A stretch of DNA of 64,000 nt from a virus. Made by a program: the position numbers and the translations under genes. This document shows, piece by piece, positions 1 through 64,000 of the stretch. The stretch is from the IMG/VR virus record IMGVR_UViG_3300009008_003296, positions 13,182 to 77,181 of that record, one strand, 5' to 3'. Position 1 is the first letter of the stretch; the number at the start of each line of letters is the position of its first letter. A model generated the notes under the pieces. It was given only the letters and a program-made list of their open reading frames with translations. It ran no database searches and was not told where the DNA came from.

Positions 1-420
1 ATACACTTAGGGAACCTTGAGTCTAAAAGAGACTGGGGTGATTCAGAAGATTTTATAAGAGCTGTCTGGCTTATGATGCAGCAAGATAATCCATGTGATT
101 ATGTAGTAGCGTCAGGAGAAACCCACTCTATCCGAGAGTTTGTTGAGGCTTCTTTTAAGTCAGCTGGTATTCCTTTTGAGGCTACAAATAATGATTTAAC
201 TACAGACGAATTAAGCGTAGCTTATACGCTTAAAGACGCCCCCGATGTTCCTTTGGTGTATGTAAATCCTAAATATTTTAGGCCTGCAGAGGTTAAATTA
301 TTGCTAGGGGACCCAAGTCGCATTGAAAAAGAATTAGGGTGGAAGCGCAATGTTTCTTTTGAAAAACTAGTTGACAAGATGACAGAACATGATATACTTA
401 CTCTTAGCAATACTCTTTGA
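1..420 (+). CDS. gmd: GDP-mannose 4,6-dehydratase, C-terminal part (truncated by window start)
   Basis: Frame open from base 1: LGNLESKRDWG...DYVVASGETHSIREFV...FRPAEVKLLLGD, typical Gmd C-terminal motifs. Confidence 0.92.
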   Translation: MHLGNLESKRDWGDSEDFIRAVWLMMQQDNPCDYVVASGETHSIREFVEASFKSAGIPFEATNNDLTTDELSVAYTLKDAPDVPLVYVNPKYFRPAEVKLLLGDPSRIEKELGWKRNVSFEKLVDKMTEHDILTLSNTL

Positions 421-444
421 GTGTAAACTATTGATTAACCTCTA

Positions 445-2382
445 ATGACGACTAAAAAAGACGCCACACCTATCATCTCGGACGATTTCGTAGCAAAATA
501 TAAAAACAAACAACCTAAATGGGGCTTTAATGGTCTTGGATATATCGTTTACAAGCGCACCTACTCCAGACTAAAAGACGACGGTTTACTGGAAGAGTGG
601 CCTGAAACCATTGCACGGTGCATTAATGGTGCCCAAAAAATTGGAGCAAAATATACAAAAAAAGAAGCTGAAAGACTGTTTGATTTAGTTTTTAACCTAA
701 AGTGCAACTTCGCCGGTCGCGGCCTCTGGCAACTAGGAACCTCAACCGTGGACCGCTTTGGCGGCAATAGCTTGCTAAATTGTTGGTTTACCGCTATCAA
801 AAAACCTGAGGATTTTTGTTTTATTTTTGAAAATTTAATGTTAGGGGGAGGCGTAGGCTATTCTATTCGTCGAGAAGATATCCATGAACTACCTCGCGTT
901 AAGCGTGGCGTTAATATTGAGGTTAAAAACACAAGCGATGCTGATTTTATTGTGCCCGACAGTCGCGAAGGGTGGGTACGTTTGTTACAAAAAGTTTTAG
1001 ACGCTTTTTTTACTACAGGACAGTCTTTCAATTATTCTACTGTTCTTGTCCGCGGCGCCGGAACACCTATCCATGGTTTTGGGGGGACCGCCAGCGGGCC
1101 TGAGATTCTTATTGATGGAACTGCAAAAATTTGCGAAGTGATTAAGGCTCGTGAAGGTAAAAAGCTCCGCAGCTTAGATGTTTTAGATATAGCTAACATT
1201 ATTGGCTCTGTTGTCGTAGCAGGAAACGTTCGTCGATCTGCTGAAATAGCATTAGGAGATCCTGATGACTTCCTATACCTTAAAGCTAAAAGATGGGACC
1301 TCGGAAACATTCCTAACTGGAGAGCTATGAGCAACAATACTATTTATTGTGATAGTTATGATCATATTATGGAAGGAGTGTGGGACGGTTACGCTGGAAA
1401 CGGTGAGCCCTATGGATTTTTTAATCTTGCTTTGAGCTCTAAGTATGGTCGAACAGGAGAAAAAAGCAGAGAGAATTGCGAAGGCACCAACCCTTGCGGG
1501 GAAATTTCTTTAGCCAATAAGGAGTGTTGCAATCTTGCGGAGCTCTATTTAAATAATATAGAATCCAAAGAAGAATTAGCAGAATGCTCCACATTATTAT
1601 ACAAAACACAAAAAGCTATCTGCGCTCTTCCTTTTATTCACGAAGATACAAATAAAATAGTCCACAAAAACTTTCGCATTGGGCAAGGAGTCACGGGCCT
1701 ATGCCAATCTTTTGAAAAGATTCCATGGCTAGACTACTGTTATAAAGAATTGCGCCAATTTGACAAAGAGTGGAGCGCCAAAAATAATTGGCCCGAGAGC
1801 ATTAAACTCACTACGGTTAAGCCTAGTGGCACTTTAAGCCTACTAGCTGGCGCTACTCCCGGTGTACACCCTGCCTATTCTCAATATTACATTCGACGCG
1901 TGCGTATGTCTAGCGATGACCAGCTTGTGGAAACCTGTAAAGGGCTTGGATACCATGTGGAATACGTTAAGAATTTTGACGGCTCACTTAATAGAGATAC
2001 GGTGATTGTGGAGTTTCCTTGTGAATCTGGCAAAAACGCTACATTAGCCAAAAACATGAAAGCTGTCGACCAATTAGAGCTAGTCAAAACAATTCAGAAA
2101 GAATGGTCTGATAATGCAGTTTCCTGTACGGTTTATTATCGCAAGGAAGAGCTCGACGATATCAAAGAATGGCTTAGTAAGAACTATAAAAATAATATCA
2201 AAAGCGTATCTTTTTTATTACACCAAGACCACGGGTTTGACCAAGCCCCGTACGAGGAAATAAACAAGGAAGAATATAACAAAATTAAGAAAAATATTAA
2301 AAAAATTAAACCCCAAGCAATCTCTAATGGCAAACAAATAGAGGGGTTGGAATGCGCCGGAGGAGCATGCCCCATTAAATAA
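445..2382 (+). CDS. nrdJ: Class II (adenosylcobalamin-dependent) ribonucleotide reductase, monomeric RTPR-like
   Basis: YKRTYSR, LNCWF, GGGVG, GNVRRSAEI, TNPCGEI (radical Cys), TVKPSGT, C-terminal CAGGACP; no intein seen. Confidence 0.93.
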   Translation: MTTKKDATPIISDDFVAKYKNKQPKWGFNGLGYIVYKRTYSRLKDDGLLEEWPETIARCINGAQKIGAKYTKKEAERLFDLVFNLKCNFAGRGLWQLGTSTVDRFGGNSLLNCWFTAIKKPEDFCFIFENLMLGGGVGYSIRREDIHELPRVKRGVNIEVKNTSDADFIVPDSREGWVRLLQKVLDAFFTTGQSFNYSTVLVRGAGTPIHGFGGTASGPEILIDGTAKICEVIKAREGKKLRSLDVLDIANIIGSVVVAGNVRRSAEIALGDPDDFLYLKAKRWDLGNIPNWRAMSNNTIYCDSYDHIMEGVWDGYAGNGEPYGFFNLALSSKYGRTGEKSRENCEGTNPCGEISLANKECCNLAELYLNNIESKEELAECSTLLYKTQKAICALPFIHEDTNKIVHKNFRIGQGVTGLCQSFEKIPWLDYCYKELRQFDKEWSAKNNWPESIKLTTVKPSGTLSLLAGATPGVHPAYSQYYIRRVRMSSDDQLVETCKGLGYHVEYVKNFDGSLNRDTVIVEFPCESGKNATLAKNMKAVDQLELVKTIQKEWSDNAVSCTVYYRKEELDDIKEWLSKNYKNNIKSVSFLLHQDHGFDQAPYEEINKEEYNKIKKNIKKIKPQAISNGKQIEGLECAGGACPIK

Positions 2383-2427
2383 GGAAAAATTTCCAAAACG
2401 CCTAAAAAAGGTGTAAAATATTATTGC

Positions 2428-3237
2428 ATGAAATATCCAGACTCTTATCTACCAGCCGGAAACGAGCTAGAGGTCGACTTTAGCCCTTCTATCCGCAAAC
2501 AAGCGGATGCTAAAAAATTTACCAGCAAAGAGGTTAACAACCTCCCTGATTCTGACTTTGCTTATATTTCACCGGGAGGCAAGAAGGATTCCGAAGGTAA
2601 AACAACCCCTCGTTCTTTGAGGCACCTGCCTATTCCCGATGCCGCACATGTGCGTAACGCTTTGGCGCGCCTCAATCAAACAGATATTCCGCCTGCAGCC
2701 AAGAAGGAAGCTTTGGCTAAAATTAAACGTAAAGCGAAAGAACTTGGAGTAGAGGTATCGAAATCTGACGCCGGGATTAAAGACGGCAACGCAGATTATC
2801 CAACTTCCGAGGATCGCACTTCGGCCAAAACAAAAAAAGAGTGGGATAAAGTAGACAAGAAAGAACTCAAAAAGGATACTAAAAAAGAAAAAAAGGAGCA
2901 CGAAGAGGATGCTATAAAAGACGATGAGTCAAAAATTAAAAAGCTTAAAAAAGGAACCCCTTCGGAAAAGAAAAGCGTAGAGATCCATGATATTAAAAAA
3001 GATGAAAAGTTTGATAAGAAAAATAAGAAAGCCGACGCTGCAGAGTTCCCAGAGGTAGCTTTTAAACCAGCTCCTTTTGATGGAGTTTTAGAGAGCGCTC
3101 CCTATTCTAAACTTTTAGAGCCTGTTGATTGGGATAAGCTTAAAAAAGAACTTAATTTTAATAACCTATGGTTCAAAAAACCCAAGGCCCCCAAAGCGGA
3201 TTACCGTAAATTTTTAGACCCTAACTACACTCCTTAA
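2428..3237 (+). CDS. DUF6582-like domain protein with long Lys/Asp/Glu-rich region
   Basis: LPDSDFAY...RHLPIPDAAHVRNALARLNQ followed by a KDE-rich low-complexity segment. Confidence 0.6.
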   Translation: MKYPDSYLPAGNELEVDFSPSIRKQADAKKFTSKEVNNLPDSDFAYISPGGKKDSEGKTTPRSLRHLPIPDAAHVRNALARLNQTDIPPAAKKEALAKIKRKAKELGVEVSKSDAGIKDGNADYPTSEDRTSAKTKKEWDKVDKKELKKDTKKEKKEHEEDAIKDDESKIKKLKKGTPSEKKSVEIHDIKKDEKFDKKNKKADAAEFPEVAFKPAPFDGVLESAPYSKLLEPVDWDKLKKELNFNNLWFKKPKAPKADYRKFLDPNYTP

Positions 3238-3437
3238 TGCAACGCAATTATAGCTTTAGTCGCAATGACGAGATTGAGCCTACAGGGGGGCAAATACAGA
3301 CTGATGTAAACACTTCTATTCGCGGCACAGACCCCCCTCTTGATGCCGTTTTAAGTGGGGTTCAAAGCTTCGTTATTGCTTGTGGGTTTGACATTGGGAA
3401 TAGCGGCATAGCTGCTGTGCCCCCTCCTTCAGAATAA
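3237..3437 (+). CDS. hypothetical protein
   Basis: TAATG overlap with upstream stop; 66 aa. Confidence 0.55.
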   Translation: MQRNYSFSRNDEIEPTGGQIQTDVNTSIRGTDPPLDAVLSGVQSFVIACGFDIGNSGIAAVPPPSE

Positions 3438-3642
3438 AGTTTTTATTTTTTCTTGACTCCCAAAGCACCTTCGGTTATGCTTGTCCCGCTAAGAGACGCA
3501 CATGAGCCTACACCATTCTTTTTCTGGCTACTTTGAAGGAACCAAAGTGGTTCAAAAAAATGGTTGACAAAGCGCCCAGATGTAGGTTATACTAAATTCT
3601 TCGAATCAGAGCTTTTACGCTCCCATGTTATTTTTAAAGTTT

Positions 3643-3990
3643 ATGGCCCAAAAGAAAAAAAACAAAAGAAGAATTCAAGATGTAGTTAGAAAGCATCTGA
3701 TTGCCCCTAAATATGAAAAGAAAAAATTCTGGGCAAAAGAGATGATGATCTTGAAAAGATTGATGCAGAAATATAATAATGAAGACTTTTGGCACAAGGC
3801 AGACTTTGGCAAGCAATTGAATAGTTTTGCTCAATTTTACGCTCTACCTTACAATAAGATGCTTGAAACTAAATACCAAGAATTTCACTTAAAAATTGAA
3901 ACCCCTGCTCCTCTTACGCTAGGCGACAAGTCCGGAACAGATCGAGTTTTCTCTCCTACCAAAACATTAAAAAACTTTCTAAATGGCTAG
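3643..3990 (+). CDS. hypothetical protein upstream of recA
   Basis: ORF 3625-3990, likely start MAQKKK at 3643; overlaps recA start; sigma70-like promoter at 3564. Confidence 0.6.
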   Translation: MAQKKKNKRRIQDVVRKHLIAPKYEKKKFWAKEMMILKRLMQKYNNEDFWHKADFGKQLNSFAQFYALPYNKMLETKYQEFHLKIETPAPLTLGDKSGTDRVFSPTKTLKNFLNG

Positions 3991-5119
3991 AACAAAAAAA
4001 GAAGTACCCAAGGGGCTGTCCCCCAATGATTTAATCAAGTCTTTTTTAAAATCTACTGAAAAAGACCACTATAACTACGAAGAAAGCTACGATTACCAAG
4101 TGTCTAGCGGAAGCCTAATCTTAGATTTTGAGCTAGGAGGAGGGTTGGGCCCGGGGTTGCATCGCTTTACAGGGGTCAATGAAGGAGGCAAGACATCCGA
4201 GGCGCTAGAAGTAATGAAAAATTTTCTTGCGACTGTCCCTAATTCTCGTGGGTTTTATATTAAAGCGGAGGGGCGCCTTACTAAACAGATGAGAGAGCGC
4301 TCAGGAGTGGATTTTGTCTTTAAAGAAGATGAGTGGGACAAGGGAAATTGTTTTGTTTTTGAGTGCAACATTTACGAGACTGTTGTGGAGGCCTTAAGGC
4401 TTCTTGTAGGCAAGAATGCAGACGACACTCGGTATTGTTTTATTCTAGATTCGGTTGATGGGTTAATTTCCAAAGCAGATACCCTTAAAACCTTTGAGGA
4501 GTCACGTAAAGTTGCAGGGGGCGCAGTGATAGCGGCTGACTTTATGAAGCGCGTTAGTATCGGTCTGGCTAAGCGAGGTCATATGGCCTTGTTTATTTCT
4601 CAAGTTAGAGCTGATATACAACTGGACCCCTACTCTAAAGCCCCAATTCGCCAAACTACGGCGACAGGAGGCAACGCTTTATTGCATTTTGCTAATTTTA
4701 TTCTTGAGTTCGAGCCGCGATTTAAAAAAGACTGGATATTAGAGAAGCCTAACGATAAGCACGACCCCGAAAAAAATAAAATTGTTGGGCACTATGCCAA
4801 AATAACAGTTAAGAAAAGCCCCAACGAAAAAACCAACGCGGTCATAAAATACCCAATTCTTTATGGGCGCAAAGGCGGAAAAAGTATTTGGGTAGAAAAA
4901 GAAATCTTAGACATGTTATTTTTATGGGAGTTTGCCCACAGAAAAGGGGCAGGATGGATAGAATTTGACCCAGAGCTTCTTAATATAATGTCAGAAGCGA
5001 AAATCGATTTTCCCCAAAAAATACAAGGCGAAAACCAGTTCGATAATTTTTTAGAAGAAAACCCAGATGCCAAAGAGCACCTAATGGATTACTTTAAAAA
5101 AATGGTGCTCTCCATTTAA
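3983..5119 (+). CDS. recA: RecA/UvsX-like recombinase
   Basis: Walker A GVNEGGKT, ILDSV Walker B, FISQVR, TGGNALLHFA, KKGAGWI-like C-terminal motif. Confidence 0.88.
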   Translation: MARTKKEVPKGLSPNDLIKSFLKSTEKDHYNYEESYDYQVSSGSLILDFELGGGLGPGLHRFTGVNEGGKTSEALEVMKNFLATVPNSRGFYIKAEGRLTKQMRERSGVDFVFKEDEWDKGNCFVFECNIYETVVEALRLLVGKNADDTRYCFILDSVDGLISKADTLKTFEESRKVAGGAVIAADFMKRVSIGLAKRGHMALFISQVRADIQLDPYSKAPIRQTTATGGNALLHFANFILEFEPRFKKDWILEKPNDKHDPEKNKIVGHYAKITVKKSPNEKTNAVIKYPILYGRKGGKSIWVEKEILDMLFLWEFAHRKGAGWIEFDPELLNIMSEAKIDFPQKIQGENQFDNFLEENPDAKEHLMDYFKKMVLSI

Positions 5120-5120
5120 A

Positions 5121-5522
5121 ATGACTTTTCAAACGCTTCTAGGAAAAAGGCGCAGAATTAAGCGTCCTGTAATTTACTTAATCAATTGGGAAAAAAACAG
5201 TCGTAGCAAATTACAAAGCAAGGTTAAAAATTTTTTAAAAGTTTTTTGGGACGGAGATGTAGTTTTTGAAGAGTTTCCAGTAGTTGGAACACGCCTAACA
5301 TTGGATTTTTATAATGCGACGAAAGATATAGCTATAGAAGTACAAGGAAGCCAGCACACAAAATACAATAAATTCTTTCATAAAGGAAATAAAATAAATT
5401 ATTTAAATCAATTAAAAAGAGACGACGACAAACTATCCTTTTGTGACCTGAATGGTATTAGATTACTTGAGGTTCACGAAGGCAATCTTGATTTTGCCTC
5501 TCTGTATAAAGAAATAGTGTAA
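5121..5522 (+). CDS. DUF559/Vsr-like PD-(D/E)XK endonuclease
   Basis: EEFP...LDFY...AIEVQGSQH...RDDDKLSFC...GIRLLEV. Confidence 0.75.
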   Translation: MTFQTLLGKRRRIKRPVIYLINWEKNSRSKLQSKVKNFLKVFWDGDVVFEEFPVVGTRLTLDFYNATKDIAIEVQGSQHTKYNKFFHKGNKINYLNQLKRDDDKLSFCDLNGIRLLEVHEGNLDFASLYKEIV

Positions 5523-5528
5523 ACATAT

Positions 5529-5795
5529 ATGGATATGTACGAAGACTTACCTGACCGCCCCCTAGAGGAGTTTACTATTCCTAATAGCTTTTTAGACAAA
5601 CTATTTGAGTTTACGGGGGACGGCGATGACGGGGGTTTTATTTTAGCCTATGTCACACAAGATGGACGCCCCCTTATTCAGTGTAAAATTGGCTCCCAGA
5701 TTGTGGAAATGGGGCTACGAAAAGCATTGGAAAAATTCCTTGACGACATGGAACTGGGCGAAAAAGCGCTCTCCGAAGACCAACCTCCTTCATAA
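5529..5795 (+). CDS. hypothetical acidic protein
   Basis: Clean ORF in gene train, GTGTAAA motif upstream. Confidence 0.6.
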   Translation: MDMYEDLPDRPLEEFTIPNSFLDKLFEFTGDGDDGGFILAYVTQDGRPLIQCKIGSQIVEMGLRKALEKFLDDMELGEKALSEDQPPS

Positions 5796-5798
5796 AAC

Positions 5799-6155
5799 AT
5801 GAGTTCGACATCTGTGCCAATTATAGACAAAGAGTGGGGACACGAAAAGTGGCTTGTTAACAATAAAAAAGAAAATTATTGTGGCAAAATTCTTCATATT
5901 AACGAAGGGCATCGTTCATCAATGCACTACCATGTAAAAAAGCACGAAACTTTTTATATTCTTTCTGGTACACTGCAAGTTGACATGATTAATACTGTCA
6001 CAGGTGAAGTTATTACTTATATCGTACAAAAAGGGGAAACTTTTGAGGTAGAGCGCAACGACCCCCATCAACTAATTGCTGTGGATGGTCCCGTTGAGTT
6101 TATTGAAATTAGCACCTTTCACGAAGATAGTGACAGCCTAAGAGTCTGGAAATAG
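5799..6155 (+). CDS. Cupin-fold protein (mannose-6-phosphate isomerase/sugar isomerase-like)
   Basis: KEWGHEKW...YCGKIL...SSMHYH.KKHETFY...PHQL...EIST cupin metal motifs. Confidence 0.8.
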   Translation: MSSTSVPIIDKEWGHEKWLVNNKKENYCGKILHINEGHRSSMHYHVKKHETFYILSGTLQVDMINTVTGEVITYIVQKGETFEVERNDPHQLIAVDGPVEFIEISTFHEDSDSLRVWK

Positions 6156-6196
6156 TTCTTGACTTTGTTTGGTTGTAACGCTACAGTAGTATTGGT

Positions 6197-7717
6197 ATGA
6201 TATTTTCACTAGAGCTTGAACAACATCTTCTTTCCGCGCTTATCAAACACCCTGAGAAGTACGGCAATATTGCTAGCTTTATTGATGAGAATGATTTTTG
6301 TGCAGACGAGAACTCTATAAATAAAACTATTTTTTATGTGCTTAGGCAAGCGCTAGAAAACGCAGAGCAGATGGACGAAGTGCTTTTGTCCCAGCGTGTG
6401 GACGCCCTTAATATCAGCTTTCCAAATGATATTAAAATTTCTGATTATATTCGCTCTTTAGCCTTGCGCAAAGTTTCTCCAAACAATGTAGAAAAAATAG
6501 CCCAAGAGCTTAAAAAATATACCGTTAGACGCGAAATCTTTGATGGCGCAAAAAGAGTGGCGGACTCTATGCGCAAAATGTCTCCTTGCACCTCATACAA
6601 TGACATCATAGAAAGCGCAGACAACACCTTTAACGAGAAAATTAATTTTTTTGATGCTGGCCCTAGTAGCCCCGTTAATATCTCTGACGAGATGGAGGAA
6701 TGGATAGAGGTTAGAGGCAATAACCCCGTTACGGAGTTTGGCCTTATGAGCCCTTACAAGCGCGTCAATGATCTTTATGGCTCCCTATTGCGTCCGGGCA
6801 ATATAACGGTCGTGGTGGCTCGCTCAGGGGTCGGGAAGACGCGTTTTTGTATGGACTTTTGTACCAAAGTGTCTTCTCAGTACGGAGTTCCTGTTTTGCA
6901 TTTTGATAATGGTGAAATGTCAAAAGAAGAGCTTATTGTGCGCCAATGTTCGGCTTTAAGTGGCGTGTCAGCTAACCTACTAGAGACAGGCCAATGGAGA
7001 CAAGCCGGAGAAGAAATTGTGAACAAGGTTCGCGCCGTTTGGAAAACGGTAAAAAATATTAAGTTTTATTATTATAATGTGGGAGGGATGAGCGTGGATA
7101 ACATGACAGCAACCTTACGACGCTTTTACTATTCCAAAATAGGCAGAGGGAATCCCTTGATTTTTTCGTTTGATTACATTAAAACCACCTTCGAGAACAA
7201 TGGAGCGAAGTCAGAATGGCAAATCGTTGGGGAGATGGTAGACAAGTTTAAAAAAACTATTCAAAAAGAAATTCTTTCTGACGGTGGTCCCGTTATCCCT
7301 ATGATTACTTCGGTACAAAGCAATCGATCTGGAATAGTCAACAATAGACAAGCACAGGATGTTGTTGATGACGAAAGTATCGTATCTCTTTCTGATCGCA
7401 TTACTCAATTTTGTTCTCATATGTTTATTTTAAGACAAAAGACTTTAGACGAAACAGCCAATGAGCCGAATTTTGGTACTCATAAATTGATTAATGTGAA
7501 GTCTCGTCACCTTGGCGCCGAATATATGAGAGCCATTAACCCAGTCAGAATGCCAGATGGTTCTTTGCGCAAAAATGCGATTAACCTACAAATGGATGGT
7601 TTTAACGTGGAAGAACGTGGCGACATGGTGGATTTAGTGAGAGCTCTAGATGTTAACGGCGAGCTTGACGCCGATGAAAACGTTGCTGATGATTTTATTC
7701 CGGAGCTTTTACGCTAA
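6197..7717 (+). CDS. dnaB: Replicative DNA helicase, DnaB family
   Basis: ARSGVGKT Walker A, GEMS, FDYIK, VQSNR, KSRH arginine finger. Confidence 0.9.
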   Translation: MIFSLELEQHLLSALIKHPEKYGNIASFIDENDFCADENSINKTIFYVLRQALENAEQMDEVLLSQRVDALNISFPNDIKISDYIRSLALRKVSPNNVEKIAQELKKYTVRREIFDGAKRVADSMRKMSPCTSYNDIIESADNTFNEKINFFDAGPSSPVNISDEMEEWIEVRGNNPVTEFGLMSPYKRVNDLYGSLLRPGNITVVVARSGVGKTRFCMDFCTKVSSQYGVPVLHFDNGEMSKEELIVRQCSALSGVSANLLETGQWRQAGEEIVNKVRAVWKTVKNIKFYYYNVGGMSVDNMTATLRRFYYSKIGRGNPLIFSFDYIKTTFENNGAKSEWQIVGEMVDKFKKTIQKEILSDGGPVIPMITSVQSNRSGIVNNRQAQDVVDDESIVSLSDRITQFCSHMFILRQKTLDETANEPNFGTHKLINVKSRHLGAEYMRAINPVRMPDGSLRKNAINLQMDGFNVEERGDMVDLVRALDVNGELDADENVADDFIPELLR

Positions 7718-8811
7718 TGGAAACCGAAGACATTAAAGAAATCTTAATTGAACTAGGGTTTAAACTACGTGATCGCGGACCCTACTGGCAAACCAATGCG
7801 CTATGGCGCAATGGAGATAACTTTACTGCGGTCCAAATATATAAAGACTCTGGGGTTTGGCGCGACTATGTTGACGACACTTCTTTTTTGCCCTTTCAGG
7901 CACTTATAGAGAAAACCTTAGGAACTAAGGATAAAAAAATACTGTCTCGCTATATTCAGCCTTCTGGCGACGTCAAATCGCCCTCTGCCTTTGAAAAACA
8001 AGATCAAAAAGTTAAAATACAAATGGACGAAACCTATTCATTGGAGTATTTATCCAAATTATTGCCTCATTTTAAATTCTATAACGATAAAGAAATCTCA
8101 AATTTAACATTAAAGCTCTACAAAGGTGGTTTGGCTACCGCTGGTAAGCTGAACGGCAGATTTGTTTTTCCTGTTTTTGATGAAAACGATCCTTCTCAAA
8201 TCATTGGCTTCACAGGGCGCCATTTGCGGTGGAACAGCGAATCAGAGTTTCCCAAGTGGAAGCATGTAGGGCGCAAATCTAATTGGCTTTATCCTATATG
8301 CATTACTGGGCCAGCGGATTTCTGCCCTTTTTTAGAATGCATTCAAGAACGCAGAGAAATTATCGTTGTCGAAAGCATTGGGGATAGTTTGGCATTAACA
8401 GAGAACGGCTTCCTGAACCATCTTGTAGTAGGAGGACTTGACCTAAGCTCAAAGCAGATTTCTTTTTTGCTATCCCAAGAATTGAACCAAATCATTATTG
8501 CTACCAATAATGACGAGTCTAAAGCGGGGCTTCATGCAGCTATTAAAATTTTCGTTAAGCTTTTAAATTATTTTGACATCAATAAACTCCGCATCAATCT
8601 TCCAGTAGGAAATGACTTTGGAGATATGCAGCAAGAAGGTGTAAATTTTACAGAGGCATGGTATAAAAAACCCTTAAACAAAGAGAAGCAAATATCTAAA
8701 ATATACTCTATCCTTAAAAGCAAAGAGGGAATGAATATCGTAAAAAATAAAACAGAAAGAAAGAAAAAAATAAATTTTCTTAAAAATCTACTAGAACAAC
8801 CCAATGTCTAA
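7717..8811 (+). CDS. dnaG: DNA primase (DnaG-like TOPRIM)
   Basis: GRFVFP, IGFTGR, PKW, VVESIGD, NND, NDFGD; translationally coupled to dnaB. Confidence 0.8.
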   Translation: METEDIKEILIELGFKLRDRGPYWQTNALWRNGDNFTAVQIYKDSGVWRDYVDDTSFLPFQALIEKTLGTKDKKILSRYIQPSGDVKSPSAFEKQDQKVKIQMDETYSLEYLSKLLPHFKFYNDKEISNLTLKLYKGGLATAGKLNGRFVFPVFDENDPSQIIGFTGRHLRWNSESEFPKWKHVGRKSNWLYPICITGPADFCPFLECIQERREIIVVESIGDSLALTENGFLNHLVVGGLDLSSKQISFLLSQELNQIIIATNNDESKAGLHAAIKIFVKLLNYFDINKLRINLPVGNDFGDMQQEGVNFTEAWYKKPLNKEKQISKIYSILKSKEGMNIVKNKTERKKKINFLKNLLEQPNV

Positions 8812-9853
8812 AAGAAAACCTGTTTACCTATCAGCTAGCCGCCTCAAAACGGTTAAGATGTGTTCTTGGCTTTATTGGTGCAAATACCACCAGCGTTTAC
8901 CAGACAAGTCTAACGATGGTGCTTCCAGAGGCACTGTTTGCCACCTAATTTTTGAATGTCTCGGAAAGCCCTCGAGAAGGCACTACTATGACTCTATTCT
9001 AAAAAGCAATGATCCGTTTGTTATCCCTTCTATTAAAAGGCTCATACTGTCCACTGCTCAGGCACTTAATGTAGACGACGAAGAGAACATGAGTCTTATT
9101 AAAGATATGATTGCAGCAGGGGTGCGCTACGATTTTTTAGGTAAGAAAAACGGTAAACCAGCCCAGTCCTTTTCAGAGTATGAGTTTGACATGCATGTCA
9201 ACGAAGGAGCAAAAGATTATTATATTAAAGGCTTTATAGATAAGTTGTTTATATACGATAAAAAAAGCTCTGCTTTGATCAGAGACTTTAAAACAAGCAA
9301 ACAGGTCTTCAAAGGGGAAGATAAGAAAAAAAACCTGCAAGACTATATTTACAGCCTCGCTGTTAAATACCTTTTTCCAGATATTAAAAACCGTAATAGC
9401 GAGTTTGTTTTTTTAAAATTTGATTTGGAAAAAGGCGATAAACCTGAAGGCATTATGAAGATGCGTAAAATTTCTAACAAAAAGTTGGATGAGTTTGAAA
9501 TCGAATTAACACAAGCCCAAACATATTTAACAAAATTTAATTATAATTGCGCTATCGGCTCTTATGCCGCAGATAAACCAAACCCCAAAGACGGCAGCTT
9601 TGGTGGCCCTATTGCTTGTGGGAGAGCAAAATACAGAGGTCAACCCAAGAAAGACGGTAGCCCCATGTGGCACTGTACTTACAAATTTCCCTTTGATTAC
9701 TATGGCCTTTTTGATGAGAACGATAATCTGGTAAGTACAGAATTTCCAGATAACTACAGCGTACTCCTCAAAAATAAGAAAAAAAACTTTTCTATTAAAA
9801 AACTACATTACGCAGGGTGCCCTCGGTGGAATTATCTTGACATGCCCATGTAA
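8804..9853 (+). CDS. PD-(D/E)XK nuclease, RecB/AddB/Cas4-like exonuclease
   Basis: LSASRLKT..MC.W.Y, GTVCH, GFIDKL, DFKTSK, C-terminal cysteines. Confidence 0.82.
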   Translation: MSKRKPVYLSASRLKTVKMCSWLYWCKYHQRLPDKSNDGASRGTVCHLIFECLGKPSRRHYYDSILKSNDPFVIPSIKRLILSTAQALNVDDEENMSLIKDMIAAGVRYDFLGKKNGKPAQSFSEYEFDMHVNEGAKDYYIKGFIDKLFIYDKKSSALIRDFKTSKQVFKGEDKKKNLQDYIYSLAVKYLFPDIKNRNSEFVFLKFDLEKGDKPEGIMKMRKISNKKLDEFEIELTQAQTYLTKFNYNCAIGSYAADKPNPKDGSFGGPIACGRAKYRGQPKKDGSPMWHCTYKFPFDYYGLFDENDNLVSTEFPDNYSVLLKNKKKNFSIKKLHYAGCPRWNYLDMPM

Positions 9854-9872
9854 TAGGCTATACTCAGATAGT

Positions 9873-10616
9873 ATGGTACCTTTATTTAAAACGCATTACA
9901 GCATAGGTAAGTCTATACTAACCGTCAATGACCCCTCTCGCCTCAAAGAGGGAAGCTCGGACAGCGTAATACAAATTGCCCTTGATAACAACCTTGACAA
10001 ACTAGTGCTTGTGGAAGATAATTTTCACGGTTTTCTCGAATCGAAGAAAAGGTGCGAAGAGCATAATATACAACTTGTGTTTGGGTTGCGTTTAAATGTT
10101 TGTAACTCCCATAGCGATGACAACAAAAAAAACCATAAAGTCATCGTGTTTGCCAAGAATGACCACGGATGCAAAAAGCTTTATAAGATACATTCATCAG
10201 CTTTTTGTGACTACAGCCAACGGCTAACATTCAAAGACTTAAAAGAGCACTGGACAAACAATTTATTGATGGCGATTCCTTTCTATGATTCGTTTTTATA
10301 TCACAATAATTTTTCTTTCAGTGAATTTATTCCTGATTTTAGTTTTTGCAAACCGCTGTTTTTCCTAGAGAACAATAAGCTTCCCTTTGACCATTTACTG
10401 CGCGCAGTTGTAGAAGAATATGCTAAAGCGCACACATATGAAACAGAAGAAGCGAAAACTATTTATTATAAAAATAGAAAAGATTTTGCAGCTTACCAGA
10501 CTTTCAAAATTATCTGCAATCGTAGCTTTAGCGGTCGCAAGTCAGACTTAACTCGACCGAATTTGGACCATTGCGGCAGCCAAGAGTTTTGTATGGAGAG
10601 CTTTTTAGAAAAATGA
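9873..10616 (+). CDS. dnaE: Stand-alone PHP domain of DNA polymerase III alpha (N-terminal part of split DnaE)
   Basis: FKTHYSIGKS, LVED.NFHGF, VFGLRL, VFAKNDHGCKKLYKI; start MVPLF at 9873 inferred. Confidence 0.78.
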   Translation: MVPLFKTHYSIGKSILTVNDPSRLKEGSSDSVIQIALDNNLDKLVLVEDNFHGFLESKKRCEEHNIQLVFGLRLNVCNSHSDDNKKNHKVIVFAKNDHGCKKLYKIHSSAFCDYSQRLTFKDLKEHWTNNLLMAIPFYDSFLYHNNFSFSEFIPDFSFCKPLFFLENNKLPFDHLLRAVVEEYAKAHTYETEEAKTIYYKNRKDFAAYQTFKIICNRSFSGRKSDLTRPNLDHCGSQEFCMESFLEK

Positions 10617-11080
10617 AAAAATTTATAATCAGTGACAACGCTCTTGAACGAGTAAAAGACCGAGCAGCAAAGCTTCCTTTGCTAAATAATTCTATCCGTC
10701 AAGGTATGGGCAGCTTGGTGGCATACATAGGCGAAGAGGTTGCTAAAAATGTTCTCAACGGGGAAATTAAAGATACCTATGATTATGATATTGTTTACCA
10801 AGGTACGAAGGTCGATGTCAAAACCAAAGAGCGTACGGTTGCGCCTAAAGCTTACTACGAATGTTCGGTCGCAGACTTCAACACAAGACAAGACTGTGAT
10901 GAATATGCTTTTGTAAGCGTTCTCCACACTCTTAAAGAAGCGTGGTATCTCGGAAAGATTAGTAAGCGTGACTTTTACAATCAAGCAGTTTTCCACCGTA
11001 AAGGAGAGGTTGATCCTGCTAACAATTTTACCTTTAAAGCAGACTGTTATAACATTCCTATAAATTTATTAAATTCATAA
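10614..11080 (+). CDS. Restriction-endonuclease-like PD-(D/E)XK protein
   Basis: GEEVA...YDYDI...VDVKT...YAFV pattern. Confidence 0.55.
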
Positions 11081-11149
11081 TGAAAAAGAAACAATACGAT
11101 ATTCTTCCGTCTCCCTGCGAAGAGGATTATATGGTATGGGTATGGTAAG

Positions 11150-11320
11150 ATGGACGACACCCCTCAACAACGATATAACAAGACCCCCAAAGGGAAAAAA
11201 GCTCGGCTTCGAGCTCAAAAAAAGTACGATATAAAAGACAAAGAAAAACGCCGTGCACAAAAAAGAGAATACATGCGCCGCAAAAGAGCAGAGAACCCTA
11301 GTTACTGTAAATGGAAATAG
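11150..11320 (+). CDS. small very basic protein (56 aa, not in ORF track)
   Basis: Manual translation MDDTPQQRYNKTPKGKKARLRAQKKY...SYCKWK; fills the gap before the tRNA. Confidence 0.55.
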   Translation: MDDTPQQRYNKTPKGKKARLRAQKKYDIKDKEKRRAQKREYMRRKRAENPSYCKWK

Positions 11321-11322
11321 TC

Positions 11323-11399
11323 GCCACCTTAGCTCAGTCCGGCAGAGCATCCGATTTGTAATCGGAAGCGCCTTGGTTCGAATCCAAGAGGTGGCTCCA
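11323..11399 (+). tRNA. trnT: tRNA-Thr (anticodon TGT), CCA encoded
   Basis: Acceptor GCCACCT/AGGTGGC, anticodon stem TCCGA/TCGGA with loop TT-TGT-AA, T arm CTTGG-TTCGAAT-CCAAG, 3' TCCA. Confidence 0.95.
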
Positions 11400-11404
11400 T
11401 CTAT

Positions 11405-11920
11405 ATGAAAGACCATACACCCACATTAAAGAAAAAATGCAAAAATTGCGGCACAGCAATAACAGTGCGGCGTTCTGACCACAACAGAGGACAGGCTCTT
11501 TTCTGTAGCCGTGCTTGTAGCGGCTACCACAATAATACGAAAAGAAAGAGCTTAGACCTAACTTGCACCATATGCGGGGGCTCATTTAAATCTAAATGCT
11601 CCCACGCTAAATACTGTAGCACCTCTTGCCGCAGACACATGTATATCTCCCGCGCAAAAAAGGATAGAGATAGAGGGAAGTATCGCTACCACCTTAGCAA
11701 AAAAATAAGAGACAAGTACGGCACACTCTCTTGTTTTATTTGTGGCTGGCAAGAAGCCACGTGCGATGTGCACCATATTGTGCCTCGCTCAAAAGGAGGG
11801 ACAGACGAAGATAGTAACATGACCGTCGTATGCCCCAACCACCACCGCATGATTCACCAAGGCAAAGTAAATGTGAATAATATTAAAACCCTAGCCCATC
11901 AATTTAAATTAAAAAAATGA
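11405..11920 (+). CDS. HNH endonuclease with N-terminal zinc-finger repeats (homing-endonuclease-like)
   Basis: Several CxxC / CSxxC motifs, then CFICG...HHIVPRSKGGTDEDSN...CPNHHRMIH. Confidence 0.88.
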   Translation: MKDHTPTLKKKCKNCGTAITVRRSDHNRGQALFCSRACSGYHNNTKRKSLDLTCTICGGSFKSKCSHAKYCSTSCRRHMYISRAKKDRDRGKYRYHLSKKIRDKYGTLSCFICGWQEATCDVHHIVPRSKGGTDEDSNMTVVCPNHHRMIHQGKVNVNNIKTLAHQFKLKK

Positions 11921-12342
11921 AAGACAAACTTTTTTTATCACCAAAGATACAAGTTAAAACTGTGGATGGTTGCCGTGGGGTTTTCTGCGTAGAAGATATT
12001 AAGAAAGGGGAGGGCGTGGAAGAAAGCGGGCTTCTCCTTCTGGAAAATAACAAATGGGAGGACTGTGACAAAGAGCTTTTAAAGTGCGCTTTCCCATGGC
12101 CAGAGTTGCGCTCAGATTGGAAGGATTTTTGCGATGAACATGGAGGCATCTTGCCTTTTCATGCTACCCGTCCAGTTTTAGTGCTTGGGTACGGTATGTT
12201 TTATCGGCGCTCCCCCTCACCTAACATTAACCATAAGATAGAAAAAAAATTATTTACTTGCAATTTTGTAGCAACATGTGATATAAAAGAAGGGGAAGAA
12301 TTGTTTTTACCTAAACCCAAAACCGAAGAAAACCATGAATGA
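11917..12342 (+). CDS. SET-domain protein (degenerate)
   Basis: GCRGVF, GYGMFY, PN, ATCDIKEGEELF. Confidence 0.72.
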   Translation: MKDKLFLSPKIQVKTVDGCRGVFCVEDIKKGEGVEESGLLLLENNKWEDCDKELLKCAFPWPELRSDWKDFCDEHGGILPFHATRPVLVLGYGMFYRRSPSPNINHKIEKKLFTCNFVATCDIKEGEELFLPKPKTEENHE

Positions 12343-12976
12343 TAATCTGTTACGATTTAAAAAAAACCAAAAGTATTTGTGTTTTGATTTTGAGACGTGC
12401 CATCTAAATCTTTTGAACTCAGACAATAAGCCATGGCAATTAGGGTATGGCATTTTCCAAGGGAAGAAGCTCATAAAAAGTTTTGATCGATTAATTAAGT
12501 GGCCTGTTTTAAACATTAGCCCCGAAGCAGCCAAGATTTGCCGTTTTAATCGTCGCCATTATGAAAAAAATGCTACAGATGCAGCAGCCATCCTTCAGGA
12601 ATTTGAAAAATATCTTTACGACCCTTCTTATTTGGTTCTTGGCCATAATTTATTAGGGTTTGATGTTTATATCCACAATATTTATCGTAAATTACTCAAA
12701 CTCAAGTCAGACTTCTCCTACGTAGACAGAATTATCGATACAAACTGCATCGCGAAAGCCGCCAAAGAAAAAATTAAAAAAAGCAAAAGCGAACCATTGA
12801 TTAATTGGCAATATAAGCTGAATGAGTTTCGCAAAAGAGGGCTAAAAACTAACCAAAAACAATTACTTAAAGACTATGATATTAAATTTGACGAAAGTAA
12901 GCTCCATGACGCTCGTTACGATATCGGAATGACATTTAAAATTTTTAACAAACTCATATGGGAGGTCGAAATATAA
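12335..12976 (+). CDS. dnaQ: DEDDh 3'-5' exonuclease, Pol III epsilon-like
   Basis: FDFET, GHNLLGFD, IDT, HDARYD; directly upstream of dnaE core. Confidence 0.82.
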   Translation: MNDNLLRFKKNQKYLCFDFETCHLNLLNSDNKPWQLGYGIFQGKKLIKSFDRLIKWPVLNISPEAAKICRFNRRHYEKNATDAAAILQEFEKYLYDPSYLVLGHNLLGFDVYIHNIYRKLLKLKSDFSYVDRIIDTNCIAKAAKEKIKKSKSEPLINWQYKLNEFRKRGLKTNQKQLLKDYDIKFDESKLHDARYDIGMTFKIFNKLIWEVEI

Positions 12977-15546
12977 TGTTTGCAGATAAGTTTACCAAAT
13001 ACGATAAGTGTGCCCCAGCTGGGGTTCTTCTCCCTAAGATTAAAATCGATAAAAAGTTTTACAAAAAACTTGGTCTCGACGAAGAAGTCGATAATCTAAG
13101 ATTCCTAAAGAAGCTTTGTTGGGAGAGTATTAAAGAGATGGGCATCAATAAATACCCCAACAAAGATCGATATTACGACAGAGCAGGAGAAGAGCTGAAA
13201 ATATTAGACGAGCTCGGATTTATTGATTATATTTTGCTTAATTGGGATATTTTAAACTATTGTCACGAACATGATATACCGACTGGTCCCGGCCGCGGAT
13301 CAGCCGCAGGTTCCCTAATACTTTATTTGCTCAAGGTTACAAAAGTAGATCCGATTAAGTACAATCTTTTCTTCGAGAGATTTGTTTCTAAAAGCCGTGC
13401 TCGCAAAATAGAGAAAGACGGTATAACTTATCTTGACGGATCTTTATTGGCTGATGTTGACAATGATATCGCTTATGATCGACGAAGCGAGGTGATTGAA
13501 TACATCAAACGTAAACACCCTTCTCGTACATGCCGAATTTTAAATTTGGTTAGCTTAAGCGGTAAGCTTTGCATCAAGGAGACCGGCAAAATTGTTGGTC
13601 TTTACACAGAGCAAGAGGTTAACGAGTTAAGCGATTTGATTCCTGTTAAATTTGGTAAGGTTTCCCCTTTGTCTGAGGCGCGCCAAGAAAGTGAGCTTTT
13701 CGACGAGTGGTGCGAGGAAAACATCAAAGTTTACGAGATAGCTCGCAAACTAGAAGGCCTTATTAAGAACACAGGTATTCATGCGTCAGGTATTGCAATT
13801 TCCCATGACCGTTTAACTGATATTTGCCCGCTCCAAAAAACTAAAGAAGGAGAGCTGACCTCTTGTTATGACATGAATTGGATTTCTGAGCTTACAGTTA
13901 AGTTTGACATATTAGGCTTGAAAACTTTAACCGTTCTAAAAGAGGCGTCACGCCTTGCTCAAATAAACTTAGAGAGCATCGACCTGAGCCAAAAAAAGCT
14001 CTACAAGCATCTACAAAACCTTGAATGCCCACAAGGGCTTTTTCAAATTGAGGCGGATACCAATTTTGGTGTTTGCAAAAAAATTAAACCTCGCAACCTA
14101 GAGGAAGTTTCGGCTGTGATCGCTATAGCGAGACCGGGCGCTCTCGAATTCAAAGATCAGTACGCCAACTATATTCGCACAGGTACCCCAGATCTAGTTC
14201 ATCCTGAATTTGCTGATATTCTAGACTCTACCGGAGGTATTCCTCTTTATCAAGAGCAACTCATGCAAATGGCGGTGAAAGTAGGGTTTACGTTGGATGA
14301 AGCTGAGCAATTGCGCCGCATTGTTGGAAAAAAGAAAGTGGACCAGATGCCCGAATGGCAGTCCAAGATTCACCAGAAGGTAGAAGAAAACCGTTTAACG
14401 AACGCATGGACAGGCCTTCGCGGAACAGAGATCGCTGATGTCCTATGGCAGGTAGCAGAAGATAGCGCTAATTATTCTTTTAACAAATCTCATTCTATTA
14501 GTTATGCCATCCTTTCCGCATGGACAACTTATCTAAAGTTCAATTATCCTCAATATTTTTATATTGCTTTGCTTAAAATGGCGAAACACGAGGCTGATCC
14601 TTTTGACCAAGTCAACAGAATAGCTCGAGAGTTAAACTACTTTAACATGAAGCTCCTACCTCCCGATTTGGCAAAATCAGAAATGGACTTTACAGTAGAA
14701 GGCAAAGATATTCGTTATGGGCTTAATTGTATTAAAGGTGTTAGCGAAAAAAGCTTACAGTCCATTGTTGACTTTAGAGCTTCGGAGATTTCTAATAAGT
14801 TTGATGTTTTTCTAGCCGCTAAAGACGCCAAAATTAACATAGGGGTGTTGTCATCGCTAATACAGGCCGGAGCACTTAGCTCTTTCGGCAATAGCCGCAG
14901 CCGCATGGCGCTTGAAGCTCAAGCATTTAATATTTTAACTGATAGAGAAAAAAGAAATTTCATAGCTCTTGGACCTAAATATAATTATGATGTTTTAAAC
15001 ATATTGGGCACAGAGGTCCTCAAAAACAAAGGCGTAGGGGACGACAACAAACCAATCATGAAAGAGAGCCGCACCCAAACCTTTCTTAAAAAATACAGAC
15101 CCTACAAACACATATACGATAAGAATAAAAGTTTTGAAAAATTTGCTAATTGGTATTTTGAAAACCAACTATTAGGCTATTCTTACACTCATACGCTCCG
15201 AGATGTCTTCAAGAACGAAACCGGCAATTTAATGAATTGTTACGAAGTGTGTTCTACAGATACCAACGAAGGTGTAAAATTTGTAGGAGTAGTAAAAGAT
15301 TGTAGTCGGCGTTTGGTTAGCAGAAACAACAACCGTTACATTCGTCTTACAATGGCAGATGAACTTGGGCGTATTGATTGTATGTTTTTTGACCCCAAGC
15401 TGGAAAAATATTTAGAAGGTAAAGGGGCACCCGAAAAAGACAATATTGTCACTATTGTAGGAAAGAAATCAGAAGATATTGTTTTTGTAGACGATATGAA
15501 TGTTTTAGATGGACGTATTTACATGAAACTGTCAGATATAAAATGA
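12976..15546 (+). CDS. dnaE: DNA polymerase III alpha catalytic core (no PHP domain)
   Basis: GPGRGSAAGS, FFERF, DVDND, HASGI, KFDILGL, YQEQLM, YSFNKSH, C-terminal OB fold; start at TAATG overlap. Confidence 0.93.
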   Translation: MFADKFTKYDKCAPAGVLLPKIKIDKKFYKKLGLDEEVDNLRFLKKLCWESIKEMGINKYPNKDRYYDRAGEELKILDELGFIDYILLNWDILNYCHEHDIPTGPGRGSAAGSLILYLLKVTKVDPIKYNLFFERFVSKSRARKIEKDGITYLDGSLLADVDNDIAYDRRSEVIEYIKRKHPSRTCRILNLVSLSGKLCIKETGKIVGLYTEQEVNELSDLIPVKFGKVSPLSEARQESELFDEWCEENIKVYEIARKLEGLIKNTGIHASGIAISHDRLTDICPLQKTKEGELTSCYDMNWISELTVKFDILGLKTLTVLKEASRLAQINLESIDLSQKKLYKHLQNLECPQGLFQIEADTNFGVCKKIKPRNLEEVSAVIAIARPGALEFKDQYANYIRTGTPDLVHPEFADILDSTGGIPLYQEQLMQMAVKVGFTLDEAEQLRRIVGKKKVDQMPEWQSKIHQKVEENRLTNAWTGLRGTEIADVLWQVAEDSANYSFNKSHSISYAILSAWTTYLKFNYPQYFYIALLKMAKHEADPFDQVNRIARELNYFNMKLLPPDLAKSEMDFTVEGKDIRYGLNCIKGVSEKSLQSIVDFRASEISNKFDVFLAAKDAKINIGVLSSLIQAGALSSFGNSRSRMALEAQAFNILTDREKRNFIALGPKYNYDVLNILGTEVLKNKGVGDDNKPIMKESRTQTFLKKYRPYKHIYDKNKSFEKFANWYFENQLLGYSYTHTLRDVFKNETGNLMNCYEVCSTDTNEGVKFVGVVKDCSRRLVSRNNNRYIRLTMADELGRIDCMFFDPKLEKYLEGKGAPEKDNIVTIVGKKSEDIVFVDDMNVLDGRIYMKLSDIK

Positions 15547-17948
15547 TTACAGAAGATATTAATTTTACCCCTCGATCACAAAAGTTGCTTCAGGCAACAA
15601 AGCGTATTGCGCTAGCTTTTCGGCATGATGAGATTTTGTTGCCCCATTTATTCGCTGCTTTTTTTGACCTTAAACAAGCTAAGTCTCTTAGTATTGCAAT
15701 TGATCTTGGGCTTGATTTAGATCAATTACGACATGTTTTGTATAATGAAATATTATCTACGCTTCCCAATCATAAGGTTGAACCTGTTGAGATAAAGCTC
15801 TCTCCCCTTATAGTATCTATTTTAAAACAGTCTACCGAAATAGCATCTGAATTTGGCCATCCTTGGGTAAGCGTGGATCACATTTTTTTATCTATTTTAG
15901 ATAATTTCGAGAAATGGCCCTCTAAGCTTCATGCTTTATTTTCTTTTAACACTACAGAGCTTTTTACGGAGATCGTTACTTATCTTTCAGACGCTCAGCT
16001 TCCTACAGCCCCCTCTTCTACAGGGGCGCCATCGCCCTTTACAGAAGGGAAATCAGACTTTAAAGTCTTAGAAAAATATGCTAATAATTTAACCGAAAAA
16101 ACACTTCAAGGTAAAACTGATCCCGTTTTCGGCAGAGAGGAAGAAACCGCAAAGGTGGAAGATATTTTAAATCGCCGTAAAAAAAATAGCGTTATCTTGT
16201 TGGGAGAGGCAGGTGTTGGAAAAACTTCTATTGTTGAGGGTTTAGTTCAGCGCATTGTGAGCGGTGAAGCACCTTTGTTTTTGCAAAATAAAATTATTTT
16301 TAGTTTAGATTTAAATACTATTGTAGCTGGAACTAAATACCGAGGAGAGTTTGAGGATCGTTTGAATAAAATTATAGAAGAGGCCAAGCATTCAAATGTG
16401 ATTTTATTTATCGACGAGATTCATACTCTTATTGGGGCCGGAGACGCTGAAGGGTCTTTAGATGCTGCCAATATCCTTAAACCTGCTCTGTCTAGTGGAG
16501 ACATTACAGTAATCGGGGCCACTACTTACACCGAATATCGTAAAAAACTTTTCAAAGACAAAGCCCTGCACCGTCGCTTTGACCAAGTCATAGTCGAAGA
16601 ACCAACCAAAGAGGAAACTTTAAAGATTTTAGACCAAAAAAAGAAAATTTACGAATCTTTTCACTATGTTTCAATCACTTCTGAGATATTGCAGGATATA
16701 GTTAACTATGCGGAGGAGTTTTTACCACAGAGCCAGTTCCCCGACAAGGCTATTGATTTACTTGATCTTATATGCAGCCATGTTAAGATAAAAAAAATTA
16801 AAAAACCACGATCCCTACGAGACCTTGAGGCGAAGTTTATTTCCAATCTGACAGAAAACAAAAATTCTGAAGAAGAACAGAATATGCTTTTTGAAAAGAT
16901 TAAGTCTGATGCCGCCAAATGGAGCGACCAACTATCTCATAAAAGGTACAAGGTTTCAAAACGCGATCTTTTTGAAATACTTTCCCGCAAAACAGGTATT
17001 CCAGCTCACGATTTTGGACAATCTGTGTCTCAAAAATATATCGGTCTTGAAAATCAGCTTAAAAAACTGGTAGTTGGACAGCCAGAAGCTATTAGCTCTA
17101 TTTCACGTTGTCTTTTACGACATAAAAGCGGGCTTCGAGACACCGCGCGCCCCATTGGTAACCTAATGTTTCTTGGCCCTACCGGCGTTGGCAAAACCTA
17201 TGTTGCAAAATGTCTGGCCAAATATTTTTTTAAAAATAAAAATAATTTTATTCACCTTGACATGTCTGAGTTTTCTGAAAGTGCTAGTGTGTCTAAGCTG
17301 ATAGGCTCTAGTCCCGGGTATGTGGGCTTTGACCAAGGGGGCGTTTTAGTAGAAAAAATTTCTCAGAACCCAAATTCAGTGGTTCTTTTTGATGAGATAG
17401 AAAAAGCTCACCCCAAAGTGCACCAAATTTTACTTCAAATCCTCGAGGAGGGGCGCCTTCACGATTCACAAGGAAGAGACGCCAACTTTCGAAATAGCAT
17501 CATTATTATTACTGGTAATATTGGCTCTCAGAAACTTATGCAAAAAGAATCTCTTGGTTTTGCAGATTCTACCGCGCAAAGCCGCGTAAGTGACGCTCGC
17601 CAAGAGCTTAAAAAAGTTTTGCCTCTTGAACTTATCAATCGATTTGATGATATTATCTTTTTCAAAGACCTGTCTGATTCCAGCCTGAAGGCTATTGTTC
17701 GCCACGAACTTCAACATCTTGTGGAGAACGCCACCAAAAGTGGCATTAATTTAGACTTTGATTCGAATATTGAGGATTTTATTGTAAATGATATTGGGGA
17801 TTCGTCTTTTGGCGCTCGCCTCATCAAGAGAGTAGTTCAAAATAAGATTACCGACAAACTTTCTTTAAAATTTATTAAAAACCCTCACATAAAAAACTAT
17901 TCGGTCCGCTATAATAAAAAGCAGGACAAAATTGATGTAAAATTTTGA
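15543..17948 (+). CDS. ClpA/ClpC-type AAA+ chaperone/unfoldase
   Basis: Clp-N repeats, GEAGVGKT, FIDEIH, PDKAIDL, GPTGVGKT, GSSPGYVG, FDEIEKAH, SLGF putative ClpP-binding loop. Confidence 0.92.
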   Translation: MITEDINFTPRSQKLLQATKRIALAFRHDEILLPHLFAAFFDLKQAKSLSIAIDLGLDLDQLRHVLYNEILSTLPNHKVEPVEIKLSPLIVSILKQSTEIASEFGHPWVSVDHIFLSILDNFEKWPSKLHALFSFNTTELFTEIVTYLSDAQLPTAPSSTGAPSPFTEGKSDFKVLEKYANNLTEKTLQGKTDPVFGREEETAKVEDILNRRKKNSVILLGEAGVGKTSIVEGLVQRIVSGEAPLFLQNKIIFSLDLNTIVAGTKYRGEFEDRLNKIIEEAKHSNVILFIDEIHTLIGAGDAEGSLDAANILKPALSSGDITVIGATTYTEYRKKLFKDKALHRRFDQVIVEEPTKEETLKILDQKKKIYESFHYVSITSEILQDIVNYAEEFLPQSQFPDKAIDLLDLICSHVKIKKIKKPRSLRDLEAKFISNLTENKNSEEEQNMLFEKIKSDAAKWSDQLSHKRYKVSKRDLFEILSRKTGIPAHDFGQSVSQKYIGLENQLKKLVVGQPEAISSISRCLLRHKSGLRDTARPIGNLMFLGPTGVGKTYVAKCLAKYFFKNKNNFIHLDMSEFSESASVSKLIGSSPGYVGFDQGGVLVEKISQNPNSVVLFDEIEKAHPKVHQILLQILEEGRLHDSQGRDANFRNSIIIITGNIGSQKLMQKESLGFADSTAQSRVSDARQELKKVLPLELINRFDDIIFFKDLSDSSLKAIVRHELQHLVENATKSGINLDFDSNIEDFIVNDIGDSSFGARLIKRVVQNKITDKLSLKFIKNPHIKNYSVRYNKKQDKIDVKF

Positions 17949-17973
17949 TTTAGAGTGTATAATATTATTAATT

Positions 17974-18171
17974 ATGGAAGCTCTAAAAGGCAAAAAGACT
18001 TATTTTACCGCTGGCGCAGCGGTTTTGACGGCTCTCGGCGCATATTTCGCTGGAGAGGTCGATCTGACGGTTACAATACAGGCCGTTTTCGCAGCATTGA
18101 TGGTAGTATTTTTACGCCAAGGGGTTACATCTGAGGCCAAAAAGGGCGCTGAAGCACCCAAGGAAGGTTAA
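17974..18171 (+). CDS. Small two-TM membrane protein, holin-like
   Basis: LKGKKTY start, two hydrophobic helices, FLRQGV and charged tail. Confidence 0.55.
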   Translation: MEALKGKKTYFTAGAAVLTALGAYFAGEVDLTVTIQAVFAALMVVFLRQGVTSEAKKGAEAPKEG

Positions 18172-18173
18172 TT

Positions 18174-18422
18174 ATGTCTGCAGGAACAAGTGGTAATTCA
18201 CCTTCTGGACCCGAGGCCACAGGTCCGGTTGATAGTCCAGACGCAACAGGCCCAGATTCAGGTTCTTGTGTAGGAGATGGCAGTGGCTCTACTGGTCCGG
18301 CTCCTGACGCAACAGGCCCAGATTCAAGCGGTGCAGCCGGAGAAACTAGTGGCCCTATCATAAGTGACGATAGAGATGCGGCAGCTGCGGCACCACGCCC
18401 CCTCCCTAGTCATAGACATTAA
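18174..18422 (+). CDS. Disordered Ser/Gly/Pro-rich protein with ATGP repeats
   Basis: EATGP, DATGP x2, STGP, TSGP in 82 aa. Confidence 0.65.
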   Translation: MSAGTSGNSPSGPEATGPVDSPDATGPDSGSCVGDGSGSTGPAPDATGPDSSGAAGETSGPIISDDRDAAAAAPRPLPSHRH

Positions 18423-18424
18423 TC

Positions 18425-18670
18425 ATGGCAGCTAACACTACACCATGTCAAGTTAACAGTGCGACAACTATTGCTGACCCGGGCTCTAATACCGATGGTT
18501 TTGGAGTCGTCACAAAAAGAAATATTTATATTGTCGCTGCTACCGCTAATTTTACAGCTAACGGTGTGGCTTGTGTACCCGGAAACGTTAATTTTTCCAA
18601 TAATCCCTTTTTGGTGACAGGGGCTGTTAGCGGGGCTACAGTTGGTACTATTTGGTATTACATTCAGTAA
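18425..18670 (+). CDS. hypothetical beta-rich protein (possibly virion)
   Basis: A/T/N/V/G-rich 81 aa in tight operon. Confidence 0.55.
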   Translation: MAANTTPCQVNSATTIADPGSNTDGFGVVTKRNIYIVAATANFTANGVACVPGNVNFSNNPFLVTGAVSGATVGTIWYYIQ

Positions 18671-18873
18671 TGCCACTGCCAACAAAGCGAACTGACGAAC
18701 CTCGCGATAAGTTTATATCTCGTTGTATGAGTGACGAGATGATGAACGCGGAATTCAAGGACCCCAAGCAGCGCGCGGCTGTTTGTAATAGTCAATTTGA
18801 GCGTCGTAAAAAAAGTAAAGGTACAGCTAGTTGGGATGATGTGCGCCAAGGAGATATTCTAGGTATTATATAA
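18670..18873 (+). CDS. conserved small phage protein (P..E....FISRCM...QRAAVC type)
   Basis: MPLPTKRTDEPRDKFISRCMSD...QRAAVCNSQFE; TAATG overlap. Confidence 0.65.
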   Translation: MPLPTKRTDEPRDKFISRCMSDEMMNAEFKDPKQRAAVCNSQFERRKKSKGTASWDDVRQGDILGII

Positions 18874-18914
18874 TTTTTACTTGACATTCTTTCTTTTCTC
18901 TATACTATTTTTAT

Positions 18915-19313
18915 ATGAGTTCGAACTTAAGTACTGAAGCGACCGGACCCGCATCTTCTAGCGGGAACGTAGGAACAGGCACAGTCGGGGAACTGAAGAC
19001 TGATTTTGCAAACTTGCTAATCAATCGAGTGACCTTGGGCGAGTGTCTAAATGTTATTCGTGATGCGTGCGTAGCTCGCGCAGGTGAGCTTGTGGATAGC
19101 GCCGATGAACCCACCCTAGAAAACATCAAAAAAGATGTAGCTGCTTTCCATGAAGCTGGCTCTGCTGGTGAAGCTGGCTCTTCCGTGGGAGATGGTAGTG
19201 ATTACCAGAGCCCTGATGCTACTGGCCCTAGTGATGCTACTGGCCCTAGTGATGCTACTGGCCCTGCAGGAGACGGATCTTCTGGCAATGTAGGTGGTCC
19301 CACCGGCCCTTAA
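18915..19313 (+). CDS. Helical core flanked by ATGP-repeat disordered arms
   Basis: EATGP, DATGP x3, PTGP; own sigma70-like promoter at 18881 and terminator at 19347. Confidence 0.7.
   Translation: MSSNLSTEATGPASSSGNVGTGTVGELKTDFANLLINRVTLGECLNVIRDACVARAGELVDSADEPTLENIKKDVAAFHEAGSAGEAGSSVGDGSDYQSPDATGPSDATGPSDATGPAGDGSSGNVGGPTGP
19214..19265 (+). repeat. 18-bp coding tandem repeat x3 (TGATGCTACTGGCCCT-AG)
   Basis: Direct read; encodes DATGPS. Confidence 0.9.
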
Positions 19314-19346
19314 CCTGTTTTTGTATAAAAAATTTGTTTTCATTTT

Positions 19347-19372
19347 AGCCACACTTTTAGTGTGGCTTTTTT
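19347..19372 (+). terminator. Rho-independent terminator
   Basis: AGCCACAC-TTTTA-GTGTGGCT followed by T run. Confidence 0.85.
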
Positions 19373-19409
19373 GTTGAATAAGGTGTGCTTTATACTATAA
19401 TCTGACACA

Positions 19410-20003
19410 ATGAATGTAGCTATTTATAAGCCCAACGCAAAGAAAACCGGCAACGCTTTTAACTTTCAAATATCCACCAAAAAAGACGTTACTTTTTATG
19501 TGAACGCTATCCAGCAACATAGTTGGAACGACAAGACAAAGACTGGTTCATTTGTTCAGAACAGAGAAGATCCTGATAAAAATATTAGCTTTAAGCTAAA
19601 CGAGTTTGAGCTTGGTGAAATGCTGTCAGCCTTTGAAGGGCGTTATTCATGGAATGCGTTTCATTCTTTTAACGATAACAAAACCATCATCAAGCTTGCG
19701 CCATGGGATAAGAAACGTACTGTTAAAAACAAGGATGGCGACGACTCTTTTGTGGTTCCGGCCTTTGGCTTTTCAGTGACACGAAACGGGAATCAAACTT
19801 TTAGATTACCGCTAGAGCCCGGAGAAGTAGAGGCTATCAAGCGATTAATCTATAAATATTTTGATGTTTTGTTTCAAAATAGAGAGTTTTCTAGCTCGGA
19901 TAACACCGCTGACGGCCATCGCCCATCCCCCAAGAAAACCTCTGCCCCCAAGCCTAAAAAGCCACCAGTAGAGGAAGAAGAGGATGATGATGCTCCGTTT
20001 TAA
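19410..20003 (+). CDS. Putative single-stranded DNA-binding protein (Whirly-like fold, SSB-type acidic tail)
   Basis: C-terminus EEEEDDDAPF; IYK.., FKLNEFELG, FH, FGFSV, LPLEPGE spaced like Whirly motifs. Confidence 0.6.
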   Translation: MNVAIYKPNAKKTGNAFNFQISTKKDVTFYVNAIQQHSWNDKTKTGSFVQNREDPDKNISFKLNEFELGEMLSAFEGRYSWNAFHSFNDNKTIIKLAPWDKKRTVKNKDGDDSFVVPAFGFSVTRNGNQTFRLPLEPGEVEAIKRLIYKYFDVLFQNREFSSSDNTADGHRPSPKKTSAPKPKKPPVEEEEDDDAPF

Positions 20004-20015
20004 GTGTAAATTACA

Positions 20016-21296
20016 ATGCCCAACTTAAGGGAATACATGGAAGAAGAAAATAAAAAAAACATGAGCAACCTAGAAAATTTACCAGATGGTGTAGACGAGC
20101 TTTCGCCCTCTCCCCAAGAAGAGTTTATAGACGAGGCCACAGACGAGGCCACAGACGAGGCCAGCTTTGAGGCTGAGGCGTTTTCAGATGATGACCTAGG
20201 GGTAGATATCCCTGATATTCCGCTGCCCTCAGAAGGGCCTCCAGAGGCTAATATAGAGGATAAGTTTGATTCAGCTTATAAATTTGCAGTCGTAGGGGTG
20301 GGTCAAGGAGGCTCTCGGTTAGCAGAGACATTCTGGAAGCTAGGATATAGGCGTGTAGCGGTTATCAATACCGCTGCCCAAGACCTAAAATCAATCAAGG
20401 TTCCTCGAGAAAATAAGCTTCTAATAGGGGGAGAAGGGGCCGGAAAAGATCGTAAGGTAGCTGAAGATATTTTTCAAGAGAACCGGGAAGATATCCTTGA
20501 TTTTTTAAAGCGTACTTTCAAAGGTGGGTTCGATAGAGCTTTGGTGTGCATTGGTGCAGGTGGCGGAACGGGAGCCGGGGGAGGTCCTGTTGCAGTAGAA
20601 ATAGTGCATGATCTTTGCCAAAGCTATAACATAGAATCCTCTGATGCTGATGCTCGCGTAGGTGCTGTAGTAGCTCTTCCTACTCGAGCAGAGGGCTCGC
20701 GCGTACAACAAAACGCCAAACAAACAGCAGACATACTAATCAAACAGTCTCAAGCGGGCACTTTATCCCCCCTTGTCATTTTAGATAACGAGCGTATCAA
20801 ACAAATTTATCCTAAATTGTCAGTCAATCAGTTTTGGAGTACCGCTAATACAAGTATCTGCTCTTTATTTCATTTATTTAATAAAATAGCATGCCAAGAT
20901 TCCCAATATACAGCTTTTGACAAAGCAGACTTGGATACTATTTTTTCATCAGGCATTATCTCTTTTGGGGCAGTCCCTGTTTCAAAAGGGGACGACGGTA
21001 TAGAGGAAACCGATATCAGTTATGCAGTTCGTGACAACCTTAAGAAGAATATTCTGGCGAACATTGAAGTATCCACAGGAGATGTAGCCGCATGCGTTGT
21101 AATCGGAGATCGCAAGACCCTCGACAATACGGCGCAGGAGAGCCTAGAACATGGCTTTGAGCAGCTTAGTCGTCTTTTGGGGTCTGGTTCGACAGTCCAC
21201 CGCGGCATTTACCATACTCCTAAAAAGGGGCTTGTGGTTTACACTATTATAGGAGGTATTAAAGCCCCTGAACAGTTGTTTGATTATTCCAAATAA
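20016..21296 (+). CDS. Tubulin/FtsZ-family GTPase (PhuZ/TubZ/CetZ-like) with acidic N-terminal extension
   Basis: VVGVGQGG, INTA..D, GAGKD, GAGGGTGAG signature, LP..AEG, DNE, FDKADL T7-like loop. Confidence 0.9.
   Translation: MPNLREYMEEENKKNMSNLENLPDGVDELSPSPQEEFIDEATDEATDEASFEAEAFSDDDLGVDIPDIPLPSEGPPEANIEDKFDSAYKFAVVGVGQGGSRLAETFWKLGYRRVAVINTAAQDLKSIKVPRENKLLIGGEGAGKDRKVAEDIFQENREDILDFLKRTFKGGFDRALVCIGAGGGTGAGGGPVAVEIVHDLCQSYNIESSDADARVGAVVALPTRAEGSRVQQNAKQTADILIKQSQAGTLSPLVILDNERIKQIYPKLSVNQFWSTANTSICSLFHLFNKIACQDSQYTAFDKADLDTIFSSGIISFGAVPVSKGDDGIEETDISYAVRDNLKKNILANIEVSTGDVAACVVIGDRKTLDNTAQESLEHGFEQLSRLLGSGSTVHRGIYHTPKKGLVVYTIIGGIKAPEQLFDYSK
20129..20163 (+). repeat. 12-bp coding tandem repeat x3 (AGACGAGGCCAC)
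   Basis: Encodes DEATDEATDEA in tubulin N-terminus. Confidence 0.85.
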
Positions 21297-21314
21297 TTAT
21301 ATATCGTTCCATTT

Positions 21315-21352
21315 AAGCGCACCTACAAGTTGAATTGTGGGTGTGTTTTTTT
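21315..21352 (+). terminator. Rho-independent terminator after tubulin gene
   Basis: AAGCGCACCTACAA / TTGTGGGTGTGTTT stem plus T run. Confidence 0.7.
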
Positions 21353-21368
21353 ATAATCCCTAACTTTT

Positions 21369-23282
21369 ATGGCTGAAAGAAAAAAGAAAATCCTGATTCA
21401 CAGCAACCACTGCAAGGCGTTTACAGGGTTTGGCAAACACAAGAAAAATCTTTTAAAGTATTTGCACCGTACTGGCAAATATGAAATAGTAGAGGCTTCT
21501 AATGCGAAGCATAAAGACCAAGTCTCCAATATGCCTTGGAAAGCTATTGGCACCCTTCCTTCTAACCAAAAACTTTTAATGGAGATTGGCAAAGACCCGA
21601 ATAGGCAGCGCAACGCAGGTTACGGGCACGAATTAATTAATGAAATAATTGAGGAAGAGAAACCTGATGTTTATTTAGGCATAGAGGATATTTGGGCCTT
21701 TAGTGGATTTACTTCGCGTCCATGGTGGAACAAAATGCATTGCATGATTCATACCACTTTAGACAGCGTCCCTCTTTTGCCCGAATCTATCCAAGCTGCA
21801 CCTAAAATAAAACATTATTTTGTATGGGCGTCATTTGCCCAGCGCGAACTCGAGAGGGTAGGGCATAAGCACATCAAAACAGTGAGAGGCTCTCTTGAGA
21901 CTAATCATTTTTTTAAAATAGACGACAAGGAGCGCGAGCGCCTAAGGGAGGATCATGGGCTTTCTAAAAATTTTGTGATTGGCTTTGTGTTCAGAAACCA
22001 GCTTCGAAAAAGCGTTCCCAATCTCCTAGAAGGCTTTAAAACATTTAAAGCAGCCCATCCAGAATCTAGTCCTAAACTTTTACTACACACCCATTGGGCC
22101 GAAGGATGGGACATACCTACCTTAATCAAAGAAAAGCAATTAGATAAAGACGATATTGTTACCACTTATATATGCGGCAAATGTCATCAGTATTTTGTGC
22201 GCAGCCATAACGGCCAAGCACAAGACTGTGCTGGATGCAACACAAAAGGTTCCCTGCATACAACCAATATTAAAGTCGGTGTTTCAGAAAAACAGTTGAA
22301 TGAGGTCTATAATTTAATGGACGTTTATTGCCACCCTTTTACTAGCGGAGGGCAAGAAATCCCTATCCAAGAAGCGAAGTTATCAGAGTTGATTACTTTG
22401 GTCACTAATTACTCTTGCGGAGAAGACTGCTGTACCCCTGATAGCGGGGGATTTCCTTTGGAGTGGGCCGAATATCGGGAGCCCGGCACCCAATTTATTA
22501 AAGCTTCCACTTCTGCTCGTTCTATTTTTGAGCAACTTGTTCGAGTTTATAAAATGAGCCCCGCAGAGCGCGCAGCCAAAGGGAAAGAGGCTCGACAATT
22601 TGTAATTGATAATTACTCTATTGAGGTAGTAGGTAAATTTTTTGAAGACTTGTTCGACGAGTTGCCCCTGATAGACTGGAGCGAAATTGACTTGCAAGCC
22701 GTGAAGCTTGAAAAAAGAAACCCAGACTATCAGCCTCCGGAGGAACCCAACAATTCAAAATGGCTTTTAGGCCTTTATAAAAACATGCTGCGCATGGATA
22801 TAGACGAAACAGATAATGGTTACAAGTATTGGATGAACGAATTTGTTAAAGGTAAAGCTAGAGCCGACATTTTAAATTTCTTTGTCCAAACAGCTAAAAA
22901 AGAAAACGCCGATCTTTTTAAAAAATCTTTAAAAGAAGAGATAGATTCTAGTCGCCCCAATAAAAGAATTGCCTATGTGATGCCGGACCACGAGGAAGAT
23001 GTCTTTATGAGCTTAAGTGTTATTAAGTCCCTCAAACAACTTTACCCGGATCATGACATATATTTCTTCACTCAAAGAAAACATTTTCCGTTAGTGGACG
23101 AAAGCACTGATGTCTATAAGCTGTGTGAGTTTTATAACGAAATGGATGATTGTTTATATTTTGAAGGAAAGGCAGATGAAAAGGGTTTGTTTGATATGGC
23201 TTTTCTGCCTTGGCTTGAAACTAAACGAGCTTTAAATTATACCCGCCATGGTCGAGACAAGCTTCAATTTGACTTAGCATGA
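21369..23282 (+). CDS. GT-B (GT4-like) glycosyltransferase with zinc-ribbon insert and extra C-terminal domain
   Basis: TGFG, RNQLRK, YNLMDVY..P..SGGQEIPIQEA; CGKC...CAGC insert. Confidence 0.78.
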   Translation: MAERKKKILIHSNHCKAFTGFGKHKKNLLKYLHRTGKYEIVEASNAKHKDQVSNMPWKAIGTLPSNQKLLMEIGKDPNRQRNAGYGHELINEIIEEEKPDVYLGIEDIWAFSGFTSRPWWNKMHCMIHTTLDSVPLLPESIQAAPKIKHYFVWASFAQRELERVGHKHIKTVRGSLETNHFFKIDDKERERLREDHGLSKNFVIGFVFRNQLRKSVPNLLEGFKTFKAAHPESSPKLLLHTHWAEGWDIPTLIKEKQLDKDDIVTTYICGKCHQYFVRSHNGQAQDCAGCNTKGSLHTTNIKVGVSEKQLNEVYNLMDVYCHPFTSGGQEIPIQEAKLSELITLVTNYSCGEDCCTPDSGGFPLEWAEYREPGTQFIKASTSARSIFEQLVRVYKMSPAERAAKGKEARQFVIDNYSIEVVGKFFEDLFDELPLIDWSEIDLQAVKLEKRNPDYQPPEEPNNSKWLLGLYKNMLRMDIDETDNGYKYWMNEFVKGKARADILNFFVQTAKKENADLFKKSLKEEIDSSRPNKRIAYVMPDHEEDVFMSLSVIKSLKQLYPDHDIYFFTQRKHFPLVDESTDVYKLCEFYNEMDDCLYFEGKADEKGLFDMAFLPWLETKRALNYTRHGRDKLQFDLA

Positions 23283-24433
23283 ATGTTCTAGAAAAATACA
23301 GTATAAATTGTGGCGTAAAAATATCCCACCCGGCTGCCGCTTCGTCGTATTTTCCTCTTCGGGACGAAGAATATATTATATTGGATTTACGCAATAAATA
23401 CCCCAGCAACATTTATGAGGTTTTTCCTGACGTGTTAGCCTATATTAATAGCAGCCTTAAAAAGGCTAATATCAAAATATACGCTTTCAATAATTCAGAA
23501 AGTGAAATTGTTGCCGGAACCCAACCTTTTATTAGTCTGACAAAAAAACAAGAGGCTTATCTTATTAAAAATTCTCTTTTGGTCGTTTCAGGAGATAATC
23601 TTTCAGCTCACTATGCGGCGGCTTTTGGGGTTCCTAGTTTGGGACTTTATTCCGCTTACCCTGCTGCCTGTACAGCCCCTCTTTGGGGCAAGTCTCATTC
23701 TTCATTAGAGAGCGACCGGTGCGGCAACCTTCCTTCTTACGGTATAGAAGAAAATCCTAAAACTATTAATTTTATTAAGCCAGAAAAGATTGCTGCTTTG
23801 ATTTTAGAAAAACTTAAAATTGACCACCCCATCGCCGACGAAACTATTTACATAGGGGATCATTATCCAATTAAAGTAGTTGAAGTTATCCCGGACCATA
23901 TTTCGCCTCCTGATTTTTTACAAGGTAGAGCAATCAACTTGCGTGCCGATTATCATTTTGACGAAGAACGTATTGTACACTGGCTTCAAGGAAGAACAGT
24001 TAACCTGTTAGTAGATCGACCTATTAATTTAAATTTATTAAAATATTTTAAACAAAACATTGTTCAACTTACAGTTAACATTAATGATTCTTTTTCAGAA
24101 GAGTACCTAAAATCAGTGGTGGCTCTAGGAATTAAATCAGAGATTTTTTGCGAAGATAAAGCGAGGTTAAGTGATTTTAGGTTTAACTTATTTGATTTTG
24201 ATATAGAAGAGAGTATTTTTAAGTCTAAAAAAGACCTTGATGAGTCTTTAAATAAATTTAACAAAAACACAAAGTTCTTGTCTGGCAAAATTTTACTTAG
24301 TGACGGACAAAGGTACTCATGCCTTGAGGCAAAAAAACAAAAAAATGTCTTGACAGGAGAGCCCGAAGTAGTGTATGATACAGAAGACTTTTGGAAAGAA
24401 TTAGATCACTACAGACTCTTTAACAATATATGA
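23279..24433 (+). CDS. GT9 (heptosyltransferase-family)-like glycosyltransferase
   Basis: VVSGDNLSAHYAAAFGVPSLGLY resembles the GT9 D(S/T)G..HLAAA..P motif. Confidence 0.6.
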   Translation: MNVLEKYSINCGVKISHPAAASSYFPLRDEEYIILDLRNKYPSNIYEVFPDVLAYINSSLKKANIKIYAFNNSESEIVAGTQPFISLTKKQEAYLIKNSLLVVSGDNLSAHYAAAFGVPSLGLYSAYPAACTAPLWGKSHSSLESDRCGNLPSYGIEENPKTINFIKPEKIAALILEKLKIDHPIADETIYIGDHYPIKVVEVIPDHISPPDFLQGRAINLRADYHFDEERIVHWLQGRTVNLLVDRPINLNLLKYFKQNIVQLTVNINDSFSEEYLKSVVALGIKSEIFCEDKARLSDFRFNLFDFDIEESIFKSKKDLDESLNKFNKNTKFLSGKILLSDGQRYSCLEAKKQKNVLTGEPEVVYDTEDFWKELDHYRLFNNI

Positions 24434-25191
24434 CATACAAGCGAAACGAAGATGGGCTTCTTGAAGGGGTAGACTATACATTCAACGACGACAGTTCAGT
24501 GGACTGGCGCGCCATGATTGACCCAAAGCATCTTTACCCAAATAAAGGGTGGTTTGAATCGCGTGGAGAACCAATGCCTCGTTCCTCAGAAGGGTTAGCT
24601 GATCACCAATTACTTATCAAACTGTCAGGTATTAAAGAACTAGCTAAGTTGCGAGGGTTTGATGGAGTTCGTTATGAAGTTATTAAATGCGAGAAAGATC
24701 ATGTCGCAGTGAAGTGTCGCATACATTGGATACCAAATTTTGAGTCAGGCATGTATTACTCCCTTAAAGAGGGGGACGAGGATTATTTTAATAGTCGAGT
24801 AGCATTTGAGGACATTGCAAACGCAACAACCGAAAATACTAGTAGCTTTGCTCAAAAATTTCTAGAAACTATAGCGGCTAATCGCGCTTTCGTGCGCTGT
24901 GTTCGCAATTTTTTAAATGTTCATATTGTAGGGGCCGACGAGATAGACAGCTCTCAAAGTAATACTGTCCCTCCTGCGACCCAAGAGCCTAAGCGACCAG
25001 ACAAGCTGTCCCCTATTAACTTATTGATGGAAAAAGTAGATCTTGGAGAGGAAGATTTTTCTACCTTTAAAGATATTTTACGAGGTCTATGGAAAAATAA
25101 ACAATATCAAAACGAAAAAGTTGCCGACTGGGAAAGTTGGGATGACATTCCTAAGCGCGAAGTAGTTAAAATCTTAGGGATCATAGACTAA
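24430..25191 (+). CDS. Putative ssDNA-annealing protein, Rad52/Sak/ERF-like
   Basis: GIKELA, VAVKC, ANA..EN, IAANRAFVRCVR..LN, GADE pattern. Confidence 0.55.
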   Translation: MTYKRNEDGLLEGVDYTFNDDSSVDWRAMIDPKHLYPNKGWFESRGEPMPRSSEGLADHQLLIKLSGIKELAKLRGFDGVRYEVIKCEKDHVAVKCRIHWIPNFESGMYYSLKEGDEDYFNSRVAFEDIANATTENTSSFAQKFLETIAANRAFVRCVRNFLNVHIVGADEIDSSQSNTVPPATQEPKRPDKLSPINLLMEKVDLGEEDFSTFKDILRGLWKNKQYQNEKVADWESWDDIPKREVVKILGIID

Positions 25192-25539
25192 TGTATTTAT
25201 TTTTTATTTTACTTGCGTCCGGTATCGCTTTGTGGACCATGTGCCAGAAAAGTAACGAAGACGATGATGATGGCCCGATTTGGAGATAAAACTTCAATTC
25301 TCGTGAACGAAAAAATTTTTTCAAAACAAATTCAAACAATAGTGGACTATATACTATGTCAATCAATGTAATAAACAGAACATCAACCCAAAAGGTTGCC
25401 CTTAAGGTATGCGAAGAAAAGCGCCCCCAATTCACAAGAGTATCTCCGATTTGGCTTGACAAACTGAACCAAGACGTTATACTTCTTATAGAAGATAGAA
25501 TTTTACACAACACTAGCAAACAAAAAACATTACGATAAT

Positions 25540-25830
25540 ATGAGTAATAATACTAAGGAATCCGAATGGAAGAACCGCGAGCGCGGAGCTCTTTGGAAGA
25601 AGCAAGGCAAGAACCAGAACTACCTGACTGGTGTCATCAAAAGCCTAGACGACATGGGACAGGAAGTAAAAAACAAAGTGATTGTTTTTGCCAACAAGAA
25701 CAAGACCAGCGAAAATGCTCCGGATTTCATTATTTATGAATCCAAGGACATGAACCAAGCCGACACCGCGGCTTCCGCAACCGCTTCGACCAACGAGAAC
25801 AACGAAGAAATTCCCGCCCTGTTGAAGTAA
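25540..25830 (+). CDS. DUF736-like protein
   Basis: GALWKK...YLTG...VFAN..K..ENAPDF.IY. Confidence 0.6.
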   Translation: MSNNTKESEWKNRERGALWKKQGKNQNYLTGVIKSLDDMGQEVKNKVIVFANKNKTSENAPDFIIYESKDMNQADTAASATASTNENNEEIPALLK

Positions 25831-26188
25831 AATGACAAACTCCCTCTTATCAGAAAAGATAGCAGAGATATCTGACACTCTAGTTTCCTACGCTCCCAGT
25901 TTTGAGAGCGATGAAGATAAAGAGGAATACATTTATGCGGTAAACGAGGCTATTCTCGACTTAGAAAAAATACAAGAACAGTTAGCAACTACATAACAAT
26001 GTCTAATTCTGTCAGCGAGTTCGAAAGAACCAAACCAACAGAGACGTATAAGCTCTTTAAAGAACTTATACAAAAATATAGCAAACTCGGCGAAGTAAAT
26101 CCCCCAATGGATGATATTGATTGTGCTATTCAAAGAACCTCTACAATGGTAGTAGAGGATTTAAATAATCTTTTTAAGCTTTTCAAAA

Positions 26189-26611
26189 GTGGCGAGTAAG
26201 AGAATAGATTGGGTTCGATATGCCCTTGACCTTGCTAAGGTGGCCGCTACTCGTAGCGAAGATCCCTTTGTCAAGGTCGGGGCAACGATCCTTCGAAAAG
26301 ATCACTCTATCGCATCCTTGGGCTACAATGGAGTCCCCTCTGGCGTAAAAATTAACTGGGGCGACCGAGATGAGCGTCGCAAGAGAGTTATTCATGCGGA
26401 AATTAATGCGTTGCGCTACATCAAACCACAAGAGGGCTACATATTAGCCTGTTGTTTGTCTCCGTGTAGGTATTGCGTACAAGCTATCGCATCTTACGGT
26501 ATTAAGATTGTGTGCTATGATGAAGAGTATGACAAAGACGAGTTTGCTTTTGAGTTAGCGAAAGAGTTTGGCGTGAGTTTATGCAAGTACACTGAAGGGA
26601 TTTATGAATAA
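26189..26611 (+). CDS. dCMP deaminase (cytidine/deoxycytidylate deaminase family)
   Basis: RSED...VGA, GYNG.P, HAE.NAL, SPCRYC. Confidence 0.92.
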   Translation: MASKRIDWVRYALDLAKVAATRSEDPFVKVGATILRKDHSIASLGYNGVPSGVKINWGDRDERRKRVIHAEINALRYIKPQEGYILACCLSPCRYCVQAIASYGIKIVCYDEEYDKDEFAFELAKEFGVSLCKYTEGIYE

Positions 26612-26881
26612 ATGTGCATCATTTTATTCTCCAGCTTGACAAGGAGGTATCTTCCGATGACTGTATCATCGCTTTAGATGATTTTATGTCTAGCATTATT
26701 GACCACCATATTCACCAAACCCCAATAAACCCTAAATATTTATTTTCAAAAAAATCACATTTGTTAGACGACCTGACTTCCAAAATGAGACACGTTCAAA
26801 CAAACACCCACCTTTTTTTAGTTATATCAGAATAAGAGGTTGACTTTTTCTTTTTTTGAATTAAAATTTTTATATATACGA

Positions 26882-27148
26882 ATGAGTACTATACTAGAAA
26901 CCGTAACGGAAGCTCCAGCTACGCTGGTTAGCGCTATTGAATCAGCCAACTCTGAACAGCTTGATACTTTATGGAGTATTTTAAAGTATAAAGAGATTGG
27001 TATTTTTAGAAAAATTAAATGTATGACTCATGTGTTAGGTCTTGAATTCACTCAAGTGGTAGATGATTTGCCTAAAGATGACGAAGGGCGTGTTTTAGAC
27101 TATAAGACACGTCATATGATTCACGATATTTTAATCCAAGTCTCTTAA
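26882..27148 (+). CDS. hypothetical protein
   Basis: Likely start MSTILET at 26882. Confidence 0.55.
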   Translation: MSTILETVTEAPATLVSAIESANSEQLDTLWSILKYKEIGIFRKIKCMTHVLGLEFTQVVDDLPKDDEGRVLDYKTRHMIHDILIQVS

Positions 27149-27155
27149 AAAACAA

Positions 27156-27377
27156 ATGAACGACGACATGTCTTCGGAAAGTGGCTCTTATATTGTAAGA
27201 GATAAGCGTGGCACCTATATGAGTGGCTATAGCCAGCAACTAGGAAAAACCAAGGCCCGTGCTTGGGCTCGCCATTGTGCACAGCGCTCGAAAGGGGTGC
27301 TCTATTTTCGCAAAGGAGAAGGCGAGCCAGAGGAAGAGCTCGAAAATTATTTAGTGGCCCTCAAAAATAAAGGGTAA
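27156..27377 (+). CDS. hypothetical protein
   Basis: 73-aa ORF in gene train. Confidence 0.55.
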   Translation: MNDDMSSESGSYIVRDKRGTYMSGYSQQLGKTKARAWARHCAQRSKGVLYFRKGEGEPEEELENYLVALKNKG

Positions 27378-27379
27378 AC

Positions 27380-28249
27380 ATTAAACGGGTTTTTATTCAT
27401 CTTGCGTCTAATTCGCTTGGGGATAATTTGGCGTGGACACCTCAAGTAGAGGAATTTAGGCGCCTTCACCAATGCGATGTGGATGTTCACGTCTCTCCAC
27501 GTTTACGTTGTCTTTTTGATGGGGCCTACCCTTTATTGAATTTTGCTTCTGAAGTTCCTGACGGAATAAAAGGCATTTCTATAGGGTGCCACACGCCAAA
27601 TGACACCACGAAACCTGTTATTCAGATAGCCACCGATCAACTCGGGCTTCCTTATAGAGAAATTAAACCTAAAATAACGCTACCCACTAACTTAAAAAAT
27701 AATTTTAATAAAAAGTATGTTTGTATTGCAACCCAATCTACGGCCCAATGCAAATACTGGAATAACCCTAGTGGGTGGAAGCAAACGGTTGATTACCTCA
27801 AAGTCTTAGGCTACGAGGTAGTATGTATAGACCGAGACGCTTGTTTTGGTGTGAAAGGCCAGTGGAACCATACTCCAGATAACGCCATAAGAAAAAACAA
27901 TTTTAAAGAGAATAATGATCCTGAGATTCCTTTGACTGATCGTATCAATGACTTATATTTTTGTGATTTTTTTATTGGACTAGGATCAGGCCTTTCGTGG
28001 CTTGCGTGGGCCCTTGAAAAGCCGGTAGTATTAATTTCTGGCTTTTCGCCACCATCTGCTGAATTTTATACCCCTTACCGAGTTATTAATCAAAATGTTT
28101 GCAATTCTTGCTGGGGTGACCCTGATCACCCTTTTGATAAAGGTGACTGGATGTGGTGCCCTCGCCACAAAGATACTTCTCGTCATTTTGAATGCAGCAA
28201 AGAAATAACCTTTGAAATGGTTAAAAAACAAATAGATCGTTTACTATGA
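27380..28249 (+). CDS. AAH/TibC-like autotransporter O-heptosyltransferase homologue 1 (probable ATT start)
   Basis: SLGDNLAW, CIATQSTAQCKYWNNP.GW, FIGLGSGLSWLAWA, ISGFS, CNSCW...WCP...FECSKEIT (four-Cys motif). Confidence 0.82.
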   Translation: MKRVFIHLASNSLGDNLAWTPQVEEFRRLHQCDVDVHVSPRLRCLFDGAYPLLNFASEVPDGIKGISIGCHTPNDTTKPVIQIATDQLGLPYREIKPKITLPTNLKNNFNKKYVCIATQSTAQCKYWNNPSGWKQTVDYLKVLGYEVVCIDRDACFGVKGQWNHTPDNAIRKNNFKENNDPEIPLTDRINDLYFCDFFIGLGSGLSWLAWALEKPVVLISGFSPPSAEFYTPYRVINQNVCNSCWGDPDHPFDKGDWMWCPRHKDTSRHFECSKEITFEMVKKQIDRLL

Positions 28250-28629
28250 AAATAGAAGTATCAAACGGAGAAATTTTAGATAAACTATCTATCCTTGAGC
28301 TGAAGCTTCATTTTATGGAAGATGAATCGCAAAAAGCTAATGTCCAAAAAGAATACGATCTCTTAAAAACAGTAAGCACAAAAATCCTTTTGACCAACAA
28401 CAAAACCTTTCCTGAGGGTTTGTATAACGAGTTACGTCATATTAACTTGAAATTATGGTCTATTGAACATAAAATTAGATCAAAAGAATTTAACGATGAG
28501 TTTGATAAAGGTTTTATCCAATTAGCTCGCTCTGTTTACAAAACCAATGACAAAAGAGCCCGCATCAAAAAAGAAATCAATGTGCTCACAGGTTCGATGC
28601 TTGTAGAGGAAAAACACTATGAAGACTAA
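28246..28629 (+). CDS. DUF6165-like protein
   Basis: VSNGEILDKLSILELK...LWSIE...FIQLARSVYKTNDKRA.IK..IN...EEK.Y. Confidence 0.75.
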   Translation: MKIEVSNGEILDKLSILELKLHFMEDESQKANVQKEYDLLKTVSTKILLTNNKTFPEGLYNELRHINLKLWSIEHKIRSKEFNDEFDKGFIQLARSVYKTNDKRARIKKEINVLTGSMLVEEKHYED

Positions 28630-29512
28630 AATTTTTTTTAAAGCAAATGGCCTTGGCGACACCATTGGATGGATGGGGCAAGTGGAGAGGTACAAAAAAG
28701 CTACAGGGAATCAAGTTGATGTTTTTTGTAGATTTAATGATATTTTTGGGGGAGAGAACATTAACATATATCCAAAGAATAGCCCACTAATCCAAGACAC
28801 TTATGATTACTCTTTTGTGATAGACTATCACGGTTGGGATAGGCCCCCTCATCTTACGAATGAAGTGAAAGACATTAAAGAAGGAGGGCTGATTCAAATG
28901 GCTTCTGAAATTTTGGGATTCGAGGAAGTAGAGGAAATAAAACCTATCCTTAAGTTTAAACCTAAAAGTATAAAACTCAGACGCCCCACGGTTTCGATGG
29001 CCTCTCTATCCACAATGCAGCAACGATTTTGGACTCTCAAGGGGGGATGGAACAGGGTTATCTCTTATTTAAAGCAGCGGAGAATTGATGTTGTTAGTCT
29101 AGACCAAGATATACAATTTGGAGGTGGTGTACCTCGAGGAGACATTCCTGCTTATACCCCTATTCCATCAGCATCAAAAAATAAAACTGGTCTTTCTCTT
29201 CGCGCAGTAGCGAACTATATCAATAAATCGTTATTTTTTATGGGGTTGAGCGGAGGTCTTTCGTGGCTTGCGTGGGCGCTCAATAAGCCTGTGGTAATGG
29301 TGGTGGGACCAATTAGTGAAAGATATCATTTTGAAAACCCTTACCTAGTACAAAACAAAAACGTCTGCCATGCGTGTTGGGACAAACATGAGATGGTAGC
29401 GAACGATTGGTATTGGTGCCCTGAAAAGAAAGATTTCGAATGTAGCAGACAAATAACGCCCGAGATGGTGATCGAAAAAATTGATCTAATTTTAAATTTA
29501 AATAAGATATGA
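28619..29512 (+). CDS. AAH/TibC-like heptosyltransferase homologue 2
   Basis: GLGDTIGW, FMGLSGGLSWLAWA, CHACW...WCP...FECSRQIT. Confidence 0.78.
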   Translation: MKTKIFFKANGLGDTIGWMGQVERYKKATGNQVDVFCRFNDIFGGENINIYPKNSPLIQDTYDYSFVIDYHGWDRPPHLTNEVKDIKEGGLIQMASEILGFEEVEEIKPILKFKPKSIKLRRPTVSMASLSTMQQRFWTLKGGWNRVISYLKQRRIDVVSLDQDIQFGGGVPRGDIPAYTPIPSASKNKTGLSLRAVANYINKSLFFMGLSGGLSWLAWALNKPVVMVVGPISERYHFENPYLVQNKNVCHACWDKHEMVANDWYWCPEKKDFECSRQITPEMVIEKIDLILNLNKI

Positions 29513-30378
29513 ATTATTTTGTTGTTCATTCGGATAAGAAATATGCTAAAAACGCTGAAAAGTTATTTTATTTTTTAGAAAAACACTCTTGTCATCAGGT
29601 TATATACGTTACGTTAGATTTTTATTATAAATCTCCCTTTGCTAACGTGATCCCTGTTACTTATAATACAAACGTGAGCGTAGACAGTACTATAGAATAC
29701 GGGAGGAACTTACCTTTTATGTTTGTGAAACCCACTATCTGTCAATTTGTTTTAAGTCTTTTTGAGGGGGCTAATTTTTGTTATCTTGACTCTGACATTA
29801 TTCCCCTTCCGAATATAGATTCTATATTTAATAAATTTAATTCTTTGGAAAATTACCCCCTATTTGCGCAGCATTGTTGGCCCGGATTACTCTGGAACCA
29901 CATGGACGTTGACGAAGACCATGAACAAAACTTATTTACTTATTTAAATTACGACAAAGCGGGCCTCAGAAACGGCGTCTTGGCCGAGAGGTATATCCAA
30001 GGCTGTCTGTTTCTTTTTAACGAAAAATGCCAACTTTTTTTAAAAAAATGGGTTGAGGTGTGTAACGACGAATATATAACAAAGAACTATAAGAAGTATG
30101 CCCCAGCACACGAAGAGTCCATTGCTAACGCTTTGTTGTGGGCGAACCAGTATCATAAAGATTTGGGAGCAGTTCATATTGATTTGCCGGTTTCTGAAGA
30201 CAAGCGACATGATCTTACGGAATTTTTTAATTTAATAAGAAAACCCCCTCAAGATGAGTTTTTCTACGATGAGTTTAGCCGCTTCCCAAGTCGTTCGAAT
30301 TTCGACAGTATTAAATGTCTACATGGAAAACTGGACGATAAAAATATGAATTTGCTTAAACACTATGAATGGAACTAA
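29509..30378 (+). CDS. GT-A glycosyltransferase (GT8-like)
   Basis: FVKP, YLDSD DxD motif, HEESIAN, LHG. Confidence 0.65.
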   Translation: MNYFVVHSDKKYAKNAEKLFYFLEKHSCHQVIYVTLDFYYKSPFANVIPVTYNTNVSVDSTIEYGRNLPFMFVKPTICQFVLSLFEGANFCYLDSDIIPLPNIDSIFNKFNSLENYPLFAQHCWPGLLWNHMDVDEDHEQNLFTYLNYDKAGLRNGVLAERYIQGCLFLFNEKCQLFLKKWVEVCNDEYITKNYKKYAPAHEESIANALLWANQYHKDLGAVHIDLPVSEDKRHDLTEFFNLIRKPPQDEFFYDEFSRFPSRSNFDSIKCLHGKLDDKNMNLLKHYEWN

Positions 30379-31288
30379 AAAGCCAATATCAATCAACCAC
30401 TATTTTCCCGAAGGCGAAGATTGGCGAACCTATCCTGCGATCAAGGTAACCACTGCCGACGCGTTCCATTATTGCGCTATGCCCTTGGAATTCGCTATGT
30501 ACCGTGGTATCGAAAAGGTGTGGAGCTGCGAGCTTGGCGACAACTCTTGGGCGACCTTCGATGACACTGAGATGTACAACGCCGTTTTAACTGATCGTAA
30601 CGGGAATATAATAATGCAAAAAAAATGGAACCCTCTAGAGGATGGAGATTTTTTTTATCAGGCTCTTTATCTTTATTGCATGCGTCTCACCAGTGAGGGT
30701 AAAAAACCTAAAGGTATCGCGATAGGAACCCATGATGGAGCATTTGGAGAATGGGCCCCTGTAGTACAAGAGGATTTAACTGATGCTTGCTTGGTTGAGG
30801 CGTCGCAACCTCAATTTGCGAACCTTGTTCGCAATTATCAAAGGTACCCCAACGTTAAATTGGTCAACCAGTTGATTACCACAGAAGGGCAAGATATAGA
30901 ATTTTTCGAAGGAGGAAATGGTTACACTAATTCTGTTGTAGAAAGAGTCATAAGAGACTGGGAAACGCAGGAAATCAAAAGCTCTATAAGATCCTCTTGT
31001 TCAATTAATGATTTAATTGGCAATTACATATCCAGCGGAGAGCGACTAGATTGGCTTCATTTAGATGTTGAAGGATATGATGCGGATTTGCTAAGAGCTC
31101 TCAAGCAACCGCTCCCGCCTTTTATTATTTTTGAAAATCACCCTTCTCACCACAAGGAAGAACTGGAGTATAATGAACAACAAAAAAAACGGATTCAAAC
31201 TTATCTGAGGGATAGCGGGCACGACATAGTATCTTCAGGTGTTTCTTGCTTAGCAACCCTCCCCTATGAAGTTCAAAACATTAAATGA
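30365..31288 (+). CDS. FkbM-family methyltransferase
   Basis: IGTHDG, LVEA, LHLDVEGYD, IIFE. Confidence 0.75.
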   Translation: MNGTKKPISINHYFPEGEDWRTYPAIKVTTADAFHYCAMPLEFAMYRGIEKVWSCELGDNSWATFDDTEMYNAVLTDRNGNIIMQKKWNPLEDGDFFYQALYLYCMRLTSEGKKPKGIAIGTHDGAFGEWAPVVQEDLTDACLVEASQPQFANLVRNYQRYPNVKLVNQLITTEGQDIEFFEGGNGYTNSVVERVIRDWETQEIKSSIRSSCSINDLIGNYISSGERLDWLHLDVEGYDADLLRALKQPLPPFIIFENHPSHHKEELEYNEQQKKRIQTYLRDSGHDIVSSGVSCLATLPYEVQNIK

Positions 31289-34200
31289 AAATTAAAGCAC
31301 ACTGCCCCTTTTTAGGTCGTACCGGGTATAATGCCCATGCTCGAGGCTTTTTTACTGCTTTAAGCGAGTTAATTGACTTGCGGGTTGACAACTACACATG
31401 GTGCGATGATACTGATAACTATCTTACCGACCATCAAAAACGTATTATTTCCGAGGTGACCTTAAGAGCTCCCGACGGAGAGCAACAGTATCCTCCCGAC
31501 TGGAAAGAAGAAATTGAAAGCTTTAAGTATGATGTAGACATTGTACTACACGAACATTGTCATCGACACTTCTGGCGCGAATACACGAAGCCAAAAATTG
31601 CCTATACTGTATGGGAGACAGATCGGATGAATGATGATTTTTTTGAACGTCTTTTAGAATATGACCAGCTTTGGGTTCCATCTGAATGGCAAAAAGAATG
31701 CGCTATAGGGCAAGGTTATCCGTGCGATCGTGTTAAAGTGGTGCCTGAGGCGGTAGAACCTGATTGTTTTCCCGATAATGCAATTGTGCCGGATGATTCA
31801 ATATTTACATTTTGTGTGTTAGGGCGCTGGGACCACCGTAAATCAATTACTGAAATTTTGGAATGTTTTGTTGAGCTTTTTGGAAACAATCCTAAGGTGC
31901 AGCTTATTGCCTCTATTGATAACCATTATGCTGAAGATGGCCTATCCACCGAAGAAAGGTTTAAAAAAATGGGGTGGGGTAATATAAAAAATATTATATT
32001 AAAATCTTTTCCCTCTCGCCCCGAGTATATCGATATTCTACGGCGCAGTCATGTTTTTTTATCCTGTGCGCGTTCGGAAGGATGGAATATTCCCCTTATC
32101 GAAGCCATGGCATGCGGCGTACCATCCATCTATAGCGATTGCTCTGGCCAAACAGAATTTGCATCTGGGAAGGGTATTCCAATTCCTATCTTAGGGAAGG
32201 AGAAAGCACGCATTGGCCATGGTGGTATTGCTAGCAAATGGACCACTGAGATGCCGGGCCACTATTTTACCCCGGATTTTACACGTCTTAAAGAGAAGAT
32301 GCGGTTTTGTATAGACAATTACGCTACGCTTAAGACCAGAGCTCTCAAGGAATCAGTAGAGATTAGATCGAAGTATACTTGGGCAAACGCCGCCCTCATT
32401 GCGTTGAAGAACTTAGAAAACTTTGCCCCAAAAACCCAAAAGGTCAATGTATTAGTACACGCTGATGATGAGTATTTAAAATATGCTAATATATGTATAG
32501 AGTCTATTAGAAAACATTCTGGTTATAATGTTATTTTATATGGGTATGATACCCATTTTAAAGGAAAATTTATTCCCCCGAACACTGAAGTTCGGCGGTT
32601 GCGAAAATGGCCCCTATCAAAAAACGGTCGTAACTTAGGCGTCATGAGTTGCCGCGTTTCTATGTGTTTAGATGCGCTCGAGCAGGATCCTAATGATTTA
32701 TTTATTATGGTGGATTCCGATATGGTTGCAATGAAAGACCTGCGTCCCTTTTTTAGAGAGCAATTCGATAGATTAGAAGATTACCCCCTTTGCATTACCT
32801 ATAAGCACGACAATCTTATTCACTCTAGGCTAGAGCCAGATGGCACCACAATCCAAAAAGGGCACGGTGATGAAGCGGCCTCTGTTTTTGGTGTTGAACC
32901 TAGAGGGGTTGCCTTCAATCATCCCATTGATTTTACTATTGGTCATGGGGTTGTTATTTTTGATAAAAAATCAGCGCCATTCTTCTCAGAGTTGCTGGAG
33001 CTTTCCTTACGGAGTCTGAAGGAAGAGCTTGTTGACCTCATTGATGATAAGTCTTTTGAATCAGAAAGAATCCACAATATTTTGATGTGGAAATATGGCT
33101 TTACACAACACTTACCTCTTTCATGGGTTTCTAAGGATGAAGATAATGATTTTCTTCAACCAGACCTGAAAACGTACACGGACGCTGGATTTGATGTGGT
33201 TTACACTCATCAAGATAGACGTTCTTATGACATTGCCCCAGAGCAACTTTTATTTTTGCATGGCAGATCTTTTCCCCCTCTCTCTTCCCAATTAATGATT
33301 ATCGCTCATCCTGACGACGAAACTATCTTTGGGTTCTCTGAGTTAGATGGCGACACTGATTGGAAAATAGTGTGTGTTTCTAGCGATAATCGTGAGGATG
33401 ATTTCCATAAGGCGATGGCATTTTATGGGATTAAAGACTACGAGATGTGGGGTTTTAACTCTTCGGTTATGGAAGCATTTCCTTCTGACTCATTAGATAA
33501 AAAAATAGAACATTTAATCAACAGCCAACAATGGAAAAAAGTAGTTACCCACAACCCATGCGGAGAGTATGGTCATATTCAGCATAAAAATGTTTTTGAT
33601 TCGGTCAAAAAATATTGTGATAATTTTTATATTTTTTGCAAATCTGCCTCAATATTAGGGCCCCACGAACTTCAGCGCAAACAGGAGGCTTTAAAAATCT
33701 ACAGCTCAGAGGATATCATCCCTCAACTCCAACAGCTTAACGGAGACTGGTATATTATGCCCGACATGTCTACCAACTATATAGAGCATGGTACTGTAGA
33801 ATTATATAAACCAAGCAGACATACCACCCCTTTTATTCACTGTTGGGAAAAGACCCCCGATTATTCGCCGGTACCCTTTCATAAAAAAAAGGAGTTCCCC
33901 TCTTTTGTCCCAAAAATTAAAGTGCACTGTCCTTTTCTCGGACACACTGGCCTCAGCGCTTCCGCGCGCGGGACGTTCACAGCATTAAGCAGTATTGTTG
34001 ATCTGCGCGTTGACAACTATACGTGGTGCGATGACCGTCACAACTACCTTACTGAACACCAGAAAAAGATTATTTCTGAAGTGACCTTGAAGGACCCTCA
34101 AGACAATTATATCGAGAAACAGCACCCACCTGAGTGGAAGAAAGAAATAGAAGATTTCCAATACGACATAGATATCGTGTTTCATGAGTACGATCACGAC

Positions 34201-35889
34201 CACTTTCTTAAGAAGTATAGTAAGCCAAAAATTGCCTACACCGTATGGGAGACAGATTTATACGCTGCTCACTTTTTTAAAACACTTCTTGAATACGACG
34301 AATTATGGGTTCCATCTAAATGGCAAAGAGAATATAGCATAGCGCAGGGTTACCCGGCTAGTCGCGTTAAGGTAGTGCCTTTTGCTGTAGAGTCCGATTG
34401 TACCCCCAGTTCTGATGGTGAGTCTTTAGATGATTCAGTTTTTACCTTTTGTTTGTTTGGGCGTTGGGATTATCGCAAATCTACCACGGAGATTATCCGA
34501 TGTTTTGTTGAATTGTTTGGTAACAACCCAAAAGTACAACTAATAGCTTCTATTGATAATCCTTTTGCCCTTGATGGGCTTTCGACGGAAGAGCGTAAAG
34601 CAAAAATGGGGTGGGGGGAGGTTGATAATATTATTCTTAAGTCTTTCCCCAATCGTAAAGAATATGTCAAAATTATTCAAGAAAGCCACGTATTTTTATC
34701 TTGTGCACGTGCAGAAGGGTGGAATATACCTTTATTAGAAGCGATGGCTTGCGGGACTCCTGCTATTTATAGTGATTGTTCTGCTCAACTAGAATTTGCC
34801 CAAAATAAAGGTATTCCGGTTCGTGTCTTAGGAAAGGAGAAAGCTGGAGTAGGTATAAGGGAAGTAGTCAGCCGATTTACTGCGAACCTTCCCGGCCATT
34901 ACTTTAGTCCGGATTACGAGCACCTGAAAAGCCAGATGCAGTATTGTATAGACAACTATAAAAGTTTAAAAACAACAGCCCTCAAGGAGTCCGCCGAACT
35001 TCGTCAAAAGTATACGTGGCAACATACTGCCCGCATTGCCCTTGACCATTTAGACAGTTTTTGTAAATCTCAGGCCATTAATATTCCCAAACCAAACCCT
35101 TCCCCTGCTTCATCCAAATTTATGAAAAAGAAGATATTCTTTCCCCTCATTACCTACGGAGGTATGTGTAATACTGAATTCGCTATTGGTGCTATGGGTA
35201 CCCTTTTGCGGATTCAGCAAAGTTCTGATATTGATATGGTGGTTTCTTCCATTGTCTTTGAGAGTTTGATTAGTCGGGCTCGAAACGCTTCTGCTGCTTG
35301 GGCGCTTTCGTCAGATTATACCCATTTATTGTTTATTGATTCTGATATTCATTTTGAGGCAAACGATGTCTTCAAACTAATTGAAGCCGACAAAGATGTG
35401 GCGGTGGGTGTTTACCCTAAAAAATATTACAATCGCCACAAAATGGAATTTTTAGCCAAGGACGCACCTCATGTTTTTAACGATAAAAATGAATGGAGAG
35501 CCCTTGCGACGGATTTCTCTAGCGAATGCGGCGACAAGGCTTTAGATAAGGCACGGCAAGGCGAAATATTCACGGTAGATTATGCAGCCACAGGTTTCAT
35601 GCTTATTAAAACTGATGTCTTTAAAAAAATTATTGACAAGCGCCCTGACCTGAAGTATACTAATGATGTTGATGGCTACATGAGTGCCGGAGACAACTTT
35701 TATGACTTTTTCACAGTGGGTGTAAATCAATCAAATAAAAAATATGAAAGCGAGGACTACGGCTTTTGCCAGCTCTGGCGTTCGGTCGGCGGACAAATCC
35801 ACGTTATACCCTCTATCAATCTTACCCACACGGGAAGAAACCATTACCCCGGAAACATCCAAGCTCAAGCTCAAATGTTTCATAAATAA
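31285..35889 (+). CDS. Multidomain glycan enzyme: GT4 - GT-A - PIG-L deacetylase - GT4 - GT-A
   Basis: EGWNIPL.EAMACG twice; VDSD; AHPDDE and GEYGH.QH; C-terminal ISRARN, FIDSD, ATGFMLI, SEDY.FC. Confidence 0.85.
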   Translation: MKIKAHCPFLGRTGYNAHARGFFTALSELIDLRVDNYTWCDDTDNYLTDHQKRIISEVTLRAPDGEQQYPPDWKEEIESFKYDVDIVLHEHCHRHFWREYTKPKIAYTVWETDRMNDDFFERLLEYDQLWVPSEWQKECAIGQGYPCDRVKVVPEAVEPDCFPDNAIVPDDSIFTFCVLGRWDHRKSITEILECFVELFGNNPKVQLIASIDNHYAEDGLSTEERFKKMGWGNIKNIILKSFPSRPEYIDILRRSHVFLSCARSEGWNIPLIEAMACGVPSIYSDCSGQTEFASGKGIPIPILGKEKARIGHGGIASKWTTEMPGHYFTPDFTRLKEKMRFCIDNYATLKTRALKESVEIRSKYTWANAALIALKNLENFAPKTQKVNVLVHADDEYLKYANICIESIRKHSGYNVILYGYDTHFKGKFIPPNTEVRRLRKWPLSKNGRNLGVMSCRVSMCLDALEQDPNDLFIMVDSDMVAMKDLRPFFREQFDRLEDYPLCITYKHDNLIHSRLEPDGTTIQKGHGDEAASVFGVEPRGVAFNHPIDFTIGHGVVIFDKKSAPFFSELLELSLRSLKEELVDLIDDKSFESERIHNILMWKYGFTQHLPLSWVSKDEDNDFLQPDLKTYTDAGFDVVYTHQDRRSYDIAPEQLLFLHGRSFPPLSSQLMIIAHPDDETIFGFSELDGDTDWKIVCVSSDNREDDFHKAMAFYGIKDYEMWGFNSSVMEAFPSDSLDKKIEHLINSQQWKKVVTHNPCGEYGHIQHKNVFDSVKKYCDNFYIFCKSASILGPHELQRKQEALKIYSSEDIIPQLQQLNGDWYIMPDMSTNYIEHGTVELYKPSRHTTPFIHCWEKTPDYSPVPFHKKKEFPSFVPKIKVHCPFLGHTGLSASARGTFTALSSIVDLRVDNYTWCDDRHNYLTEHQKKIISEVTLKDPQDNYIEKQHPPEWKKEIEDFQYDIDIVFHEYDHDHFLKKYSKPKIAYTVWETDLYAAHFFKTLLEYDELWVPSKWQREYSIAQGYPASRVKVVPFAVESDCTPSSDGESLDDSVFTFCLFGRWDYRKSTTEIIRCFVELFGNNPKVQLIASIDNPFALDGLSTEERKAKMGWGEVDNIILKSFPNRKEYVKIIQESHVFLSCARAEGWNIPLLEAMACGTPAIYSDCSAQLEFAQNKGIPVRVLGKEKAGVGIREVVSRFTANLPGHYFSPDYEHLKSQMQYCIDNYKSLKTTALKESAELRQKYTWQHTARIALDHLDSFCKSQAINIPKPNPSPASSKFMKKKIFFPLITYGGMCNTEFAIGAMGTLLRIQQSSDIDMVVSSIVFESLISRARNASAAWALSSDYTHLLFIDSDIHFEANDVFKLIEADKDVAVGVYPKKYYNRHKMEFLAKDAPHVFNDKNEWRALATDFSSECGDKALDKARQGEIFTVDYAATGFMLIKTDVFKKIIDKRPDLKYTNDVDGYMSAGDNFYDFFTVGVNQSNKKYESEDYGFCQLWRSVGGQIHVIPSINLTHTGRNHYPGNIQAQAQMFHK

Positions 35890-36135
35890 TTTATTAAAAC
35901 ATGTGGACACGAAACAAACATAAACATACGGCTCGGCGACCTCATCTGCAAAAAGGCGGTTCGCACAGTAGCGCGGGACGCCAAAAAATCTCCTCTCGTA
36001 AGGATAAAAAAATCAACCAAATGAATCTTGTCGAAACACAAAAGAAGATTGAATTCTTGAAAAGCCGTAACGAATACAATAATCAAAACAAGTACGCAAG
36101 AGATCTGACTGATCGATTTTTGGAATTAATGAACA

Positions 36136-36501
36136 GTGGCTCCCACAGCAACTAACTCCACATTCCCCCCCTTGGATTGTGATCCCTGTGAGCTTCTCAA
36201 AGGGGACGAGAAAGCTTTCCTTATTGCTTCATTAGTATTGGTTGGCGAGCGCCCTGTTTTCTTTTATGATAAATTTAATTTATTTGCAGAGCCTTTTATT
36301 TCCCAGAATACTAAGAACCGCATTGAGTTTCCATTAAAACCAACAGCAGAGCTTCCTGATTATATTCCTACTTTTGGTTTTGGGGTCAACCACAATATTC
36401 TGATAGCCGAGGTGTGGCCTTGGCTTGACAAGGGTTGGCATCGTTGGTGGGAACATACGATAGTAGGTAGGAAAGATTTTACACTAAGTGTTTATGCCTA
36501 A
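36136..36501 (+). CDS. hypothetical protein
   Basis: 121-aa ORF overlapping neighbours. Confidence 0.45.
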   Translation: MAPTATNSTFPPLDCDPCELLKGDEKAFLIASLVLVGERPVFFYDKFNLFAEPFISQNTKNRIEFPLKPTAELPDYIPTFGFGVNHNILIAEVWPWLDKGWHRWWEHTIVGRKDFTLSVYA

Positions 36502-38104
36502 GTCTGTTTTAAGTTTTGCGGCCGCGCATCACGATTCTAATTTATCCGTGTATGTAAAGAATCAGCTCTATACTATAGAGCTGGAAAGAATTTACGGCAA
36601 TCGATACTTGGCGTTTCAAACATGTTCAGAGGCCGAACAACAATCCCTTTTAATCTCTTTAAAGCAAATCCTAAAAGACAAAGGCCTTCTTGTACCTTCT
36701 TTTGATGTGGGTTTGTTTGATTGGGAAAGTACAGCAGAAACGATTCAAAAGTTTTGTGAGATTTTTAATGTTGTAAAAGTTTATCAAAAAGGAGATGACG
36801 CCACGTTCCATCATAGAGCTCATGCCGCGGGAGCTTTTTATTCCAGTGGTTTCGATGAAGCTTTGGTTTTTAGCTATGATGGAGGGGGGGAACCTGACGG
36901 TACTATTTGTGTCTACGACCTTAAAAAACCTGATCCGGATTTTACTCAACTTAACCCCTTTGCACTGCGATGTTTGACGACCAAATATTGTTCTTTATCT
37001 TCTTTTATGGAAGAAATTAGAGGTTCGCAAAAAAATCAAGATTATCTTCATCGACGTTTTGATCAAGTGGACCATGGGTGTTCGGGTAAGTTTATGGGAT
37101 TATCGGCGTATGGTGTTTTTGATAAGTTTATGTTTGATGCCTGCAAAAAGTGGTTGCAGGTAGGTTCCCTTAATCCGTATGATTCTCATTTTTGGGGAGA
37201 GATAGGAACTCATTTTAAAAATGGAGTGCAGGGTACAACTTCCTATAATTGGGCTTTTAACATGCAACGTGCTTTTGAAGCTGATTTTTTAGAGCTTTTT
37301 GTTAAGTTTTTTGATAAGAGCAAACATAAAAACGTTTGCTTAACGGGAGGGGGTGCCCTCAATGTTGTGCTCAACGAGAGGCTGAGTAAGACTTATCCAA
37401 ATGTTAATTTTTTTGTTTCCCCTTCTCCCGGTGATAGCGGTTTATCATCTGGCATGATAGTCCGTTATCTCAAAAACCCGCTTGTTTCCGAATCTATGTA
37501 TACGGGCTGTGAAATTTTAGACAAAGGGGCTTTGCCATACATTTTAGATCATCGAGCGTGGAAGAAGGCTACCCCGAAACTCATAGCAAAGGAATTAACA
37601 AGAGGAAAAATTATTGGTATCTGTCGAGGTGACAGCGAAATAGGCCCCCGTGCATTAGGAAATCGAACTATATTGGCGGATCCCCGAAGTCACCAAGCTA
37701 AAGATATAATCAATGATAAAGTTAAATTTAGAGAATGGTATCGGCCGTTTGCTCCTGTATGTAAAGAAGATAAGGCATCAATTTTTTTCGAAACGTCTGA
37801 TAATGCGTGCTACAAGTATATGTCTTTTAGCCCTCAGGTGCGAGAAAAATATCGAACAGTATTGCCCGCAGTGACCCATGTGGACGGATCCTCTCGATTA
37901 CAAACCGTTTCTGCACAGCAAAATCAGTTTATCTATGACATATTAGATGAATTTGAGAAGCTGACGGGTATTCCCGTCTTGGTTAACACTTCTTTTAATA
38001 CTAAAGGAAAAGCTATTTTAACTCGATATCTCACCGCTATGCAAGTCTTAGATTCAACAGGACTTGACAGCGTGGTGCTAGAAGGCTATTATATTTATAA
38101 ATAA
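36494..38104 (+). CDS. Carbamoyltransferase, NodU/CmcH family
   Basis: HHRAHA, DGGG, GKFMGL..YG, GGGALN, GPRALGNR, KFREWYRPFAP, HVDGSSRLQT, NTSFN. Confidence 0.93.
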   Translation: MPKSVLSFAAAHHDSNLSVYVKNQLYTIELERIYGNRYLAFQTCSEAEQQSLLISLKQILKDKGLLVPSFDVGLFDWESTAETIQKFCEIFNVVKVYQKGDDATFHHRAHAAGAFYSSGFDEALVFSYDGGGEPDGTICVYDLKKPDPDFTQLNPFALRCLTTKYCSLSSFMEEIRGSQKNQDYLHRRFDQVDHGCSGKFMGLSAYGVFDKFMFDACKKWLQVGSLNPYDSHFWGEIGTHFKNGVQGTTSYNWAFNMQRAFEADFLELFVKFFDKSKHKNVCLTGGGALNVVLNERLSKTYPNVNFFVSPSPGDSGLSSGMIVRYLKNPLVSESMYTGCEILDKGALPYILDHRAWKKATPKLIAKELTRGKIIGICRGDSEIGPRALGNRTILADPRSHQAKDIINDKVKFREWYRPFAPVCKEDKASIFFETSDNACYKYMSFSPQVREKYRTVLPAVTHVDGSSRLQTVSAQQNQFIYDILDEFEKLTGIPVLVNTSFNTKGKAILTRYLTAMQVLDSTGLDSVVLEGYYIYK

Positions 38105-38105
38105 G

Positions 38106-38327
38106 ATGAAAGAACAAATACTTAACACTATCGCCGTACATAACGTAAGCCAATACCACCATGCTAAAACTAACCTAGATAATTACTTAGCTAACCCTGC
38201 TGCTATTGGAGAGCATCCTGACATTGTCGCTGAGGCGATTAAATTGGTGGAATCTATGGAGGCGGCAGAATCCAACCTTCAAACATTAAACGCAGCCTAT
38301 GGAACCGATTACACAACAGCAATGTAA
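38106..38327 (+). CDS. conserved small phage protein
   Basis: YLANPAAIGEHPDIV motif familiar from myovirus small proteins. Confidence 0.6.
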   Translation: MKEQILNTIAVHNVSQYHHAKTNLDNYLANPAAIGEHPDIVAEAIKLVESMEAAESNLQTLNAAYGTDYTTAM

Positions 38328-38504
38328 TGAATTTTATTTAAAAGACACCAAGTTTAGAGTCTTCGCTGACGATAATATCATTAGCGTCTATAATGTTCAC
38401 CATCTTTCTCGCGCAGATATTAATGCGGCGATTCGCTATATGATACTAGAAGCTATTATTGAAATTGGTACCTATCAAGTAAACGTTTACTCAGAAAATT
38501 TTAA

Positions 38505-39263
38505 ATGAGCAATATTTTAATTTCAACCATCGTTAGAAACCGCGGTGAAACCCTTCGTGGGTGGCATGATCAACTTGAATCGTTGGTTTGTTTAGACGAG
38601 CATAATCAATACTATTTAAGTATTTATGAAAATGATTCCGAAGACAATAGCGTCGCGCTGTTAAATTCTTTTGATTATTCTTTTTGTAAGGATTACTGTC
38701 TAAAAAGCGAAACGCTTAACACCAAATATTACTATCCTCCTTTTGAGGACTACGGAACGGAGCAAGGACACTTTAGTAAAGTTGATAGAGTCAACAATTT
38801 AGCAGCAGCGAGAAATAAAAGTATTTTTGAGTGTGGTTTTTTGGGAGACACCGACTATGTTCTTTGCATAGAACCTGATATTAAATACAGCCCACAAGAA
38901 TCGCTACCGAGCGTCATCAACAAGCAACACTACGATATTATTTCAGCTAAAAGCATTTTCACCAGCACTCGTTATGAGTCGCATCCTCTGTATGATGGGT
39001 GGGCTACCAGAAAAACCGAACATGAGGAAAGCTGGGATTTTTCCATATCTTTAGAGGGTATGATACCAGTTTGGTCAACGTTTAATTGTTTTTGTATGTA
39101 CAAGTCCCTTCCTTTTAAACAAGGGGCCGCTTTCGGAGGGTTTAATAAACGGCTAGATAAGCCTGACTGTGACACGGCTGTTATATGTGAAGAGTTCCGT
39201 GCTTTAGGGTACCATAATATGGTAATGAATTGTGAGTTTGAGGTCTTACAAGAGCTTGAATAA
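38505..39263 (+). CDS. GT-A glycosyltransferase (CAP59/Anp1-like)
   Basis: YENDS.D, LAAARN, YDGWATR, VWSTFN. Confidence 0.65.
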   Translation: MSNILISTIVRNRGETLRGWHDQLESLVCLDEHNQYYLSIYENDSEDNSVALLNSFDYSFCKDYCLKSETLNTKYYYPPFEDYGTEQGHFSKVDRVNNLAAARNKSIFECGFLGDTDYVLCIEPDIKYSPQESLPSVINKQHYDIISAKSIFTSTRYESHPLYDGWATRKTEHEESWDFSISLEGMIPVWSTFNCFCMYKSLPFKQGAAFGGFNKRLDKPDCDTAVICEEFRALGYHNMVMNCEFEVLQELE

Positions 39264-40429
39264 TGAAGTGGCCGTTAAATATTTCTCATTTTACTTTTTT
39301 AGATAGATTAAAAATTTGTTTGTTCTTTTTGAATCCTAAAAAAGTTTGGACGATGGGGGCAGAAGTAGAGTCTTTGGAAAAAGTGATGGCCGAATACACT
39401 GGGGCTCGCTATGCGGTATTTACTTCTAGTGGTTCGACGGCGAATAGCCTAATAGCGATGAGCCTAAAAGACCTTAAAAAGGCTGAACTTTGGTCTCATG
39501 ATAAATGTGAAATTGTTTTTCCTTCTACTACGTGGGCCACGTCTGTCACCCCTTTTATAAGAGAAGGTTTCATTCCTAAATTTATAGACGTGTGTCCCCA
39601 TGACCTCTCTCTTGATTTGCACCTACTAGAGCAGTATCTCTCAGAACACTCAAGAAAGGTAAGGTGTGTTTTCTTGACGTCGCTTTTAGGGTTTACCCCA
39701 AATATAGATGCAATAAAAGCAATATCCCAAAAGTACAAAGTGGAAGTGATGCTTGACAATTGTGAAAGCCATTTAGGTAGGTTTCAAAACGAAAACATAA
39801 ATTCCTTTTTTACCTCTACTACCAGTACATATTTCGGGCATTTGGTTCAAAGCATTGAAGGAGGGTTTGTTTTCACCAACAGCAAAAAAGAGTACGAATA
39901 TTTTGTTATGGCACGCAACCACGGTATGACGCGATCCTTGAAGAGCCCTGAGCCCTATTTAAATCCTTTGGTTGATCCGCGGTTTGATTTTTACACCAAA
40001 GGAAGCAACTTTAAAAATTCGAACGTTAATGCGCTGATCTGTAACTTGAATTTTCAGAGAGTAGATAAGTACATTAAAGCGCGAGTACATAAATATCAAC
40101 TCTTTAAAGAAGGTATGGCTAAGATACTTGACTTCCCAGAAGAGTCCTCTTCTAAGATGCACGTTCCTTTTTCTTTACCAATAATACCAAAAAAAGAATA
40201 CCTTGATAAGGTACCTCTTTTCAAGCAATACTGCGAATCCCATTCCATCGAAATGCGCCCCCTCGTTTCAGGCAACCTTCTGACACAAACAGCATTTAAA
40301 GAATATGGTAATGGGGCAGACTTTAAGTATAGCACCTTCCTACATGACCATTGTTTTTACATAGGGTTGCATCCAAGCTTAAAAGATAGCAGCATTAGAA
40401 AGCTATGCAAAGAATTTAATAAAATTTAA
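39263..40429 (+). CDS. DegT/DnrJ-family PLP enzyme, ColD-like GDP-4-keto-6-deoxymannose 3-dehydratase
   Basis: SSGSTAN, DNCESH, STYFGH....EGG (His at the usual Lys position), RNHG, RPLVSGN. Confidence 0.8.
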   Translation: MKWPLNISHFTFLDRLKICLFFLNPKKVWTMGAEVESLEKVMAEYTGARYAVFTSSGSTANSLIAMSLKDLKKAELWSHDKCEIVFPSTTWATSVTPFIREGFIPKFIDVCPHDLSLDLHLLEQYLSEHSRKVRCVFLTSLLGFTPNIDAIKAISQKYKVEVMLDNCESHLGRFQNENINSFFTSTTSTYFGHLVQSIEGGFVFTNSKKEYEYFVMARNHGMTRSLKSPEPYLNPLVDPRFDFYTKGSNFKNSNVNALICNLNFQRVDKYIKARVHKYQLFKEGMAKILDFPEESSSKMHVPFSLPIIPKKEYLDKVPLFKQYCESHSIEMRPLVSGNLLTQTAFKEYGNGADFKYSTFLHDHCFYIGLHPSLKDSSIRKLCKEFNKI

Positions 40430-40432
40430 TTT

Positions 40433-40993
40433 ATGAACGAAATTAACGGTGAATTTGGCCCAAATAATCCAAGATCTTTAAATATTTTTATTCCACAGAT
40501 TTCAGATCAAACGGTGGTAGATGATTGTATTTTGCCATTGCTTCAAGAGGCTATTGCTGAGGGTGAGTTCCTTTACCCTTATTATATAGCGCCAAACCAG
40601 ACTGAGAAAGCGTCTTTGGTCTTTGGTTATCTTTTTTCCGCGTGTGTTCGAGAAAAAACTTTTGCTTTGGCTTTAGATGGGAATAATCCCGTGGGGTTTG
40701 AGGCTTATTTGCGTAGTCCATTTTGTGATTATTTTAAAACTCCTAATATCTATGATGGTTTGCTCACCTTTGTTTCAAAATCGTATCGAAGAAAAGGGGT
40801 ATCCACTAAGTTACGTAAATTTTTATTGAACACAGGAGGGTTTAAGAGAGGCGACATATTTCGCTTTAGCGTTAAAAGAGACAATGCGGCAGGGTACTTA
40901 TCAGTAGAGAAACTTGCAAAAGAGCTTAACATTAATATGGTAGAAACCGGTGCTAACTATGAAGGCCAAGTCACTCACCAGCTTGATATTTAA
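40433..40993 (+). CDS. GNAT-family acetyltransferase
   Basis: FVSKSYRRKGVSTKL acetyl-CoA motif A, N.AG. Confidence 0.7.
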   Translation: MNEINGEFGPNNPRSLNIFIPQISDQTVVDDCILPLLQEAIAEGEFLYPYYIAPNQTEKASLVFGYLFSACVREKTFALALDGNNPVGFEAYLRSPFCDYFKTPNIYDGLLTFVSKSYRRKGVSTKLRKFLLNTGGFKRGDIFRFSVKRDNAAGYLSVEKLAKELNINMVETGANYEGQVTHQLDI

Positions 40994-41582
40994 GGAGTTA
41001 ACAGGGAAAGAGATTTTACCTGTTCAAGAGGCGTTTCTTGATGAAGTAGCCCCTATTGTTGCTGATTTTAAATATGATTTGCTTGAACCTCCTAGCTCTG
41101 CCTCGGTAGCTCTTTCTGTTGCTTGTGACAAAGACCTTTATCAAACCCTATCTAACAGTATGGGTTTATGGGGCGCTAACCATTTTGTTTTTTCCGATGT
41201 TGTTCGTCAATGGCGTACGGGGGATTATCCTGATCTCATAGCGGGGATGGGTCACCCTAAGTTTAAAGGGGGCGACCCTCGTACAGCTGAAATAGAGGGG
41301 TTAGCCGTTAAACACAATATTTCCCTTTCTTCGTTAGGATCTTTTAAACAGTTTGGGGCTCAGAGAGGGCTATATGTTAATTTAGCTGGGTGCTTAGGGA
41401 TGATATTATGGGACATGGGGTTCACGGAGGATAATGTAGATTTTTTTCCTATGGTATGGAGATTTTTGGGACTGACGAAGCTTTATGGTTTTCTTAATGA
41501 TGAAATTAAATTGGGAAGTGGAATAGATTGTATTAAAGAAGCTTACCGCAAGGTTTATCCAGATCGTTATGATACTCACTAA
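40959..41582 (+). CDS. Citrate synthase/citryl-CoA lyase-like small domain protein
   Basis: PPSS, GANH, GMGHPKFKGGDPR, VNLAG. Confidence 0.6.
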   Translation: MKAKSLTSLIFKELTGKEILPVQEAFLDEVAPIVADFKYDLLEPPSSASVALSVACDKDLYQTLSNSMGLWGANHFVFSDVVRQWRTGDYPDLIAGMGHPKFKGGDPRTAEIEGLAVKHNISLSSLGSFKQFGAQRGLYVNLAGCLGMILWDMGFTEDNVDFFPMVWRFLGLTKLYGFLNDEIKLGSGIDCIKEAYRKVYPDRYDTH

Positions 41583-42309
41583 TAGTTCTCAATTTATAGG
41601 ACAACTTGTTTCCGACTTAAAGCCTATTGAGGAAACGATCTCAAACCCTTATTTTTCTTATACTTTAGGCTTTAATATTAAACATAATGAAATTCGTCAA
41701 TGCAAACTTTATATTCGTTTTTTTGATCGTGACGATTCTTTTTTAAAGTTTTTTGAAATTTTCACAGATGCAAACATTAAGGCAATGGCTATTCATGATT
41801 TTCGCCACGCGGAAGACATTGCTTTTAAGAAGAGCGCATTAGGCTTTAAAGGATTTACCATTGGCCTTGTGAGAGATTTTAATACTAATAGAACAGGGTG
41901 TGGATGGGGGGCTCGTGCCACAAGCATTATTAGTGGTCCTTATTTTTATGGCTATAGATTTTTTGATGATTTCCTTTTCAGAAAAATGTACAAATACGTC
42001 ACACCTAATCTACGCTTTTTAAAGCTGCCCTTCATGACGGAGATGGTGGAAATACAAGAGTCCTTTGAGGAAAAAGAGCACAAATATTGCTTGTGCCCCA
42101 CGATAACAAGAGATAATTTAAGTGAAATTAGTCGATCTATAGAGGGAAACTTAAGCCCTTCGTGTAAATTATACCATAACGAAATTATAAAGCTTAACCC
42201 CGCATTGACGCTGGTTAACATGGGGATAGGGCCTAACGAAGAAAAATTGTATTATCATAATTTTAAAAAATCTAACAAAATAAAACATTACTTTTTAAAC
42301 GATGAATAG
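41569..42309 (+). CDS. hypothetical protein
   Basis: 246-aa ORF, aromatic-rich, repeated K(L/M)Y motifs. Confidence 0.55.
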   Translation: MILTNSSQFIGQLVSDLKPIEETISNPYFSYTLGFNIKHNEIRQCKLYIRFFDRDDSFLKFFEIFTDANIKAMAIHDFRHAEDIAFKKSALGFKGFTIGLVRDFNTNRTGCGWGARATSIISGPYFYGYRFFDDFLFRKMYKYVTPNLRFLKLPFMTEMVEIQESFEEKEHKYCLCPTITRDNLSEISRSIEGNLSPSCKLYHNEIIKLNPALTLVNMGIGPNEEKLYYHNFKKSNKIKHYFLNDE

Positions 42310-42730
42310 CTATATTTTAGGTGCAGCGTTGGGGGTCACCCTCTTAATATCCGCGGTGGGGTATTTTTTTTATAAAAAGAACGAAAAGCTGAAAGCTGAA
42401 CTCACCACAATCAACCTTCAAGTAGAAAGCTACGAGAACAGGCTAGGACAATTGACCCAAGCGGTTGATGACGCCCAAAAAACAATGGACACTCTACACG
42501 AACGCAATAACGCTATTGAAAAAGCTGCGGGCGATCGCAAAGAAGAGCTTGACAAAGTTCTCAGAACGCATAATATTGACAGGATCGCCGAGCGCAAGGC
42601 CTCCCTCCTTACTAGGAAGGTTAACAGGGCCAGCGCTAACGTGATGAAAACATTCGAAATGTTAACCGACCCTAAATATGTTTACACCAAACCAATCGAT
42701 TTCGGCGGTAGCGCCATGGAAGAAAATTAG
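42302..42730 (+). CDS. Inner-membrane spanin (Rz-like)
   Basis: N-terminal TM, coiled coil, HNIDRIA.RKASLL..KVNRAS resembling T4-like i-spanins. Confidence 0.65.
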   Translation: MNSYILGAALGVTLLISAVGYFFYKKNEKLKAELTTINLQVESYENRLGQLTQAVDDAQKTMDTLHERNNAIEKAAGDRKEELDKVLRTHNIDRIAERKASLLTRKVNRASANVMKTFEMLTDPKYVYTKPIDFGGSAMEEN

Positions 42731-42935
42731 TATTAAGATATTTTTCACTACCGTTGCCTTAGTTTCAATGTATTTAGTGGGGTGGTCTTCTTACAACTAT
42801 GCCCTTCAGTTTACATCTTACCCAGCAACAAAAGCAATAAAATGAAACGGATTATATGTTATGGGATGAATGGAAGCTTTCAAAAGTATTTACTAAAACC
42901 CTGTCCGAGTTGGAGATCCCAATCGAAGATAAATA

Positions 42936-43331
42936 ATGAAAGATTGTCGTTTTTGTGACCTCAGCCTCCATGCGGTGATGGATACCGACGAGTATGCCGC
43001 CTCTTTTCTTGATGCTTGGCCAGTGGTAGAATTTCATACGCTTTTTATTCCTCGTCGCCATGTCTTGACTTATTTTGATTTGAGCGAAGAGGAATTGCAA
43101 AGTATCCATAAGTTAATAATGACGCAGCGCAAGCGTATTTTAGATCAAGATCCAACCATAGAAGGTTTTAATATTGGGTGGAATTGCGGGAAGGCGGCTG
43201 GTCAAAGTGTTTTCCATGCTCACTGTCATTTAATTGCTCGCAAAGAGGGTGAAAAAATTCAGCGTAAGATATCAGAGCCGCCATCTTTCCTTCATCCGTG
43301 GGTAGATGAGCTTGGAATCTTACAAAAGTGA
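42936..43331 (+). CDS. HIT-family hydrolase
   Basis: CRFC, H.L.IPRRH, GFNIG.N.G.AAGQSVFHAHCH. Confidence 0.92.
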   Translation: MKDCRFCDLSLHAVMDTDEYAASFLDAWPVVEFHTLFIPRRHVLTYFDLSEEELQSIHKLIMTQRKRILDQDPTIEGFNIGWNCGKAAGQSVFHAHCHLIARKEGEKIQRKISEPPSFLHPWVDELGILQK

Positions 43332-43791
43332 ACGAAAAAAGGCCAAATAATAAATATGCGCGAAACAAACAAAAGGCCACCAAGAGGGCGTCGCTCGACC
43401 ATGGAATATGTGAAATATGTGGGGGAGAGTTTAGAGCTTCTCATAATTTTGAAAAGGACTTGGAGTGTGAATTGATATGGGTCAAATATAAAAGAAAAAC
43501 GATTTTAGTTTGCGACCAGTGTAAAAAAGAGTTAGAATCAACATAATAATTATGTATGCAGCATACAAAAACGAACCCCAATTTTCACATGATCCCGCTC
43601 CCGATAACACTCCGGTTAGATCGCATCAAATAAGACTAAGTGACAAGCAAATTGATTCTCTTAAAAGCCTGAAAAGTAGAAATTACGGGGGCCTAACCTT
43701 AGGAGTAGCAAACGAATTTAATATCTTAGTATCAGTTGTTAACCAACTTACAGAAGACGATGAAGTTTTAGATAATTATGATTAAAAATTT

Positions 43792-44490
43792 ATGAAAAAG
43801 TTAAAAATACTACTATTATTACTGACCGTGCTTATTGTTAGCGCCTCAGCAATAGCCGCTCCAACAATGCCGGGAAGCATAAAAATTTCTGGAGTAACAC
43901 ATAATAGCGTAAAAATAGATTGGCGCGAATCTATCTCTATGAGCGGAGAAGGCAAAGTCATATACGAAGTTAAGATGCGTATTCGCAAGGGAGACAAGCC
44001 ATCCGAGTGGGGGTTTCATGGAGGTTGTTGTTTGTCAAGAGATAACAGCGTAATAGTTAGCGGTCTTTTGCCCGAAACGAAATACGAGATTAGAATAGTT
44101 GCGTACGACTCCTCTGGAGAAAACAGTAAAGCCCGAATGAAAGAGAACGCTTTTACTACTTTAGAAAAGCCAACTACATACCAAGTGCTAAAAAGTTTCC
44201 CTGTAGGATTTTCTCTGGTAAGCATTCCATTTAAATTTGTTGATAATACAGTAAAATATATATTTGGAACAGAAGCGTTCTTTAACAAACATCTTACGAT
44301 CTACAAATACAATCGACAAACTGGTTTTGCTATTAACAGTTATGACCTCGATTTTGGCTGGGATGACGAATCAATGGTGCTGGAAGCTGGAGAAGCTATT
44401 TGGATACTGAACGATTCCCCCAGCGGAGAGATAAGACATAGAGCGTTCAGAGGAAATGTTTCAGACAAGTGGCGAGAGATAGATGAATAA
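43792..44490 (+). CDS. Secreted fibronectin type III domain protein
   Basis: Signal peptide, P..P...VT..SV.I.W, GL.PET.YEIRIVAYD..G, C-terminal GFSLVSIP...GEAIWI. Confidence 0.75.
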   Translation: MKKLKILLLLLTVLIVSASAIAAPTMPGSIKISGVTHNSVKIDWRESISMSGEGKVIYEVKMRIRKGDKPSEWGFHGGCCLSRDNSVIVSGLLPETKYEIRIVAYDSSGENSKARMKENAFTTLEKPTTYQVLKSFPVGFSLVSIPFKFVDNTVKYIFGTEAFFNKHLTIYKYNRQTGFAINSYDLDFGWDDESMVLEAGEAIWILNDSPSGEIRHRAFRGNVSDKWREIDE

Positions 44491-45312
44491 GTAATGCCTT
44501 GTAACACTAATATAACCTGCGTTTGCCAATTAGAAGTTTCCGATGCTGACGAATACGAAGCTCTACAAGAAGTAGTTGAAATGATCGAAAAAAAATACGA
44601 GCTGTCCGAAAATGTCACTCTAACAGTGAAAGAAACAGTGACGACATCTTCATCGGGCTGCGGTGTAAACTATAAATAAGAAAATGTCCAATAAACATAA
44701 AATTATATGGTGGCTTATTATTTTAGGGGCTATAATTCTAAATTGCGTACTAGCTGCTAAATATTTAACTTGAAAATATTAAAAAATTTATGGTTAATCT
44801 GGTGTCGTACAGTCGATCATCGCATAGGCAAAACAGATGAAGATGAGCCAGACATTCCTATACTTTCTTTGCGGCAGGCTCAAGTTAGTCTTTTTTTAAG
44901 AACTTTTATAATTTTGGTGAACTTAATTACTTGTTTTTTTATCGTGGCGAATATAATACATAAATGGTAATTATGAAGAAAAAAAAGCCAAATAAATTTA
45001 TCGCACGAGAGAAACCTAAAACGAGTTGTGAATTTGTTCCATTTACGATTGAAAATTTTCCAAATAAAAAATATAATATAACATTTGAAATATGAACGAA
45101 AAAATGCCAAATAAGATGTGTGCGCGAGAGTCAAAAGTGAACGAAAAATCGCCAAATAAGATGCGCGTGCGGGAGGCCGACCACTATTTTAAAATTTTAA
45201 ATAAAATCCAAAAAGAGCGGAGCCAAATAAATTTTGATAGTCTTTATGCTCGCCAAATGATTGCAGCCAAAATCGCTGACTCTTACGACCTTTGAGCAAA
45301 AAAAACAATACA

Positions 45313-45618
45313 ATGAATAAGATTTTTTTATTATTTTTAATTATTTTGACAGGATGCGCTTCTCCCCGAATTGCCCTTGAAAACAAACCTATTCCTTTCG
45401 TTAAGCCTCCATTGCCAGCCGGAATCGACTTGCGCGAAGTGGAGTGGCAAGTATTAAGCGTCAACACAAACGCTTGGTTTGCGCTAGATACTGAAAATTA
45501 TTTAGGTCTTTCAAAAAACATGGTAGACATAGCTGAATACATACAAAAATTGCGGATTGTAACAGAGCAATATCAAACCAATTATAGCAAAATGTTCCCA
45601 AATAAGACAAATGACTAA
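45313..45618 (+). CDS. Outer-membrane spanin lipoprotein (Rz1/PseT.2-like)
   Basis: Lipobox LTGC, Pro-rich linker, V.W.V...FALD.ENY..LS.NM.DI..YI. Confidence 0.65.
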   Translation: MNKIFLLFLIILTGCASPRIALENKPIPFVKPPLPAGIDLREVEWQVLSVNTNAWFALDTENYLGLSKNMVDIAEYIQKLRIVTEQYQTNYSKMFPNKTND

Positions 45619-46072
45619 AATTGCTATTGTAAGTGGAGGGTTCGACCCTGTTCATGTAGGTCATGTTGAGTTAATCAATCAAGCGAGTTCAATCGTAAGT
45701 CACGACGGAGGGGGCGTAATCGTCATTCTTAATACAGATGAATTTTTAACACGCAAAAAAGGGAAGCCCTTTATGCCATTTTTTGAGCGTCAAATAATTT
45801 TAGAAAATTTAAAAAATGTTGACTTGGTAATAAAGCCGACCGATAAAGATGATACTGTCAGAGAAACCCTCAAGTCGCTTGCAAAATTGGCAGAGAATGA
45901 ATACAAGTTATATTTTTGCCAAGGAGGGGATAGAACTTACGACAAGGACAACCCTTCTAATACGCCCGAACACGATGTATGCAAAGAAGTGGGCATTGAA
46001 CCGATTTATGGATTAGGAGACAAAGTTCAAAGTAGCAGTTGGCTCATAAAAAACAGTAGTAAAAAGAATTAA
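45611..46072 (+). CDS. Cytidylyl/adenylyltransferase (HldC/TagD/RibL-like)
   Basis: SGGFDPVHVGH (HIGH-type), LNTD..L.RKKG.PF....ER, GGDR, SSS. Confidence 0.85.
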   Translation: MTKIAIVSGGFDPVHVGHVELINQASSIVSHDGGGVIVILNTDEFLTRKKGKPFMPFFERQIILENLKNVDLVIKPTDKDDTVRETLKSLAKLAENEYKLYFCQGGDRTYDKDNPSNTPEHDVCKEVGIEPIYGLGDKVQSSSWLIKNSSKKN

Positions 46073-46106
46073 ACAAAACTTTTAAAAACTTTTTTTAGTT
46101 TTGGGC

Positions 46107-46134
46107 TTGACTTATTTTGCAGGGGTGCTATACT
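46107..46134 (+). promoter_or_regulatory. sigma70-type promoter of rIIA
   Basis: TTGACT-N16-TATACT with TG extension, 10 nt before ATG. Confidence 0.75.
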
Positions 46135-46144
46135 TGGTTCCGTT

Positions 46145-48547
46145 ATGATTACTAAACAGTCCGATATTAACCTCAAGCAATCGCAAGATTTCAAATCCTA
46201 TACCTTTGGGATTAAGGATACAGGTCTTGCTCATATCTTCAATGTTCTGCGTAACCAGTTATACTCTGATAAGATTCTCGCAGTCATTAGAGAATACTCT
46301 GCAAACGCTATTGATGCTCACGCCGAACTTGGCAAGCAATCAACCCCAATCAAAGTTACCCTTCCTAACAAACTAAACCTCAAGTTAAAGATTCGTGATT
46401 TTGGTCGAGGGTTGACCGAAAACCAGATTGGTGAGATTTACGCAATGTATGGAGAATCTACCAAGCGCGGCACAAACCAGCAAGTTGGTCAGTTGGGCCT
46501 TGGATGCAAGTCAGCATTTGCTTATGGTGATAATTTTGTAATTAACTCCTTTGTAGGTGGGAATGTTACTTCTTACAATGCTTTCATTGACCCATCTCAA
46601 GTTGGTCGAATATCTAAATTGCATAGCAAAAAGACCAAGGAAAAGAACGGTATCGAAATTGAGATACCTGTCAATCAAGATGATGTTGACGCATTTAGAG
46701 AAAAAGCGATTGACCTTTTCCAGAATTTTGAGGTAAAACCCGATATAGAGGGGCAATCTATCCAAGATGCCATTAGTGATGGTGATGTTCTTATCGGTAG
46801 CGATGACGGTTCATGGAAAGTGATTCGTAATTCATCGTCAGTTGCCGTGATGGGTAACATTCCTTATCCTATTGATGGGTATGCGATGGATTTTGATTAC
46901 CGAGAGGAAGCGCATCTACGAACTTTAGTAAATTTGGGGGTGCGCTTGCGTGTCGATATTGGGGATTTGGAGGTTGCGGCTAGTCGTGAAGCACTTCAAT
47001 ACACCAAGGCAACGAAAGAGTCTATACGCAAAAAGTTGCAAGAGATTGTGGATGCCTTACCTACTTTATTGGGCCAAAGATTTAGTGAATGTAAATCAAT
47101 GTGGGAAGCAAAATGTCTCTATCAAGCGAGTTTTGGTTATGGTGGATTTGCTTACCATTTAAGTGATATTATGGATAAAAAGGGGGTCACTTGGGTAGAT
47201 TCTCAAGGCAAATCCCACAAAATTACAGACGCTAGTTTTAAGTTTGCCGAAAACACTACGGGGGGTAGTGGATGCCTAATCTCTGTTTATGCGAAAAATC
47301 GCCACGGCAAGCGACGAGTTAAAAGCGATAAAGATTCTCGCGTTCACGCTTCTGGTGAGAAGATATTATTTGTAGAGGATGATAGAGATACCCATGTCGG
47401 TCGTATGAATCGTATTGCTCCCCTTTTGGAAAATTACGAAGGTCGTGCAGATGACGAGGACATGAAGGACAAACCTATCTACGATAAGATATATCTAATC
47501 CATTATGATTCCCCTGCAATCAAGCGCAATGTTTTAGAGAAGAATAAGTTTGATGCACCTACTGAAAAACTGTCGTCACTTCATCCAGTTAAGTTGACCG
47601 TGGTTTATCCACGCGACACTAGCGTAAAGCACGGTAACATAAATGCTGGAGGGGTTTCCAAGGCCAAGCATACTTCTAATGTTTTTGTTTTTGATACAGA
47701 TTTCAACGGAGGTAACTGGCATCACCCTAAAAGCGATTTCTTTAAAATTCAAGAGGTAGAATTGGATAATATAAAAAATGGTGTCTATGTAATTTTAGAT
47801 AAATTTTATATTAAAAACCCCGAAGGTGCAGAGCAGCATCCGAACACAATCAAGGAAATGACTGCATCCTATAAAGGTTTAACAGGAAAAGACTTGCCCA
47901 CGGTGTATGCCTTTAAAGTGAAACAAGAGGATGTTCCTAAAAAACAAAAAGGATGGACAGACTTACATTCTTGGTATAAAGCCGCAGTTAACAAGTATCT
48001 TGAAGATAACTCACTTACACAAGAGTTTGTTGATTCCGAAGCAGCGAGCAAACATCTAGGAAATAGTGACCATTGTGACTTTCATTTCCTGTTGCGTAAG
48101 ATGGCCAAGTGCAAGGATGCGACAAACCATCGTAATCCCATTAAATCGGAGCCTTCTTTAGTGGAAGAAGCATTAAGCAAAATAGCACTTGACAACTCTC
48201 CCTTAAAGAAGTATCTTAAAGCAGTTGAATCTATGGTTCCAACTCAAGCTCAAGACAAGCAGATGCGAAACATTCGTGAGCAGTTGGGAAAAGACTTCAA
48301 AAATTGGCACAAGGGCGATAAAGTTACTGTTTCGCATGACCTTGACAAGCTATATGCAAAAGTAATTAGAACCTACAAGATGCTCCATTATTACGAGGAC
48401 AATTTCTTGTGCGGTTGGGGCTACCAAGGTCGTGATTTCAAAAAATCTTGGAAAGATTTGACCAACTATGCGAATCTGGTGGATGCTACTTATGTTCGCA
48501 CTAACATTTTTGAAGAAGCAAATAAAATTGAAGCAAAAAAACAATAA
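46145..48547 (+). CDS. rIIA: rIIA-like protein (N-terminal GHKL ATPase)
   Basis: LYSDK..AVIREY..NA.DAH, IRDFG.G, YGESTK, GLGCKSAFAY, SREAL.Y; followed by rIIB. Confidence 0.88.
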   Translation: MITKQSDINLKQSQDFKSYTFGIKDTGLAHIFNVLRNQLYSDKILAVIREYSANAIDAHAELGKQSTPIKVTLPNKLNLKLKIRDFGRGLTENQIGEIYAMYGESTKRGTNQQVGQLGLGCKSAFAYGDNFVINSFVGGNVTSYNAFIDPSQVGRISKLHSKKTKEKNGIEIEIPVNQDDVDAFREKAIDLFQNFEVKPDIEGQSIQDAISDGDVLIGSDDGSWKVIRNSSSVAVMGNIPYPIDGYAMDFDYREEAHLRTLVNLGVRLRVDIGDLEVAASREALQYTKATKESIRKKLQEIVDALPTLLGQRFSECKSMWEAKCLYQASFGYGGFAYHLSDIMDKKGVTWVDSQGKSHKITDASFKFAENTTGGSGCLISVYAKNRHGKRRVKSDKDSRVHASGEKILFVEDDRDTHVGRMNRIAPLLENYEGRADDEDMKDKPIYDKIYLIHYDSPAIKRNVLEKNKFDAPTEKLSSLHPVKLTVVYPRDTSVKHGNINAGGVSKAKHTSNVFVFDTDFNGGNWHHPKSDFFKIQEVELDNIKNGVYVILDKFYIKNPEGAEQHPNTIKEMTASYKGLTGKDLPTVYAFKVKQEDVPKKQKGWTDLHSWYKAAVNKYLEDNSLTQEFVDSEAASKHLGNSDHCDFHFLLRKMAKCKDATNHRNPIKSEPSLVEEALSKIALDNSPLKKYLKAVESMVPTQAQDKQMRNIREQLGKDFKNWHKGDKVTVSHDLDKLYAKVIRTYKMLHYYEDNFLCGWGYQGRDFKKSWKDLTNYANLVDATYVRTNIFEEANKIEAKKQ

Positions 48548-48562
48548 TTGAAAGAACAAAAA

Positions 48563-49387
48563 ATGATACCGTATATCCTAACAGACGATAGCCTAACCGT
48601 GGTGTTGAATGGAGAGTCCTACACCATGAACAAATCGAACCCCGCTTTCCGCAATGCTCTTGAAGCACTTGATAGCGATGATGCCGAGAAACTGGCAGCA
48701 ATGTTCGACACACCCAAAGCAGTTACCGAGTATGTTGATGGCAACATCGAAGTGACAAGTGCGGGAGAGGTAAAGTATAAAGGTAGCGAGGTTCATAACC
48801 ATGTGGTTGGTCGCATCCTGTCCTTTATGAGCGAGGGTTTACCTTACAAGCCTTTGGTGAAGTTCCTTGAGAAGTTGATGGAGAATCCATCACGCCGCTC
48901 AACTGAAGAACTGTATCGGTTTTTAGAGCATCGACAAATGCCCCTGACTCCTGACGGCAATTTTCTTGCCTACAAGGGAATCCGTGAAGATTATACCGAT
49001 TGGTATAGTGGCAAATTCTCCAATAAGGTTGGTGAAACCTTGGAGATGCCGCGCAATGGGGTGTGCGATGATGCCAACCACGGATGTTCTTCGGGTTTCC
49101 ATGCGGGTAGTTTGGAGTATGCCGAGGGTTATGGTAACGGAGGTCATTTAATGGTTGTAGAAATCAACCCCAAGGATGTAGTGAGCGTTCCTCACGATTG
49201 CGACTGCCAGAAGTTACGCACCGCAAAATATAAAGTGGTTGACCACTATAAAACCAAGTTGGCAGATACCTTCTGCGACGATTATTACGAGGATGACTAT
49301 GATGATAATGAGTCTGGTGAGTCCTATGACGATGGTTACGATGCTGGCTACCAAGCCGCAATCGACAAAGTAAAAGCGAATCTCTGA
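48563..49387 (+). CDS. rIIB: rIIB-like protein
   Basis: L.ENPS....EELY.FL, LTPDG.FLAYK, MPR..VCDD....CSSGFHAG, P.DVVSVP.D....K.R..KY. Confidence 0.9.
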   Translation: MIPYILTDDSLTVVLNGESYTMNKSNPAFRNALEALDSDDAEKLAAMFDTPKAVTEYVDGNIEVTSAGEVKYKGSEVHNHVVGRILSFMSEGLPYKPLVKFLEKLMENPSRRSTEELYRFLEHRQMPLTPDGNFLAYKGIREDYTDWYSGKFSNKVGETLEMPRNGVCDDANHGCSSGFHAGSLEYAEGYGNGGHLMVVEINPKDVVSVPHDCDCQKLRTAKYKVVDHYKTKLADTFCDDYYEDDYDDNESGESYDDGYDAGYQAAIDKVKANL

Positions 49388-49412
49388 CAAGGGTTGTCGG
49401 TAGTCATAACAA

Positions 49413-49435
49413 GAGGGGGCGCGATGCGCCCCCTC
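49413..49435 (+). terminator. GC-rich hairpin after rIIB
   Basis: GAGGGGGCGC-GAT-GCGCCCCCTC; weak U tract. Confidence 0.6.
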
Positions 49436-51198
49436 CCTTCTACCAAAAACTAACTGTCATACAATTTATTTAAATTTTTTAAAATGGAGAACATAGAATC
49501 ATTCACTTCACTTGACGCTGACCTTGGTAGCCAGTTTATCTGTTCAAAAACAATCAACATCCAATTTAGTGGAGAGGATTTAAAAAATCTGCTGGCGTTG
49601 AAGGAGACGCAAGGCATCAACTTGCAGTTTGGGAGTGATGGTAACGGCAGTATCAAGCAATATGTAACAAATGAACAGTTTGATACCTTGCATGAGTTAT
49701 TGGATATTGTTTTAGAAGGAGTTTGCAATTACAACCTAGCATGACTAAAATTATATTTGAAGATGATGGCGGTGAAAAAGTCACCCTTGAAGGAGACTTT
49801 GTTCAAATCGGAGACTTGTTTCAAGCGTTAAAGAGAATGTGTCTAGCATGGGGCTACCATCCAGACAATGTTCAAGAATTATTTCAAGACTGCGAGAACT
49901 GGGCAAACGAAAGAACGGTTGAATCATTTTGCTGTGCGGATAAAAAAGAATGAAAATTTTTAACTTTATTAAAGACGAGTTGTGTGTCCCTATTGCCGCG
50001 CACAATCTCCAAGAAGCACAAGAGTCCTTTTTTAAGACCGAGGGCTATAAGATAGAGGTGGACAAACTTCGTTCGCCTGACGATGACAAAGACCAGTTTA
50101 AACTATTCGACATGAAAAAACTGGAACAAGAATGGAATAAAGTAGAAGAAGGAGAACCAATTTAAATGACACATATTGAATTAAAAGAATACTTTGAACA
50201 ACAACGAACAATGGGACTAAAAACTAGACACATCGAGCAAAACGAAAAGCAGATAAAGCAGCATCTTGCCTCTGTTAGAGCAGCAAAAATCTCCAAGCAA
50301 GTGTTTTGGGAAAAAAACCAGTATATTGGTCACAACCCTAAAATTACTCCAGAGCAAATCATTGCCAAAACTTCTACTGACAAGTTCCCGTGCGATGCTA
50401 TTACGGTTCGCTTCCATTCTTTGAAACACAAGGTGGCTACTGCTTATTTTTATGGTAAATCGGAGACTCGCAAGTTCGGTAACAATCACACATGGACTTA
50501 TCCTGCAAGCAAATTAACGGTAACTTTCCCTAATACGAATCCCTCTAATGGGCGTAGAGCATGGGGCTACGCATATCAAGGAGACTTGCATAACAGCATG
50601 AGTCGGCAAGAAGTGGATATTACCTTGGATTACATTGAAGATGTTTTGTCAGATTTTCTAAACCTTTAAGTGTATAATTTATCATGGCATTAGGACAAAA
50701 GTATTCCATAGGAGACAGCAAGACCTCCATGTATTTTTGGGCAAACAATGATGCAGAAGCAATTCAGTTTGTTAAGCACCATAAATTTACCATGACCAAG
50801 GATACTCGCCTCACCAATCGCACCTCTAAAAAAAGTATTGAAATCAATGAAAATTGACATACCAATTAGCTGGGACTGGAACAAGCAAGAAGAAGGAGAG
50901 GTTATTGTGGATATTCCCGAATCTAAATGCAAAGAGATAGTGCGTAACTTTTTAATGAACAAAGACTATCATCTTCGCAGAGAATGGCTCAAAACCAATG
51001 TGCCAGAAATCAATTTAAATGTTCCAGTATGAAGAACTTTAAAAAGATTTTTTTATTCTTATCCTTATTTCTGTTCGCGGGGTGCAACACAACCAAATGG
51101 GAGTGGTTGCCTCCGAAAGATAGAACGACCGCTATACCTTCGTTTCCTAAAGGGGATGAAGAACCCTCTGAAACGATTGATGTGCTGAAAGTATCTTT

Positions 51199-51534
51199 TT
51201 GATGAAATATCTTATTACATTTTTTTTGAGTGTGCTTGCGGTATCTGGTGTTACCTTTGAGCCAGATATGGAGGTAAAAATCAAGGGATTGGTTTGCCCG
51301 TCTTGTGCGATTGGAATTAAAAAAAATTTCCTCAAGCACAAACCTCAAGTTAATGCGGTTAAATTCGATACTCGCAAACAAGTAGCATTGGTAGATTTTT
51401 TTGAAAACGAAAACAAAAGAATTTATTGGCTTAAAAACGAACAAATTATCCAACTGGTTAAGGATGCTGGCTACGAAGTCACCTATATTAAGAGGTTAGA
51501 CGGCAGCAAACCCAACCGATACAACACACCATGA
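51199..51534 (+). CDS. Heavy-metal-associated (HMA) domain protein with signal peptide
   Basis: IKGLVCPSCA...I.DAGY HMA pattern. Confidence 0.8.
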   Translation: MMKYLITFFLSVLAVSGVTFEPDMEVKIKGLVCPSCAIGIKKNFLKHKPQVNAVKFDTRKQVALVDFFENENKRIYWLKNEQIIQLVKDAGYEVTYIKRLDGSKPNRYNTP

Positions 51535-52574
51535 TAACAGGACTAATCTTAACCAAACACCCCAAAGGTGCTTCCTTTAAAACTTTGAGTCGCGCCCGTT
51601 TTTTAGATTTAAACAAGCGTGAGTTCAAATTAGGAGAGGAAACTCTTTGTGACCGCATTGCCCACAACTTAAACATTACTCATTCCATTATTGAGGGTTG
51701 TTCTAAACAAGGCATTCAACATTACAGATTGTCACCTCTTTTATTCCCACTATTGAGCGATAACTCTCTTGACCTTAATCTGGCTACCATTAAAGGGGCA
51801 AATCAGATTTTAAGTCTTATTAAAAAAATTGGAGCAACCGCAATAGAGAATAACATTAGCCTTTCCGCTTGCCCCCCCATTCTTACTGCTACCTCATCAG
51901 AAGGATTAGCAAGTGATAATAGCGATAGCATCGTTAAGACGGTGAAGCAGTTAGACTTTTATGCCCACCTCTTTGACCTTATGGGGTTTCCTGACGACTA
52001 TTCAAACCCAATCCATGTTTACCCTCACATGGCTTCTAAAGATGCCTCACAGAGCCGTTTAGAGGGCATTGTAGACCGTTTTTATGACGGTATGGTCAGA
52101 TGCAATGATAGCGTGATTAAGCGTTTGGTTGTGATGAATGAACGAAACTCTTGCTGGAATTGCATGAACCTCTTTGTTTACTTTCATCAGTATATGGGGC
52201 ATAAACATCGCCACATCATGCCATTGAGTTATGATAGCTTGCATGACGAAAAAAATGGCTCTGCCCTACAAGGCAATACGGTAACTGTTGCTCAAAATAT
52301 AGATGCTTTCGCAAAGACTTGGCCCGATGATATTACCCCTGTTTTTCGGTGGAGTCACGATACCGATGATGCTCCCGACTATGAAAGAGACATTGTTTGG
52401 GAGTCGGAGAGAAAAGGCTTTACAATCGCATCTCAATCAAGTAAAGTAGTTACCAGCAAGAAGAAGGCAACCAAAAAGAAACCTCAAGCCAAACCAAGTG
52501 TTAAAAAAATTCTTAAAAAAATAGAAAAAACTGTGCCGAAATCTACAACATTCAATCACCTATATGGAGAATAA
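51531..52574 (+). CDS. UvdE/UvsE UV-damage endonuclease-like protein (degenerate)
   Basis: HNL, HYRLS..LFP, DLMG, RLVV.N, YD..H, TW; basic C-terminal tail. Confidence 0.65.
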   Translation: MITGLILTKHPKGASFKTLSRARFLDLNKREFKLGEETLCDRIAHNLNITHSIIEGCSKQGIQHYRLSPLLFPLLSDNSLDLNLATIKGANQILSLIKKIGATAIENNISLSACPPILTATSSEGLASDNSDSIVKTVKQLDFYAHLFDLMGFPDDYSNPIHVYPHMASKDASQSRLEGIVDRFYDGMVRCNDSVIKRLVVMNERNSCWNCMNLFVYFHQYMGHKHRHIMPLSYDSLHDEKNGSALQGNTVTVAQNIDAFAKTWPDDITPVFRWSHDTDDAPDYERDIVWESERKGFTIASQSSKVVTSKKKATKKKPQAKPSVKKILKKIEKTVPKSTTFNHLYGE

Positions 52575-55500
52575 TGCTCACTACATTGAAAACGCCTAGA
52601 GGAACAACCCACGCAAAGATACTTACTCCTGACCGTAAAAAGTCGCTTGTGGACATTAAGCACATGGACTGCTTCAAAGGGGTTGCAGGTAAAGTTACTT
52701 ACCTTAAAAAACTGCGCGATAAATATGTCGAGCTTGGTGCTTTCGATTTTGACGGAACTTGGCCTTTAAGAGAGAATGATTGAACCCACTCCCGAAACTG
52801 CGCTCCAAACTCTACTCATATTTATCTTTTTATTTTTTATTTTAAATTTGCGAAACAAAATTGCTTTAAACAAGCGAGATAAATAAAAACCCCATGATTG
52901 AAAATTATTTAAAATTTCAGAATGGTAACTCGCGTGATATAATTACTTGGGTATTTTGTGAAGAATGCTACATACAAGATGAAGCGAAGCGAGAAATACC
53001 AAACTATATGACAGAAGAAGTTGATATAGTAAAAGTAGATTCTGATTTTGATGGCTCGATTATTAAATTTAATTGCCAGAGATGTAAAGGTGCGAAGCGT
53101 TCTTGGAAGAACAAAGAATCTCGCGTAGAGATTACAGCGAATCAATTCCAAGCTCATCCGTTTTTAGACCCCGACTACGACCCCTTCGATAGCGATTTGT
53201 CAGACGAATTTCTTTACGAAAATTTTCAAGAGCAACTAGATATAGCGAAATTTGTTAAAGACAATAATTAAAAAAAATGAACTCAAATAGACATGAAGCT
53301 AGACAAACTCAAAGAATACAAAATCTACTTGACTGACGAAGAAAAAGAAGCGTTGGGAGATGTTAAGATAAATTGTTCCACTTTCGCAAAATCAGTATTA
53401 GCGGGAATTGTTAACCAGATATTTGATTGCTATGAAGAAGTGGATAATTGAGTGGCGCAAACAACGCACCGAACTTTGGGTATCTAATCAAGAAGAAGCA
53501 ATCTTCATTGGCGAATGTGACTATGGCATTACCGCAAAACAAAAGAAGCGCAACCGCACACTTGCCAAGATTATTTGTGATGCCTTGAGAGAGCATGACC
53601 CAGAGGCATATTCTGAATTATCCAAAGAAGAAATTTTAAAAAAATGCGAAAATAATTCGGAGCGAAACAAACTCTATGACCACAACAACAAACTGAAACT
53701 AGAAGTTCCACCTATACAGCATCCAGAATGGCTAGTGTGAAGAACATAAAAATAAAATCTTTAGTGGATATTACAACCAATCAACCCTATGATGATAGTG
53801 GAACTACACATCCTTACTTATGACCTATCGGCTATTAAAAAATTGGGTTTGGTGCGAAGATTGTTTGGAATTTAAGGACGCTGGAGAGGAAGTTTCCTTC
53901 GTAAATATCGAAGAAGGTGTCGGAGGCAAAGATGTGATGACTTTTATATGTGATAAATGTGAAAACGAACACAAAAACATTGTAATAGCCGCCGCCACTC
54001 CCCCAAGAGCAAGATGAAAAAGAAAAAAAACGACTTAATGACCACTCAAGAAATGATTGAAAGGTTGCACAAATACGGTATTAAAGGCGATGATGCCAAC
54101 TGGAAAGATTTGTTGGTGCTTTTGGGCTTTTGTGGCGTGATTGTATTACTGACTGTCGGTTTGATATGGGCGGGAACATGGTAGAACTGATTTTTTTATT
54201 GCCAACAATTATTTGTATGATTACCATTGGTATTATCGCTTGGCATCGACGCAAACAAAAGACTAAAGCCGACCACGAATGGGTCAACCGCATACTACAA
54301 TGACACTAGAGCTTACATCCGAAGAAATTGGTTGGATTAAATACTCACTAATCCGAGCTTCATCATCCCTTCGTGGACGAGATAGCGCAATGACATTAAG
54401 AGAAGAACGATTACTTTTAAGAATAGCCAGAAAAATTGAAAAACAAGAAAAACAGCGCGGGGAAGGGTGATTCCCCTAGAAACTGCGCCTCAAAAGATTT
54501 TAAAAAAAATTATGAAAAAATTGATTGGGGCAAAAAAAACACTTGCAAAACGAAAAAAGGTATGATATAATGTTCTTGTATGGCACACTTAATTGAATTA
54601 ACCGATTCAAACACCCTAGAGAAGATGCTGTTTAACTTGGATACTGTTGTATCCATAGAGAGAACCAGCGGAAGCAACACTATCATTACTACCCGTTGGG
54701 GCAGAACCAATGTCAAAGAATCATTGGACAACATTAGATTGCAAGCAGAATCTTCCCCTAAAACAGAAGCAGTTGTTCCTTTTTAATCATGGATACATTA
54801 AACCTAGAGATTCAAGCGAACAGCCCATACAATGACGGTTGGACACAGCAATTCTACAAAGACGAATTAAAAAAAGTGAAAGCACAAGAAGAAGAATCAG
54901 AAATTCACCCCAAGCGAGCAGAAGTAGCCGAAGCAAATGCTGACGCATTATTCGCAGATGGTTTTGATGATGCGATTATTGGATTTGATGCTTCTGGAGG
55001 ATGTGCGGTATATGATTACAACAAATGTTTGGAGGTTTTAATGCAACCGTCCCTGACAAGTGACAAGATGACAAGAGCAGAAGCGCATGAATACATGGAA
55101 TTTAATGTGGTTTCAGCTTATGTAGGAGACTTTACCCCTATTTTTATCCATCTTATCGCTTGAATTATGAGCAAGAAACACAAATATACCAAAGAAGATA
55201 TAGATGCAATGCGAGACAACCTCGCTGAAAGCGAATGGGAAGGCTTAAAAGATAGAGACTTGAGGCTAATCCTTCGTGAAGGTTGCGTTGGTTGGGATAA
55301 TATGTCTGATGCGGATATAATTGCCTTGTATGAGCCAATTTATTATCCAGAAGGAAAATCAGATTGGAGCGCATCTAACACTCATACGGACGCTGGAGTA
55401 AAGATTGATAGCTTTGAAGATGTTTATGGAGAAAGCGATAACTATAACTTGGGAGAACAAGTTGAACAGATTATTTGCGACAAGAATATGAAAGACCAAC

Positions 55501-57897
55501 AAGGTGAGATTACAGCAAAATTTAACGACATAAAATAAAATGGGAGGATTTAGTATTGAATACAGCATGAGCCGCATTGGAAATGAAGATACATTTCTTG
55601 AATTAGATGAGGCAAAGAAGATAAGTCGCAAAATTGTAGACAACTACATTAGTGAAGTCGAGTATGAAGATGGAAAGAATGCCATAGACGAGTATAATTG
55701 GCACATCGTTACTTCAGAGGGATTTGAAGAAGATTGGTTTAATGACGACAAGCTAAAGAAAACTGGTGAAATTAAAGCCAAATATAAAAAGTTGGCAAAA
55801 AACAATCGGGTTTTTATTTTAGAAGTAGATTGGAATTAAGAAATTAAAATGACAACTAGAACTGGACGAGACAAGGTAAAGGACGATATACTTATGGCAA
55901 TGTATCGAAGCGTTGACAGACAGAACAAACATATTGTCAATTTGAATTGGCAGAGTGCCGAAGCAGAGAAGTGGCTACAAGTCAATTTAAGGCATAGCTT
56001 TAACGAAGTAACATGACTTACAAAGTAGAATTTGAAGTAGATGGAGATTCTGTTACCTATACAGTTAAAGCACAAAATGTTTTGAACGCAGAAGAAGCGG
56101 CCAAGAAACAATTAGAGAAAGACAATAATGTCAAATTACAATGCGGGAACGGCTATCACGACAGAGGCAAAGCATATAGCAAAGACGCATCCATAAAGAA
56201 GTCGAGATTCGCATGGGCAGTCACACAAATAGAGAACATAAAAGAGGCATGATAAGATTATTAACCGCAATATCCTTGGCAGTTTTGTTAGGGTGTTCAT
56301 ATTATACATTTGTTACATTGGGGCAACTTATGTCGCATTTGGATGAGATAGAAAGAGTGGCAAGAATGGGCAACCCTTCACCATATCATATTGTTAGTGT
56401 CGAAAGAGATTAGAAAACATATCATGTCGAAAATTTTTTTAATTTTTTTATTATTTACATCTGGTTGTAGCCATACTTACTATCAACCCCCAACCGAATT
56501 AAAAAGTGAACCAACTGTTATTAACATAGATGACTACGCCTAAACCCATTAAGAAGAAACCTAATGTTTTATGTATTAGTTGCGATGCTGCATATCCTTT
56601 AAATGCAAAGAACATTACCGTGCATGAAACCATCCCTTTGCCTACCCAAAAAGGCAAACTTGTAAGATTTACTTGTAGTAAATGTAAAGGAGAAACAACT
56701 TCAATGATAATAGATGAAGAAGATATAAAGAATAGTGATTCACCTATGCTTCGTAATATAAGAGCTAAACAAGAGGATAGATTAAGTAAAGAGGGAACAA
56801 ATAGAATTGTGAATGAAAAAGTAGTAAATAAAGGGAAAAAAGATAAATAAATATACTTCTTCTTTTCTCTCTCAAAATAAGAATCCCCAAATTTAAATAA
56901 ATTATATTAAATATACCAAACTAAAACCAGTTTAAGTTCAAACCAGTTCAAACCAGTTCAGTATCCCCCTCACTAAAAAAATATGAAACATTTTGTATTA
57001 TTACTGTATAATTTTTATAGATATATGGTTACTTTTTTATATGGAGTATTTGCTATTATATTATGCTTGTATGATATAACATTTACTCATTCATTGTTTT
57101 GGATTACTATGCTATTTTTGTCACTTATACAGTTCTTTGCGTATGCGAACGGGATGAAGGCGCAACTTGAAAGGCAATTCATAAAAGACTTTAATGAAAC
57201 AGTAAAAAAATCACTTGAAGAACAACAACAAAAAGAATATAATCAATTTAGAAATAATTAAATGAAATCAGTTACTATTACAATAGGAGATTACGATTTA
57301 GAGATAATTGAACAAATTTTTGAGAAAGAAAGCGCATTTTCACCGCAAGACCCTCGCGATGAGCTTATGATTGAGCTTATGCGTCAAATCAAGGATAATC
57401 CCAAGGTAGATTTAGGTGATGATGAGGCCGCCGAATACGAAAAAGCGAAAACTCGCTTTAGTAAGAACCTTGGAGCAGATGGCAAACAAGTAGTGAACCG
57501 AGAGGGCCAATACCTGTCGCCCGAAGAAGTGGGACTCGCCTAATTACGAACGAAATTTACTGAAATAAGCGCGGCGGCTTTTTGCATTTTTTTTATGTTT
57601 TTTTATGTTTTAAGGGAATTATGAATGATTTTTAGCTAAATATCTTGACTTCTCAAATGTGAATGATATAATGGTAAATATGGATACCGACATAGATTTT
57701 GAGTTTTGGGACGCCCAAATTAAACATTTTGTTAGTATTTTTAAAAGTGATATTTCTTCTGAAGAAGATAAAGAAATGGCCGAAACCCATTTAAATGAAA
57801 TAAAAGCTAGACTTAAAAGAGACATAAAAGATTTAAATAAATATATTAAAGAATTAGAGTCTGAATTGTGAACGAATTTAGTGTAAATATAAAATCA

Positions 57898-58263
57898 ATG
57901 AAGAATAAACTATTGATGATAGTCGGTGTTCTGGCGATTGCCGGAACAAGTGCAAATGCGGGTTGGTTTGGTGCTGGTGTAAAGCCTGTTCCTTTCATCA
58001 AGGTTCCGTTGTTGAAGCTAGTTGTTCCGTGCCCCTCTGCAGTTGCAGGGCCGCGCGCGGGAACAGAGGCAGATGCAAAAATCTCCACGCAAGGTGCGAG
58101 TGCTGCGCTACCTTGGTTGCGAGGTTCCGTTAGATGGCCAAGTTTAACCCTCGGGACTCCCGAGAAAAATATTACGATTGGCCCAAAACATCGTGACCCT
58201 TCCAAAGCAGCCGCAAAGAAGAAAGCGGCCGCCGCGAAGAAGCCAAAAGGTAAGCGTAAGTGA
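57898..58263 (+). CDS. Signal-peptide protein with Ala/Lys-rich tail
   Basis: MKNKLLMIVGVLAIAGTSANA signal; KAAAKKKAAAAKK C-terminus. Confidence 0.6.
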   Translation: MKNKLLMIVGVLAIAGTSANAGWFGAGVKPVPFIKVPLLKLVVPCPSAVAGPRAGTEADAKISTQGASAALPWLRGSVRWPSLTLGTPEKNITIGPKHRDPSKAAAKKKAAAAKKPKGKRK

Positions 58264-58294
58264 GCTAAATAAGCCCGCTTAACTCATAACAACT

Positions 58295-58323
58295 AAATCC
58301 TCCTGCAATGGGAGGATTTTTTT
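58295..58323 (+). terminator. Rho-independent terminator
   Basis: AAATCCTCC-TGCAATG-GGAGGATTT plus T run. Confidence 0.85.
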
Positions 58324-58368
58324 ATTTTTTTTATTGACTTTTAAAACTTGCGGTGCTATACTGGTCTA

Positions 58369-59016
58369 ATGCTTACAGACAAAGTTGCCAAATTCTTCAG
58401 CTCAATACGCGACAAAGAAATATCTAATTACAATAATTATTGGTCGCAGTTGCAGCCGCGCTTTATAGATGAGGCTTTTAAGCGATATGTGTTTGCTTTT
58501 TTATCTGTTCATACTACATGGGAGAATAATTGCAAAGCATACAATATGTTAAAAGACTTTAATAAGTGGAAAGATAATGAAGCCTTATTGCACAAGAAAT
58601 TAGTGCAGTCAAGAGTGGGGATGCAAAATAACAGAACAAAATATTTAAATAAATTTATTAAAGATTTCTGGTCTGACCAAGCAAAGTTTGTTGTAAAGGA
58701 AGATGAGGAGTCTTGGACAGAGTGGCGTGATAGATTAGTCAAATCAATATTAGGTTTAGGCAAAGCAAAAGTTTCGTTTGCATTAGAGATGATGTATCCA
58801 GTAGATGCTCAAGTTGCTTGTATGGATACGCACCTATTTCAAGTCTATGGCCTTGACCAAACCAAAGATAGTAAGCACTATAATACAATAGAAGCAGATT
58901 GGGTTGACCGTAGTAATAAGCGAGGACTTGCACCATACATGGCACGATGCCTTTATTGGGACAAAAATCAAAACAGAAAGAACTCACGCTACTGGAGCAA
59001 AGTTTTAGAAAAATAA
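58369..59016 (+). CDS. HhH-GPD DNA glycosylase/AP lyase (Ogg-like)
   Basis: FAFLS, RD.LV..I.GLGKAKVSF HhH with Lys, CMDTHL catalytic Asp, Y..IE. Confidence 0.78.
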   Translation: MLTDKVAKFFSSIRDKEISNYNNYWSQLQPRFIDEAFKRYVFAFLSVHTTWENNCKAYNMLKDFNKWKDNEALLHKKLVQSRVGMQNNRTKYLNKFIKDFWSDQAKFVVKEDEESWTEWRDRLVKSILGLGKAKVSFALEMMYPVDAQVACMDTHLFQVYGLDQTKDSKHYNTIEADWVDRSNKRGLAPYMARCLYWDKNQNRKNSRYWSKVLEK

Positions 59017-59059
59017 TTAAAATCTTGACAAAATTTCCCCAACTGATATACTTAACGAG

Positions 59060-59299
59060 ATGAAAAAGCAGACCTTGAACAAAGATGGAACTCCCCGCAA
59101 AACAGGGAGTGGACGCAAGAAAGGGTCGAATTGTTATCAGATGATTACAATAAAACAACTGAAACAATACATTACTGAAGATTACAAAATACCAGTAAAG
59201 CGACTCTGGCTTGAGAATGTAGTTGACAATATGGCATCAAATGATGTAGAATCTATTGCTGCTAAAGTAGAAGAAAAAATCGAATATACAATAAGCTAA
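59060..59299 (+). CDS. small basic DNA-binding-like protein
   Basis: PRKTGSGRKKGS AT-hook-like motif; own promoter at 59025. Confidence 0.55.
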   Translation: MKKQTLNKDGTPRKTGSGRKKGSNCYQMITIKQLKQYITEDYKIPVKRLWLENVVDNMASNDVESIAAKVEEKIEYTIS

Positions 59300-59305
59300 T
59301 TGACT

Positions 59306-60256
59306 ATGGAAAAAGAACAACCCTTCGAGAATCTGTTTGGTCAAGAGAATGTTAAGAAACGCCTCAAGTTTTACCTTGAAGCATTTGAAGCAACCAGTTT
59401 GTGTCCGTTTCTTGCATTCATTGGTGCAAAAGGATTAGGTAAGACAGAGTTTGCCCGACAATTCGCAAAAGAACTCAAGAATACTGACGGTTCAAAGCGA
59501 CCGTTCCTTGAGCTTAACTGCTCGACAATCAAGAATGTTGAGCAATTCTTTGAGCAGATATTCATTCCCATTATTATGGACAATGAGTTGACTGTCTTGT
59601 TTGATGAAGCGCACGAACTTCCCAAGGATTTAACGAACGCTTTTTTGACTGTATTCAATACAGAGAAGGTCACAACCAAGGAACTTCATTGGCGTGATGC
59701 TGTTTATCCATTCGACTTCAAGAAGCAGACCTTCATGTTTGCTACGACCGAATCGGATAAGATTTTCCCTCCATTGAAAGACCGTTTAACTTCGATTGAT
59801 TTCGAGGATTATTCCAATGAAGATTTGGGGAAGATATTCAAGGCTCAATGCGAGGAAATTGATTTCTCCGATGAGGCGTTGTTGGAGTTGGCTAAAACGA
59901 GTCGCGGAAATGCGCGTTCATGCGTTATGCGAGGTCGTGAGGTTGCTTTGTATTGCGCTCGCAAAGGAGACAATATCTTTAGAGCAGAAGATTTGGAGCC
60001 ATTCTTTGACCAGTTGGGCATATTGCCTTTTGGCTTGAGTGCGACAGAAATGCACCTACTTAAAATCCTTCGTCGTGATGGTCAATGTTCCTTGCAGATG
60101 TTGTCTGCCAAGACTGGATTGAGTCGTAGTGCAATTCAGCGCGACCATGAGTTATACTTAATGCGTAAGAATCTGATTGTAATTGACGGCAAGCGCAACA
60201 TCACCAACGATGGAGTCAAACTGGTCGAGGCGCATCATCGCGCACAAAAGAGTTGA
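59306..60256 (+). CDS. ruvB: RuvB-like AAA+ ATPase (Holliday junction branch migration)
   Basis: GQE.VK, GAKGLGKT, FDEAH, ATTE....PLKDR, SRGNAR, C-terminal winged helix E.YL...R.IT. Confidence 0.75.
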   Translation: MEKEQPFENLFGQENVKKRLKFYLEAFEATSLCPFLAFIGAKGLGKTEFARQFAKELKNTDGSKRPFLELNCSTIKNVEQFFEQIFIPIIMDNELTVLFDEAHELPKDLTNAFLTVFNTEKVTTKELHWRDAVYPFDFKKQTFMFATTESDKIFPPLKDRLTSIDFEDYSNEDLGKIFKAQCEEIDFSDEALLELAKTSRGNARSCVMRGREVALYCARKGDNIFRAEDLEPFFDQLGILPFGLSATEMHLLKILRRDGQCSLQMLSAKTGLSRSAIQRDHELYLMRKNLIVIDGKRNITNDGVKLVEAHHRAQKS

Positions 60257-60290
60257 CAAATGCCGCGCATTTGCTATACTTAACCCTGTT

Positions 60291-60485
60291 ATGACATACT
60301 TCTGGCTAATAGAGAATCTCATTAAGGAATACGCGAGACACCATCGCGCAGACGACACAACTTTAGACGGGTTCTTCAAACAGTTGCGCGAGGTAGTTGA
60401 TGCCGAGCTTGACATTACTTCACTCAAGGAACGCATGAAGGAATACGACCTTTACAATTCGTGGAATGACGATGCAGGAGCGTAA
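60291..60485 (+). CDS. hypothetical protein
   Basis: ATG 10 nt after TTGACA-N16-TATACT (60253-60280). Confidence 0.6.
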   Translation: MTYFWLIENLIKEYARHHRADDTTLDGFFKQLREVVDAELDITSLKERMKEYDLYNSWNDDAGA

Positions 60486-60800
60486 TATATACAAGGATGT
60501 ACCTATCTCAATAGTTAGAAGATATGTACTTAATAAGATCAAAGAGCTTGACGATGTACAGTTATCGAGAGTATATGAGTTAGTTTCACACAATCTGGCT
60601 TTGCAAAAAACAAAAGAACATCATCTTAATATATTAGTGCATGAAGAACACGATTGGAACTGAAACAAATAATAACTTAATAAGTGAATTGCAAATAGCT
60701 TAATACGTAATATAAGTGAAACAAATAATTGCTAAATATAGAAATGTAAATAATTGTAGCATAAATAAGGCGTAATAAGAGGTGGGCGAAAAAAGAGTTT

Positions 60801-60878
60801 CATAAGTCACTGATTACCAACGGTTTACGGCGGCGGGGTAGCCCGCGCCTCTAAACCCTTGTAGCGCAACAACTTACG
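60801..60878. repeat. Paired 29-bp imperfect palindrome element, copy A
   Basis: CATAAGTCACTG-ATTAC-CAACGGTTTACG, 20-bp GC spacer, TCTAAACCCTTG-TAGCG-CAACAACTTACG. Confidence 0.85.
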
Positions 60879-60888
60879 TTTGTCAAGC

Positions 60889-60915
60889 AAAAAACCCTCC
60901 CCATTGCGGGGAGGG
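60889..60915 (-). terminator. Rho-independent terminator of DUF932 gene
   Basis: CCCTCCCC-GCAAT-GGGGAGGG-TTTTTT on minus strand; same hairpin at 63533-63553. Confidence 0.85.
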
Positions 60916-60942
60916 TTGGTTCGTCTCAGAGCTTGTGTCCCG

Positions 60943-61698
60943 TTAGGACGCTAGAGACAATTCTCGTTGCGGAGCGATTCCGCACTCTCCATCCATCAGA
61001 CCGTGGAGAGCTTCGGTGCGCTTGGGCAGCGCGTTGAGGTTGCCCTTCAACACCTCGGTAAAGGCGTTGAACATCGACCACGCATTGCGTGGTTTGAACT
61101 CATCGTGATTGGGCGTGCGCCATTGATGCACAATGTCCATCACATGAGTTTTGGTGCAAGCACCTGACAACATCCCGCGAATGATTAGGTCATTCGCTTC
61201 CATGTTGGACAGTTCACGCTCTTTGTAAGCGTCGAATCGCTTCTCTTGGAAGTTCCAATGGTCAGCGAGTTTGCCCAAGGTGCGGGAAACAACTGCGGGA
61301 AGGTCGCGCAAAATATGGCGCGTGTGCTTGCGGGAGAGTTTAACTTCCCCCATGAACGATAGGTTGTCGCAAACGAAAACATTTGCACCAAACACCAACG
61401 AAGCAGGGAAACGCTTGTCGTGCGAGTTACGCACACCCATGACGCTGCCATACTCATTAGCACCATCCTGTCCCAAACGAAACAGGCCGAAGTAACGCCC
61501 ACCGTCATGTGTTAGCGCGTGCGATTCTTCCTTTACCGTGATATTTGCACGGTCAAGGTGACTACGAACCTCCGTGACCAAACGACTGTGCGGTACAGGC
61601 GTCCATGTATCCGTGGGGTCAGGAGTGTGAGATTGCTCCACTTCCCCGTAAGGAACTTGTGAAGCACCGCAATGTAACATTAGTCCAGTCATTGCCAT
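60943..61698 (-). CDS. DUF932 family protein
   Basis: LMLHCG, T.TW.PVPH, GVRNSHD, VFVCDNL, KHT, WSMFNAFTE..K; start MAMTG 10 nt after TATACT. Confidence 0.8.
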   Translation of the reverse strand: MAMTGLMLHCGASQVPYGEVEQSHTPDPTDTWTPVPHSRLVTEVRSHLDRANITVKEESHALTHDGGRYFGLFRLGQDGANEYGSVMGVRNSHDKRFPASLVFGANVFVCDNLSFMGEVKLSRKHTRHILRDLPAVVSRTLGKLADHWNFQEKRFDAYKERELSNMEANDLIIRGMLSGACTKTHVMDIVHQWRTPNHDEFKPRNAWSMFNAFTEVLKGNLNALPKRTEALHGLMDGECGIAPQRELSLAS

Positions 61699-61777
61699 AA
61701 CAGTAAAGAGTATACCATCTGTGCTAGTAATTGCAAGCAAAAAAAACGGTATCGCAAAAAAAACTTTTGGCTTGACA

Positions 61778-61856
61778 CGTAACCCGTTGAGTACCAACGG
61801 TTTACGCGCGGGGGGAGGCCCGCGCCCCCTAACCCCTTGATACTCAAGGACTTAGG
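61778..61856. repeat. Paired 29-bp imperfect palindrome element, copy B
   Basis: CGTAACCCGTTG-AGTAC-CAACGGTTTACG, 21-bp GC spacer, CCTAACCCCTTG-ATACT-CAAGGACTTAGG. Confidence 0.88.
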
Positions 61857-61963
61857 GCTTTCTTGTGTTTGGCCTTGCGTGAATACGCAACCTTGCTCTT
61901 GTGCGGTTGCGATGGCGGCGGCACAGGCTTTCGGATTTTTTTATATGCTTCCAATCTAGTCAC
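61844..61963 (-). CDS. 39-aa basic peptide with ArfA-like C-terminal motif (not in ORF track)
   Basis: GTG start: MTRLEAYKKIRKPVPPPSQPHKSKVAYSRKAKHKKALSP; GTGTAAT motif upstream. Confidence 0.55.
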   Translation of the reverse strand: MTRLEAYKKIRKPVPPPSQPHKSKVAYSRKAKHKKALSP

Positions 61964-61980
61964 TTGTATATTATTACACG

Positions 61981-62015
61981 AAAAAACCCCTGCAGTCAAG
62001 TCTAAACTGCAGGGG
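61981..62015 (-). terminator. Rho-independent terminator
   Basis: CCCCTGCAG-N11-CTGCAGGGG-TTTTTT on minus strand. Confidence 0.8.
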
Positions 62016-62042
62016 CTGCTATGAGAGACGGACTGTGTCCGT

Positions 62043-62261
62043 TTAGCGTGCGCGATAACGCGCGTTGCCTACGCGAGCAGACACGATGCGCTTGCGGCTC
62101 ACCTTACGGTCGAGACCAGTCGAAACATCGTTGAATGTCACATATTGAGGGCTTGCGCCGATGAATTGGGCGCAATAGTCCTTGTTCGTGCTTCCCTCTT
62201 TGAGGGTCAGGGTGGAAAAACGCCCACCCACCTGCGTCAGGAACTTATCCAGTTTGTTCAT
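62043..62261 (-). CDS. hypothetical protein
   Basis: Own promoter TTGACA-N16-TATACT (62298-62271) and terminator. Confidence 0.7.
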   Translation of the reverse strand: MNKLDKFLTQVGGRFSTLTLKEGSTNKDYCAQFIGASPQYVTFNDVSTGLDRKVSRKRIVSARVGNARYRAR

Positions 62262-62368
62262 GCTTTGTATAGTATAACCTTTCTGTTGGATTTGTCAAGC
62301 ATCTTTTTTGAGAATAACGGCCATAACACAAATGGCCCCAGCGAGTATAACAGCAATCAGATACATCC

Positions 62369-63106
62369 TCACTTATGAGTATAACCTTTGATTCCTGCTT
62401 TGTCAAACTTTTTCAATGCCGCCGATGCTTTGCTTCCCTTTGGTTGGGAGCCGTGAACATGGAGCGCAAAATCTTCGCCGCGCTTGTTGTGGATTGCGTG
62501 GCTGTCGTCGTGGTCATGTTCCAAGCCGGAGGCTTTCAATTCGTCGGGGTCAAAAAACACACGCGCAGACTTTTCGCCTATCTCTTCAATCATGTCGTCG
62601 TGTTTGCCGTCCCAGCTTTGAGTGAAGGAAAAATTGTCGGGAATTAAATCCGCGTCTTGGCAAATCTTCAACCATTTCAGGCTCTTCGTGTAAGCGTAGA
62701 ACTTACTGCGCGGATATTTTTTAGCAACTAACAGCCAAGCCTTCATATAGTTTAGAGTCTTGAAATCCCCGCCAATATGGACACGCATAATGCCGCCAAC
62801 TGTTTTGATTGCTTCGGGCAAACTTTCGCAAATCAGGTCAACCATGGATTTGATTGTTTTGGTTGCGTTTAGTAAGTCAAAGTTGTGCCAGCGTTGTCGT
62901 CGGACTGATGGATAACGCGCCTCGTCCATCGCAGCGTAGCAACGATAGTTTTGGTTTGGGCCGTCTTTTATCTTGCCAGTCTCTTTTATTGCGTAGGTCA
63001 AGCAACCAGACGCACCGGGACAAGTATAGCCAGAGGGCAAGGAAAAGTGCCAAATGCCTTTCAGCTTGGCGTTCTCAAATCCGAATCGCAGAAGGTTTTT
63101 CGTCAT
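62369..63106 (-). CDS. GP88-like protein (Cys-containing, radical-SAM-like phage family)
   Basis: N.KL, FSLPSGYTCPGA..C....CYA, RVHIGGDF, FYAYTK. Confidence 0.75.
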   Translation of the reverse strand: MTKNLLRFGFENAKLKGIWHFSLPSGYTCPGASGCLTYAIKETGKIKDGPNQNYRCYAAMDEARYPSVRRQRWHNFDLLNATKTIKSMVDLICESLPEAIKTVGGIMRVHIGGDFKTLNYMKAWLLVAKKYPRSKFYAYTKSLKWLKICQDADLIPDNFSFTQSWDGKHDDMIEEIGEKSARVFFDPDELKASGLEHDHDDSHAIHNKRGEDFALHVHGSQPKGSKASAALKKFDKAGIKGYTHK

Positions 63107-63115
63107 AACAGAATG

Positions 63116-63196
63116 AGTATACCAGACCAGCAGCATTTGTCAAGAAATAAAAAACTTTAAAAAAAACTTGACTTCGCAACGTTTTTGCGCTATAGT
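63116..63196. promoter_or_regulatory. Divergent pair of sigma70-type promoters
   Basis: Minus TTGACA(63143)-N16-TATACT; plus TTGACT(63168)-N17-TATAGT; A-tract between. Confidence 0.8.
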
Positions 63197-63205
63197 TAGA
63201 AAGTT

Positions 63206-63412
63206 ATGAGCAATAAGACTCCCGAAATGGAAGCGGCCCTTGAGGATCTGGGGCAGGTGTTGTTTGGTCGTAGTCGTCAAGTGGCTGCGGACAATCAGTT
63301 GTGCGTTGTGTGTGGTAGCGATGCTAATTTTTTCCGTGATGATCTTTCGCGCAAAGAGTTTAGTATATCACGAATGTGTCAGTCTTGTCAAGACAAAACA
63401 TTCGGAGGGTAA
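63206..63412 (+). CDS. small zinc-binding protein
   Basis: CVVC...FRDDLS.KEF.IS.MCQSCQD..F. Confidence 0.7.
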   Translation: MSNKTPEMEAALEDLGQVLFGRSRQVAADNQLCVVCGSDANFFRDDLSRKEFSISRMCQSCQDKTFGG

Positions 63413-63453
63413 ATAGGTGTGCCCTTAATAGGGGGGCAATTAATGTGCGCCTT

Positions 63454-63532
63454 CGTAAACCCTTGAGTATCAAGGGTTTAGGCCCGGGGGGCTAGGCCGC
63501 GGTCGTAAACCGTTGGTAGTCAAAGAGATACC
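63454..63532. repeat. Paired 29-bp imperfect palindrome element, copy C (inverted relative to A and B)
   Basis: CGTAAACCCTTG-AGTAT-CAAGGGTTTAGG, 21-bp GC spacer, CGTAAACCGTTG-GTAGT-CAAAGAGATACC. Confidence 0.88.
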
Positions 63533-63591
63533 CCCTCCCCATTGCGGGGAGGGGGCGCGTTAGTTATGAGAGAATGCGGAGGGAGGGGAAA

Positions 63592-63819
63592 CTATTCAGA
63601 GATTGTTTGGCGTATCTTCTTCATCTTGCTCTTTAAGAAAGAAACAGCTTCACAGTTTTTGGCATTCGTTTGAATGATGTGAGACAGACTATATTCTATC
63701 TTGCGCGTCAGGTCTTGACGCAATGCATCCAATTTGTTTGCATCTGCTCGCTTAACTGCGCGAGTCTTCTTTACTGCCTTCTTCTTATCAGCCTTCTGTT
63801 TCAAATGTTTAGTCTTCAC
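63592..63819 (-). CDS. hypothetical basic protein
   Basis: 75-aa ORF between putative ncRNA and hairpin 63531-63555. Confidence 0.55.
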   Translation of the reverse strand: MKTKHLKQKADKKKAVKKTRAVKRADANKLDALRQDLTRKIEYSLSHIIQTNAKNCEAVSFLKSKMKKIRQTISE

Positions 63820-63834
63820 TTTTTTAAAATAAAA

Positions 63835-63999
63835 TGGTGGCGGGAGTATTTGTGTACCCGCACCTTTTCAGTACCCAAGAAACAAATGTTTCAGATCTAC
63901 CTACTTCGGACTCACCCGCGATTTTCCTCTGCCACTAGGCCGTTGTACTTCTCGCAGTCGCTGCATTATCCCCGTGGGAGGGATTATTCTGCCACACCG
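63835..63999 (-). ncRNA. 3' part of a structured non-coding RNA (possibly manA-like), truncated by window end
   Basis: No credible ORF; multiple hairpins (ATCCC/GGGAT, GAAACA/TGTTTC, GAAA-capped stem); ends CCGCCACCA then T run. Confidence 0.5.
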
Positions 64000-64000
64000 A

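Follow-up and report, generated by a model that had tools for sequence, protein, structure and literature searches.

A paired-palindrome DNA module of uncultured aquatic phages and its possible role as a protein-docking boundary between early genes

Palindromic elements that recur in both orientations around small, self-contained gene units raise the question of whether a recombinase rearranges the units at these sites, or whether the sites are read by a protein of another kind. The window considered here, a 64,000-nucleotide stretch of a 77-kb marine viral contig (IMG/VR record IMGVR_UViG_3300009008_003296, positions 13,182 to 77,181), contains three such elements close to one end. A first-pass annotation proposed that they might be tyrosine-recombinase-type sites which excise or invert early-gene modules, and listed operators and other protein-binding sites among the alternatives. 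We found no support for the former proposal, and the latter fits the data. The elements are true copies of a widespread DNA module of uncultured aquatic phages that the literature apparently does not yet describe. Our favored reading, to which we assign a probability of roughly 0.55, is that this module is a double-stranded protein-docking boundary or regulatory module rather than a recombinase site.

Anatomy of the elements and the surrounding gene units

The three elements, termed A, B and C, are 78–79 bp long and lie exactly as first annotated (Table 1). Each comprises two 29-bp dyads with centers 49–50 bp apart (60815/60864 in A, 61792/61842 in B and 63468/63518 in C), which flank a GC-rich, partly self-complementary spacer. 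That they are true copies, far beyond chance, is confirmed: a degenerate version of the 29-mer yields nine matches, every one of them within the three elements, and none in 100 shuffles, and the other 74 kb of the contig are free of elements. The relationships originally reported also hold, with A and B being direct repeats (79% over 48 nt), B and C being inverted relative to each other (75% over 76 nt), and the inner-arm sequence TACCAACGGTTTACG being exact in all three. The dyads were originally parsed as 12-5-12; a 13-3-13 arrangement reads better because A and T are the usual first and last letters of the 5-bp "center". The one well-preserved copy is B. In A both outer arms, and in C the single outer arm concerned, are decayed, retaining 6–8 of 12 complementary positions by manual count, while the inner arms of A are intact. 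The spacer of B forms a hairpin (GCGCGGG..CCCGCGC), and the near edge of this element lies 42 nt upstream of the -35 box of the DUF932 gene. The decayed dyad of C is fused to the next terminator, and A is situated past the DUF932 terminator at the strand switch.

As described earlier, a bare TTGACA adjoins both A (60886-60881, minus strand) and B, with the -10 box missing at the normal distance. The stop codon of a 39-aa ORF does fall within B, but the ORF itself is probably no gene. The copy number of three is right for the window but gives a partial view of a larger set, because the contig ends at window position 64000, 470 bp past C; the three other records that were searched whole contain 8–11 pairs in the equivalent block.

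Each cassette in the window has its own promoter and its own terminator, and promoters of the TTGACA-16/18-TATACT type precede the DUF932, 72-aa, GP88 and 68-aa genes as well as the 23-aa ORF. In the DUF932 unit the ATG at 61698 is positioned 10 nt past the -10 box (distance read manually), suggesting that its mRNA is probably leaderless. An A/T-rich, UP-like tract (61737-61771) precedes the promoter of this gene and includes TTTGCGATA, which is likewise present in another element-bearing locus, L118; the GCTTGACA flank is also found ahead of the canonical modules of that locus. A RuvB-like AAA+ protein encoded next to the block was considered as an initiator and rejected, as it looks like a clamp loader.

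Table 1. Elements, genes and transcription signals at the end of the window (window positions)
Feature	Position	Strand	Remarks
Element A	60801-60878		Decayed dyad 60801-60829, GC-rich spacer 60830-60849, decayed dyad 60850-60878
GCTTGACA flank	60879-60888	-	Between terminator T-run and element A
Intrinsic terminator, DUF932 unit	60893-60917	-	21-nt core identical to 63533-63553
DUF932 (PF06067) gene	60943-61698	-	Probable start ATG 61698
DUF932 promoter, sigma-70-type	61709-61736	-	TTGCAA-16-TATACT, with TG
Bare TTGACA	61772-61777	+	Adjoins element B
Element B, best preserved	61778-61856		Dyads 61778-61806 (11/12) and 61828-61856 (10/12)
Intrinsic terminator, 72-aa gene unit	61985-62017	-
72-aa gene and own promoter	62043-62261; promoter 62271-62298	-	ATG 9 nt past -10 box
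23-aa hydrophobic peptide ORF and own promoter	62295-62366; promoter 62378-62406	-
GP88 (PF17338) gene and promoter	62369-63106; promoter 63116-63143	-	ATG 9 nt past -10 box
Divergent promoter and 68-aa Cys-rich (CxxC..CxxC) gene	63168-63196; gene 63206-63412	+
Strong promoter-like site	63362-63391	-	TTGACA-18-TATACT, 63 nt from element C, no ORF behind
Element C, inverted relative to B	63454-63532		Good dyad 63454-63482, spacer, dyad 63504-63532
Intrinsic terminator, 75-aa gene (63592-63819, minus)	63530-63556	-	Directly adjoins element C

A family of modules in aquatic phages

Taken alone, the window offers a modest result: its three copies, of which A and C are decayed, sit where the contig is cut off. 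However, the 13-3-13 palindrome CGTAARYCSTTGA-NNN-TCAASGRYTTACG is present in more than 118 IMG/VR loci among the matches listed. The 119 loci listed contain 683 dyads, of which 74% are paired, with their centers spaced by 42, 50 or 58 bp, and a column-by-column alignment of the window copies with the modules of L118 and L130 has 28 invariant columns. Far from being absent in relatives, the outcome that the first-pass annotation had said would suggest a chance local duplication, the motif is abundant in them. In the three other phage records searched whole, one of which is a relative by gene content, the palindrome is restricted to a single GC-richer block of small early genes that include DUF932 and GP88, and nearly every intergenic gap of this block holds a module; the window elements are located at the contig end. 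The commonest neighbors among the loci listed are GP88 (30/118) and DUF932 (25/118), the latter being found in all four records compared. The dyad is nearly unchanged between phages whose shared proteins are only ~40–55% identical.

Neither the window region nor a canonical module matched any of 50,697 cultured-phage records in megablast and blastn searches, and a tblastn search of the same records with DUF932 recovered only Salinibacter phages, at 28% identity. An exact 15-mer scan of IMG/VR returned mostly chance matches, and a 26-nt pattern run against genome contigs had matches in all phyla, mostly single, fully complementary terminator hairpins after tRNA or other genes. The multi-copy matches among the genome contigs are small phage-like contigs binned into MAGs, and hence point to neither a host nor a chromosomal regulon. 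The DUF932 relatives that peptide patterns retrieved are without elements, and literature searches recovered no description of the motif or of such phage palindromes. For DUF932 we found no functional literature; its AF2 model (pLDDT 79) gave no Foldseek match and VIA Z scores of at most 8, which is noise level. A PDB sequence search returned nothing useful, and the ESM Atlas offered merely "GP88" again for GP88.

The presence of a nearly invariant 29-bp dyad in the early regions of over 100 aquatic phage contigs implies that some protein, host or viral, must read it in the first minutes of infection. The identity of this reader would explain how these phages organize batteries of very strong promoters for leaderless genes, would show how accessory cassettes such as DUF932, GP88 and others shuffle between lineages, and could provide a sequence handle for host prediction.

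The module as a protein-docking site and its candidate readers

The typical order is that of an intrinsic terminator, the module, an A/T tract and a sigma-70-type promoter. Of 381 elements, 79 have a strong promoter that points outward within 100 nt, compared with 28 of as many random positions, and the distances from dyad center to transcription start display a periodicity of ~10.5–11 bp (R 0.22–0.24, from copies that are related and non-independent). Elements of another locus, L162, adjoin sigma-54-type promoters; none of that kind was found in the window. As the ATG lies 6–11 nt past the -10 box, the module is not part of a 5' leader. The arms themselves were compared in 541 instances anchored on one arm, in all of which taken together the partner arm is strongly conserved in sequence, whereas Watson-Crick pairs at the variable arm positions are as frequent as expected under independence (222 vs 218, 325 vs 327 and 320 vs 325). 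Arms that keep their sequence without compensatory pairing are best read as double-stranded protein sites and not as hairpins.

Each module comprises two 29-bp dyad sites (13-3-13, half-site CGTAARYCSTTGA) around a GC-rich spacer, and would act as double-stranded DNA on which a symmetric protein that recognizes a specific sequence can dock. It is located past the intrinsic terminator of one early unit and ahead of the A/T tract and promoter of the next leaderless early gene, where the DNA is essentially untranscribed, and it may shape or insulate the promoter region. The analysis establishes the family, with its anatomy and location, the absence of covariation in pairing and the pattern of breakpoints, whereas the binder, the bending and any effect on transcription are inferred. 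Being repeated and conserved, the module may double as a homology patch at which small early-gene cassettes are swapped by ordinary homologous recombination. Several observations count against this proposal. A recognizable strong sigma-70 promoter within 100–150 nt accompanies only about one-fifth to one-quarter of the elements. C is inverted with respect to B, yet both face minus-strand promoters, and A has no promoter beyond it. The spacing classes of 42, 50 and 58 bp share no single helical phase.

The near-constancy of the dyad across divergent phages argues for a conserved reader. Our preferred candidate, proposed tentatively, is a host protein of the IHF/HU (DNABII) type, which bends DNA and evolves slowly; a dedicated dimer not yet described is nearly as likely. 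Compared with the IHF consensus WATCAANNNNTTR (as quoted in PMC8942017), the best-conserved arm letters, TCAA-N4-TTA, match the core, and the information peaks at C18 A19 A20 and T25 T26 A27 coincide with the specified letters of WATCAAnnnnTTR. Of 496 arms, 264 fit TCAAnnnnTTR and 124 the full consensus; two exact matches to the latter are found in the window elements, one in B (61830-61842, minus strand) and one in C (63468-63480, plus strand). The four phage records yielded no DNABII gene, and hence a host factor has to be assumed under this proposal. IHF sites are exemplified by the H' site of lambda attP and by sites upstream of lambda pL or sigma-54 promoters. The phage sites resemble them in their position, which is tens of bp upstream of promoters and weakly phased with the helix. 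Nevertheless, classical IHF sites are asymmetric, whereas the phage dyads are perfectly mirrored, with two cores back to back, and the phage sites, as predicted from sequence, always have the GC-rich spacer and usually a second dyad. Moreover, the N4 letters (S-G-R-Y) and an outer CG are conserved in them (0.6–1.1 bits) and WAT is weak, suggesting that the site specifies more than the IHF consensus of E. coli. If the reader is indeed IHF, these phages would use a symmetric, paired version of the classic site genome-wide.

A less likely possibility is that the double dyad is the recognition site of a novel factor, either a phage protein like DUF932 or GP88 or an unrecognized host protein, in a widespread system that controls, insulates or mobilizes early cassettes and is distinct from both IHF sites and the stem-loop linkers discussed below. 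It is similarly doubtful that the dyads are operators of a dedicated phage-encoded regulator which switches the early block on or off, with candidates among the genes that travel with the elements (DUF932, GP88, L5-gp82-like, and zinc-ribbon or sigma-like proteins). The 13-3-13 symmetry and the paired sites would suit a dimer of dimers, conservation that extends past the IHF core, to the N4 letters and the outer CG, is compatible with a phage operator, and GP88 and DUF932 are the most frequent neighbors. The N-domain of DUF932 also bears a weak resemblance to the C-terminal domains with which T4 MotA and TnsE bind DNA, albeit with Z scores (6.4–7.4) in the noise range. However, private regulators and their operators usually drift together, whereas this site is almost unchanged across phages with proteins ~40% identical; searches of the neighboring genes detected neither an HTH nor any other known DNA-binding domain; and the closest DUF932 homologs, in other viral contigs, occur without elements. 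The stoperators of mycobacteriophage L5 and the C1 operators of P1 are short, asymmetric sites read by a known temperate-phage repressor. The modules are comparable to these in the recurrence of one site in many copies across early-gene intergenic gaps, and the gene set of the element block includes L5-like gp82 and gp88 families, but they differ in being paired 29-bp dyads without a known repressor.

Mobility, structure and recombination

A non-autonomous mobile repeat of the MITE, REP/BIME or Correia kind, spreading in early intergenic DNA with regulation as a secondary effect, appears improbable. It would account for a short, dyad-symmetric intergenic unit in multiple copies across many phages, and the lineage-specific variants AAACC and TACCAA common to A, B and C point to duplication or conversion within the genome. 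On the other hand, no Y1/RAYT transposase was found, no target-site duplications were seen, and no filled and empty sites were detected among loci at least 85% identical, few such pairs being available; the copies are also confined to one block, with a fixed place in the order of terminator, module and promoter. BIME-1/RIP elements of enterobacteria and Correia elements of Neisseria are chromosomal and hairpin-forming, with a spread linked to RAYT or transposase, and BIME-1 and Correia elements carry IHF sites too. The modules share with them the form of short intergenic dyad repeats, with palindromes and an IHF-type site, that may affect nearby transcription. In contrast to REP, BIME and REPIN sequences (for REP families see PMC3733652 and PMC3184786), they lack covariation, a GTAG/CGTC tag (the half-site begins CGTAAG) and a Y1 transposase (PF01797), and are restricted to one phage block.

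We consider it equally improbable that the elements function as hairpins or cruciforms, be it as a signal for RNA processing or stability, as an aid to a terminator or as a signal in single-stranded DNA. As single strands B and C fold far better than their shuffled versions (z -4 to -7.5), a third, small hairpin can arise from the spacer, and the AAGTC/GGTTT arm pairs of some lineages would form G-U pairs on one strand. Against this, no variable arm position displays an excess of compensatory change, a C-C or G-G clash occurs at arm position 9 in ~45% of copies, and the strand favored by wobble pairs differs between loci, being sense in L103 and antisense in L039. The elements lie past intrinsic terminators and ahead of leaderless starts, and thus in largely untranscribed DNA; the dyads are not followed by a T-run; and no Rfam 15 covariance model matches the elements, either in the window or in five element-rich loci.

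The least probable reading, on which we place very little weight, is that of site-specific recombination sites of the dif, loxP, pdif or attC type, with a recombinase cutting in the dyads to excise, invert or insert modules. The inverted 12–13-bp arms, the direct (A/B) and inverted (B/C) copies around self-contained promoter-gene-terminator units, and the whole-cassette differences between related phages would suit it, and the enzyme could be a host Xer-type protein. Yet Pfam searches of this 77-kb contig and of three further records with elements (together G000-G003, including a 112.8-kb relative that is 83% complete; the PF00589 and PF00239 controls were positive) detected no tyrosine recombinase (PF00589), serine recombinase (PF00239) or Y1 transposase (PF01797). 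The dyad center of 3 nt (5 in the original parse) is odd-numbered and short, unlike an asymmetric center of 6–8 bp, and also unlike an even-numbered crossover center of 2 bp. In contigs of four runs, from four other studies, no A-B or B-C junction was found, although contigs drop rare forms; those of three runs bridge A, B and C in the window arrangement and those of the fourth bridge A only. Two runs contain a single-dyad variant of C, skipping from 63467 to 63520, and two runs show, 6 nt to the left of C, a loose end with a different left neighbor, as a recombination site might have. Homology breakpoints between related phages avoid the dyads and cluster 112–157 nt away, where the conserved module ends; only 2% lie within 100 nt of a dyad as against 18% for random positions. 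The copies behind this comparison are related and not independent, and they represent about five separate exchanges. Furthermore, a module in nearly every intergenic gap fits regulation better than it does a few att sites. The modules do resemble dif/pdif and integron attC sites in that short inverted-arm sites of alternating orientation bracket gene modules, but the length and symmetry of the central spacer are wrong for these; the attC comparison additionally fails in the lack of pairing covariation and of an integrase, and in cassettes that have their own promoter and terminator.

The earlier observation that the elements bracket gene modules holds in the looser sense of the promoter-early stem-loops (PeSLs) of the T4-type phages RB49/phi1, T4/PST and KVP40/nt-1 (PMC2839356, PMC4122927), to which our preferred docking module would be analogous in its role as a homology patch. 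Several features distinguish the two. The core of the module, with its paired, sequence-conserved 29-bp dyads and GC-rich spacer, does not itself appear to be the terminator; separate intrinsic terminators adjoin it, and the dyads have neither a T-run nor selection for pairing. This core is also common to otherwise very divergent phages, and no mini-circles, circle joints or deletion joints between copies were found in the contigs of the four runs. Both systems nonetheless have a plastic region in which a repeated linker, composed of terminator and promoter, separates small accessory early genes, and in both the sigma-70-like promoters are strong. Where relatives differ in their cassettes, the conserved linker marks the limits of the difference in either system, consistent with homologous exchange. 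Such replacements or indels of cassettes bounded by conserved modules are seen in L103/L089/L080 and in L118/L084.

Paired dyads as a family in phage genomes

The three paired-palindrome elements noticed in the window, A, B and C, were confirmed in their coordinates, in their layout of a dyad, a GC-rich spacer and a second dyad, and in their orientation, with A and B forming direct repeats and B and C being inverted. A degenerate form of the 29-mer has 9 matches against 0 expected, all of them within A, B and C, and the 15-mer TACCAACGGTTTACG is found as an exact copy in each. B is the best kept version, its dyads being 11/12 and 10/12 complementary; decay has affected both outer arms of A and the outer arm of the second dyad of C. 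A scan of the whole contig and of relatives, along the lines proposed in the first-pass annotation, found the remaining 74 kb of the 77,181-nt source contig (CheckV completeness 52%) to be devoid of the motif and the relatives to be rich in copies. The window forms the last 64 kb of the contig, which ends 470 nt beyond C. The convergent strand switch has an AT-rich gap just left of A, in which two AACTGAAACAAATAAT-like copies lie 56 nt apart (60658-60738).

The pattern used for IMG/VR, GTAARYCSTTG-N5-CAASGRYTTA (about 38 bits, with less than one match estimated by chance), was found in more than 118 loci, many with 3-16 matches inside 14 kb. With three mismatches allowed, 683 dyads in 119 loci were obtained among the matches listed, 74% of which are paired, with a partner within 75 nt and a centre spacing of 42, 50 or 58 bp. 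The window elements can be aligned column by column, spacer included, with the modules of the IMG/VR loci L118 and L130, giving 28 invariant columns and a spacer consensus of about GGCCGGGGCnGCCCCCGCG. This breadth, together with the alignable modules, marks the elements as members of a family and not as a local duplication, the origin that absence of the motif from relatives would have suggested. In each of the three other element-bearing phage records searched whole (G001-G003) the dyads are restricted to one block, with 22 of 23 lying at 85.1-93.7 kb in G001 (112.8 kb, 83% complete), and with 8 and 11 dyad pairs present in G002 and G003, respectively. The window instance represents an end-clipped, partly decayed example of a larger family.

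Blast searches of 50,697 cultured-phage records revealed no carrier of the motif, and it was not found described in the literature. The bacterial matches to the pattern are ordinary terminators, leaving conserved chromosomal sites unsupported. A multi-copy chromosomal repeat of a Latescibacterota MAG contig (CBDETK010000013.1; L202-L209, L224, L233 and others), in which GTAAGTCCTTGAAAAACAACGACTTAC is followed by 12-17 C, is unrelated to the dyads and fits the search pattern by coincidence.

Positions of the elements and of associated features in the window and in other element-bearing records
Feature	Position	Detail
Element A	60801-60878	dyad centres 60815/60864
Element B	61778-61856	dyad centres 61792/61842
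Element C	63454-63532	dyad centres 63468/63518
GC-richer element block	window 60900-64000; G001 85-94 kb; G002 34.6-43.8 kb; G003 10.9-21.9 kb	
79-aa small basic protein, directly followed by clamp-loader-like AAA+ (C-terminal winged helix)	window 59060-60256; G001 93894-95169; G003 6937-8424	
Strong TTGACA/TATACT promoters	window 57645-63200; loci, e.g. L118	ATG mostly 6-11 nt past the -10 box

Conservation of the half-site and its candidate reader

To obtain an unbiased view of the arms, we anchored on one arm and read its partner in 541 instances. Sequence conservation in that partner is strong (C18 86%, A19 95%, T25 and T26 92%, A27 86%), and Watson-Crick pairs occur at about the frequency expected under independence (222 vs 218 at positions 9/21, 325 vs 327 at 7/23 and 320 vs 325 at 1/29), with no excess pairing at any variable arm position. 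A C-C or G-G clash is seen in mid-stem in approximately 45% of the strict matches, and the AAGTC/GGTTT arms would form G-U pairs on the sense strand in locus L103 but on the antisense one in L039. Taken together, these observations indicate that the sequence of the half-sites, and not their ability to pair, is under selection, a pattern characteristic of double-stranded DNA sites bound by a symmetric protein. The suggestion that the elements might be protein-binding sites is accordingly the part of the earlier interpretation that gains support. As must any palindrome, the elements fold well as single strands (the z score of B reaches -7.5), and no Rfam family matches the elements of the window or of five element-rich loci.

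The site is near-constant between phages whose shared proteins are only 40-55% identical, which favours a reader that itself evolves slowly, for instance a nucleoid protein of the host. The information peaks of the unbiased arms, CAA (18-20) and TTA (25-27), coincide with the letters that the E. coli IHF core WATCAANNNNTTR specifies (the consensus quoted in PMC8942017), and it is the half-site of the dyads that resembles this core. TCAAnnnnTTR fits 264 of 496 arms and the whole consensus 124 of 496. The 64-kb window has 11 exact matches to the consensus against 6.5 expected, two of them inside B and C. None of the four phage records, including the window's own contig (G000), has a gene for a protein of the DNABII (IHF/HU) family. 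A host DNABII-type protein is placed first among the candidate readers, with a probability of roughly 0.35. The dyads differ from a plain IHF site in that the cores are mirrored and the WAT is weak, in that the N4 letters (S-G-R-Y) and the outer CG are conserved as well, and in that the three spacing classes lack one common helical phase. Given these features, a dedicated dimeric protein follows as a close second, itself a rather unlikely reader. The predicted structure of DUF932, an early gene product encoded between A and B (AF2 model, pLDDT 79), has structural matches at noise level only; these include the DNA-binding domains of T4 MotA and TnsE (Z 6.4-7.4), a possible likeness to be treated as a lead and not as evidence.

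Linkers of the early block

In L118, read in gene direction, a gene stop is followed by an intrinsic terminator, a T-run, GCTTGACA, dyad 1, the GC spacer and dyad 2, after which come an A-rich stretch of some 40 nt with CTTTGCGATAAGC, TTGACA/T-N16-17-TATACT and the ATG; this order recurs. The window conforms to it, with the DUF932 terminator (60917-60893) followed by TTTTTTGCTTGACAAA and then A, and with 42 nt between the near edge of B and the -35 box of DUF932 downstream of it (61736-61731), an interval that contains TTTGCGATA. C adjoins the terminator of a 75-aa gene; at a distance of 63 nt from C, a strong promoter-like site occupies 63391-63362 (minus strand; 11/12, with TG). This site is situated inside the 3' end of a 68-aa plus-strand ORF, is followed by no ORF, and could drive an antisense RNA or be a second promoter of the early gene GP88. 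DUF932 (60895-60915) and the 75-aa gene (63533-63553) end in the same 21-nt core of a terminator hairpin, CCCTCCCCATTGCGGGGAGGG, each copy beside an element.

Of 381 elements, 79 have a strong outward promoter no more than 100 nt away, as against 28 for an equal number of random positions. Predicted starts are weakly phased relative to the centre of the proximal dyad, their distances from it clustering at intervals of about 10.5-11 bp (R 0.22-0.24; nominal p about 0.002-0.0005, for copies that are non-independent). For most strong promoters of the window (58334, 59025, 60253, 62298, 63143, 63168 and others) and of the loci, the ATG follows the -10 box by 6-11 nt, with peaks at 6, 7 and 10 nt among the matches listed for 118 loci. 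This spacing suggests that the early mRNAs of element-bearing phages are probably leaderless, which would place the module outside any 5' leader, its DNA being transcribed by read-through only. In a further locus, L162, four near-perfect sigma-54-type promoters, TTGGCACG-N4-TTGC/TGCT, adjoin dyads (3640-3780, 5370-5400 and neighbours), often accompanied by an inverted CRTGCCAA; none of this kind occurs in the window.

The block has a GC content of 0.43-0.49 against 0.36-0.40 elsewhere in all four phages (3-10 points richer), so that the rise in GC within the window reflects the nature of the block and gives no sign of recent import. Among the matches listed for 118 loci, the commonest neighbours of the elements are GP88 (30), DUF932 (25) and PhoH (21), followed by a zinc-ribbon protein (20), an L5-gp82-like protein (20) and a sigma-70-r2-like protein (19). 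The two cassettes of the window that can be annotated are DUF932 and GP88, and the order element-DUF932-element-GP88 is common to L118, L103 and the window. These comparisons of family, block and gene order indicate that the window shows an early block as far as its third module, the contig end cutting off the rest. At the block border in G000, G001 and G003 stand a small basic protein and a clamp-loader-like AAA+, a pair conserved across three divergent phages. Between GP88 and a 72-aa gene, an ORF for a hydrophobic peptide of 23 aa, MYLIAVILAGAICVMAVILKKDA, is served by a consensus promoter of its own (62295-62366, minus strand). The stretch 63830-64000 (minus strand) matches part of the manA RNA motif (RF01745; 27 bits, E 4e-4, model positions 17-192), the 5' part being lost at the contig end.

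The modules probably belong with the repeated regulatory linkers between phage early cassettes, and their functionally nearest known counterparts are the promoter-early stem-loop linkers (PeSLs) of T4-type phages. Unlike PeSLs, they have paired, sequence-conserved dyads with a GC-rich spacer, which are kept across very divergent phages. BIME-1 and Correia elements, which combine palindromes with IHF sites, are their chromosomal analogues.

Possible recombination and exchange of cassettes

The lead idea of the first-pass annotation, that the dyads are sites of a tyrosine recombinase, is not supported. Pfam searches of G000-G003, with positive controls, detected no tyrosine recombinase, serine recombinase or Y1 transposase. 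Parts of the region of this marine phage are present in 20 runs from 13 studies. In three of four runs, each from another study, contigs span A, B and C in the window order with 1-2% divergence; those of the fourth (X9) bridge none of the elements, or at most A. Neither an A-B joint nor a B-C inversion, the rearrangements predicted earlier, appears in the contigs of the four runs, though contigs can miss rare forms. A variant in two runs skips from 63467 to 63520, leaving C with a single dyad, one 50-bp repeat unit having been either lost or never gained. One contig, found in two runs, begins to diverge 6 nt left of C, and no filled versus empty element sites were seen among the few close pairs. 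Homology between related phages ends within 100 nt of the dyads in 2% of cases, against 18% for random positions, and the ends cluster at 112-117 and 155-157 nt from the dyads, that is, at the conserved-module edges (about five distinct events). Such breakpoints, lying away from the dyads, would be expected for a homology crossover somewhere within a shared linker and not for a core-site crossover, and homologous crossover inside a shared linker has been proposed for PeSLs (PMC2839356, PMC4122927).
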